Shown here in pieces: positions 1 to 64,000 of a stretch of 64,000 nt of DNA; within the stretch, counting starts at the first letter, position 1; the number at the start of each line of letters is the position of its first letter. The stretch covers positions 57,536,001 through 57,600,000 of the forward strand of contig OX597820.1 in the NCBI GenBank assembly GCA_951406725.2, given 5' to 3'. Below the pieces are notes generated by a model, which saw nothing but the letters and a program-made list of their open reading frames with translations, was not told the DNA's origin and made no database searches. The position numbers and the translations under genes were made by a program. The DNA comes from Octopus vulgaris. Lineage: Eukaryota.

Positions 1-19
1 CAACACTGGCAGCTTTACT

Positions 20-330
20 AGTTGTTTTTATGCTGTGCAAATTCTAACGCTTCTTAAACTTTTTAAACCAGCCTTCACTCGCCGGAAAAGGCTTTTCATT
101 AGATGTGCTCGCCCTCCTTGGGGAGGGGAGATAATCAAAAGAATCAAATATTCTCCAAAACTGATATGTCATTAAGAAAAATGATAGGCTACTTGTCTGG
201 AGATAAGAAGACAGTTGTTGACACATGTTTCTTGCTCAAAAGCCATCATCAGCACAGCAATTGTTCAGTATTATTTCCAGTAGACATGGGACTTAGAGTT
301 ATACAAAAAGTGTAGAACACATTCATGGCC
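20..330 (-). mobile_element. Tigger/pogo (CENP-B-like) transposase remnant
   Basis: ORF 44..226(-) ends in EKPFPASEGWFKKFKKR, matching the F-x-AS-x-GW-F-x-x-FKKR motif of the CENP-B/Tigger HTH. Surrounding frames are broken. Confidence 0.7.
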
Positions 331-372
331 TAGGTAATTTGCATAATTTCAATAAAAATGTTGCTGTATCCC

Positions 373-690
373 CTCATTTATTTATTATTTTTTGTGTCTT
401 CTAAAAATTTCCGTTGCTTTTGCGACCATTTCAATAGACGTCGACTCTGTCCGATATCGAAGCTGTGTAACTTCTGTCACGAATAACGGACAGAAATGAC
501 ATCCATTGACGAGGGTGCAAAAGCAACGAAAATTTTTGGAAGACACAAAGAAAGTAACTAATAAATGAGTGGAAACTGAACCGGTGAGTGTGTTAAATAT
601 ATTAAGGCAGTATGGCTCTCCCCAGGCACAACAAAATTTGTTTCAACACACGAATTCACATAAAGAATCTTGCAAACCAGATACCAAAAT
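373..690. mobile_element. Palindromic MITE-like element (partial)
   Basis: 373-569 folds back on itself (tttgtgtcttctaaaaatttccgttgcttttgc vs gcaaaagcaacgaaaatttttggaagacacaaa; tcaatagacgtc..ctgtccg vs cggacag..gacatccattga). 570-690 is homologous to 62771-62900. Confidence 0.65.
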
Positions 691-980
691 GAGATAAAAA
701 TGAACTTAGGGGAAAAGCTCAGAGACGCCAGTAGGTTATCTTTTTCCCGTGTTTGGTTTTTGGGATCTATACTACTGTACGGCACATCGGGCAAGTGGCT
801 CTCACCCCAGTTTCAGATCGGTCAACGCCCTACGTGAGAAACTAAGTCGACAGAAAACATAAGCCCGTCGTATAGAATTGCGTCATTGTTATTAATCCGT
901 GCCCCAGTTCAACATCAGTTGCTGGTCCTTAGTTTTTGCCCACTGTTTCGCATACAGTAAACTCTCTTTTATCCGATACT

Positions 981-1500
<520 letters not shown>

Positions 1501-1578
1501 TTTAATATTAATTCTTTTGCAGGAATGTTACATGACTGAGCGCCCTCGCGTCGTTTCGTTTCTTTTCTCCAAGTAAGT

Positions 1579-1659
<81 letters not shown>

Positions 1660-1722
1660 AAATTAACAGAATAAGATAAAAATCCAAGGCTGTGAAAGAT
1701 TTCAGAACATTTATAAAGAGAA

Positions 1723-1772
1723 GGTATTACAGTTGTTTCCAGGATATTTTATATATCCCTTCATCGGAGACC
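1723..1772 (-). ncRNA. Degenerate minimal (Penelope-type) hammerhead ribozyme motif
   Basis: Minus strand reads ggtct-CCGATGA-a-gggatat..atatcct-g-GAAA-caactg-TA-atacc. U4C in the core and imperfect stems I and III. Confidence 0.45.
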
Positions 1773-1810
1773 GTGCGAGAAAATGGTTAAGCAATAGTTA
1801 TTCTATATTC

Positions 1811-1845
<35 letters not shown>

Positions 1846-2448
1846 ATACGTATGTATGCATGTATGTATGTATGTATGTATGTATACATTTCTATTTTTA
1901 AAACCAACGGTGGTACCCCGGAATGACCGCAACTTTAAAGCTGAAGCAAACTTAAGAGTTATACATATATCATTCAACCACGGTCGTGGTTGAATATATT
2001 CTTCAGTCCACCACTTCGTCAATCGCAGCAACTTCCAAGCCTCCCCACTAATTCAGTTTTCGACGAAATTGCAAACTGTTAAAAGTCTTCAAGAGGACAC
2101 CTCCTCAGCTACACTTTGGCATAAATAGTTTGAGATTTAGTTCAGAAGAAAAAAAAGTTACATCAAAATATCTGTGACCTCAAGGGGGGGGGGGGGGCAG
2201 TAAGGCACCTATTCACCTTCAATTAAGATAAACTTTTTAATTTTAAAATAAAAGTATATTTTTCTTATGCTTAAATGATAGAAAAATGTATGAGAAATTC
2301 AGAGTCGTTAGTCGCATTGAACAAAAATTAGTAGAAGAAAAGTTATGGGGTGAAATACTACAAAATTTCGTGTAAGAGAGTAAGGGAGCAACGCTAATGA
2401 ATAAAAATATTAAAGAATATATTGCTAAAATGAATGTCCACGCTTAAA

Positions 2449-2752
2449 GGCGACGAGCTGGCAGAAACGTTAGCACGCCGGGCGAAATACTTAGCGGTAT
2501 TTCGTCTGCCGTTACGTTCTGAGTTCAAATTCTGCAGTGGTCGACTTTGCCTTTCATCCTTTCGGGGCCGATGAATAAAGTACCAGTTACGCATTGGGGT
2601 CGATGTAATCGACTTAATCCATTTGTCTGTCCTTGTATGTCCTCTCTGTGTTTAGACCCTTTTGGGTAGTAAAGAAATAGGTATTTCTCCTGTGTTTAAG
2701 CTTTGAGTTCAAATTCTGCTCAGGTCAACTTTGCTTTTTATCCATTTCGGAT
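2449..2752 (+). mobile_element. tRNA-derived SINE family A
   Basis: Head ggcgacgagctggcagaaacgttagc, B-box-like gagttcaaattc, central gactttgcctttcatcctttcgggg..agtacc. Start of a second 3' module follows. Many homologues in the window. Confidence 0.85.
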
Positions 2753-3756
2753 CTATTCAATTTGACGTATAGATTATTTAATATTTTTTTAACTAAACAC
2801 TTTGAAACTTCCGATACTAGTACAATATGTCACATACAACAGGGTTTACTCTTAACGTTTTTGACAAAATTTTATGTTTTAGAAGTTATTTCGCCATAAG
2901 TTACAGAGTGGCAATGGACAAATTCGTGTTTGATAAGTGCCAATATACGAAACTCTCAGGTTTCTAACTTCTCTAACTTCTGCCGATGATATATATGCAT
3001 ATTATACATATATGTGTAAAAAATCTCATTACGCAATCAAACCAATGAAAGAACCTCTACCTGGTCGTTCGACACGCTAAAAATAGCAGCCAATATATCT
3101 CCCTTCTCAGTATTTTATAAGGTAAAGTATAAGGTTTATAATCTTAAGAATATTACTTTTAATGTTCGCATTTTTCCATGTAATATAAAAAACAGAGTAC
3201 AGTAAAGAGCGACATGCAACCAAAATCGGGTATTTATTGCCGGGTAAATGACGAGGTATAGCGCATAATTGTATAATGTTTCTAGTACTGTTATGTATTT
3301 ACTTTGGCACGTCGAGGAAACGTGTGTATATCTCATAAAGCTTTGAACACCACGCCTGCTTTCTGATTATTATTTTATATTTGTGAATGTGGTGTGTGGG
3401 GAGAGAGAGTTTAAATGTATTTTGTAAGGCGCTACGGTAATTTTAAAAAAATGATAAAATGATAATAGGATATAGGGAAAATTCAATCATCTAGCAACGT
3501 TAAGTTATAAAACTTGTTCTTTAAATTATACGCGTAAATTATACGTATTTTTTCTCCTAAAGATAATACGGAAGCACATATAAAATTTTAATGAGCTTTG
3601 TAAGGTGCAGTGGTAGTTTATAAACGGCGATCAGATATGCGGAAAATTCAGTTATCCGACAACTTCCGATCTCATTGATGCCCGACAAAAGGGAGTTTAC
3701 TTTATTGGAATCAGATCTCAGTCTGAAGACAGCTTGATAACTTTGCTTGCTGTTCC

Positions 3757-3965
3757 CTACTGCAGTAATAGACCTATGGGTCCTACTTTCTTCATTTCTT
3801 TCCCTGTCAGAGGCCCTGAAACATAATAGACTCTTTCTTTTCCAGCTTTGATTAAAGTATTGAAAACACAACGATAACGTCAGCTTGGATGATTTTACGT
3901 TCCTGGTGGAAATGTGGGTTGGTGGGGACTAAATTGATAAATTTATGAAGTGATTCCTGCTTCAG
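3757..3965 (-). CDS. Candidate last two coding exons (3899-3965 and 3757-3815) of an unidentified gene
   Basis: Acceptors ttttctcag and tgtttcag, an 83-nt GT..AG intron and compatible phase give LKQESLHKFINLVPTNPHFHQERPLTGKEMKKVGPIGLLLQ*. Unique non-repeat sequence. No homology recognised. Confidence 0.35.
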
Positions 3966-4430
3966 CTGAGAAAATCGACAAAAAAAAAAAAGAAACATAT
4001 TACAAAATCATATTCGCCATCGGTCACTGGGGTTCGAAACTAAATGCAGAAAATCTATTTTATAACAGCGGTTTTCTACTGTCTCAGACCCTTCTAACGT
4101 CTCTCAAAACATAATGGTCGTCTCTTACACACACACAATCACATGTGTGTGTGCTCGCGCGCGTATATAGGCATGAGTAAGTGTTTCAGAACTTTATCTT
4201 GCAATTATGTGGTTTCGTGTTCAGTCCCACTATGTGGAATCTACGACAGGTATCTTCTATTATATAATATTATATATTATTATATCATTTATTATATTAT
4301 ATTATTATATTATTTATTATATTATATTATTATTTTATATTATATTATATTATATTATATTATATTATATTATATTATAGTCCCCGGACGACCAATGCCT
4401 AGTGAGTAAATTTAGTAGAGGAAAACTGTG

Positions 4431-4465
<35 letters not shown>

Positions 4466-4959
4466 TGTGTATGGTAAGAAGCTTCCTTCCCAACCACATG
4501 GTAACAGATTCAGCCCCACAGCGTGGGACCTTGAACACGTTTAATTATTTACAGTTTTTACAATATTGAAATAAACTAGTAATTTCATATGTTACGCAAT
4601 CATCAGGTTTATGTAGTGACAGTTGTGTTTCACAACTGACAACTACATAAACCGAATAACTGCGTAACGCAGTTATATATATATATATATATGACGTGAT
4701 TCTTTCAGTTTCCGTCTACCAAATCCACAATTGATTTTGGTCGGCCAAGGCTATAGTAAAAGACATCTGCCCACGGTCCCATGCTGTGGGACTGAACCCG
4801 GTACCATGTGGTTGGGAAACAAGCTTCTTACCAAACACACACACACACACACATACATGTCTATCAACCTATATCTATATCTAAATGTAACCACATGTGA
4901 ATCGCTGGGGATTTCTTTTCCTCCGTCTTCCTTTTCTCTTGGACTTTCCTCTGTCTCCT

Positions 4960-4994
4960 GTTTCCGAAGAGGAGCTTTACTCGAAACTTAAAAC
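4960..4994 (+). ncRNA. Degenerate minimal hammerhead motif in family E repeat
   Basis: gttt-CCGAAGA-g-gag..ctc-GAAA-ct-TA-aaac followed by cctgagcgtc..ctaat, as in the copies at 47.5, 47.7 and 49.35 kb. Confidence 0.4.
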
Positions 4995-5339
4995 CACCTT
5001 TCTTTCTTTCCCTGAGCGTCTGCTAATGCTTTGCATGTACCACGTCCTCGCGTTGTTTTTTCCTTTTATTTGTTCTTCGTTTTTTTTTTTTTTTACTATA
5101 TATACATACCACACACGTACATACGCACACACACACATATGTAGATATGTATATTTTCTACACACATACACACACGCGCGCGCGCGTGTGTGTGTGCTTG
5201 ACATCCGGTGTTGAAGTTCTTACGATATTGTAACTTAGCGGTTCAATAAATCAGCCGATAGAATAAGTACCAGAATTTGATAAAAAAACAACAAAAAAAG
5301 ATGGAAAAGAAGAAGAAAAAGAAAAAGCTACTTCCTAAA

Positions 5340-5765
5340 CATAATGATCCAGGTTTGGTGCCTCTGCGTTACCCACTGGGTAGCTATCTTCTACTATAGT
5401 CTCGGGTTGACTTGTAAGTGGATTTGGTAGACGGAAACTAAAAGAAGCCCCTCGTCCATATGAGTGTGCGCGCGAGAGTGCTTGCATGTTCTTGTGAATA
5501 TGTGTGCCTGTGTGTGTGTGTGTGTGCACGCGCGTATGTGTATGTGACTTTGTTCTTTGTGTTTGTCTCCCACCAACGCTTGATTACCGATGTTGGTTTG
5601 TTTACGTCCCCATAAATTAGCGGCACGGCAAAAATACACATAGAATAACAACCGTGCTTTACAAAAAAAAAAAAAAAGGTATTGGGGTGATTCGTTCGAC
5701 TACAACCATTCAAGATGGTGCCCCAGCTTGGCTGCAGTCGAATGACAGAAACAAAAGATTAAAGA
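5340..5765 (+). mobile_element. SINE family B (diverged)
   Basis: tcttctactatag..gtggatttggtagacggaaact..gccccagcttggctgcagtc matches the full copy at 40333. Confidence 0.7.
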
Positions 5766-6985
5766 CAAAAAACGGGTTGTGCGCACGTGAGTGCCAACAA
5801 AGATACACAAACATGTGATTATGTGGCTTGCATGCTCTTCCTAATGGCGTTAGTATCGTAACCAAAGTGAAATTACCTCAACGCGCGGGGAGAAAAAAAA
5901 TCAATCCAAAGGATACGAATGCGCAAATATTTATCTCAAGGGATTTAGTTATGCCCCTTTACGATCTGAGTTCAAATCATACCAAGCTAAACGTCACTCT
6001 TCCTCCCTCCACGAAATTCACTACCAGTTATTTATATACTGATGATCAATTCCGGTAATAGTCCGTCCATACACTCACACATCTGTGCTACTGTGCCCCG
6101 ATTTTAAAACCATAAACTACAACTGAGCCTAAATAGGGTTTTGTTAGTTATCTCCCTTGGAAATCACATGAATTCATAACCGCAAGGAATAATAGGGCAT
6201 GCAGTAGTTTCCCTTAGATCAAAAGTTATTGAGGCTTTCGTGATTAGAAGAGGAAATCGCCGTAACTTTTGCCTCTCGGTATGAGATTCGGCGAGATAAA
6301 TTCAAAGCAATCGATACTTCAGTTCCGGTTATTTTTACTTATTTAAAGGATGAGGATTATTATTATTTTTTTTATTGATGTTATATTTTGTTTTATCAAA
6401 TACATGAAACAGAATTGTTTTCAGAATAACAAAAGGAGTCGAGATGGGGAAATTGAATTTTAAATTCGAATTGAAATTCTGTAAATACTAGATTTATGAA
6501 GTTACATATAAAATTTAAATTACATTTTCTATTTTGATTTTTTTTTTTAACATTCAATTGTTATCTTTGTTTAATTTTATTCCTCTGGTAAATTTAATTC
6601 GATTTTTACCTCACAACGTGGGTTTTGTGACAGGGCACGCGCGTGTGTGTATAGACATATACGTGTGTGAATAAATGTATTTATGTACGAAGATGAACAT
6701 GAATATACATATATGAATGTATGCAAATATAATGATATAAGTATTCATTCACCCAGTCTACGTATATATATCGATATTCATCCACCCATGTACACACACG
6801 CACACACACACACACACACACATACATAAATATACATACCTCCCTACCAGCAACCATCCATCCATATGTACGTACGTATGTACTTACGAACGTACATATA
6901 TATATACATGCATGCATGCATGCATGTATATATACATACACAAACGCAAGCATACATGCATACACACATATACATACATAACATA

Positions 6986-7035
<50 letters not shown>

Positions 7036-7049
7036 TATACATAAATATA

Positions 7050-7293
7050 TTGGGTTGGTGCATAATTTTTGCGGCTTTTTTTCAAAAATTGTTTTTGGAT
7101 CAGAAACAATAACAACATGTAACAAAACCATCTTTAAATGATTATTCCGGAGCATATTCACCATCCACTTCAATTACTGCTTACTATTTGTTTGGTATAA
7201 CGTCATTTAAAGATGTTTTTGTTAATTATTGTTATTGTTTTTGTTCAATAAAGTTTGTTGAAAAAAAGCCGAAATAATTATGCACCGACCCAA
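7050..7293. mobile_element. Mariner-type MITE
   Basis: TIRs ttgggttggtgcataatt / aattatgcaccgacccaa, TA on both sides, non-coding interior. Confidence 0.8.
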
Positions 7294-7364
7294 TACATAC
7301 ATATACCTACCTACCTACCTACCTAACAGCATCCATCCGCCCACAGAAACGTACATACGTATAT

Positions 7365-7614
7365 GCTCTTTATTCTTTAATCTTTTATTTATTTCACTCA
7401 TTTGACTGTGGCCATGCTGGAGCACTGCCTTTAGTCGAGCAAATCAAACCCAGGACTTATTCTTTGTAAGCCTAGTACTTATTCTATCGGTCACTTTTGC
7501 CGAACCGCTAAGTTACGCGGACGTAAACACACCAGCATCGGTTGTCAAGCGATGTTGGAGGGATAAACACAGACACACAAACAAACACACACACACACAC
7601 ACATATACATATAC

Positions 7615-7653
<39 letters not shown>

Positions 7654-7658
7654 TATAG

Positions 7659-7707
<49 letters not shown>

Positions 7708-7880
7708 TACATATACATATATACGACGGGCTTCTTTCAGTTTCCATCTACCAAATCCACTCACAAGGCTTTGGTCGGAACGAGGCTATAGTAGAAGATA
7801 GTAGACAATACTTGCCCAAGATGCCACGCAGTGGGAATGAACCCGGAACCATGTGGTTGGTAAGCAAGCTACTTACCACA
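7365..7880 (-). mobile_element. SINE family B
   Basis: Reverse complement of 40333-40744 with an internal microsatellite expansion. Confidence 0.85.
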
Positions 7881-8334
7881 AAGACGCTCCGTACATACAT
7901 ACATACATACATACATACATACATACATACATACATACTTGCTTACATGCATATTCACATATGTCAGGTCGCGCTATTTGTAACATGTAATCCAGAACAA
8001 CTTGTTGCACAGTTGGGTCGTTGGTGACTGAACTATGAACCTCAAAGAAGACTTGCTTGGTGAGGAGGGTAGTTTTCTCACACACACTGCAGGATGAAAA
8101 ACAAAACATGCCAAAAGGCGAATGAACTCAGAGACGCCAAAGACGAACCCTGATTATTATATGTGCATATACATATTTGTATGTGCGTATGTTTACATAA
8201 CAATATAAGACGCATGTGGGGCAGGGCACACCTACTAGAAGCCTGCTGTGTTTGTCGTCTTACACCATCTTACTGATATGCATGTACGTGTGAGTATGCG
8301 TGTGCGCTTGTGTCTCTGTGTGTGCGTGTGAGCT

Positions 8335-9120
8335 TCTGTCTGTCGTTACGTTCTGAGTTCAAATTCCGCGGAGGGCGACTTTGCCTTTCATCCTTGCGGG
8401 GTCGATAAATAAAGTACCAGTTTCGCACTGGGGTCGATGTAATCGACTTAATCCCTTTGTCTGTCCTTGTTTGGCCACTCTATGTTTAGCCCCTTGTGGG
8501 TAGTAAAGAAATATGTGTGTGCGTGTGAGCGTGTGTGCATGCGTTTGTGTGCGTGGCTGTGTGTTTGTTTGTGTGTGTGCGCGTGTGTGTGTCTGTATGT
8601 GAGCGTTTATGTTTGTATGTGTTTGTGTTTGATATTTGTGTATGGTGCATATGTGTGCGTATGAGTGAGTTTGTGTGTGTGTGTGTGCATGACTTTTTGG
8701 GTGTACGTCGCTGTATGTTTGTCTGTGTTTTTGTATATGTGAGCGTGTGTGCGTTTGCAGGTGGTAAGTGTTGGTGCATGTGAATGTGTGTGGGTCTGCT
8801 TGTGTGTGTGTTAGTGTGTGTGCGTTTGCATGTGGTAAGTGTGTGGTGCATGTGAATGTGTGTTACGCACTGGGGTCGATATAATCGACTAATCCATTTG
8901 TCTGTCCTTGTTTGTCCCCTCTGTGTGTAGCCCCTTGTGGGCAGAAAAGAAATAAGAATCGTCAGCAAGCCAAGCGAAAAACCTTAGCATCATTTCGTCC
9001 GTCTTTACGTTCTGAGTTCAAATTCCGCCGAGGTCGACTTTACCTTTAATTTTTTTTTCGAGGTCGATAAAATAAATCTTCACCCCCATTCAAAAAACTA
9101 CCTGGCCCTGTTCCAAAATA
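8335..9120 (+). mobile_element. SINE family A fragments separated by TG-rich low-complexity DNA
   Basis: acgttctgagttcaaattccgc..gactttgcctttcatcc and gcactggggtcgat modules at 8335-8510 and 8862-9120. Confidence 0.75.
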
Positions 9121-9864
9121 TGAAACCATTATTATTATCATTATTATTAAGCGCGAACCTACAAAAAATACAAATTAATAATGGTTTAGTGAATAGTAAT
9201 TGATCAAAACACCCAGGTCAAGTTTTACCTTTAAAATACATACCAGTAAGATACTGAGGTCAGTTTAATCGTCTATATACAAAAGAATGGCCTTTTGTTT
9301 AGCTAGAAGAAATCAATATTGTTTATATAATATAGTCTTTTGCCAACGAAGAAATCAATATGGTTGACTTATAAAAGCAAAATGAATCTTGTTTATTATT
9401 ATTTGTGTGTGGTGAATACGTTTCAGTTAGAATGTATGTGTGTGAATGAGTGTGAGTGAGTGTGTGCACGTGTGTGTGTGCATGTGTGTCTGTGTGTGTA
9501 TGTGTGTGTACTTGTGTGTGTACTTGTGTGTGTGTGTGTGTGTGTGTGTGTTATGTGTCTTCAAATACAAACATAGGTATATGCGTACATACATACAAGG
9601 AGACAAAAATAATTACATATGTAGGTTTACATGCGTGCATATATACATATTCATGTATGTGTGTATGGTATGTGTCTGTGTATGTGTGTGGTTGTGAGTG
9701 TGCGTGTTTGTGTTCGCATGTACGTGTATATAAATATATATATATATATATATCCATAGTGGTGTGTGAATAACCATACATACATACATATTTATATACA
9801 CACTCGTATACACATGCTATAAATACACATGCACATATATACACGTACATATATATGCATATGT

Positions 9865-9910
<46 letters not shown>

Positions 9911-10094
9911 CATGCATATATATGCACATAGATTTATATATGCATATTCATATACATAGATATAGATGCATATACATATTACATAGATAATCACATACAT
10001 TTACATACATCCATAAATATATACAAACATACGTAAACACAATATATATATATATATATATATATATGTGCGTGTGTGTGTATATATGTATATA

Positions 10095-10172
<78 letters not shown>

Positions 10173-10574
10173 TATAAACATATCCTCTTACAACTTTGAC
10201 TTAAGAAGACATTCGCTTATGGTAATAATAATAATCAAAGACGTTCTTACTTTACCATTTTACCATAGGAATTAATTATGATTGAACACACTATAGAAAT
10301 AACATTAGATTAAAAACAAACGAACGAACAAACAAAGAAGCAAACAAACAAACGAACAAAAATACAAACAAACAAAAACATATTAAAGTTTCCTAAACTA
10401 TTTATAAATACGATATAGTTAAAATACGTGTATTGCTTTGAGACTCCTTGAAACAAACTTTGCTCATAGGCAATATCTGTCAGTTTTTCCGCTGAAGTAT
10501 TTCTGAAAAGAATATTCGAAACGAAAGGAATGCCTTAATAAAATCAGTCTTTTATGTCACTAATAGTGGGTGTA

Positions 10575-10642
<68 letters not shown>

Positions 10643-11453
10643 GTATGTATTTATGTGTGTATGTATGTATGTATGTATGTATGTATATATGTATGTACAT
10701 ATATATGCATGTATGTACATATATATATGCATGTTTGTATGTATGTATGTATGTATGTATGTATGTATGTATGTATGTATATAATTGTATGTAAGTGAAA
10801 ATGTATATGTGCATATACGTGTTTATATATATATGTGTGTGTAAATATACTATAGTATATACGTATATATACGTATACATACACATATGTAAACATATAT
10901 ATGTGTATGTACGTATATACGTATATATATATATATGTATGTGCGTGTATGTGTGTATTTGAAAATACATATATATATGTGTATCTATGTATAAATACAT
11001 TTAAAGATACATATACACACACAAATATATATACTTACATGTGTGTGTATGTGTGTGCGTGTGTACATATATATGTATATATCTGTATGCGTTTATTCAT
11101 ATTTGCATATTCATATACAGATGCATATGTATGCTTATGTGCATACATACGTTCACACACACACACACATACACACATACACACATACACATGCCCCCAC
11201 AGATACATGTATACGAAATACGAAAACAAATTTTTTGTTCCTTTGTGCACTGTGTCTATCTCATTATGGCAGGTTGACAGAGAAGATCTTTTAGAATGAG
11301 TGGATTTGACATGTAAAATCTAATGAAATATTCGTTAATTTTATGCAGCAAAAACAACTGCAACAGTAAGCTGTGCAAATCATGTCCCCTATTCATTCAT
11401 TCTCTATTAGGTTAGTAAAAGCGCGCGCACACATACATAGATACATAGACACA

Positions 11454-11840
11454 TCTATTATATAGAATCCGTTCTATCTATCTGTGTGTGTGTGTGTCTT
11501 CTAGGATCTCGGGCATCCTCCATCCGATCGCGCTCAAATTTGATTTGTAGATACCGACGGTATCAGGGCGTGTATAAGTTTTGAAAAATTACAAAAATCA
11601 ATTCCAGGTGAGAATGCGATCGATTAAGCCGTGGTAACGTGCATTTGTAAAATCTTTTTTCTTGGAATAGAAAAAAAGTCTATCTTTATTTCTTCTTTTG
11701 CTGGTGTCTCAAATTTAGCTTAAATCAGTGTTTCTTAAAGGGGAGGCCTATGGGACGGTCGGACAAGTTTTGAGAAAATTTGGTTTAAATGTTTGTCAAC
11801 TGAGCACCGTCCGTTGGACGGGGTGGGGGCGTTTTGCTCG
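11454..11840 (+). mobile_element. Non-autonomous Helitron-like element
   Basis: Starts a|TCTATTATATAG, has an internal (TG)n tract and a 3' hairpin ccgtcc-gtt-ggacgg, and ends CTCG|t (CTAG variant). Confidence 0.5.
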
Positions 11841-11940
11841 TATTTATATTTACACATATCTGTGTGCATTACATATATGTATATATGTATCTCATTCTAT
11901 ATTATCATCATCATCATCATCAACATCATCATTACCATTG

Positions 11941-12160
11941 AGGCAGTGAGCTGGCAGAATCCTTAGCGTGCTGGACGAAATGCTTTTCGGTAATTCGCCC
12001 GTGGCTACGTTCTAGAGTTCAAATCCCACCGAGGTCGACTTTGCCTTTCATCCTTTCGGGGTCGATAAATTAAGTACTAATTGCGCACTGGAGGTCGACC
12101 TAATCGACTGGTACCCTCCCCCAAAATTTCGGGCCACGTGCCTAGAGTAGAAAAGATTAT
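11941..12160 (+). mobile_element. SINE family A (alternative 3' tail)
   Basis: Family A head and core, then tccccaaaatttcgggccacgtgcctagagtagaaaag and an (ATT)n tail. Confidence 0.8.
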
Positions 12161-12259
12161 TATTATTATTATTATTATTGATGTTGTTGTTGTTGTCGTC
12201 GTCGTCGTCGTCGTCGTTGTTGTTGTTGTTCTTGCTGCTGCTGCAGCTGCTGCTGCTGC

Positions 12260-12299
<40 letters not shown>

Positions 12300-12522
12300 A
12301 CTATTATTATGGAAATTTTGGTGGAGGAGAAGAGCGGAGTTGATTACAACGACTACAGTACCTGACTGTTTTTTTTATTTTATCGACTCCAAAAGAATGA
12401 ACGGCAAAGTCGACTTCGGCGGGTTAATCTTGCGTTTCGCCTTTTTGATAACATTAATAAGTCGAGCACTGTGTCCCTCTCCCAAAATTACCGGCATGCA
12501 CCTATAGTAGAAAGGATTATTA

Positions 12523-13215
<693 letters not shown>

Positions 13216-13436
13216 TCAATATAGGGTGGCAAAAAAATTTTGTAGAATTCTTTTGCCACCAGCGGCCTAGTGGGAAAAAAATTAAATAGTCATAAACCAT
13301 TTTTAAGTTCAACATCACAATCAAGGAACGGCCATAATAGGCCATTCACCCACTAGAAATAACAGCCAAAAGCTTTAACCGCAAAATAACGTCAATTCCG
13401 TAAACCAGGAGAAAATTAAAAAACATTTACCCTGTA

Positions 13437-13543
13437 ATTTCTTAGACGATGCACCGTTTCATCTACTGTTTAATGGAAAACTAACCTGATTAAATTAAAT
13501 CAAGCCAATCTACCATAGGCCCTTAGATTCATCAGTAAGAAAT
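13437..13543 (-). ncRNA. Type I hammerhead ribozyme
   Basis: Reverse complement of the 14294-14400 motif. Predicted cleavage between 13445 and 13444. Confidence 0.88.
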
Positions 13544-14293
13544 AGCCAAGCCGGAACAGATATTTTTCACGAGGCAAGTCTGCACCTCGTCAATATCTGA
13601 CCTAAAATTTTCAAATCGTCGCATATCGCGCCAAATTTATCGGCAGCAAATAAATATAAGCCGCCGATTCCATTACGGAATTAACCAGAAAATTCATAAT
13701 TAATCAATATAGGTGGCAAAAAAATTTTGTAGAATTCTTTTGCCACCAGCGGCTAGTGGGAAAAAATTAAATAGTCATAAACCATTTTTAAGTTCAACAT
13801 CACAATCAAGGAACGGCCATAATAGGCCATTCACCCACTAGAAATAACAGCCAAAAGCTTTAACTGCAAAATAACGTCAATTCCGTAAACCATGAGAAAA
13901 TTAAAAAACATTTACCCTGTAATTTTTTTAATTTTCTCCTGGTTTACGGAATTGACGTTATTTTGCGGTTAAAGCTTTTGGCTGTTATTTCTAGTGGGTG
14001 AATGGCCTATTATGGCCGTTCCTTGATTGTGATGTTGAACTTAAAAATGGTTTATGACTATTTAATTTTTTCCCACTAGGCCGCTGGTGGCAAAAGAATT
14101 CTACAAAATTTTTTTGCCACCCTATATTGATTAATTATGAATTTTCTGGTTAATTCCGTAATGGAATCGGCGGCTTATATTTATTTGCTGCCGATAAATT
14201 TGGCGCGAGTGCGACGATTTGAAAATTTTAGGTCAGATATTGACGAGGTAGCAACGAGAATGCCTCGTGAAAAATATCTGTTCCGGCTTGGCT

Positions 14294-14400
14294 ATTTCTT
14301 ACTGATGAATCTAAGGGCCTATGGTAGATTGGCTTGATTTAATTTAATCAGGTTAGTTTTCCATTAAACAGTAGATGAAACGGTGCATCGTCTAAGAAAT
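14294..14400 (+). ncRNA. Type I hammerhead ribozyme
   Basis: Stem I atttctta(14294-14301)/taagaaat(14393-14400), CTGATGA 14302-14308, stem II atcta..tagat with a long inner hairpin, GAAA 14377-14380, quasi-palindromic stem III cggtgcatcg, GTC triplet 14390-14392. Confidence 0.9.
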
Positions 14401-14525
14401 TACAGGGTAAATGTTTTTTAATTTTCTCCTGGTTTACGGAATTGACGTTATTTTGCGGTTAAAGCTTTTGGCTGTTATTTCTAGTGGGTGAATGGCCTAT
14501 TATGGCCGTTCCTTGATTGTGATGT

Positions 14526-14573
<48 letters not shown>

Positions 14574-15006
14574 TTATGCATTGAGTTTTATTTTCCTGGT
14601 TTAATCGTCAAATCTAGACATGCATACACACGCGCGCGAGCACACACACACACACACACGCACACACACGCACACACACTCAAACACACACACACACACA
14701 CACATACATACCCACGTATTTATATAACATTATCAGCATCACAAATTTAATGTATGTGATGTGTGTGTGTGTGTGTGTGTTATTAAATACTACAAAGATG
14801 CACTACTCCTTTAAAGACATCGTGTTCAAAAACAGCCTATTTCAAAGCTAGGTGGCGCAAAATCGCCCCGGAAGTGAATGAGAGCGACAGATATTGAAGT
14901 TTCGCGTTTCTTTCCGCTCTTCTGTAAGTACACACATGCACGTGTGTGGCTGTGTAAACGTAACTAAATGATTGGATAGCTATATGTCCATATATAAATC
15001 TATGTA

Positions 15007-15037
<31 letters not shown>

Positions 15038-15171
15038 ATGTATGTATGTATGTATGTATGTATGTATGTATGTATGTATGTGTGTATGCATGTATGTGTG
15101 TATGTATGTATGTATTATGTATGTATGTATGTATGTATGTATGTATGTATATATGTATGTATGTATGTATG

Positions 15172-15202
<31 letters not shown>

Positions 15203-15309
15203 TATGTATGTATGTATGTATGTATGTATGTATGTATGTATGTATGTATGTATGTATGTATTATGTATGTATGTATGTAAGTATGTATGTATATGTATGT
15301 AAGTGTTTA

Positions 15310-15582
15310 AGGTACTTAAAATCTCCGATTCTGAAACTAACAATATCGAATGCAGGAATGTAACAAATCTAAGATTTCCTAACGACATTGATGGACTGAC
15401 AGGAACGGAAGAGGAACTGATGGAATCAGTCAGCCGCCTTGACAGAATTTCTCGAAGTGCGGAATGGAAACCAGAGCAGAAATATAAAAAAAATAATAAA
15501 ACATGTTCATGACAAATGCCAACAGTACCATCTCAACAGACATCTTTATAAAAGGACAGAAACTAGAATGAGTGGACCATTT
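15310..15582 (+). mobile_element. RTE-clade LINE reverse transcriptase fragment
   Basis: RNVTNLRFPNDIDGLTGTEEELMESVSRLDRIS resembles the RTE RT motif NLRFADDIDGLAGxEEEL, here degenerate. Confidence 0.7.
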
Positions 15583-15898
15583 TCTGCCCACAAGGGGCTA
15601 CACACAGAGTCGTAAAGTCGACCTCGGCGGAATTTGAACTCAGAACGTAAAGGCGGACGAAATACCTATTTCTTTACTACCCACAAGGGGCTACACACAG
15701 AGGGGACAAACAAGGACAGACAAACGGATTACGTCGATTATATCGACCCCAGTGCGTAACTGGTATTTATTTAATCGACCCCGAAATGATGAACGGCAAA
15801 GTCGACCTCGGCGGAATTTGAACTCAGAACGTAAAGGCGGACGAAATGCTGCTAAGGTTTTTCGCTTGGCTTGTTGACGATTCTGCCAGCTCGCCGCC
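15583..15898 (-). mobile_element. SINE family A
   Basis: Reverse complement of the family A head plus repeated 3' module. Confidence 0.85.
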
Positions 15899-16140
15899 TC
15901 TGACAATGATTTCAAGTTTTAGCGCAAAGCCAGCAATTATTAACGATAAATAGTCAATACTTGAAATCCTTGCAAGAATCGCTCGGGCAATGACCGTAGA
16001 AACCAATGTCAAACCAATATGGACAGGACTTTTGTTTGCATCTTCTTGTCGCGTGCAAGACGTTGGCTCTCGCGGCGAACATTGTGTATGAAACATTGTG
16101 TATGAAACATTTTGGCATAGCCATTTTAGTACTACCTTTG

Positions 16141-16189
<49 letters not shown>

Positions 16190-16209
16190 AATTCTCTCAC
16201 CCTTATTAA

Positions 16210-16289
<80 letters not shown>

Positions 16290-16896
16290 ATATAATATAA
16301 TATAATATAATATAATATAATATAATATAATATAAATCCCGTTCTATCTGTGTGTGTAGAAGATTATGACGGCCGTATTTTGTAACTGATTTCATCCACA
16401 CTGGGAACATACATTACTTATGTTCCAGGAATGGTTTTAGACTCTTAAAATTTTACACGTAATGAGTAACAGGCCCCTTGGGAACAGAAAACCCGTTCTT
16501 TGGTTACATAGAGAAGGGATGTAACTCTTTGCGAAGTAACTTTCAGAAACTGACTGTCTCCCTTACATCCATTGGTAATAAAAAAAAATAAATATTGCTT
16601 TTTTATATCAGATTCACGTCTTTAAAAGTTTTTAAAAATATTTACTTCTCTCTATCTCCCTATCCATATCTGTCAATCTTTCTCTCTCTGTCTATCTCTC
16701 TCTCTATATATATATTTCACTATTTATATCTCTCTATCCATCTCTTTATACCAATCTATCTGTATCTATCTGTCTATATTTTATCTATCTATATCTATCT
16801 TACTTGGAAAAGGATGCGTGGCGTTCGATCATATAATAATATAAATAATGTATAAATATATGCATATATACATGCATATATCTACATACCAACATC

Positions 16897-16938
<42 letters not shown>

Positions 16939-16944
16939 CATGCA

Positions 16945-17347
16945 TATATGGGTTATTGTGTTTACTGTCTTGACTTGTTCTTATTGTCCTGTTCTTGTTA
17001 CCACTTTTACCTCTCAGCAAAAAATCCTAAACTTTATTTAATTTGTTTTGTTTCAACGAAGTCGCGTCTTGTCCTTGCCTTCGTAAAGCGGAGTAGACGA
17101 AACAGCGACAACTGTAGAAGAGGAATATTCCTTGTGTTGTATGTCTTGTATTCTGTTTTTTCGTTGTTTGAAAAAAAAAGTTCGTTCCCATGTTTTCGTT
17201 TTTATGTTTTCGTTTCTCATTTGTGTTCAACGTTTTTTTTTCTGATGTCCTGTACCCATATATGCATGTATATATACATATAGATGTAGGTATGTACATA
17301 TATGTATGTATATATGCATATATTTATGTATTATTTATATTATTATA
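16945..17347. repeat. Dispersed repeat family D, copy 2 (inverted relative to 1077-1500)
   Basis: Direct sequence comparison with 1077-1500. Confidence 0.7.
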
Positions 17348-17714
17348 TCTATATTATTTGTCTAACTAGGTAGCTCCCTCTCTGTTGCTCAAATGAATTA
17401 CCAAAATCTGCCAAATGAATCGCCAAAATCTATCTTTCACTGTTTATAATTCGTACCTGTATTTTTTTTTTTTGCTTCGAAATAAGCTACACAAACGTGT
17501 TTTTGATTTACGTGTATTTACTTTATATACATATATGAATTAAAATCTTTCTTTTAACATTTCACTTAACGTCTATGTTCCATGCTGGCATTGGTTGGAG
17601 AGTTATTAACGTAGAAAGTAGGTATTTCAGCTACTAACAGTTGAAACCTGCGTAATCTACATGGCATTTTAAAATGCTATTGTTCTCTTTAACCTGGGCA
17701 ACACTGGATATTTC

Positions 17715-17788
<74 letters not shown>

Positions 17789-17890
17789 TATGTGTGTGAG
17801 TGTATGTATATATATATATACAAATATGTGTGTGTGTACGTATGTATGTATATATGTATATATGCATATATGTGTATATATATATATGTG

Positions 17891-17924
<34 letters not shown>

Positions 17925-18024
17925 TATATACGTATATAAATATGTATATATATATATTTATATATAAATATATATATACATATGTATATATATATATATA
18001 TAAATATATATATTTATAAATATA

Positions 18025-18120
<96 letters not shown>

Positions 18121-18122
<2 letters not shown>

Positions 18123-18673
18123 TGGCTGCCCCCTCGTTATCGAGTATGGCCATTGCGCGAAGCTTAATCAATGTTGTTATCGTGCAATGCCTGTGCAAGA
18201 AGGTATTTTTTTAAGTGAGGAAAGGCTGTGCACTGAGTCAATCCCACTCACTAAGCAACAGCAGCCATAATCCGAAAAGAAGAACAAGTCAACATCATCG
18301 GTAACCACTGAGCCGCAGGTTTTATGTCGGAGTTATTCCAGTTACCTGAGTTACCTTCTCCTAGAAGGATGCCCTGACAAAGGCTAGGAGTCCTTCACTC
18401 CCAATGGTTTAACTGCGCGATCGGGTATTCAATCCGATTATTTCTATGTCCCCGCGCATGATACAGCCTTAAGACATTTATTGGATGGCCGTTGACTCTC
18501 AAGAGTTCCTCCGCCCTTTGACGGGTTTTGTTTTTCATCCCGCAGGGTGACCAATAAACACCCTCCTCACCAAGCGAGCTTGGTGGGGTTGCCGGTTTAG
18601 TCTCCGACGACCCGACCATGCAACAGGTAGTACTGGGTTACATGTTACCAGTAGCACTCGAAAGTGACCTGAT
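18121..18673 (-). mobile_element. GC-richer interspersed repeat inserted in (TA)n, possibly RTE-related
   Basis: A diverged copy lies on + at ~7963-8140 (gtaacatgtaa..gttgca..gggtcgt..gcttggtgaggagggt..ggatgaaaaacaaaac). The family assignment is an inference. Confidence 0.55.
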
Positions 18674-18702
18674 ATACATATATATACATATACATACATA
18701 CA

Positions 18703-18847
<145 letters not shown>

Positions 18848-19252
18848 TACATATGTTTCATAGCGAGTAGAACCTCGGAATTGGGAAATTTCCAAGCAAA
18901 GTGTATACGGCAGGCTACTCGTCAGGCAAAGGGTATCTCGAGTAAATCGAAGTTCACATTGTCGCAAGGAGGTACATGTTAGCACATGAATGTTGAGAGG
19001 TTTATTTATTCACCAGGGTACATAGCGCCTCAGCCGTTGGAACCCTGTGTCTCAATTCCGTTCGACCTTATGTTTTTGGTTCTTGTCTTTATTTCAACGA
19101 TTTCCTTTCCTCGTTACGCTAACCTTGCGCGTTGCCGAGGGTGTGATGTTATTTATTTTTAGGCACCTAAAAAAAAAAAAATAGGAAGCGGGGTTTGAAT
19201 GTAGCCATCTGAAATACTACAAAGAATTTGGTCCAGTTTCTTAAAGTCCTAC

Positions 19253-19522
19253 CGTCCCTGTCCTCGATTGCCACGTCGAAAAAAAACAAATGGGAAAGTT
19301 TGCCACTATAATAAAAATCGATCATGGAAATCAGTAAGTCAAAACAACCAAATCGTATTATTCAGTACCACAGTGCTACTACTACGACAGTTCGACGACT
19401 TCGCCTTACAGCATTTTTATGACATATGAAACATTAACAGAGTCGCCCTGCAATTCAATTCTTCTTTGTCGAGAAGCTCTCCATTGTGCAATGGGAGATG
19501 AAGGGGAGACACCGTCGTTTAG
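19253..19522 (-). CDS. Candidate exon pair (19410-19522 and 19253-19305) of an unidentified gene
   Basis: Acceptor attcatttcag, donor gtaagg, acceptor ttttattatag. Phase-compatible translation LNDGVSPSSPIAQWRASRQRRIELQGDSVNVSYVIKMLGKLSHLFFFDVAIEDRD. Confidence 0.3.
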
Positions 19523-19772
19523 CTGAAATGAATTTGAAAGTAGATACTATAATTCTAATGTTCCATTTTTCTTCATTTTAGCAGTGATCTTCCTTAACGT
19601 AATCTTTAAAAATTCTTATGTAAGAAGAGATTAATATTAATAACATATCAAGTAATATTGATGTGTATACATCATATATCATATATTACATATCGTGTGT
19701 GTGTGTATATATATCCTCACATACATATATACATACATACATACATATATTTATATATGTACATATATGTAT

Positions 19773-19833
<61 letters not shown>

Positions 19834-20160
19834 TATGTCTGTGTGTGGATATATCTGTGTGCATACATACATACATACATAAATATATATATATATATGT
19901 ATACACGCGAATAAATTTGCATGTATTGATGTAGTTATACACTTCCATGCACGCGCAGATAAATCTAGGAGTGTATGTATAGGTATGTACGTGTGTATGT
20001 GTGTGTGTATGTGCGTGCGTGCGTGCGTGCGTGTTTATGTGTGTGTGTGTGCATCGACGTATATAAGTAAGGATATATGTATGCTTACTGATGTATTTAT
20101 ACATACCTTTACATTTGTAGACACACACATGTGTGCATATAATATATATATATATGTATA

Positions 20161-20222
<62 letters not shown>

Positions 20223-20971
20223 GTACATACATACATACATACATACATACATACATACATACATACATACATACATACATACATACATACATACATACAT
20301 ACATACACAACAGGGGAGGAAACACTAATCTTGAAAGAAGATCTAACGCTTTTGTTACTTTCCTCAGTTGAAGTTCGATCGTAATATAACTTATGTATTT
20401 CAAGTGAAAAGATCAAAGGCCAGCATTTTTGTTCCGTATTTGACAAGATCCGGGCGGGGGTTTTGATGAGATTTTATTTTATTTTTTAAATATTTATTTT
20501 ATTCATATATTTGTTCATTTATTTATCTATTTGAAATTTTTTTCTTCATTCATAATAAATATATCTTTTAGCGAACCAAATATATTCGATTTGTTAAATT
20601 GTGGAGTTACCATCATCTGTAGTGTTTCTTCATCAGACAACAGCGATGTTAATATAATAAATATATGGTATAAGCACACCAACTAGTATTCCTCACGTAT
20701 TTAAACGTATTGCTTCTTTTATAACAAGAACTTAATTTACATTTCTATTTTTGATATATTGTATATTGTTCATATATTGGCTAGTGTATAAATGTAGTGT
20801 ATAAATGTAGGCTTTGTTTTTATTTAGGCTTTTCTTCACTTTCAATTTTCCTGACGACATTTATTATATATTACATATTACTTATATTCTGTATTTATTC
20901 ACTAAAATCGTTTGCATCTTATTTATTCCCGCGAGTATTCTATATCCTTAAGCTTAAAGTAGTAAGAAACG

Positions 20972-21002
<31 letters not shown>

Positions 21003-21062
21003 CATACACGTATGTATGTTGTATGTGTGTATGTATATAGATAGATAGATAGATAGATATAT

Positions 21063-21101
<39 letters not shown>

Positions 21102-21116
21102 TATAGATAGATAGAT

Positions 21117-21209
<93 letters not shown>

Positions 21210-22269
21210 AACTTACTTCGAAAAGGATGCGTGGCGTTCGATCATATAATAATCAAGGGCCCGGGAACAGGGGGTGCAGCGGGCGCACCTGCACCCCTTA
21301 GAATTTTCAGGAGGTGCAAGATCAAAATTTGCACCCTCTACATAATTTTACCAGTTTCAGAAAATAGTGTCTAAAAAATTATCTGTATAAGATGCTTGAA
21401 GCTAGATTTCGTTTCAAAGCAAAAACAAAGAACAAAAATAAATAAGTAAAAGTGATGAAGCTGGGCTTAAAATTCCCAAGGGAATTTATGACTAACCAAC
21501 TTCTGAAGCAAAATAACGTCAAAATAAAAAGTATGTGACAACAACAACAACAGTAGCAGCAAACAACAAGAACGACAACATGACCAGCATCTACGGCTAC
21601 TCTTCAATACATTGCATTACTTGGATTCTTGAAGACAGCACTATTCTGACAAAAATAACTCCAAAATCTTGCAATGCTGAAAATGTGTGATGGTTCTTGT
21701 CCTCTTTCAGTCTGTCACCTCTCTCAAGTTCTTTGTAGTTGATGTTGCTAAAGACTGACGACATGGTTGAATGGATTCGACTGTTTGACCTCAGCCTAAA
21801 AATAAGTGCCCTTTAAAAATTCTTTCAGTCATATCGGTTTTCTCATTTAGGTTGTTAGGTCCAAAATTTGACAAGGGAACAAAATGATATATTTTTATCT
21901 TTGATATTTAATGCTCATTGTTAAATGCTTTGATACTTATTGCTCATTCGAAATACTAGTCCAGTTTAAGAAAAAAAAGAAAAAGATTTTGAAAGGAAAC
22001 ATTTAACTAAAAATGATTGCAGACCAACCCCGAAATTACCTAATTTGCAAAGAAATGTATTCGACAATTTCAGACTAATTTATATAAAAAAGAAATGATA
22101 TTAAAAGCATTACCTACAGTCATCCTGACGCGGTTAACCACGAAGATCACTTCAGAGATGCTTTTTTTTTTGCTCATAAGTCTAACCCTAGCTGAGGCCA
22201 GCACACAGGCTAATATGCATTTAACAGGAGTCTTTAATTTTACTAATCTTAGCTGGTCCGAGGATTATA

Positions 22270-23330
22270 TCCAGCCTGGAACTAAGCAACTGAAGTGGAG
22301 GGATATGAACCCTTTCCTCAATACAACAAAAGACTTTCCCATACAACAAATCATTACCCGTCCAATTAGGAGAAAATAACACACTCGACTTTGTTTTTAT
22401 TCACAATGTTCAGGTCATTCCCACAGCTATTTCCAACCAAAGCATTATACAATTATCTGTATATGGTACAAAGAAATATCCGACTCGCCGTATGGATTTC
22501 TACCCTAAAGATCTTGCCTAACAAATCTTCTCTTTCTTGAAGAATGGATTACAAGAACCATGGATGAAAAATACTTGGTGTGCGTGGCATTTTTGGACTT
22601 CGCAAAGGCGTTTGACTCCGTTAATCACTGACTTCTCTTGCGCAAACTTCGAGCATTCAAGATTCATCCATTGGTGACTTTGTGGATTTCTTCCTTCCTG
22701 AGCTATCAGAACCTTTTGGGTGCAGATAAATGGAGATCTCTCCGCGGAGACGAATGCATGCAGCGGCGTTCCCCAGGGGTCGGTGCTGGAGCCAATACTT
22801 TTCCTTCTCTATATCAACGACCTGCCAGATTTTTTTGATGGAAGAGTTCTCCTATTTGCAGACGACGTCAAACTTGTCTCACATAGGAATCAATACAACA
22901 TACTCCAATCGTCGCTGAACCGAGCTTGGAATTGGGCGGAAGAATGGAATCTGAACTTGAACGCATCAAAATGCAGCCATTTGCCAATAGGTTCATCTCC
23001 AAACTCTCCCTTGACTATTGGCCACAAACATCAACACCTTAAGATGGTCATTGAAGAAACTTCAGCATAATTCATCGATACTACTTTCAAACAACCACGG
23101 CAGGGTATCGAGGCAGCGAACAAAGCCAGAAGGAATCTTTTCCTCATCCACCGATCCTTTGCCAACCTTTCAATGGACGCCTTTTGGTCTGTATATATCA
23201 CTCTTGTTCGATCCATCCTCGAATATTACATCCATACCTCAAACCCATATCTCCAGAAAGACATTCAGCACCTGGAACAGGTTCAGCACTTGGTCACCCA
23301 AATGGGCGCGGGCTTGTCTAAGCTTGCGTA
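22270..23330 (+). mobile_element. CR1/L2-group LINE RT pseudogene fragment
   Basis: AFLDFAKAFDSVNH, SGVPQGSVLEPILFLLYINDLP, LLFADDVKL, WNLNLNASKC and LVRSILEY motifs, with stops and frameshifts. Confidence 0.9.
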
Positions 23331-23386
23331 AAAGGAACATCGAAAAATACCTTAGGAATGAGAACACAGGTTCGAAATTTCCCCAA

Positions 23387-23432
23387 GACACCTGATGAAG
23401 GCTGGAGAGTATATCAGCCGAAACGTTGTGTT
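23387..23432 (+). ncRNA. Minimal Penelope-type hammerhead ribozyme
   Basis: gacac-CTGATGA-a-ggctg..cagcc-GAAA-cg-TT-gtgtt, with an AACGTT palindrome in place of stem III. Confidence 0.7.
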
Positions 23433-23715
23433 AACAACAAACAAGATGAGGACAAATATCCATCGAATGAAAATAATGTAAATAATTCCTCATCTCTTAA
23501 ATATAGAACTGTGGAGGGACATGTTCCAAACTTCGGCACTGGAGAGAGTTTTAACGCACGAACATTTATATACTCTAAGCTTGCAAATATACTACGTTTG
23601 AAATCATGGGCTACAATACTCTATTGTAACAATCTGACATTTAGAGTTCCATCAACTGTTCAACTACCTATCTAAATTGAAAGAAATATAAAAAGAGACT
23701 GCTATTGAAACTGTA

Positions 23716-23848
23716 AAGTTCCGAGGATTTTCTAACTTCCGGGAAAATTCGTTGAAACTTCCTGGAAAGTTCCGAAAATTTTCTAACTTCCGGGAAAGTT
23801 CATGGAAAGTTCCGAGGATTTTCTAACTTCCGGGAAAATTTGTCGAAA
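23716..23848. repeat. Short tandem repeat, ~3 copies of aaagttccgaggattttctaacttccggga
   Basis: Direct inspection. Confidence 0.75.
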
Positions 23849-24239
23849 TCTACCTCACCTAGTACTCATTTCAGATCCCCAGTTTATCTTTTCACTTTTC
23901 ATTCTTTTTCTTTCCTTCTAACTACTTCGAAATTCCTTCCCTCTACCCCATCTCTCTATCCTTCACCTGAGCCTTCTCATTGAACCTTTGGAACACAAGC
24001 ACCACTATTTTCTTCCATTTTTTTTTTTTTTTTAGTTTTTCTCATGTAGTGTCCCACATTTTGAAATACTTGCAATTTGTATTTTTACTGCTTATTTTAG
24101 CTCTGCTTGATATATTTCCAAAATTAAACATTTTAATATGCAAAATATACTTCACATTATTATATATACTATGCATTAATGCAAAAAATATTGTGTTTAT
24201 TGGCTACCTTCAAAATGATACCACCAATGGAAAATTTCA

Positions 24240-24680
24240 ATATCAACTTCCTAAGGCAGTTATGAAAGGCTATCAAGACCAAACACCCCTGAAAACTGAT
24301 GAATGGGGTCTTGTTTCATTAGGACAATGCTTCAGCACACAAGTCCTTGGTTTCAATGGCTTCTGTGTGTGACTTGCTTTGAACTGGTTCATCATCCTAC
24401 CTATGTTAGTGATTTGGTTCCTTCTGGTTATCATCTGTTTCCCAACATAGAAAAATACTCAGCTGAGCACCAGTATCACTATGATGAGAACATCTTATCT
24501 GTTGTTGATGACCATTTTGATCAACAGAAAAGCTTCTTCACCAGTGCGACCCAAGCACTGCAACTACTAATGGAAGCGTGTGGACAGTAAGAGGAACTAT
24601 GTTAGAAAATGAACTTCATTTGGTCACATTCCATTGAGAGTGTCTTGCTCAGATTATGAACACTTCAGCCGACCCTCATA
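24240..24680 (+). mobile_element. Mariner transposase 3' fragment with right TIR
   Basis: DNASAH and FELVHHPTYVSDLVPSGYHLFPN (decayed HPPYSPDLAPSDYHLF). The terminus resembles the TIR at 30808-30829. Confidence 0.8.
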
Positions 24681-25060
24681 ATAATAAAAATTATTATGTT
24701 TTAATGTTAACATTGGAAAAATCCACATTTTTCATGAAAAAATTAGGAACTGGGTTTTCACCCCCTTAGCAAATTTTGTTGCTGGGCCACTGATAATAAT
24801 ATAAATAATATATAAATATATGCATATATACATACATATATGTACATAACTGCGCAGATGCAGTTTATATGTATAATATTACCCTGATAATATTTATTAT
24901 GTTTAAATATTTTTTGATAAATTTGTTCGAAATGTTACCGGCATCCTCTCTGTCGCCGGAAATAAACTGCATCTGCGCAGTAGATTTGAAAAGTGAGAAT
25001 ATACAGGCAGCGATTATACATGCGGATCTAGTTGTGTGTATATTTAAAATCTAAAGGCTA

Positions 25061-25127
25061 CCTACTGATGAAGACTGACCTCAGTAAATATTTTTTTACT
25101 GAAATTAGTCAGAAACCATGGTCTAGG
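25061..25127 (+). ncRNA. Minimal hammerhead ribozyme
   Basis: ccta-CTGATGA-a-gactga..tcagtaaa..tttactga..ttagtc-a-GAAA-CCATGG-TC-tagg, with a perfect palindrome as stem III and a GTC cleavage triplet at 25121-25123. Confidence 0.7.
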
Positions 25128-25274
25128 AACTAAATGAGATGGTAAACGTTTTTAATTTTCATTCCTTTTGAGAATTTATCCCTAATTAGTGGTTTGAGTT
25201 TTCTACTGCTCTTTCTAGCACAAGGCTTTCCTATTTGGAAGCCTCTTAATGCGTTTTAATGTACACGATATTTT

Positions 25275-25310
<36 letters not shown>

Positions 25311-25391
25311 TATATATATATATATAAGCGTTAAATAGGTACTTTAGATAATAAAGAACTTAAAATGGATAACGTTGTTGTGTTGTAGCTT

Positions 25392-25393
<2 letters not shown>

Positions 25394-25422
<29 letters not shown>

Positions 25423-25478
25423 AAGAAGAAGAAGAAGAAGAAGAAGAAGAAGAAGAAGAAGAAGAAGAAGAAGAAGAA
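25394..25478. repeat. (GAA)n microsatellite
   Basis: Perfect trinucleotide run. Confidence 0.95.
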
Positions 25479-25927
25479 ATATCAAGATTAAGAATCGTTA
25501 ATGCTACCAATATATTGCATAATCGAAAAGAGACATTTCTTTCAGTCGATATTGTCTAAGCCTGGATATTCCAACGGATACGAGCTGTACTGTAGCATAT
25601 CAAACTGAGATCAATCAGCTCATGGTTATCGATCTGTCCAAAAAAGAACGCAAAACAATCAAATACAAGGTCTATAAAGTAAAGAGGTTAAAACAAAACA
25701 ACACAAAACAAGTGCTATCGCATAAGCTAGACACTTGAGCAGTAATTTTTCACAGAATATACGGATTTCTTTTTTTCTTTTCTTTCTTTTTTTTCTGTTT
25801 TCGCTTGACTGGATTAAATAGAAAACTTAGATATTATGATGAAGGTCAAGAGTGAATTATTATCTCTTTAGATTATAAGAGATTTGCGTAGCATCTGTAC
25901 ACAGACACACACACACACACGGCTATT

Positions 25928-26023
<96 letters not shown>

Positions 26024-26079
26024 GGGAAACGAAAGAACGATAGTGGAATGAACGATGTAAAATACGCATATGCATACGT

Positions 26080-26196
<117 letters not shown>

Positions 26197-26624
26197 TATA
26201 TACATATATGCATACATATATATGTACGTATACATGTGCGTATTTTCACACTTCGTTCATTCTACTCTTCGTTCTTTCGTTCCCCCTCTCTCACATTTCC
26301 TGGCCTCTCTTCATGCTCACTTTCCCTCCGCTTTCAATTCACTCTGTCCCTTTCATTTTTCCTCGCCCCTCCTTAATTCTTCTATCCCTCTGTCTCTGCC
26401 TCTCTCCTCTCCCCACGCGACGGTTTTCAGCCAAGTCTGACCTTTCTTTCTTGGTTCGACTACCATCCGTGCAACATCTATATTCCTCCCTGTGCCTGTC
26501 AAATTTTATGTCCCTTCCACACACGCCAGCTTAATTTAATTCGTCCTTAGTCGATACCTGTTGTTATATCCTGTTATCTGCATCTGTATTTGTGTAACAT
26601 TTCTCTGTTTTTTTCTGTACTTGT

Positions 26625-26882
26625 TTTTATATACATTCGCTGCTTTCTTCCAAGGAATCTAATGCTCTTAGCTTAGTTTTTCCTTGGGGCTGGCTATATT
26701 GGAGCGATCTCGAGTATAACCAACCGAAATTGCAAAGATAATCTGGAACTCGACTGAGGAAGGAAAACTCCGAATGACCCATCCTTGTTTTCTTTGTATC
26801 GTCCGTCTGGATGTTTTGTAGTCTCTTTTTGGGATCACCTGTCTGGATGTTTTGCGTTCTTGTCCACTTTTTGTATTTTTTC
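26625..26882. repeat. Dispersed repeat family F (diverged; inverted relative to 41600-41935)
   Basis: atacattcg..ctttcttccaagg.atctaatgc.ctt.gcttag..ttggagc.atctc..gaaattgc matches the reverse complement of 41700-41830. Confidence 0.7.
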
Positions 26883-26897
26883 ATATATATGTATATT

Positions 26898-27731
26898 CAG
26901 GGTGCGATGGTAAATTGTCGCAATTTGATATCCTTAATTTCGCGCATGCGCATTGTTTATTTTTGAATTTGTCGACTACACAGTATAATAGGGTCAGTTG
27001 GGCACTGTCTGTGAGAAAAACAGCACTATGATGCAATTCACTCTGCCAGAAATCTGGAAACGAGATACTGTACTGCTTGGCCTTCGCACCGGAAGCTCCA
27101 ATACGAACAGATGGTGAACACACAGAACAACCGTTGGTTTGCCTTGTCCCCAAAGCATGTACCAAGAGTGATGAAAATCAAAACATTCAGTCAACATCAT
27201 GGTGTTTGGAGTGTTCACTAGTGATGGCGATGTTATGCCTCCATTCCTCTCCCCACACAGTTTCAGACTCAACACAGAGACCTACATCAAGTGCCTAGAG
27301 GAGGTAATGTTGCTCTCGATCAAGAGGGTGGCTCTTCAAGACCCTATGTCTGGCAACAGGACTCTGCACCATGCCACACAAGCAGAAGAACCTATACATG
27401 GCTGCCAGATAATTTCTCATCACCACTAACATCTGGGCACCTAACTCCCCAGGCTGCAACCCCCTTGATTATTATGTGTGGGGTGCAGTTGAACGAGAGA
27501 CTAACAAAGATGAACTGATAACAAGGATTATGGCAACATTCACCAACTTAAACAAGGAGACCATCCAGAAGAGTTGCAGGAGATACCGAGGTCGTCTGGT
27601 GGCCGTGGTTGAAAATGAAGTTACTCTTTAGTATTTCAAGATATTTTTATGTAATTTTGGTAAATCTGTTAAAATGAGATGTCAGTGTCATTTTTGCGCA
27701 ATTTAAAGGACTGTTTATTAACCGCACCCTG
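26898..27731 (+). mobile_element. Tc1/mariner maT (DD37D)-like element, internally deleted
   Basis: Termini cagggtgcg / cgcaccctg-TA. Transposase motifs IMVFGVFTSDGDVMPP, YVWQQDSAPCHTS and WAPNSPxCNPLDYYVWG. Confidence 0.85.
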
Positions 27732-27817
<86 letters not shown>

Positions 27818-30230
27818 CCTGTCTACCTGTCTACCTATCTACCTACCTACCAACCTACCTACCTACCTACCTACCTACATATCTATCTATCTACCTAACT
27901 TGCCCTTTAGTTTTTAAATTTAACTGACCAATTATATTGTTGGCTGGAATTTGGTCAATCCCATTACGGACATCAGTAAGTATATTAATGTAATTAATTT
28001 ATGGGCATGTTATTTGGATAAATATCAATTAGTACTATTTACGAAATCTTAAGTACTATTCTTTTCCTAGACCTATTGGTGAATCCCGTTATACTAAAGT
28101 ACTTATTTTATTTTTTATTATTTATACGCCCTGTTACCCCTAAAGAAAGATTAATCCACCAATTAATTTTCTAGTTTAGTCAATTGCTCAACGAATTGAA
28201 GCATTGCACTCCAAAATAGTTTGATTCAAATATATTAAGCTTTCTTTCCTCATTTCGTGGACCTTTTCTTATCTCTTCTTTTATTCTATGTATTTTTCTT
28301 CACGCTGATGAAGTTCCATGTAGTAGATCGGATGTGCTGTAGAATCTGACGAATATTGTTCTCAGAATTTTCTTTCGCAGCGCTGAGGGACACTGGTAGC
28401 AGAAACGGCTGTTAGAAGTGATAAAGTTTAGTGTTTGGTAGTCAATTTGTTTGTTGATCAAGAATGTTTTTCATTTTCTGCTTAATTTAAATTCGATTAC
28501 TGATAAACTCGTTTATTACATACACACACACACACACATATATACATATATATATATATATATATATGTGTGTATGTGAATACATACATACATATACGTG
28601 TGTGTGCGCGCGCGATATATATGTACGTGAATACATACATACATCTATATGTGTGCGCGCGCATAAATAATTTATTCTGTTATTATCAACTTCGAAAGAA
28701 GTAGAACAGTTCAAACCTCTTCTCCCCAAATAAAGAATTAGAGGAAACAAATACAAAAAAAAACAATGATGATGATGATGATGATTCTTTTTACTATATT
28801 TACAAAGCCTGAAATTTGTATTTCCTTTTTAGCGGACAGAGCCACTATGTAGAGGTTTTAATCTTGGTAAACAGCTGAAATATTTAGTATTCTATAGGTT
28901 TGGTTGTGTGGTCACGAAGTTCGTTTTGCAACAACATGATTTCCGAGTATGTTTCCTCTGCCTACTTTATAGCTGTAGTACCTCTATGAAATCGGGTGGA
29001 AGTTATATTGCTATAATTTCGTTCGAGTCGACCAAAGCCGCATGATTTAAATTAATAGAAAATAATGTGTGGAGATCAGGGCTATCGAAGCTGATCTTTT
29101 TTCTTTTCTTTGTGTTTTTTTGGGGGTTTTTTTAATCAAATTTGGCTCTGTATAGAAAATTTGGTAAAACTCATGAAATTTAGTAAATGTTGCTAAAATA
29201 CTTGTTGCATGGCTAATAAAAATTTCTTTTTTTTATTTTTGGTTCACCTTTTGGTTGAAATTTGACTCATAATAATTCATTATAACGGCAATTTTTTTAT
29301 GCCTAAATGTTTGAATGCGCTTTATAAGGGCTCATTTCGTTTGATGCCAGGTAATTTCAGACGATGATTAATCGCTGTTTCCGTGAGTTATAGCTCGTGT
29401 CATTATTCGCTTTACGATTGTGTTTTTGCTAATTTTTTTAAATAATTTTATTTCATTTGCCATCTAACGTAAACTACAGATTAAGCTAACAGAGAAAAGG
29501 GACGATACGGATATGATTAAGGAGAAAGTTCATACAAAAAAAGAAATAATCTGCATAAACCCAGTTACGAACAGAAAATCTGTCTGAAAAATTGACAAGG
29601 TGATCCTATGTTTGACAGTCATATAAGCAGCATTAATACCAAAAAGGTAATCTTGACTGCCAACTTAACGTGGAGGTTGTGCTAGAACAGAGAATTACTG
29701 TGTTATTTACCTCGAGAGAAACTCTTACAAGGACCCATGGTGCATAAAAGCACTCGAAATTATATCCTTGACAGACGAGAATCATCTTCTACCACTACCA
29801 GAACTACTAGATCACAAGATTTCACCCTACTATGGGTTCCTCAGTGTCAGATGTCCAGCAGCGTGATAACAGACTAATCTCTTCGTGAATGACACATAGA
29901 ATATCAGTGTCTATTCAGACACTGATGTCGCAAATAGCCAGTGGGCTCATTAACAATAATTAACAGCGACAGAATCAGTATTAATACCAAACGGTAATCT
30001 TGATCTCCAACTTAACGTGAAGCTTGCAAAGGCATTTTGTTTGGTCATAGACTAGTTAGTCATCTGGGAATTTTGTTGCTTAAGAAACATTTTGATAGTG
30101 AGAGACTTTTACAACTACACTAAATATCATGACATCTAAAAACAACTGATATTTTTAGAGTTTCCTACTATTTTTATGAAATACATACGCGTTGTGGTTG
30201 TGACACAATGGACAGAAGAAATGCGTTCTA

Positions 30231-30829
30231 GAGTCGACTGAAAAGTTCATGAGCGAACCAAGACACTCGCATGAGATGTGACCAAATGAGGTTTATTTTT
30301 CAACATAGTCCTCCTTGTGGCTCACACGTGTTTCTTTCAACCGGTATTGCAGTACTTGGATCCTATTGGGGAAGAAGCCTTCGTCCTGTTGGTCAAAAAG
30401 TCATCAACAGCAGATATGACGCAATCATCACTGGGATACTTATTCCCAGCCAAATGACAAGGCAAACCAACGGTTGTTCTGTGTGTTCACAATCTGTTCG
30501 TTTTGGAGCTTCCGGCGCGAATGCCAAGCAATACTGTATCTCATTTCCAGATTTCTGGCAGAGTGAATTGCATCATGATGCTGTTTTTCTCACAGCCAGA
30601 TGATAATCAGATGGGACCAAATCAAGAGAATAAGGTGGGTTTTCAACCAGTTCAAAGTCAGTCGTTACTAGTTACTTTTGAAGTCTTCTTTGGACAATCA
30701 GACGTCAGTTTACCTGAAATAAAACAATGCACCTATTAATAAGAAGAGTTGAAGTTAATACATACAAGATTTCACAGCTCTAGCATCACGCCTTCATAGT
30801 CAACCTATGAACTTTTCAGTCCACCCTCG
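30231..30829. mobile_element. Non-autonomous mariner element carrying an inverted maT fragment
   Basis: TIR-like gactgaaaagttcat / atgaacttttcagtc. 30456-30597 is the reverse complement of ~27005-27148. Confidence 0.7.
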
Positions 30830-31194
30830 TACATGTATGTTGTGGTTCCGGCTTCCAATGAACTGAAGAAGTGTATATTTGAGCTAGAACATAGTTTATT
30901 CGATTCGCTACCAAAGCATAATCCAGGTTTTTAAAACTTTTTTTAATGCCTCAGATTCAAAAAGAAAAACAAAAATGCTAAGGGAATTAAATATACAAGA
31001 ACAAAAGGAACACTTACTCTTCGTCATATCATTGATGAAAGATACTAAGGATCAATATCATTTCATTGATTATTGATGAAAGTACAGGTGTATCTACAAA
31101 AAATGACGTGTAATTTGTTTTCATGAATAGATTTTTGTGATAGCCATATGTAAAAAAAAACAGTAGACTAGTTTTTAACTCTTTAGGAAACCTT

Positions 31195-31316
31195 TTCTTC
31201 TTCTTCTTCTTCTTCTTCTTCTTCTTCTTCTTCTTCTTCTTCTTCTTCTTCTTCTTCTTCTTCTTCTTCTTCTTCTTCTTCTTCTTCTTCTTCTTCTTCT
31301 TCTTCTTCTTCTTCTT
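31195..31316. repeat. (CTT)n microsatellite
   Basis: Perfect trinucleotide run. Confidence 0.95.
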
Positions 31317-31319
31317 GCA

Positions 31320-32320
31320 CTTAACAAACTACCCGTCAAATACTGGGAACGATGATAGCAACTGAACCCCGCCCCGCAAAATTGCTGGCCTTTTCTAGTG
31401 GTGGAGGACACTTCATTCTAATGTAGCCTTTCAGGCCACATTTATAACGTTGTGGAATCCTACCTTCCACTCTGACCTTTAAAATCGTTTCTTCCACTGT
31501 GATACTTTGGACCATTTTTTCGATGTCCTTCGCGATTTGCATCACTATGTCAAGGGTTTGTTCCTTCCAGTTCCTATGAGGTGTTCTGGTGGCCTGTAGG
31601 ACCACCACCTTCTTCATTCCAAGTAGTATAACAGCCACCAGTCAGGCTACATCCACCTCTGGGGGTACTTCTTCCATCCTAACCCTGGAAGCACGTCTCC
31701 CAAGATATACGAGTAGAAGAACTACCTCATTCGTTTCCAACGATGTTGCCGAGTGCAGCCTGGTGGTAACTACCTTTTCTAACTGCACCTCTATCGTTCC
31801 AAATTTATTACCTCTGGCAAGGTACGAAATACCTTGCCAGACTGGTCTTAACGCCTTTTCTATCTATACCGTAGACATGTTCTCAAATTTTCCAGCTGCC
31901 ACCGAATACGTCCTATAAACTACCGTTCTTTCCCCTGTTTTCTTTAAGACTTCTTCGGCGGTGGGACACCTTCACTTCGTTCTCCTCCTCTTCAAGCATT
32001 CCTTAATACTTGCTTACATCTTCCAGCTTTAGGTCTTCGTACTTTTCTTCCGTCGCTGCAGCATAACTTCTATTTTCTAAAGCTTTGTCTATTTTCTTGA
32101 GACACTCTACCATTTCTTCCTCAGACGATACATAGACCGAGGACGGGTAGCTTTCAACGCTTGACACAGAATAACTCAAACCCTTGCAACTCCTCATTCG
32201 ACGCCCCACCATCACACAAGAGGAAAAACGTCGCACAGCCAAAAAAAAACAAAAAAACACGTCTATGTCACACAAATCCAACAAAACGAATGAGTCACGG
32301 TAAACCGGAAGCAAGATTCT
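31320..32320 (-). pseudogene. Gag-like ORF1 (L1/Tx1-type non-LTR) pseudogene with decayed CCHC knuckle
   Basis: Joined minus frames give ..SYAAA..KFGTIEVQ..RVRMEEVPPEV..LKVRVEGRIPQRYKCGLKGYIRMKCP (CX2CX4HX4C remnant), interrupted by stops and frameshifts. Confidence 0.6.
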
Positions 32321-32989
32321 TACCACACAGCCACTCCTTTATATAATTATTTTACATAATTATTTAATTATTATTATATAATAATATTAAAAAATTCTTT
32401 TCAATTTAAAGAAATGGAAAAAGTTAGTAGATGACATTTGCTTTAAATTATTAAGACGTAATAACTTTCAATCAAGAAAGATGAATGAAATAAAAGACAA
32501 AGAAAGAAAAGGAAATAAAACTGGGCTGATTGATGAAAGAGATGACGACAATGGTGAAAAGATAACGGCGATAATGGACTGTTCGATAAAGAGATGAAAC
32601 ATTAATTCATAAGAGCTTTAAGTTTTGTTTTTCTATTTTGTTTCAGTCATTGGACTGTGTCCATGCTGGAGCACTGCCTTGAGAAGTTTTAAGCGATCAA
32701 ATCCAGCCCAACCACTTATGTTTTTTTTTTTTTAAGTATGGTACTTATTTATTCTAACTATCCCTTTTGCCGAACCGTTAAGTTACGGGGACAGAAACAA
32801 ACCAGCACCGGTTGCCCAGCACTGGTGTGGGGACAAACACGAAGATTAACACACACAGAGGCCAACGCGAACGCACACACTCACACACACTTACATAGAT
32901 ATAAATACATACATACATACATACATACATACATACTTACATATATACATACATACATATATACATACATACATACATACATACATACA

Positions 32990-33204
32990 GTTTTACTCTT
33001 TTACTTGTTTCAGTCATTTGACTGCGGCCATGCTGGAGCACCGCCTTTAGTCGCGCAAATCGACCCCAGGACTTATTCTTTGGAAGCCTAGTACTTATTC
33101 TATCGTTCTCTTTTGCCGAACCGCTAATTTACAGGGACGAAAGCACCCCAGCATCGGTTGTCAAACGATGTTGGGGGGACAAACAGACACATAAACATAT
33201 ACAC

Positions 33205-33254
<50 letters not shown>

Positions 33255-33261
33255 GCTATAA

Positions 33262-33317
<56 letters not shown>

Positions 33318-33490
33318 GCATACGACGGGCTTCTTCCAGTTTCCGTCTACCAAATCCACTCACAAGGCTTTGGTCGACCCGAGGCTATAGTAGAAGACAC
33401 TTGCCCTTGCCCAAGGTGTCCCGCAGTGGGACTGAACCCGGAACCATGTGATTGGTAAGCAAGCTACTTACCACACAGCCACTCCTGCAC
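32990..33490 (-). mobile_element. SINE family B
   Basis: Near full-length reverse complement of 40333-40744. A further 3' half lies at 32635-32870. Confidence 0.9.
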
Positions 33491-33494
33491 CTAT

Positions 33495-34070
33495 CTGGAA
33501 TATCTTACAAACTTTCAACGTGCCACTAATAGATTGGATTTGGAGAATCCGCGTCAGTTTCTTTTGCTCTTCTTCCATGAAACCGAATATTTCTAGGTTT
33601 TTGTGCAAATTTGTTGGCACATAACTTAATGCACCTATGATAATAGGTACAAATGAGAATTCATAGTTAGGGTACAAGAGCTGTAAGTTTTCGCATTAAT
33701 TCATCACAAACATTATCTTTTTACCTGAAGCTTTGATTGTACATACACATCTGCTGGGCAGCTGACCTCTAAAACAGCGCGTTATTTTTGTTCCCGGTCC
33801 CATGAAACAGGTCTGTTATGTTTGCGCGGAACTGATGTTTTTATTGGGGGTGTTCCACCAGTATTCCTTGTTTTTAAAGGTGTGAATACCTGCTGGTTCT
33901 GACATGCCTTTGATGAATACATCAGGGCAGTCCTTCCTACGGATAGCATAGTAAATAGTCTTTGAAGCTATATCATGCCTCAGGGGCAGGTAGTATCCCA
34001 TAGGTATTTTGAGGCAGCTGATGATGATGTCAGTAATATTTTCAACACTGGTATAGCAGAGCCAACATTT
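33495..34070 (-). mobile_element. R4/Dong-like non-LTR element, zinc finger plus restriction-like endonuclease remnant
   Basis: CWLC..EN..DII.SC..YYLPLRHD..WWN..HNRP..LEVSCPAD..FVPIIIGAL..LQ..SISGTLKVCK. Confidence 0.75.
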
Positions 34071-34170
34071 TTTTTTTTATCATAACGTGGAAGCTTGGCA
34101 AAATCTTTATATCTCTTGTTATCAAGTATTTAATAGTTATCTCCTGTTCCTGAATAGCGATGATATATCC

Positions 34171-34766
34171 GGCGAGCTGGCAGAACCGTTAGCACGCCGG
34201 GCGAAATGCGTAGCCGTATTTCGTCTGCCGTTACGTTCTGAGATCAAATTACGCCGAGGTCGACTTTGCCTTTCATCCTTTCGGGGTCGATTAATTAAGT
34301 ACCAGTTACGCACTGGGGTCGATAGAATCGACTTAATCTGTTTGTCTGTCCTTGTTTGTCCCCTCTATGTTTAGCCCCTAGTGGGTAATAAAGAAATACG
34401 TATTTCGTCTGCCGTTACGTTCTGAGATCAAATTCCGCCGAGGTCGACTTTGCCTTTCATCCTTTCGGGGTCGATAAATTAAGTACCAGTTACGCACTGG
34501 GGTCGATGGAATCGACTTAATCTGTTTGTCTGTCCTTGTTTGTCCCCTCTATGTTTAGCCCCTAGTGGGTAATAAAGAAATACGTATTTCGTCTGCCGTT
34601 ACGTTCTGAGATCAAATTCCGCTAAGGTCGACTTTGCCTTTCATCCTTTCGGGGTCGATAAATTAAGTACCAGTTACGCACTGGGGTCGATGGAATCGAT
34701 TTAATCTGTTTGTCTGTCCTTGTTTATCCCCTCTATGTTTAGCCCCTTGTGGGTAATAAAGAAACA
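34171..34766 (+). mobile_element. SINE family A with three tandem 184-bp modules
   Basis: Module starts at 34217, 34401 and 34585. TSD gatatatcc at 34162-34170 and 34767-34775. Confidence 0.9.
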
Positions 34767-34789
34767 GATATATCCTTCTAGGTAGGAGG

Positions 34790-35056
34790 TAATGTATCTA
34801 TCACAAGTCCTATATCTTGTGAGAATATTGTGACTAGTTCTGATTGTATCTTGATGTTGTTCATATTACTAGAATATAATTTTAGGTCTTCAACAAAAAA
34901 TTGTGTGGGTAACATTAACTTTATTCTTTTCTGTATATCCCGACATGTAGCCTTTGCATCTTGTTTACAGGGCTGACAAAGTGTTTACTGCTAGTACAAC
35001 AGCATTACAAATAAACTGTCACCCTGGAATATGCCTGCTGGCTGTTTAATTCCGTT
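34790..35056 (-). mobile_element. R4/Dong-like RT fragment
   Basis: GIFQGDSL and VTIFSQDIGL motifs on the minus strand, broken frames. Confidence 0.65.
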
Positions 35057-35589
35057 TCATGTATGTACGTGTGTGTGTATGTATGTATGTATGTATGTAT
35101 GTATGTATGTATGTATGTATGTATGTATGTATGTATGTATGTATGTATGTATGTATGTATGTATGTATGTATGTATGTATGTATGTATGTAGGTAGATAA
35201 GTAGGTAGGTAGGTAGGTAGGTAGGTAGGTAGGTAAGTAGGTAGGTAGGTAGGTAGGTAGGTAGGTGTGCATGTATGTATGTATGTATGTATGTATGTAG
35301 GTAGGTAGGTAGGTATGTATGTATGTATGTATGTAGGTAGGTAGGTAGGTAGGTAGGTAGGTAGGTAGGTAGGTAGGTGTATGTATGTATGTATGTATGT
35401 ATGTATGTATGTATGTATGTATGTATGTATGTATGTATGTATGTATGTATGTATGTATGTATGTATGTATGTATTTATGTATGTATGTATGTATGTATTT
35501 ATTATGTATGTAGGTATGTATGTATGTATGTATGTATGTATATATGTATGTATGCTTGCATGTATATATGTACGTATAGTCTCTTCTAT

Positions 35590-35790
35590 TTTTTAATAAT
35601 TATAAATCTTCCGCTGAAGATACAAGACTCCATATTTGGGATGTACTTAACAGACAAATTCACATTTGGAACTTGAGAAAAGTCTTGCATATTTTTACTG
35701 TTCCACTCACAAATTGCACTTGTAATGTACGAATTAGCAGGTCGATTTCTCTTTCTGAAAATCCCAGTTTATCCAGATTATCCTTTAAGC
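35590..35790 (-). mobile_element. R4/Dong-like C-terminus/3' end fragment
   Basis: LKDNLDKLGFSEREIDLLIRTLQVQFVSGTVKICKTFLKF, homologous to 33495-33620. Confidence 0.7.
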
Positions 35791-35889
35791 ATGTATGTAT
35801 GTATGTATGTATGTATGTATGTATGTATGTATGTATGTATGTATGCATGTATGTATGTATGTATGTATGTATGTATGTATGTATGTATG

Positions 35890-36212
35890 TGAAAGCGCGT
35901 GGCTTAGTGATTAGGGCATTCGGCTCACGACCGTAAGGTCGTGAGTTCGATTCCCGGCGATGCGTTGTGTCCTTGACCAAGACACTTTATTTCACGTTGC
36001 TCCAGTCCACTCAGCTGGCAAAAATGAGTAGTACCTGTATTTCAAAGGGCCGGCCTTGTCTCGCTCTGTGTCACGTTGAGACTTCCTGATAACTACGTTA
36101 GGGGTACACGTGTCTGTGGATTGCTCAACCACTTGCACGTTAATTTCCCGAGCAGGCTGTTCCGTTGATCGTATCAGCTGGGACCCTCATCGTCGTAACC
36201 GACGGAGTGCTC
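35890..36212 (+). mobile_element. tRNA-derived SINE with CORE-like centre
   Basis: A/B boxes (tggcttagtgattag, gagttcgattccc), centre gtgtccttgaccaagacact..ctccagtccactcagctg, and a 3' tail shared with 51273-51658. Confidence 0.8.
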
Positions 36213-36243
36213 CTCTGTATGTATGTATGTATGTATGTATGTA

Positions 36244-36540
36244 ACCTTAGAAAAGTCTTTCATAGTTTTACTGTTCCGCTTACCGATTGTACTTGTCATG
36301 TGCGAATCAGTTGATTTCTTTTTTCAGAAAACCCAGGCTTATCCTGACTGACAGTTAGGCATTTACTTACAAAACCAAGTGCTCCAATTATTATTGGTAT
36401 AAATGTAACATTGTAATCCGGATATAGAAGCTGGAGGTTACGAATCGGTTGTCCATCGTAATCTTCTTTCTATTTGATTTTCAAAGAGATATTCACATCA
36501 GTAGGACAGCTGACCTCTGACAACATTCGACAGATGTCAA
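36244..36540 (-). mobile_element. Third R4/Dong-like endonuclease fragment
   Basis: EVSCPTDVNISLK..LQLLYPDYNVTFIPIIIGALG..VQSVSGTVK. Confidence 0.7.
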
Positions 36541-36571
36541 GTGTAAGTAAGAAAGTAAGTAAATAAATTAG

Positions 36572-36605
<34 letters not shown>

Positions 36606-38024
36606 TGTATGTATGTATGTATGTATGTATGTATATATGTATGTATGTATGTATGCATGTATGTATTTATGTATGTATGTATGCATGCATGCATGTATAT
36701 GTGTGTATGTATGAATATATGTAAATGTACGTATATAATGATGATAACGATGATGAGGATAGTAATAATAATAATGATAATGATGATGATGATGATAACG
36801 ACGACGACGACGATGATTTCAAATTTTAAGACAAGGCCAGCAATTTCGGAGGTGGAGTAAGTCGATTAAATCGACCCCAGTGTTCAGCTGGTATACACAC
36901 CCACTCGCACACTCGCACACAAACACACATACACACACACACACAACCGTAGAGCGTGATTTGACGGAGATTAGATTGTTATTTTTACCAGTTTTTGGCG
37001 GACCTCGTAGGCTTTTTCCCCGCCCACCCCGTTTGGTTCTGTAATGTGGGTGCTGTTGATTACGATATCAAAAAAGGATAAGTGGTTGGAGTTTATTTCA
37101 TAAATATTGATGTTGCTATTTAAGTTTCTGTTGCTTCTACCTCTGTACACCCTACTCCGCCTTCACCTATTTATACAAACAAACATCACTAGTCAGACTT
37201 CAAAGTGTTTCTTAGATTTAAATTGAACCATCCATTGCAACAACAACCTTAACGACCAATTTAAAACCGTTTCCATTAAAGATAAACTGAATAGTTGATT
37301 CGGCTCTTTCATTGTTTGAGCTGCTATTTTTGACATTATCTTGGAAAAAAATAACATGATACCTAAACTGTTTATAAATATCAAGAATGGCGGACAATAT
37401 AAATAATAATTATTTAATTACGATATAATTATTGAAATGAAAGTAAGATGAAAGAATGAGAAAAAAGAAACCACTTGATAATAATAATTAAAAAAATAGA
37501 TATATAGATAGATGATAAAGACGTAATAGCTCTCACGAAAGGAAAGATCAAGGATATCAGAACCGAAGAAAAAGAAGGAAAAAGTGACAAGATAAAAGAG
37601 TGATAAGGACATTACAGAGATAACATATAGTTTTGGTGGGGAGATGAAAGCAAGATCAAGCTATAAAATAAGAGAATTTGAAAGAGAAATAAAGAGATAA
37701 TTATATCAGATATTATTGTGTCAGATACCAATAATATCATCGAATGAGAAAAACTTTTCATCGATCCACATCGTAACCATGTTGTTTAATTTCTTCACGA
37801 GTTTCTTTGGTTGGTCTTACCTAATGACACATGTTATTAACAGATGTGAATGTAACACTGTTATTAAATTATATATCAATGTAATACAATGCTATTAACG
37901 TATGAGAATGCACCGCAGTGTAAGGAACGTACATTTAATGCACTAATGCACATATGAATATATCACAGTTAACTGAACATATATAGACATGCACCAAAGT
38001 GCTGCTCAAATACAACACTATTCT

Positions 38025-38826
38025 TATTTCTTTATTGCCCACGAGGGGCTAAACATAGAGGGGACAAACAAGGACAGACAAACGGATTAAGTTGATTACA
38101 TCGATGCCAGTGCGTAACTGGTACTTAATTTATCGACCCCGAAAGGATGAAAGGCAAAGTCGACCTCGGCGGAATTTGAACTCAGAACGTAGCGGCAGAT
38201 GAAATACTTATTTCTATTTCTTTACTAGCCACAAGGGGCTAAACATAGAGGAGACAAACAAGGACAGACAAACGGATTAAGTCGATTATATCGATCCCCA
38301 GTGCGTAACTGGTACTTATTTAATCGACCCCAAAAGGATGAAAGGCAAAGTCGACCTCGGCGGAATTTGAACTCAGAACGTAGCGGCAGATGAAATACTT
38401 ATTTCTATTTCTTTATTGCCCACAAGGGGCTAAACACAGAGAGTACAAGCAAGGACAGACAAACGGATTAAGTCGATTATATCGACCCCAGTGCGTAACT
38501 AGTACTTATTTAATCGACCCTGAAAGGATGAAAGGCAAAGTCGACCTCGGCGGAATTTGAACTCAGAACGTAGCGATAGACAAAATATCTATTTCTTTAC
38601 TACTCACAAGGAGCTAAACACAGAGGGGACACACAAGGACAGACAAACGGATTAAGTCGATTAGATCGACCCCAGTGCGTAACTAGTACTTATTTAATCG
38701 ACGTCGAAAGGATGAAAGGCAAAGTCGACCTTGGCGGAATTTGAACTCAGAACGTAACGGCAGACGAAATACGGCTAAGCAATTCGCCCGGCGTGCTAAC
38801 GTTTCTGCCAGCTCGCTGCCTTCACT
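38025..38826 (-). mobile_element. SINE family A with four tandem modules
   Basis: Four ~185-bp repeats ending in the tRNA-like head. Flanking duplication aaatacaa(c/t)actattct. Confidence 0.9.
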
Positions 38827-39336
38827 AAATACAATACTATTCTAGTGAACGGTGAACATATATGAATGCATCATAGTGTCTGAGAGAGACAACACAACAG
38901 AACACAACAGAACAATGATTTAGCAATACTCTTGTTTTTGACACATTAATTAATTAATCAACAGTTGAAACTGGAGATAAAATTCTCTTAATGGGTCTTT
39001 AAGCGGAACATGTCATTTACTTATACGTTGTTCTTATAAGCGAGGGTAAACTGTTGGTTTATTAATACTGATTTCAAATTGTGACCCAAGGACAGCACAC
39101 ACAAATATACATTTAAATTACATGTAAGTATGTATGCGTGTATGTATGTATATACATATGTATCTATCTGTCTGTCTTTCTCTCTCTGTCTCGCTTTCTC
39201 TATATATATATATATGTATACACACACTCACACACACACATAGAGTGTTCAAAAATGTACAAAAGGCAAAGACAGAAAACAGAGACAGTTGAGGGAACTA
39301 CAAACAATGTAACAATGTGTGTAATATATATATATA

Positions 39337-39379
<43 letters not shown>

Positions 39380-39382
<3 letters not shown>

Positions 39383-39681
39383 CCGTGACCGACCAGGCTA
39401 TCAGATTGTTGCTACACATCGCTGGTCACAATGCGCTTCGCATTGTTTTAGCCTTCAAATGATGCCACCCCGCTGGCTACGTGAGCAGGGCCAACAGAAG
39501 AAAAAGTGAGAGAAAGTTGTGGCGAAAGAGTACAGCAGGGATCACCACCATCCCCTGCCGGAGCTTCGTGGAGCTTTTAGGTGTTTTCGCTCAATAAACA
39601 CTCACAACGCCCGGTCTAGGAATCGAAACCGCGATTCTACAACCGCGAGTCCGCTGCCCTAACCACTGGGCCATTGCGCCT

Positions 39682-39684
<3 letters not shown>
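39380..39684 (-). mobile_element. SINE family C (alternative tail)
   Basis: Head ggaggcgcaatggcccagtggttagggcagcggactcgcgg shared with 51273, but a different 3' tail. Confidence 0.85.
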
Positions 39685-39764
<80 letters not shown>

Positions 39765-40332
39765 GGGAGAGAGGGAGAGAGAGAGACCGGCAGACAGAGA
39801 GACATAGATAGATAGATAGATAGATAGATATGTATGTATGTATTCGTGTGTGCGTGAGTTTGTGTGTGTATACATACATGCATGGACACACAGGCACACA
39901 CATATTGTTAAAACAATGTATGCTTGTATGTATGTATGTATGGATGGATGGATGGATGGATGGATGGATGGATGGATGGATGGATGGATGACAAGAGATT
40001 CTGTTTCTGCAACAGTCCTATATTTTGAGTGGGATGCATAAAGAGGAATTTGCCTCTCCAGAGCTGGCCTCGGGTAGAATACAACCAATTTCTAGCAGCT
40101 AATCTGATAAGCGATCTATGTGATCGGAAAGCTTCCAGACGATCTAAACTCACATGGGGAAGAACACAATCAAGATGATGCACAGAACAGCCGATCATTT
40201 GCAATACATAAGCATGAATGCCGCCACTGCAATAAGAAATGCAAATTCTTTACCGGTTTTAAAAGCCACTGTCGGTCCCTTGGTCATTGAAATAGAAAAG
40301 TAAAACAGTGTTAAGATAATTTGTCAATGATT

Positions 40333-40744
40333 GGCGCAGGAGTGGCTGTGTGGTAAGTAGCTTGTTTACCAACCACATGGTTCCGGGTTCAGTCCCACTG
40401 CGTGGCACCTTGGGCAAGTGTCTTCTACTATAGCCTCGGGCCGACCAAAGCCCTGTGAGTGGATTTGGTAGACGGAAACTGAAAGAAGCCCGTCGTATAT
40501 ATGTATATATATGTGAGTGTGTGTGTGTCTGTGTTTGTCCCCCTAGCATTGCTTGACAACCAATGCTGGTGTGTTTATGTCCCCGTTACTTAGCGGTTCG
40601 GCAAAAGAGACCGATAGAATAAGTACTGGGCTTACAAAAGAATAAGTTCCGGGGTCGAGTTGCTCGATTAAAAGGCGGTGCTCCAGCATGGCCGCAGTCA
40701 AATGACTGAAACAAGTAAAAGAGTAAAAGAGTAAAGAGTAAAGA
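40333..40744 (+). mobile_element. SINE family B, full-length reference copy
   Basis: tRNA-like head (ggcgcaggagtggctgtgtggtaag..gggttcagtccc), CORE-like accttgggcaagtgtctt, internal microsatellite and (gtaaaaga)n tail. Confidence 0.9.
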
Positions 40745-41542
40745 GGTTGTCATACTAGTCTAACGAGTAGACCGCCATCATAAATCAAATATCAAAAAAA
40801 CTCATTTAAATTCTCCTGTCGAATTTGGAATAAACAGGATATTGAAGAATATTCTTCACTTTTAAATGGAATCACCCATGTTTGCGTCCCATCCAGTTTA
40901 TGAATAAGCAATTTACTGATACTACTATGGCTAAGCTCTCTCAACAATACTTACAATTCCAAATATCTTTTTGTCTCATCAGATTTTCCTTCCTGTATAT
41001 TATCACCTTATTCAAACAAAAGAGAGAGGCTTCCATTAATGAGAATCTGAAGAGATGTCTGGGTTTTCATATTCATATCTAAATCGGACATACATATTTA
41101 ATGAATACTATAGTGACAAAATTGACTCACGTGTTCATTCTCTACAAACACTTGACAAAATATTCAGAGCTTTGATTATTTAATACTACCACTTCACTTG
41201 TTCAGTCAACCGTGTCAACCTTAACAAACGACGCTAAACATTGTCACTTGATGCTAACGCACGAACGCAGCGGGGAACCTACAAACATTTCTAAGATCAG
41301 TCATGTGATAATCCTCAACCAATTAAACCCTATTCAAATCATATACTAATTTGAGCCATGAACTACCCTATAAAAATAGGGCAACCTAGTCAGAAGCATA
41401 ACAGCTGCGACATAAGCCACGTTTTCCTATTTCAAATTTTTGAATATCAGTATAAACTGTGAAACCGGTTAAATCTTTAATTATAATAATAAATATATTA
41501 ACTATTATCAGTACATTTTCAACTATTTTTCCTATACACATG

Positions 41543-41599
<57 letters not shown>

Positions 41600-41606
<7 letters not shown>

Positions 41607-42683
41607 AAAGTTAAAAATATATAAAACTGGGACAAGAACGTGAAACACCTAGAAGACGACACAAGAACCACAGGACGGGACATTCGAAGCCCTCGGTCAT
41701 CAGTCAAGAACCGGATCATCTTCGCAATTTCCGCTGATTAATCTTGAGATTGCTCCGACCTGGGCAGCCCTCAAGGGAAATCTAAGCCAAGCGCATTAGA
41801 TCCCTTGGAAGAAAGCTTCGAATGTATACAACACAAGGACGGAAAACGGACGATGTACACGAATAAAATACAAAAATACGTGAAAACAATAAGGAAAGCA
41901 CGAATAAGAATACAAAAACGTAAAAACAATAATGGTAAGGACAAAAACAAAACCAGGACGTAGGACAAGGGTCTTTCGACAGGACGAGTTGAGTTTGGGG
42001 CTGACTTGTAGAGTTGTGCCTTATGGCCACGGGAGACAAACAAAAACGTGTTGCTACAACGACTGCTGGATGCGAAAAGGCCGCACGGCAGTGGCTAGCT
42101 GGTCACGTGAGGACAAAAGACAGGAGAAAGGGACAGATGAGGAGAGAGAGAAGAAAGAGACAGATCGAGGGGAGTGAGAGGCAGAGAAGCGTAGGAGGGG
42201 GGGCGGATGAAGAGAGAAAGAAAGAAAGAAAGAAGGGGAATAAGGGAGGAGGAGAGAGAGAGAGAAAGAGACAGATCAAGAGTCATATCAATGTTAGAGA
42301 AAATATACTTACGTATAAGGACAAAAGTGTGGATACGGAGCCGCCATTATATATGTAAAAGTTAAAAATATATACAAACTAGGACAAGAACGTGAAACAC
42401 CTAGAAGACGACACAAGAACCACAGGACGGGAAATTCGAAGCCCTCAGTCATCAGTGAAGAACCGGATCATCTTCGCAATTTCGGCTGATTAATCTTGAG
42501 ATTGCTCCGACCTGGGCAGCCCTCAAGGGAAATCTAAGCCAAGCGCATTAGATCCCTTGGAAGAAAACTTCGAATGTATACAACACAAGGACAGAAAACG
42601 ATGTACACGAATAAAAATACAAAAATACGTGAAAACAATAAGGAAAGCACGAATAAGAATACAAAAACGTAAAAACAATAATG
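41600..42683. mobile_element. Non-coding element with ~330-bp terminal direct repeats (family F)
   Basis: 41600-41935 and 42353-42683 are near-identical and enclose a purine-rich spacer. Inserted in (TA)n. Confidence 0.7.
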
Positions 42684-43261
42684 ATATATATATATATATA
42701 TATCAATTTAGAGATAGTATACCCCTACTTCTCACCAAATAAAAAGAATTTTCATTTTTATTTTAAATACCTACTGTTTTATTCCTTGGCAACTCGTGTT
42801 TCTCTAAATTAAAATATATTTCTTCTTTGAGAATAATTTGAACCTCTGTTATGCCGGAATTGTTATTCCCTAAAAAATAATATTTATATATATATATATA
42901 AAACTTATAACCAAGGGCAAAAGAAAAATTATTTCTATGCCAATATGCTGAGAACAGACTTTAAATCGTTATTTCCACATTTCATTTTACAATCACTATA
43001 AATACACGTCGTGCTGAAAGCGAGGAAAGCTAGCTAACATAAAAGTTTGATAAAAATTTTATCCTATATTAGTAGTAGATTTATTACCATTCACTTAGGG
43101 ACTGGTAACCACTATAAGCTGTGCTTCAGAATAGTTCACACGTATGCTGAGGCTGGCTAAAGGATTTTACATTTAGATATGACTTAGATGTACTCATGAC
43201 TCTTACTTATGCTTTTTTTTTCTATAGGTGCTTATAATTATTTCATTTATTTCTTATCGTA

Positions 43262-43316
43262 TTTTCTACTGAAGAGGGAAGAATCCATAGGATTAATCCC
43301 GAAATTGATAAAAGAG
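43262..43316 (+). ncRNA. Hammerhead core with degenerate stem I
   Basis: CTGAAGA(43269-43275)-ggga..aatcc-ata-ggatt..tccc-GAAA(43301-43304)-ttga-TA. Confidence 0.45.
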
Positions 43317-44075
43317 AACGATAAAATAAGTACTGGGGTCGATTCATTCGACTAAAATATATATAGTAATAATCGATGAAGGAAACGGAAGATAGATTTG
43401 GTATTAGTCTTTTGTACTAGTCTATGTTCCGTTTCCTTTACCAGTTATTACTATCACAAATAACACTGCGGAATTCCAGAAGTAGAACCAGCGGAAATAT
43501 ACCCCAACCGAGGATGACACCAGGTAGCCCATACTGTGAACGTGCTTTACTCAACACGCTAATTGACATATACCCATTAGTTCCCAATAAATTATAAATA
43601 CACACACATACACACGCACGCACACACATATTTTATATATAAATAATTTCATAACTCCCTGGACCATCTTGTAATCTGTAATGGATAAACAAAATCATTG
43701 ATATAAGACCATTTCTACAGAATCATTCTGCACCAATGCTTGATTCTTTCCTTTACTTCCTAAATGAACCATGATTTTCGAATTTTGAATCTTTTTTTTT
43801 TTTTTTTTTAGCTGTATCAGTTCTTTATTTTATTCTATTTTTTATTAATCTGGATCGAAATATTAAAATGAATAGATAGAAAAACAAACCAGAACAAGTT
43901 TTTCGTACACATATACATACATCTAGATTCGCATCACCAAACTCAGCATCACTCACAGCCAAACGTATGTACGCACAAACTTCCACAAATACATACATAT
44001 CTATCTATCTGCCTGTCTATTTGTCTGTATATATATATCTCTGTCTGTCGGTATGTCTGTTTGTCGGTATGTCTG

Positions 44076-44135
<60 letters not shown>

Positions 44136-44183
44136 CTTATCTATATGTTTGTCTATCAATATGTATGTATGTATGTATGTATG

Positions 44184-44252
<69 letters not shown>

Positions 44253-44269
44253 GTCTGTCTGTCTGTCTA

Positions 44270-44376
<107 letters not shown>

Positions 44377-44464
44377 GTCTATGTATTTGTCTGTTTACCA
44401 ATATATATGTGTGAGTGAGTGAGTGTGTGTGCGTTTGTACGTGCGTGAATGTGTGTGTATGTAC

Positions 44465-44497
<33 letters not shown>

Positions 44498-44779
44498 TGT
44501 ATTTCTGATTGTTTTTATGTGAAATTATTTTTAAAACAATGTAACTTTAAACTCAAGGATTACGCACTACATTTCGTATTTATAATATTTAATATGTGTA
44601 GGTAGTAGAAACAGTTTCCATAGCCTTTGCCGTTCTTTCAAGACGGTCACTTCAGTATATGTTAAATTTTAGCATCTGTTAGTCGTTGTCTATGGAGAAA
44701 GGTTGGGCAGGAGGTAATTTCATCTCTGAAAATGAAGTATTGTTTAGAATATTCTGTGAGAATACTTTTTGAATTCTAA

Positions 44780-44987
44780 TTGTTTTAGTCATTAGATTGC
44801 GGTCATGGTGGGTCAGGATTTTAGTCGAATAAATCGACCCTAGTACTTTATTTTTTAAAGCCTGGTACTTATTTTATCGGTGCCTTTTGCCGAGCCGTTA
44901 AGTTAAGGAAGCTTAAAAACACGCCAACACCGGTTGTTAAGCGCTGGTGGGGGGACAGACACAAACACAAAGTCACACACGTATATA

Positions 44988-45036
<49 letters not shown>

Positions 45037-45195
45037 CGGGTTTTTTTCAGTTTCTGTCTACCAAATCTACTCGCAAGACGTTAGTCGGCGGCCCGAGGCT
45101 ATTGTAGAAAACACTTGCCCAAGGTGCCACGCAGTGAGACTGAATCCGAAACCATGTGGCTAGAAAGCAGATTTCTTACCACACAGCCACGCCTG
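44780..45195 (-). mobile_element. SINE family B
   Basis: Diverged reverse complement of the reference copy. Confidence 0.8.
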
Positions 45196-45238
45196 TGTCC
45201 TTTGAAACAATATAGATACATCAGAAACTAACACCGAC

Positions 45239-45414
45239 CTTAATCTAGAGAGCTTGATGTTTTGATGAGAATAAAGTACTTCTCGGCATTGCGTAGGAGG
45301 CAGTAATTTGCAAGTGATACTTTTGTTGATGTTCAGAATAGGTCGAGTTTTATTAATGTTTTCAAATTCCATGCAGAAAATGGTAACGTAGAGGTATTTC
45401 TTATGTGCGCATAT
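45239..45414 (-). CDS. Candidate internal exon of an unidentified gene
   Basis: Acceptor ccatcttcag, 176 nt open (ICAHKKYLYVTIFCMEFENINKTRPILNINKSITCKLLPPTQCREVLYSHQNIKLSRL), donor AG|gtcggt. Confidence 0.3.
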
Positions 45415-46269
45415 CTGAAGATGGATTGATACGTTAAGTGTCGGCTTTCTTAACAGCTCTCACATATTCCGATACATAATTTTAGAGGGATGTGGCTTCC
45501 GCACTGAAATAATAGCTTCACAAATTAAAGTATCAGCTCGGCCTAAATTACCCATGGGACATAACTCTCATCTCAAAAGTGAGAGTCATTTCCCTAATTT
45601 ATGTGGTTTGCAGATTTCCTGTATTATGCATTTTCGTAGAGCGCAAGCTTACATTTTTCACACGTGCGCATGCACATGTATCATATTAGACATAATATAT
45701 GTAACGCATATGTTTATAAATGAAAGCATAGCTGTCTATTTAAGAAGTCTTTTTCTAAACCACATAGAATCGGTTTCAATCTCACTGAGGTGTACCTTGC
45801 GCAAATGGCTTCTACAATAGCACTGGCTCGACCAGTTACTTCTAGGGTGAAATTCGTTGACGAAAACTGTACGGAAGACTCATATATATTAAAGATGCAT
45901 TATTCCTGTTTACTTCTCTCGAGAATTTCTATTTACGTGATACTGTTTAGCAACCGTTGTTTATTTGCAACGTAGCGGTTCAGCAAAATACACCGATGAA
46001 TTCCTTGAAATACTTTCACTAAAACTCTTCAAAGCAATACCCCAGCACGGCTGAGGGTCAATGACCAAAATTTGTAGGAAGACATAGCTGCATACATAGG
46101 TACATACATACATACATTCTTCCATACACACATTCGTACGTATATGCACGCACACACATATACATCATACCTACATCATGTTTATCAGATGTAAGTATAT
46201 GTGTGCGTGCGTGTGATTGTGTATGTGTGTGGGTATCATTATATATATGTATGTATGTATATATATATG

Positions 46270-46332
<63 letters not shown>

Positions 46333-46333
46333 G

Positions 46334-46406
<73 letters not shown>

Positions 46407-47469
46407 TAGAAAATGTCTTCAAGTGTATTGAGAGCATTCTTTGAAAACATTTGTTAGCGCTGAATATTTGTTTCTTAGACTGTCTTTCCAATATCTATCT
46501 AATTCTTTGTGACATCAAAGACGAAATAGTATAACATCAAAGAGGTTATATCATTCATTAAATGTATTTCTTTTTTTTCTCTTTTTATATTTATTTCATA
46601 TATTTATGTATTTATTACCTATTTTCTTATATTCAGCCTTTGGTCGGCTGCCAGCTCCTGTACCCGATGTTTTATTTCATCAAACATTTAAATACAATTC
46701 GGCGTGAAGGGACGTAACTCGCACAAAAAAATGTTTTAAATCAAGTTTTTATTTTATTCTTTGCTGCATAAATCTATCTGTCTTCCTTCCCCGAGAGACC
46801 TAAGCACATACACATTTCATGATGCTCAATTTCCCTCTTTGAATTGCTCAACTCTCTTACAAATTACCACCAGTTCTCTCCATTTTATCCTTTCAAAGTT
46901 ACAACAGTTTAACATCTATTTCAGCTGCTCCTTGAAGTGCTCTTTTCGTCAACCTTTTGATCGTTTGATCTTCAGATTTTATTCAATTCAAATACATGCC
47001 ACTGGCTTCCTTCGGTTACTACACCTTCCTCATTTTCGTCTCATTTATGCAAATTACCCAGGATAGAACTGGGTTAGTTCTAAGCGTCTCGTCTGCTGGA
47101 AGTAAGGAAATATAAAGTGCTGTACTGACGACGCTTATTAAGGCGGAACACGGTTCCATAGTTGCCGTCTTGTTTACAAACAGCTAAATTGTCTTTTTCT
47201 TGTTAGCATATCAGATTGGAAAAATATTTTATTGTTGAAATTATCTCCCTTTTCCATTTGAAGTTACTCTCAATTATCACCAAGCGATTGTTTTACCATC
47301 CCAGGAAATGGAGATTTCCCCACATCAAGAATCAATCTTGTATGATGATGAATACTCTGATGCACGTACGCGCGCGCTCACGTACACACACACACACACA
47401 CACACACTAAATACACACACACATACGCATGCGTGTGCATCTTTCAACCTCTTTTTTCCCATCATTCTC

Positions 47470-47806
47470 TCTCTGTTTATTTCCTCTTATTTCTTTCTGT
47501 TGAACAGCGTAGGTACGAAACGTAAAAGACTTTCTCATTTTTCCTGAGCGTCAAACTAATACACTTGCTTGTTGTTCATACATCTATCTTCGTCTTTTGT
47601 TTTTCTATAAATTTCAACTACACACACACACACACACACACACACCTTGTTTCTCTCCTTGTTTTTTTTTTCTGTGTATCTTTCTGTAGAAGAGCGTAGG
47701 CTCGAAACGTAAAAGACTTTTTCTATTCCTGAGCGCTATACTAATACATTTGTTTGTTTGTACTCCACCTGCCTTCGTCTTTTGTTTATTTTCGTAAACT
47801 TTCCCG
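47470..47806 (+). mobile_element. Family E repeat, tandem dimer, each unit with a minimal HHR-like motif
   Basis: Motifs at 47492-47529 and 47679-47716 (the second reads tcttt-CTGTAGA-a-gagc-gtag-gctc-GAAA-cg-TA-aaaga). Units are separated by (CA)n. Confidence 0.65.
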
Positions 47807-47807
47807 T

Positions 47808-47839
<32 letters not shown>

Positions 47840-48452
47840 AATGTTTGTGCGCACGCATGTGTGTGTGTATAAGCATATAGATATGTATGAGTGTGTGTAT
47901 GTATGTTTACATGAACTGACAAGACATTCTAATCTATACTGAGGTGGCTTTATACAGCCGACCACGTCCATAAATGACTTAGTTTCATAAATACATACAT
48001 TAAAATGTAAAAAACACAGCGAGGTTGATATTGTCAAACCGTTAATCGGGTGACAGCTGTTTTTATAGCCATTCCTCAATAGTTGTAGCTTAAATTCTGG
48101 CTGCTGGTTCATTGTCTGCTGAAATTATGGATTTATTATATAAAGTTTACGATTATATGTAATTTTTATCTTCGAAATACATTTTGATAGACACAGTGTT
48201 GTAAGTATTTCGAGAATCTTGATGCACTTGCAGCACGCTTAATTTATGGAAGTAGTTGAATTGTTACGATCAAAGAAACAAGCTGTAATCATGTGTAAAC
48301 TAGCCAATAACGAGACTGTTTGTAGTCAATGAATTGTGATAAACGTAGCAGCCAAATTTCCCTCAAATCATACTCAAGTTTTATGTTGAATTTTGGTCTT
48401 TTTTTTTCTTTCATTTTGTTAAAAGGGATGAATTCGAAAATGTAGTCTGACA

Positions 48453-48847
48453 TCTTTATATATAAAAGTGAGGTTGTGTGCTGTCTGTCTCCTACGATTT
48501 AGATTCCTAACTACTCCCACATTTTGCGGTGCAGTTTAACCAAAACTGGGTATCTTATAGTCGTGATTCATATCGAGCCCTTCTGGGTATTAGCGCGCGT
48601 CTACGATGAGTCTACGATTTAAAAAAAAATTTACCATCAATTTTTCCCATTTTAATGCATTTTTGGCATATATAAGGGAAGTAACTCTCTAAAAATTTAT
48701 TATTAAATCTCAGAACGTAAAAAGCTACAGTAACACCCCGCCTTTGTGGTTAGCCATATTGAGATGGCTATTATACTTTATATCTCAAAAAATGCTTATA
48801 TAGTTATTTCCCTTACAAACCTGAGCAACGCCGGGCGATACTGCTTG
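48453..48847 (+). mobile_element. Non-autonomous Helitron
   Basis: 5' a|TC, 3' hairpin cctgagcaacgccggg and CTTG|t. Homologous to 63195-63707. Confidence 0.75.
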
Positions 48848-48989
48848 TAAACTATATTTGAGAAGACGAAAGAGTCGCGGTTGAAATGTCCTTCATATAA
48901 GTTCATTCGGTTAAGTCTAAGAGTTTAAACTGGGGCGAAGAATCGAGAATGAAATCTGATCTATAACTAAATTATAACAATCAGAACTG

Positions 48990-49141
48990 GCCTGATATGC
49001 ATATGAACCTGCTGGCTTGACGCCATCAAGAGTGACGCGGGAATGGCCATGCCCAATCCGAATGAAGCGACCTAGGATAGAACTGGCTGGAGAACACTGA
49101 TCCATCGAGTAACCGAGAGTCGACTTCGACTGAGCGGATAG
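48990..49141 (+). mobile_element. RTE-clade LINE 3' end fragment
   Basis: WLDAIKSD..DRTGWRTLIHRVTESRLRLSG resembles the RTE/BovB C-terminus. Confidence 0.6.
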
Positions 49142-49299
49142 TTAGTTAATTACATATATATACGTAAATATATATGTGTGTGTGTAGATGTGTGAATGTG
49201 GGTGTGCGCCTATGTATATGCATATATACATACATATATATATACACACACATACACACACAGACACATATATGTATGACTATATAGTCATTCTATATG

Positions 49300-49460
49300 A
49301 TAGATCGCTAGCCACTACACATTCTTTATTTTCTCTCCTTGTTTCTTTCTGTGGAAGAGCGTAGGCTCGAAACGTTAAAGACTCTTTCACTTCCCGAGCG
49401 TTATACTAATACACCTGTTTGTTGTCTACACCACCTGCCTTCGTCTTTTGCCTTTTGTTT

Positions 49461-49470
<10 letters not shown>
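49300..49470 (+). mobile_element. Family E repeat with minimal HHR-like motif (49344-49381)
   Basis: tcttt-CTGTGGA-a-gagc-gtag-gctc-GAAA-cg-TT-aaaga. Confidence 0.6.
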
Positions 49471-49528
<58 letters not shown>

Positions 49529-49684
49529 TTGTTGTTTACACACCCGCCTTCGTCTTTTTCTTTTTTTTTTGTAAATTCTCCCTATATGTACATACATATA
49601 TACAACCACTGCGTTGATCTCATTGAGAGGTTTAAGAACTAGCATTTTTTCTCGTTGCAAAATAAGCAAATGTGAGTTGACTTG

Positions 49685-49774
<90 letters not shown>

Positions 49775-49802
49775 CGTGCTGGGGCGAGCTACTGCTATCT
49801 CT

Positions 49803-49877
49803 AGCAGACGAGGCGTCCAGTGCCGAAGAGTGCCAGAAATAGCCCGAAACCAGGATTGGTCTACTGGTCCCGTCGCT
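49803..49877 (+). ncRNA. Type I hammerhead ribozyme (U4C variant) with extended stem I
   Basis: ccagtg(49817-49822)-CCGAAGA-gtgc..gccc-GAAA-cca-ggat-tgg-TC-tactgg(49862-49867), with distal stem I gacg/cgtc and agc/gct. Confidence 0.65.
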
Positions 49878-50086
49878 ACAAGGTGTTAGAGGTTCGTTCC
49901 CCTGGTCGCAAGTTATCGGATGCTGCTCTGCATCCTTAATCAGCTAGAGCAGATGTTCTCTTGGGATTAAAAAGTTGCAGCAGAGTCCGTTCGAACGGAC
50001 AGCCATGTTGAAGTAGTGAAGAATATTACTTGTCAGCACATCTACTGCGTTGATCTCTTAGAGAGATTTTAGAACTAGCATTTTTG

Positions 50087-50133
<47 letters not shown>

Positions 50134-50154
50134 ACGTGTGTATATGTGTATGTG

Positions 50155-50262
<108 letters not shown>

Positions 50263-50470
50263 TACATACACACACACTCACACACACACATACGTGTATA
50301 TATATATATTTCACATATTTTTATGCACATAAGCACTAACACGTGTGTGTTTGTGTGTGTGCGCGCGCGGGCATATATGTATAGATATATATATATATCT
50401 ATATATATATACATGCATACACACACATACATATATACATACATACACACACACGCACGCACACACACAC

Positions 50471-50512
<42 letters not shown>

Positions 50513-51272
50513 TATAAACGCATACGTGCAATCTATCAGCGTTGTATCCAAGGAATAAACTGTGAGCTGTCTGGATCTTGTTTGCCAAATTCACCCATGA
50601 ATCAGACACCCGAAAATAGAGGAGTTTGCGCAAGCATATGCAGGTAGAGAACTCAACTCTCACACATACATTCATGCACGGTTGGCACACATACACATAC
50701 ACTCACACATACATACATACATACATACATACATACGCCAGAACAGATATTTACAACGGCACGTGACGCTTGGAGTAGTGGTAGCGTTTGGAACGTGTTG
50801 TATAACAGATAGAATATTTGAAATGTTCACTGTGAGAAAGATGGTAGTACAAGAAGAAAAAAAAAACAATAAATAAAATAGGTTAAAGAACCAAAAAAAT
50901 AATAATAATGATAATAACTAGTAATACTTTTTACAGTAGATCTCTAAGTAGTGACTCACCATTTTATACACGATGATGATGTTGGAAGCTGCGATGATGG
51001 TGTTTATAAATAATGGTGTGGATAATGGTGGTGGTGGTGGTGGTGTGAGCGGTATGATAGATGAAGTTTGCAGATGATGTTGGAGTGGCGTAGCGGAGCG
51101 GCTGTTGGTGATTCCATGCTGCAAAAGTGCGAAGAGTTTCCATGGGAAACAAGTAGAATTATGGTTGAAGAAAAAAAGAATCAAGGATGGATAAACATGA
51201 GTTTCTAATTTGTAAGAATGAAAATAGCAATACCCAGACGGACTGCTATGTATGGGTGGGATTAAGTTAAAA

Positions 51273-51658
51273 GTGGAAGCGCAATGGCCCAGTGGTTAGG
51301 GCAGCGGACTCGCGGTCGTAGGATCGCGGTTTCGATTCCCAGACCGGGCATTGTGAGTGTTTATTGAGCGAAAACACCTAAAAGCTCCACGAGGCTCCGG
51401 CAGGGGATGGTGGTGATCCCTACTGTACTCTTTCACCACAACTTTCTCTCACTCTTACTTCCTGTTTCTGTTGTACCTGTATTTCAAAGGGCCGGCCTTG
51501 TCACTCTCTGTGTCACGCTGAATATCCCCGAGAACTACGTTAAGGGTACACGTGTCTGTGGAGTGCTCAGCCACTTACACGTTAATTTCACGAGCAGGCT
51601 GTTCCGTTGATCGGATCAACCGGAACACTCGTCGTCGTAACCGACGGAGTGCTTCCAT
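51273..51658 (+). mobile_element. SINE family C
   Basis: tRNA-like head with A/B boxes. TSD ttaagttaaaa on both sides. Confidence 0.9.
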
Positions 51659-52009
51659 TTAAGTTAAAAAAATAAAAAAGAAAAAGAAAAAGAGCGTGGA
51701 CGTCATCGGTAAGTGGTGTTAAGACACTAACAGGTTTGTAATACAAGCTCTATTCTCGATCGATCCATTTTGTACTAACCGTGTTCGTTCCTTTCTTTTT
51801 TTTTTTTTTTCTCGTGCCCTTGTATCCCTAAGCCCGGTTGCCTGATTTCCATAGCGTGTAAGGCACCGAAATCACAACATTTCCCCTTGAACGAGATGTT
51901 GGCATATTGCAGGGATCGTGACCAGCAACTTCGAGGGAGCAGGGGGGGGTGCGGGTTAAATCTATTAACATCAAACCCAGTACATGACTGGTATCTTATC
52001 TTTTATCGT

Positions 52010-52770
52010 TCACTTGTTTCGGTCACTGCACTTTGGCCCTGCCTTGAGGCGCTGCTTTGAAGAGTTTTAGTCGAACAAATCGACTCCAGTTATTTGCTTT
52101 TAAAGTTCGTTACTCATCCTATCGTTTTTTTTTTTTTTTTTTTTTTTTGCCGAACCGTTTAGTTACAGGAACGTAAACAAACAAGCACTAGTTGTCAAGT
52201 GATGTAGTGACAGAAACAAATACAAAGACATTCATACGCACGTGGTTGTGTGGTAAGAACTTTCCTTTCCAATCACATGGTTCCAGGTTCAACCACATGG
52301 TTTCTTGGTCAAGAGACTTCTGCTATTACCTCGGGTTGACCAAAGCCTTTGGGAGTGGATTTGGTAGACGGAAACTGAAAGAAGCCTGTCGTATATATAT
52401 ATGTGTGTGCGTGTGTCTTTCTGTCTGTGCTGGTCCCCCACTACCGCTTGACAACCGGTGTTGGTGTGTTTATATCCCAAGACCGATAGTATAAGTACCA
52501 CGCTTTTAAAGAAAATAAGTACTGGGGTCGATAAGTTCGACAAAAAAGTCCTCAAGGGCCTTTGGGCGCCGTAGCGCTATAGTAAAAGACAATAGCCATG
52601 CAGTAGGACTGAAATCGAAACCATGTGGTGGGGGACTAAACTTCTTACCACACAGCCATGTCTGAAAGCCAAAGTTAACCTCGGCTGGGATTGAACTCGG
52701 AACGTAAGGAACTGAAAGTAAAGCTACTAAACACTTTCTCCGATGAGCTAACGATTCCGCCAGCTTACTG
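52010..52770. mobile_element. Cluster of diverged SINE A/B fragments in both orientations
   Basis: Diagnostic motifs gccgaaccgt, gtggatttggtagacggaaactgaaagaagcc and ctaacgattccgccagct. Confidence 0.65.
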
Positions 52771-54049
52771 CATTATTTCTTTCCTAATATGTGAAATTTA
52801 TTTACAACGCACTGAAGGAGCCTCTACCTGGTTGCTTGAGCTTCGAGTCAGTTGAAATAGCAGCAAAATCTCCCTCATATTGCACACTATGTCGTCTTGA
52901 ATAAAGAAACTATATTTAGTCCTTCAAACATCTAAGAAGACAAATGGCCAAGTTTAGATAACAGGTCTGCTGACCTTGGGTTAAACGAAAGCTACTGATT
53001 GAGATCTATTCTGTTTCGCTACACCTGTGGAAATTTTCAAGTTCAAGGAAAATTTTTAAATTTGGTGTAGTGATGTAATTTTGCATGCTGAAAATCTCAG
53101 GTGCTAATTCACTTTTTCCAGAAAGTGTTTTTTTCTTTTTTTAGAAAAAGTTACAGCGGTTTAAAGTTTGATAATTTTTACCCAGTCAGAAAACAGGTTT
53201 TGGAAGATGTCATTTTGTGTGCGACTGTACGTGTTTGTCAATCGTAAACGAATGAAATATTGGTGGAATTCTGCTTTATGCAAGCCTTATATAATCCCTC
53301 ATAATTTTTCATTTTTTGGAGGTTCCAGAAAATTTTTGCCAATTTCTATTCTACACACAGGAATTCATACGATTATGCAAAAAAAAAAAAAAAGAAAAAA
53401 TGGGTGCGTGATTTAAGGCCTATTTAGCTATTATTTTTAGTACATCTCATAACCACCTCATACTGCATGTGTTTTAAGCATTCAATAAGCGAAAAATGAC
53501 CACGTGGGTAAGCAGCTTGGTAACATCTTGACTTATTACTATGGAAACATGCATTTATATGTCTGTGGTTTTCAATTGGCTAAAATTACCCAAAATTTGA
53601 AAACTTTAAAAGCTATTAACTTTTTATTTATTGAGTTATGGCGAAAATGAATTTCACGTCAATGGTCTCCATTCAAAACTACACCAATACACCAAATATG
53701 AAATCAACTGGGACAAAAATCGAAGAAATTCAAAAGTGGCGGCCGAGCAGAAAAGATCTGCTTGAAATTTATGGTGTCAGTTTATAATTTGATCGAATGA
53801 GACAAATTTGTTCACGAAGACGAGGCGAAGTCGTCAATAACGTCATTATAAGCCTTACTGTTGCAGGAAAGCATCATTGCATTATTGTGGGTTGTTTTGA
53901 CTTAGATCCTTCCGAGTTCGACAAAATACTGAATGTTATTGTGTGGTTAAGAAGATTTCTGAACATTGCGGTCTTCAGTTCAGTATCACTGCGCGGCACA
54001 TTGGCAAGTGCCAACCAAAGCCAGCAAGAAAAAGAACTCTCTCGCTCTC

Positions 54050-54665
54050 TCTACTCTTTTACTTGTTTCAGTCATTTGACTGGTCATACTGGAGCACCGC
54101 CTTTAGTCGAGCAAATCGAACCCAGGACTTATTCTTTGTAAGCCTAGTACTTATTCTATCGGTCTCTTTTGCCGAACCGCTAAGTTACGGGGACGTAAAC
54201 GCACCAGCATCGGGTGTCAAGCGATGTTGTTGGTGGGTGGGGGGACAAATACAGACACACAAACATATTTATATTTATATAGATATACATATATACGACG
54301 GGCTTCTTTCAGTTTCCGTCTACCAAATCCATTCACAAGGATTTGGTCGGCCCGAAGCTATAGTAGAAGACACTTGCCCAAGGTGAACCCGGAACTATGT
54401 GGTTTGTAAGCAAGCTACTTACCACACAGCCACTCCTACGCCTACGCACATACATACAAATTATATCTTTTTTCTTTTTCTTTCATCAGACTGCGGCCAT
54501 GCTGGAGCACTAAATTTTAGTCGAACGAATAGATTTCGGAATTTTTTTTTTTTTAAGCCTGGTACTTATTCCATCAGAATCTTTTAGCAAACTGCTAAGT
54601 TACGGGTCCGTAAACACACCAAGCGTTGTCAAGCGGTGGTGGGGGCAAACACAGACACAAAGACA
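54050..54665 (-). mobile_element. SINE family B (full copy plus a 3' half)
   Basis: Reverse complement of the reference copy at 54050-54445 and 54480-54665. Confidence 0.85.
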
Positions 54666-54784
54666 CATACACGCATGTGCGTGCATGCACACATCCATGC
54701 CAAATCAAATTTATTGGCAGAAGAGCACAATAGGCTTAAGCCATGTAAAAAAAAAAGTTATTGTTATATACAGTTTTATACATA

Positions 54785-55015
54785 GTCGCCACAGTAGTGC
54801 AGAGCCTCTTTGAAAGCCAGGATGAGATCTCACCGCATCCTCCGTCGTTCGAGTGAAGATGATACCAGCTGTTGGAGACGTTCCTAATACGTAAGCTTAG
54901 ACAAACCCGCGACCATTCGGGTGGCTAAGCGTTGAACCTGTTTCAGGTGCTGAATGTCTTTCTGGGGATATGGATTTCAGGCCTGGATGCAATATTCGAG
55001 GATGGGTCGATACGA
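54785..55015 (-). mobile_element. CR1/L2-group LINE fragment
   Basis: Reverse-complement homology to 23200-23330 (RPILEYCIQA..PYPQKDIQHL.QVQRLATRMV.GL..LTY.ERL..L). Confidence 0.75.
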
Positions 55016-55082
55016 GTTGTGTTTGTCACCCTTCACCGCTTGTTTTGATGGTTTGTTTATGTCTCCGAAACTTAGAAGTGCT

Positions 55083-55485
55083 GGATCTTTTCGGTTTGAC
55101 CGGCAGTTTTTTAAAATAATTTCCACGTAACTAAACACTTTTAAACTTCGTATACTGGTAGAATGTGTTTATAAAACAACTTTTTCTCTTGGCTTTATTG
55201 AGAAAATTCTATAGTTTGAAAGATATTTTTTCTTCAATTTCTGCAATTTCAACCAATCAATGACGTCTATTGAGGTGAAAACATTCTGTGGCATATGAAT
55301 ATGTCCCTCGTTTAAGAAACAGATTGGGTTTATTTACATTTGTGAAGAAAAAAAAGATACCCTTCCCCACACCCCTAACCCTAAAACAGATTGAAATGCA
55401 ATAGATCGATACTAGGGTCATAATTATGGGTGACAATTTCACATGACACCGCTAGAAAAAACTGCCGTTCAAACCGAAAAGATCC
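55083..55485. mobile_element. MITE with 30-bp TIRs
   Basis: ggatcttttcggtttgaccggcagtttttt / aaaaaactgccgttcaaaccgaaaagatcc (one mismatch). Confidence 0.85.
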
Positions 55486-56704
55486 GCAAAACTTACTGAT
55501 AGGATGAGTACGAGATTTTAAAAAAATCGCAATAATAATTAAATACCAGGAGCGATTTGTTTGACTAAATCCTTCAAACCGCTGCCCCAGTAGTCCAATA
55601 GCTGAAACAAATAAAGAAAAAAGTTTGAAAAATGCGTTATAACATTTAATTAGAAGTTAGCTCCCTTGGCGACGAGTTTCAAATTTCTTTCGAGTTATTT
55701 TCATTTCTCATACACCGTTAATGTCACCACAACCACCTAACCAGCAAAACGTCTAGCTTAACTTGCTCTGTAAAGTACAGTTTCCTCTACATTAAGGAAG
55801 TCATGCATTCTTGAAGAATTTTGCCGTAATGTTGAATTCCATAACACGAAAAGTATTTTACTTCTGACTTCCACGTTATGGAAGACAGTGAGAAATGCAT
55901 TTTGTGTGAGATACCTACATTACTGAAAGGTTAACAGACGTATGTTTCCGTAATGCGGGGGATGCTTGTATCAGGTACATAAGTAGGCACTTCCTGCTAA
56001 TGTGATGGTGCATATTGTTACAGGTTATATTACCATGTTATACCTATTAGTTTAACATAAATACAGACATATATACAACTATATGTTATTTCTATTCATA
56101 TACGACTTCAGTCTGAATTTCTGGCTATTAATAAGTTCATGTTAGACTGTTAAAACGTTTAGGTGAGATGGACTCTTCTGTCTTAGATGACTGATGACTC
56201 CTCGTTTCTTGCTGATAAACCTGTACAAATGATTTGACTTTATCAGTGGTTCTCAGTCGGGGTTCATATGAGATATTTGTGGGGGGGCCACGCAAGCAGA
56301 AAAGCAAATTGGGGATCTACAGTAGTATGTAAAGGGTCCATTAAAAATCAACTTTTATAGGCGCTGGCGTGGCAGTGTGGTATAAACACTTGCGTAGCTA
56401 GGGTGTGTGCCGCCCGGGGCGGTCCTTTCATTTGCTGCAAAATTTTAAAATGTAACAAACTTAACAGAAATTTACAGATGAGAGATGTTTCTGGTCTAAT
56501 TTCATCTGAAATGGTCAAATTCTAGTCCAATTTCATCTGAAATTTCTAGTCTAATTCTGCTCTAAGTTCATCCAAAGTTTCTCCACACCAGCGAAAAAAG
56601 TTCCAGCTGTGATCTTTTGTCAATTGTAGCAAAGTTTTAAAATGTAACAAACATGAGAGAAGTTTACAGATTACAAATGTTTTTGGTCTAATTTCATCTG
56701 AAAC

Positions 56705-57085
56705 TGAGGTTATGAAGCTTGCTTTGCAACCATGTAAGTTTTGGGTTCAGTCCCACTGCATGGCACTTTGACCAAGCATCTACTATAACTCCAGGTTGAC
56801 CAAAGCCTTGAGAATGAATTTGGTAGCTAAAATGTGGGAAGCCAATCATACATGTGTGTATATATATATATGTGTGTGTGTGTGTATGTGTAGATGCATT
56901 TGTGTGCATTTGCTTATTTCCTTCGTTGCCTGACAACCTGCATTGGTTTGTTTATGTCCCTGTAACTTAGTGGTTTGACAAAAGACACTAAAAGAATAAG
57001 TATCAAGTGTTCAATTTGTTCAACTAAACCCTTCAAGGCAACACTCCAGCATGGCCACAGTTCAATGTCCAATTAAAACATTGAA
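56705..57085 (+). mobile_element. SINE family B, CpG-decayed
   Basis: Family B landmarks with CG changed to TG/CA. Confidence 0.75.
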
Positions 57086-57540
57086 AAGATATCTAGTGCG
57101 CTGCTCAGTGTCATATTTATATTCTTCCTTTCGAGTTCGAATCTTGCTTAGTCAAACCCCTTTCTTCATCATTCAAGGGTCAATTAAATCATTAATATAA
57201 TTTATCAATACTACAATAATTAGTATTTGGTCAGTAATCTAATGATCATCATTAGATCAATAGTATTGTAATTATCAGTATTAGCTCAGTAATTAAATGA
57301 TGAGTAAACAGATCAGTAATTTAATGTTTGATTTCAGATCAAATAAATCTAAGTCCGAATTAGATTTAATAATCAATATTATAATGATCAATATTAAATC
57401 AGGAGGAATTTAATGGTCAATGCTAGATAAGTAATAATTAAATGATAAATACTACATCAATACATAATTACGCTTATTAAATCAGTAGTAATTAAATGTT
57501 TAGTACTAGACAATTTGTTAATCAATATAAGATTAATTAT

Positions 57541-58185
57541 GAGGCAGTGAGCTGGCAGTGTCATTGCTGCATCAGGTAAAATTCTTAGCAGCATCACTTC
57601 CATCTTCACATTCTGAGTTCAAATTCCAGATGTTGATTTTGCCTATCACAAATACTGGGGGCAGGGTCAATGTAATCGACTTACCCATCTCCTAATATAT
57701 CTGGTCTTGTGTGCCAAAATGTGAAATCTATATTAGATTAATATGAGGCAGCTTAGCTGGTAGGGTTATAATCGCTCCGTGTAAAATACTTAGCGGTATT
57801 TCTGAGATCAAATTCTGCCGAGGTCAACTTTACCTTTCATCTTTTTCAGGGTCGATAAAATAAGTAAGGATGAAAGGCAAAGACGACCTTGGTGGAATTT
57901 GAACTCAGAACGAAATTCCGATAAGCATTTTTCAAGGCATGCTAACGTTTCTTATTTCTATACTACCCACAAGGGGCTAAACACAGAGGAGACAACCAAG
58001 GACAGACAAATGGATTAAGTTAATTATGTCAACCTCAGTGCGTAACTGGTACTTATTTAATCGACTCAGGAAAGGATGAAAGGCAAAGTCGACCTCAGTG
58101 GAATTTGAACTCAGAACGTAGCAGCAGACGAAATACCGCTAAGCATTTCGCCCAGCGTGCTAACGATTCTGCCAGCTCACCACAT
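57541..58185. mobile_element. SINE family A cluster, + copies followed by - copies
   Basis: + heads at 57541 and 57745, - modules at 57865-58185. Confidence 0.8.
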
Positions 58186-61130
58186 TAAAGCTACTAAATA
58201 ATAAACGATTAATTCAAATCAATGTGAATAAATTAAGCATTATATTTGACAGTTTAATCTGAATGCTAAAGGGTTGAATAAAAAAAAAATTTTAATAAAA
58301 CATAATATAACAGGGTCGTTAAAATAATCACAATTTATGATCAGAAAAATAAATATGCAAATATAAATAATTCTGGAAGAAATGAGTGGCAGGGGAAAAC
58401 AAAAAGAAAGCAAACTATAGATTTATGTTTTAGAACTTTGGAATTTATTTATTTGAGAATAACAAACAAGTTATTCATTAAATGACAAATCTTGTTCTGA
58501 AGGAGAGTCATAAATTAAAAAAAATAAAGCAATAAATATGTACATTTTTTTTGCCTTTCATGTAAGATAATTGTTTTTTTTTTTTTGATCACATAAATAA
58601 CATCTTATATTTTGGCAAGCAGGTAAAATATAATCACTGTTCTTCAACTTTTTTTTTCTTTCTTTTTTTTTCATCACATTTCAAGTTTTCACTTGTCTCA
58701 AATCTTACAAAAGGATGTATTTCCAGTTAATATCTCCAACACACAAGACTCAAATGAAGTCCATAAAAAAATATATATAAGTTCAAGAAAAATAGTCCAA
58801 AGTCAATAGGTTACTATAACCATTTTAACTGGTTCTTTTGTCTTTTTTTATTATTATTATTTTTTTTTTTGAAAAAAAGAAAACAAATTGCTTTTCTGCA
58901 TTGTTCTGGTATTCTTAAGGAGAAAAAAAAAATGACAATATTATTGTAAGATATAGATATGTAGCTTTGTCTGTTTGCCCTCCCTCCCACCCCAACCACC
59001 ATGAACATGAATAAATAAGTTTTTTTGACTAGGAACTGCAAATATTCAGGATGGTAGGTAGGTCAGATTTATTCGTAGTAAATAGAAATGCTATCAAGAT
59101 TATATATGTGTTGATGGAATGAGAGACTATGATAAGGGGGAATTTAAAAAAAAAAAAAAAAAAAAAACAGCTTGAGGTTTTTCAAAACGATGATATATAG
59201 GCACAGGTATTGCTGTATGGTCAAGTTTGCTCCCCAACCATGTGGATTCAGGACCAGTGCCACTGAGTGGCACATTGGGCAAGGATCTACTATAGCTCCA
59301 GATTGACTTGCAGATGGATTTGGTAGACACTGGAAAAAAAAAAAACTACACACCCATTATATATATACACATACATATATACACTGGCTGTGTGTCTTCT
59401 TGTTTTGATACCACCATCATAAATACGACGTCCATTTTTGATCTTCCAGGTAAAACATGCCTGGACATGGAGAAATACTACCTTGTTTGGTAATAGGTGA
59501 AAGTTGGAGACAGAAAAGGCATTGGGCACCGAAGGCCTGCCTCCATGAATTCCGCCTGACCCATGCTAGCATGGATGTTAAAAGACTGATGATGAAGAGG
59601 ATGAAGATTATATGTACGAGAATATGTGACAGCTCAAAGTCATAACAATTTTCAGTTTTTGTTGTTGTTGTTGTTTAATACGAGAATAAGTTCAATATTA
59701 TTAGATAAATCAACAATGCATAAAAACAAGAAAAAAGCTTTAGTTTCTTTGAAAGCTGAGCAGCCAGTTAGAAATGAGGTGGCATGATAGTTCAATTCAA
59801 ACTATTGATTATATTGGTCCGATGATAGTTTTAGTATGATTTTTTTTTTCCAAAAAGGTTAAGTAAATGGAATAGATAAAAAACTATTGAAAACACCAAA
59901 GCCAATAATTATGGCTCCTTAACCCAAAACAAGAAATAAAAATTCATTTTATTTCTTTAAATTGCTTGTTAGTGTGGATGGTTTTCGAAGGATATCTTTA
60001 AAATTTAAAATTCATTAACTGAAGAATTATAAAGCTCAATTACTGTAATAAGCAATCAACTATAATTATCAAAGAACAAATTCCAAAAATATATAAATTC
60101 TATTTAAGCCAGATTTAATTTTGGATTATCAGAATGTTTAGAAACACTATAAATAAAATAGTTTAGAGTAGAATTTGTCAATGGTTTCAAACTACTCACT
60201 GCCCTCAAATTTTCTAACAATAACACAATAAAAGATATTTTTAAAAAGAACCAACTTTTTTTTTTGTACCTTTTTCTGAAAAAATACCCCCAGTGTGTTA
60301 GGTTTTATTTTAATGCATTAAAACAGCCTATGGCTTAATATTTTGCAAATAGGGCCCTGGAATAAGGCTAGGGATATTTAGGCTTTAATTTTTTTTATCC
60401 CCTACCTTTTTCTGTTTCACAACTGAAGGAAAAAACAATGTCTTACTAACAACTGTCAAAAATATTTTTACACTGGCACTGTTTCAAGGGAATTTGAAAT
60501 AAAAGCCCTCCTCAGCATAAATTTCTGACATGAAATAATATACAATATATATGTTGATGAAGCTAGGATATAACTATGGTAAAGTTAAAACATGAAATGT
60601 CGAAATTTTTCATTTGATATATCCAGCAGCAATAATACATGGATCTTTAAATGATCGTTTAAAAAAAAAAAGTTTCCACTTAATGTATAGAAAAGTGAGA
60701 TTATTTTCCATTGATAGTTTTCTAAAATGTTTGTATATTTTAAATGCCATGAATATACTTTGGAAAAAAACAAAAAAGATGATTTATAAAACAAAATCAA
60801 GAGGAGTTTAACTTGCATTAAACTTACTTTACAAGTGGATAGATAAACTGTAAAATACCACTACATAACATTTAAAAAAAAAAAAACATATCAAATTGAT
60901 CATTTTAATTTCCCCCTCCACTTCATACCATACGTAATCGGTCGGGTCCTTTTCATCAGTGTGAAATCATTTCCAAAATGATTTGCATTCAGTCAACCGA
61001 ACAGAATTGATTAGCTATCAGTGCAGAACGTAGGATCTGATAACGTGTAAATATGCAATGTCTACCATGTGTGATTAATACACACACAAACCTTTTCCTT
61101 TATTTTTTTTTTTTCCCTTCCATTAATTAT

Positions 61131-61546
61131 TTATTTTTCCAAATACTCATTTTGTGCAAGATTGAAAAATACATAGTCTGGGAAGTGGTTGTTGCAGCTG
61201 CATAACGACTGACTGCGGCTGTTAATGTTGTTGGAAGATGGGATATTAGGAGGGTTTGTCATCGCATACTGATGAGGATGCTGGTGGCCATAATCTACAA
61301 CATTGCTGTCTCTGGTGTGTGGTGTGCAAGAAGAAGCAGTGCAATGCTCCTTTTCTGTGCATTCATCTGTGCCTTCAGTGTTGTTTGCAAACGGTGCCGA
61401 TACTTCTGGTTCTGGATGTTGGTTGAGTAGAAGGTCTTGGGATTTATGATAGGCCGGTGTGTACATCCATAATGCAGATGAAGGTCTTGTCTTTTGCATA
61501 TAATCAAGGGCCAATGTACTGTAGCATACCTCAGTCAGACCAGACT
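61131..61546 (-). CDS. Terminal coding exon of an unidentified host gene
   Basis: Strong acceptor cttttcattttctgatattttcag ending at 61547. Open frame SGLTEVCYSTLALDYMQKTRPSSALWMYTPAYHKSQDLL..NEYLEK* in non-repetitive, GC-richer sequence, followed by a long AT-rich, repeat-poor UTR-like tract. Confidence 0.7.
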
Positions 61547-61777
61547 CTGAAAATATCAGAAAATGAAAAGATATTTAGAATACAAATCTTATTGGAATAC
61601 TACATATTATACTTAAATATTTAAGTCTTATATATTTAGCAAAAATTAAACGGAGTTGGAATTTGGCAAAGAGTTTATTGTACACTAGTGCATGCATGCA
61701 CACAGAGAGACTTTGGAGATTATAGGTGCAGAAAATTCAAATTAAGAGACAACTTCCCAGTTTCAGTTTCAATAAAA

Positions 61778-62182
61778 AGGTGTGAGAGTGGCTGTGTGGT
61801 AAGTAGCTAGCTTACCAACCACATGGTTCCGTGTTCAGTCCAACTGCATGGCACCTTGAGCAAGTGTCTTCTACTATAGCCTCAGGTCGACCAAAGCCTT
61901 GTGAGTGGATTTGGTAGACGGAAACTGAAAGAAGCCCATCACACACACACACACACACATACGTGTGTGTGTGGTATATGTCTGTGTGTCTGTGTTTGTT
62001 CCCCCAACATTGCTTGACAACCGATGCTGGTGTGTTTACGTCACTGTAATTTAGCAGTTCAGCAAAATGAGACCGATAGAATAAGTACTAAGCTTATAAA
62101 GAATAAGTCCTGGGGTCGATTTGCTCAACTAAAGGTGGTGCTCCAGCATGGCCACAGTCAAATGACTGAAACAAGTAAAAGT
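61778..62182 (+). mobile_element. SINE family B, CpG-decayed
   Basis: Full-length match to the reference copy with CpG transitions. Confidence 0.9.
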
Positions 62183-62253
62183 GTAAATCCATTACAACAT
62201 GTACTGAAGCATTTGTATCTCCTTTGTCCAACATATACCAACACATTAATAAA

Positions 62254-62484
62254 TATTTCTTTATTGCCCACAAGGGGCTAAACACAGAGAGGAAAACAAG
62301 GACAGACAAACGGATTAAGTCGATTATATCGACCCCAGTGCATAACTGGTACTTATTTAATCGACCCCAAAAGGATGAAAGGCGAAGTCGACCTTGGCAG
62401 AATTTGAACTCAGAATGTAGCAGCAGATGAAATACCGCTAAGCATTTCGCCCAGCATGCTAACGATTCTGGCAGCTCGCCGCCC
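62254..62484 (-). mobile_element. SINE family A
   Basis: Single module plus head. Flanking duplication acacattaata.atat. Confidence 0.85.
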
Positions 62485-62679
62485 TACACATTAATATATA
62501 TCCCACCCATGCTAGCATGAAAGGCAGACATTAAACAACAATGATATCGATATTTAATTAGAGGTGGTGTTAACCTCATTAAGGGATGGTTTCAACCAAG
62601 GAAATACTGCTTCAATACCTAGTATTTATGGGGAATTAATTTCCTTCAAGTAATAGGTGTATACATAAAAAACACAGGT

Positions 62680-62905
62680 TATACTCTGTTGTGTCTAGGG
62701 AGAGTCATTTTCTTTTTGTGCCTATTGAAAAGGTTGCAAGACGCAACGAACATTTTAGGAAAATAAAAATAAGTGGAAATTTTACCGGTGAGTGTGTTAC
62801 ATTATAAGGCACAAAAAGAAAACGACTCTCCCCAGACACAACAGAATATGCTTCAACACATGAACTCATATAAAGAATCTTGCAAACTAAATCCAAAAAC
62901 GAAAT
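62680..62905. mobile_element. Palindromic MITE (same family as 373-690)
   Basis: ctgttgtgtctagggagagtcattttctttttgtgcct vs aggcacaaaaagaaaacgactctccccagacacaacag. Confidence 0.65.
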
Positions 62906-62950
62906 ACAGTTTAATACTCATATGAAAAAAAAAAAAAAGAAAAAAAAAGA

Positions 62951-63822
62951 AAATGGAGATTGGAAGCTAATAATTATTTATTATTAAAAGCAAATTAATC
63001 ATCATCACTTTCAACTGTTTCGATTAATACTCAGTAAATAATAAGTAAATATTAAATTTATATTGATATGACCTGAGCATATCTTCAGAGGGAAGAAAAT
63101 ATACCCTTGGGTGTTTTATAATGAATCTATAAACGCATAAAAAACATCTAAGGGCATATTTTTTTCCTCCTCTGAAGATATTATGCTCGGGTCATCTATA
63201 TATATAAAACTGTAGTTGTGTGAGTGTCTGTCCCCTTCGATTTAGATTCCTAACTACTCCCACATTTTGCGGTGCAGTTTAACCAAATTCGGGTATCTTA
63301 TAGTTGTGACTCATATCGAGCCCGTCTGAGTATTAGCGCGCGTCTACGATGAGTCTACGATTTTAAAAATAATTTAACATCATTTTTTATTCCATTTTAA
63401 TGCATAATTTTTCGTGTGTCGATGGCAGCGGAGTTGGCGTCCATGGTCACACCTGCACCTGTTTGCTTCTCCCCCTTCTTCCCTCCCTCGTGAAGCTGTG
63501 GGGAAGGGAGTGTAAGGAAATCAACGTCGTAAAGCGTTGTCAAGGAGACCAGCGTTCTTTTAGAACAACGACTTCATGGCTTGAAGACACCAAAACAGAA
63601 ATGGCTAAGAAAGCCCGAATTGGCATCTATAAGGGAAGTAACTCTCTAAAAATGCTTATATAGTTATTTCCCTTACAAACCCGAGCAACGCTGGGCGATA
63701 CTGCTAGTATAAATATAAATTTAATATTTATTTAATATTTACTGAGTATTAATTGAAACAGCTGAAAGTATAGATGATTAATTTGCTGTTAAATAATAAT
63801 TGACTTTCCAATCCCCATCTTT
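62951..63822. mobile_element. Fold-back MITE interrupted by a Helitron
   Basis: 62951-63075 is the inverse of 63708-63822 plus 63187-63194. Central hairpin 63068-63195. Confidence 0.8.
63195..63707 (+). mobile_element. Non-autonomous Helitron
   Basis: A|TC 5' end, subterminal hairpin cccgagcaacgctggg (63680-63695), CTAG|T 3' end, no TSD. Confidence 0.85.
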
Positions 63823-63837
63823 CTCTTATATATATAT

Positions 63838-64000
63838 AGGCATAGGAGTGGCTGTGTGGTAAGTAGCTTGCTTACAAACCACATAGTTCCGGGTTCACCT
63901 TGGGCAAGTGTCTTCTACTATAGCCTCGGGCTGACCAAAGCCTTGTGAGTGGATTTGGTAGATGGGAACTGAAAGAGCCCATCGTATATGTGTGTGTGTG
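63838..64000 (+). mobile_element. SINE family B 5' part
   Basis: Head and CORE-like segment, running off the window. Confidence 0.85.

Follow-up and report, generated by a model that had tools for sequence, protein, structure and literature searches.

The window analysed here, 64,000 nt of the Octopus vulgaris genome (contig OX597820.1, positions 57,536,001 to 57,600,000), contains a head-to-head insert of a 490-nt repeat. Most probably, the repeat is a non-LTR retrozyme which was put into a (TA)n microsatellite by a Penelope-like reverse transcriptase (RT)/GIY-YIG endonuclease using two primings 105 nt apart.

The insert and its parts

The arm pair spans 13208-14528 and is embedded in (TA)n; a check for target-site duplications found (TA)n microsatellite on both flanks (Table 1). 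Unit positions are counted from the first base past the predicted cut. In the left arm the ribozyme sense reads on the minus strand, from +5 to 490 and then from 1 to 236 (1.47 units); in the right arm it reads on the plus strand, from +22 to 490 and then from 1 to 136 (1.23 units).

Table 1. Features of the insert (window coordinates unless given as unit positions)
Feature	Position	Strand	Details
Left target microsatellite	13105..13210	.	(TAT)23 then (TA)20
Long-end ("tailed") arm	13208..13925	-	718 nt; outer 3' end at unit 236, inner 5' end at +5
"Tail" of about 105 nt	13208..13313	-	unit 132-236, between the two family-fixed outer ends
16-bp hairpin inside the "tail"	unit 184-219	-	fold prediction
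Type I hammerhead, left arm	13437..13543	-	predicted cut 13444/13445
Cut-to-cut monomer minus first 4 nt	13445..13925	-	sequence alignment to unit
Head-to-head junction	13924..13925	.	+5 joined to +22, 2-nt TT overlap
Short-end arm	13924..14528	+	605 nt; inner 5' end at +22, outer 3' end at unit 136
Type I hammerhead, right arm	14294..14400	+	motif, fold, conservation
Stem I, right-arm hammerhead	14294-14301/14393-14400	+	
CUGAUGA, right-arm hammerhead	14302-14308	+	long stem II follows
GAAA, right-arm hammerhead	14377-14380	+	then short stem III, palindromic UGCA loop
C17, right-arm hammerhead	14392	+	predicted cut 14392/14393, after GTC
Right target microsatellite	14528..14572	.	(TA)22

The preliminary description placed the start of the minus arm about 4 nt from the cut and that of the plus arm about 21 nt past the same site. 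Both distances are exact, with 4 and 21 nt lost, respectively. The coordinates also agree with its view of 13445-13925 as roughly one cleavage-to-cleavage monomer (short by 4 nt) and of arms passing the next cut by 237 and 136 nt into (TA)20 and (TA)22. Its observation that both arms exceed unit length is correct for this copy, and applies to a minority of the family (10 of 59 census pairs). Compared with the other laps, the monomer at 13445..13925 has five private substitutions and small deletions.

No frame of at least 200 aa crosses the element. An autonomous Penelope-like element (PLE) was considered and rejected, as there is no RT + GIY-YIG ORF: none of four PLE proteins used as tblastn queries matched the window.

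Elsewhere in the window, positions 34215-34764 and 38025-38772 are occupied by tandem arrays (184-nt x3 and 191-nt x4) of an abundant SINE-like repeat, related pieces of which lie near 11960-12160 and 15600-15900. The hammerhead core is absent from both arrays.

A dispersed family with two fixed outer ends

Genome-wide search (2.8 Gb) returned 1087 candidate places of the 490-nt repeat, which forms dispersed tandem arrays of up to 11 units. We took 160 loci: 40 best matches, 80 selected by junction pattern (78 on contig C1 and two on C2) and 40 for replication. The best matches were chosen for holding a full unit and are thus length-biased, so enrichment was counted on junction-picked loci; the pool comprises 131 length-unbiased loci with 231 inner ends, the window being left out. 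Flanking arms of other inserts (L108, L118, L146, L097), rearranged arms in L086 and L146 and two sister-family arms in L207 were dropped. The subfamily of the window copy was delimited by haplotype grouping, the sequence patterns meant for picking it being unspecific.

Outer ends of the arms are fixed near +131 (102-136) and +236 (226-243) and are fused to (TA)n. There are 418 exact 131-(TA) and 812 exact 236-(TA) junctions genome-wide, with none in either reversed-pattern control. All 123 typed two-armed inserts (119 loci plus two loci with two inserts) have one end of each type, and like-type pairs, be it two +131 or two +236 ends, are missing among them. Another 38 loci have only one typed arm; in eight of these the outer end of the partner lies outside both classes or is eroded. 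The short-end arm of the window copy stops at unit 136, the mode of the family being 131. A TA tract of at least 10 nt follows 91 of 100 short ends and 104 of 109 long ends, which is partly a matter of ascertainment; TA tracts are also present at the ends in the first 40 loci, selected without that criterion. According to fold prediction, +131 and +236 are both located in unpaired stretches directly 3' of hairpins.

Two fixed outer ends in strict one-of-each pairing support double priming at (TA)n, as had been proposed from the window copy. The overrun lengths of about 237 and 136 nt were also correctly noted, but it was missed that both mark family-fixed priming sites, the signature of a Penelope "tail".

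In L227 and L135 two complete inserts are adjacent within one TA tract, so the TA tracts of earlier inserts have been re-targeted. L207 (681-1250; G000:C2:6211580-6212150) contains a retrozyme of a sister family, with about 70% identity over unit 1-236, in the TA tract that also holds a copy of the main family. The sister family has a different type I hammerhead with a 4-bp stem III and keeps the head-to-head design, both hairpins and both outer ends.

The predicted hammerhead

The unit is non-coding and has a GC content of about 36%. The predicted fold includes an 8-bp stem I, CUGAUGA, a long stem II, GAAA, a short stem III with a UGCA loop and a cut after GUC. No Rfam family reaches its gathering score and by E-value there are only chance hairpin matches, so the hammerhead call is based on motif, fold and conservation. 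Conservation of the core across about 275-290 genomic copies is 99.6-100%, apart from N7 (80%) and H17 (C or A, with the NUH triplet kept), which are the variable positions of the hammerhead consensus. In some copies loop III is changed from TGCA to TATA and remains palindromic, and a compensatory pair in stem II is found in 17 copies. A short helix III with a palindromic loop is described, in the accessible text of PMC4209133, as a mark of hammerheads working as dimers.

Folded as a circle, the unit reaches -148.9 kcal/mol as compared to -111.0 +/- 6.2 for 60 shuffles (z -6.1); the circular fold of the opposite strand has -99.6 kcal/mol. By these sequence features the element belongs to retrozymes, and its self-cleavage is predicted. 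Two points count against our explanation: the energy of the hammerhead fold exceeds that of the best fold by 3.3 kcal/mol, and eight of nine Xenopus retrozyme dimers did not cleave according to the accessible text of 10.64898/2026.07.22.740005.

Arms, laps and the template

Polymorphic-site comparisons between the two arms of a locus give 30 differences in 2491, while the difference between loci is 29%. Among 32 arms outside the commonest haplotype, the own partner is the closest match for 27 (strictly so for 16). This shows that both arms of a locus have a common source and suggests, without proving it, that they were copied from a single RNA molecule. Since only 20 of 121 locus-private variants are common to both arms, the likeness dates from insertion and not from later conversion.

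Between laps of the same arm, the difference is 0.9% of polymorphic sites, and among 171 rare variants 29 are present in every lap, some of them in both arms, as expected for rolling-circle copying. All 373 internal cut sites are seamless, with no indels, which argues against end-to-end template jumps. Seamless junctions and lap-wide variants support the earlier suggestion that copying of a circle or multimer went beyond a single unit.

Arrays could also be produced without circles, from linear multimer transcripts of existing arrays or from monomers with end-to-end template jumps. Such a scheme, which concerns the circle step alone, suits the window copy (a dimer) and the rare variants that recur every 2, 2, 3 and 4 units in the arrays of L131, L112, L134 and L032, respectively, a periodicity for which multimeric circles or subsequent unequal exchange may be responsible. 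However, with a median arm of 251 nt (census) and arrays as long as 11 units, copying by itself should make arrays shorter; variants shared by all laps and the intact cut junctions are further points against it. We consider copying without circles unlikely and retain circles as the probable source of the arrays.

Inner ends accumulate just past the predicted cut

In the census of the chromosome, 34 of 144 inner ends fall within +1..+30, and an equally strong window anywhere in the unit was obtained in 0 of 5000 constant-hazard simulations. Forty new loci replicated this (17 of 74 inner ends, 4.8 expected). Pooled counts are 52 of 231 versus 13.9 expected, a 3.7-fold enrichment, while the 30 nt upstream of the cut (461-490) have 11 ends versus 12.3 expected. 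Counts in 5-nt bins (1 and 1 before the cut, then 7, 10, 11, 9, 10 and 5, then 1) show a sharp edge at +1. Outside the cut region, where most inner ends (179/231) are located, stops occur at an even rate of about 0.0017 per nt. The proposed enrichment of junctions at the cleavage position is thus borne out family-wide.

The two ends of an insert tend to stop together. Among the first 88 pairs, 11 have both ends in +1..+30, as compared to 2.9 by permutation, and in all 17 such pairs of the whole set the two arms end in one and the same lap (the first lap for 15 pairs, the second for two). The length-biased first 40 loci had only 8 of 66 ends at the cut; an apparent cluster of ends at the 184-219 hairpin in these loci disappeared in the census.

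The pile-up might be caused by sequence itself, with double priming kept: RT could pause at the predicted +11..+40 hairpin, or AT-rich microhomology could fix the joining point, making the window junction incidental. The stops are indeed spread over +1..+29 rather than piled at +1, 24 of 30 nucleotides of this stretch are A/T, and microhomology is used at junctions: overlaps of at least 2 nt are found in 35 of 86 junctions, i.e., in 35 of the 58 without insertion (60%, versus 18% at random), the other 28 having insertions. The weak enrichment in the window's own subfamily also fits. A sequence cause should act in each lap, yet stops at the cut are in excess in first passes (44/193) and not significant in later ones (8/115, P 0.18), a contrast partly confounded by subfamily differences. 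Besides, bins that are as AT-rich, more palindromic or provided with stronger hairpins are all unenriched, and the edge at +1 is sharp. We regard a sequence cause as improbable, and run-off at a ribozyme-made 5' end as the likely source of the excess.

In L083, L101, L123 and L064 the head-to-head junction is filled by iterated AT-rich insertions similar to the +20..+30 stretch. These may be akin to the templated insertions of microhomology-mediated end joining.

Alternatively, a single cDNA (or an antisense RNA, as proposed for Penelope self-priming in the accessible text of PMC3846280) could fold back at a palindrome and be copied into the second arm. This would account for the shared haplotype of the arms and for the 20 of 88 junctions that are symmetric within 10 nt (5.0 by permutation), although such symmetry is also expected from two like cDNAs annealing at palindromes. 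The remaining 68 junctions are asymmetric, either arm may be far longer than its partner (102 vs 2883 nt in L043, 5517 vs 41 nt in L032), and the second arm has its own fixed end site. Moreover, stops pile up at the sense-strand cut, which would be missing from an antisense template, and our data therefore favour a sense template over the antisense self-priming of PMC3846280. Fold-back is contradicted as a general mechanism and very improbable as such; some symmetric copies could still have been made in this way.

Several private small deletions in the left arm might hint at an assembly or chimeric-read fold-back artefact, but this is hardly credible given unique, non-mirrored flanks, an asymmetric junction, arms ending at different fixed sites and recurrence of the design at 160 loci and in two unrelated PLE families. 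Among the contigs of public runs, all of them short, a few in X1, X2 and X7 span the junction, with about 20-26 letters on either side and a single difference each; they are below the 31-letter bridging rule and were not counted.

The window copy

First-cut stops are rare in the haplotype group of the window copy and common in older groups (about 28%). With the window excluded, its group has 2 first-cut stops in 40 passes and 2 second-cut stops in 17, which is near background, whereas the other groups have 42 first-cut stops in 153 passes. Arms are also longer in the window's group (median 546 vs 250 nt).

Among 20 loci whose two arms extend as far as the second cut, two (the window and L064) have both arms ending there, with 0.05 expected. 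The +5/+22 geometry was seen again in L090 and L101. Because its own subfamily shows little enrichment, the junction of the window copy is likely, and no more than likely, to lie at the cut as a consequence of a ribozyme-cut end. The earlier claim that the insert was copied from RNA with a hammerhead-made 5' end is thus supported for the family, where ends are enriched, and is only probable for this copy.

A ribozyme-made 5' end excludes a closed circle. The template for the window copy would therefore have been a linear dimer whose 5' end had been cut while its one internal site stayed intact, which we regard as quite probable; otherwise, the copy came from a circle with a chance stop. Of the circular-or-multimeric template previously suggested, the multimer agrees with this view, while the closed circle is incompatible with a cut 5' end in this copy.

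A possible mechanism

The fixed outer ends, their strict pairing, the shared haplotype, the cut-site excess and the seamless junctions are direct observations, from which we infer the steps of transcription and cleavage, circularisation, nicking and priming, copying of circular or linear RNA, and cDNA joining. Transcripts of arrays would self-cleave after GUC or GUA, and the majority of the cleavage products would circularise while some remain linear. The enzyme would nick both strands of (TA)n, one cDNA being started at +131 and the other at +236. On circles, cDNAs would be extended further, dropping off at a constant rate of about 0.0017 per nt, and tandem arrays would result; cut linear RNA would instead let both cDNAs run off at +1. 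The 3' ends of cDNAs would then be trimmed to microhomology or patched with short AT-rich insertions and joined.

A broader reading is possible, and we hold it tentatively. The family may be an in vivo record of Penelope integration, in which a dimeric RT/endonuclease primes the two target strands on one RNA, obligately at two different structure-defined sites, with sense templates of both the hammerhead-cut linear and the ligated circular kind. Subfamilies might then have shifted the linear-to-circle ratio, the youngest one using mostly circles.

Relation to known systems

In LINE-1 twin priming two target-primed cDNAs produce a head-to-head inversion joined by microhomology, as here. The second LINE-1 priming site is variable and the arms represent different parts of the RNA, whereas in our family the sites are fixed and the arms overlap.

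Comparisons with published systems below refer to the accessible text of the papers cited. For metazoan non-LTR retrozymes, a circular RNA intermediate and mobilisation by PLEs have been proposed (Cervera and de la Pena 2020, PMC7229834; Li et al., 10.64898/2026.07.22.740005). Our element resembles them in having a non-coding, low-GC tandem unit in dispersed arrays and a type I hammerhead with a palindromic loop III. Unlike them, it has a slightly longer unit (490 nt), a long stem II and no pLTR homology that we could find. Head-to-head arms, fixed paired priming sites and inner ends at the cut are not described in the accessible text of either paper.

For PLEs, copies that are inverted and 5'-truncated have been described, as have insertion into (TA)n and a 30-40-bp tail confined to one end (PMC8557442; PMC3846280). 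Like endonuclease-bearing PLEs, our element has an inverted 5'-truncated copy at the 5' end, a tail at one end and a preference for (TA)n; like PLEs, the 775-aa family described below included, it has a hammerhead about 130-140 nt upstream of the short end (PMC8557442; PMC3846280). It differs from PLEs in the lack of an ORF and in repetition of the whole unit up to 11 times. Thus, the element works like a PLE, yet is not an autonomous one. Its tail is 105 nt long as opposed to 30-40 nt in PLEs (PMC8557442; PMC3846280), which counts against our explanation.

For the PAc enzyme in vitro, both DNA strands were reported to be cut and extended, with RT starting at two internal RNA sites (PMC11167929). 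Two internal RT starts defining a tail and an AT-rich target are common to PAc/Poseidon (Frangieh et al. 2024, PMC11167929) and our family. For PAc no strand difference in start site was seen, whereas here there are two sites, always one per strand; no PAc reads ended at the cut (PMC11167929), while about a quarter of first passes stop there in our family. Hammerhead cleavage was dispensable for PAc insertion in vitro (PMC11167929), another point against our explanation.

Our literature search, which covered main texts and few subscription papers (retrozyme consensus tables in supplements could list the family), found no description of this repeat family, nor of the strict one-site-per-strand rule, the 105-nt tail, the shared arm haplotype or the cut-site junction pile-up. 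How PLEs make inverted one-tailed inserts, the role of the hammerhead and the mobilisation of retrozymes are stated to be open questions in the accessible text of PMC8557442, PMC11167929 and PMC7229834. The family provides hundreds of natural products of a 490-nt template. It gives direct structural evidence for PLE-type mobilisation of a retrozyme, a strict rule of one priming site per strand and evidence of ribozyme-cut sense RNA as template. With a minimal substrate and two intact, very young PLE proteins encoded by this genome, the scheme can be tested in vitro.

Resident Penelope-like elements

At least two PLE families with an intact RT + GIY-YIG ORF (781 and 775 aa) are present in the genome; in both, a separate ORF lies upstream. 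Both have (TA)n targets and two 3' ends 30-40 nt apart, and a short end was paired with a tailed one in all six inverted PLE inserts inspected. Comparison of our unit with these two families, pLTR included, gave no match beyond chance; this helper and pLTR comparison covered two PLE families in a genome with 6136 GIY-YIG candidates. A decayed PLE near L110, considered as a helper, proved to be a separate insert.

The 781-aa family (L163-L179, e.g., G000:C16:20833500-20843000) has an upstream 479-aa ORF without a Pfam match, a 456-bp pLTR, a 40-nt tail and a (TA)n target. It therefore has two ORFs, while a single ORF is described for canonical PLEs. The canonical hammerhead was not found in this family.

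The 775-aa family (L183-L206, e.g., G000:C2:139231919-139233637) is very young: the 76 copies scored show 100% protein identity along 573 aa. A separate 454-aa ORF is located upstream, and a search of solved structures with the 775-aa protein gave no match. Its pLTR contains a hammerhead-like motif with CCGAAGA in place of CUGANGA; a relative in L154 has CTGAAGA.
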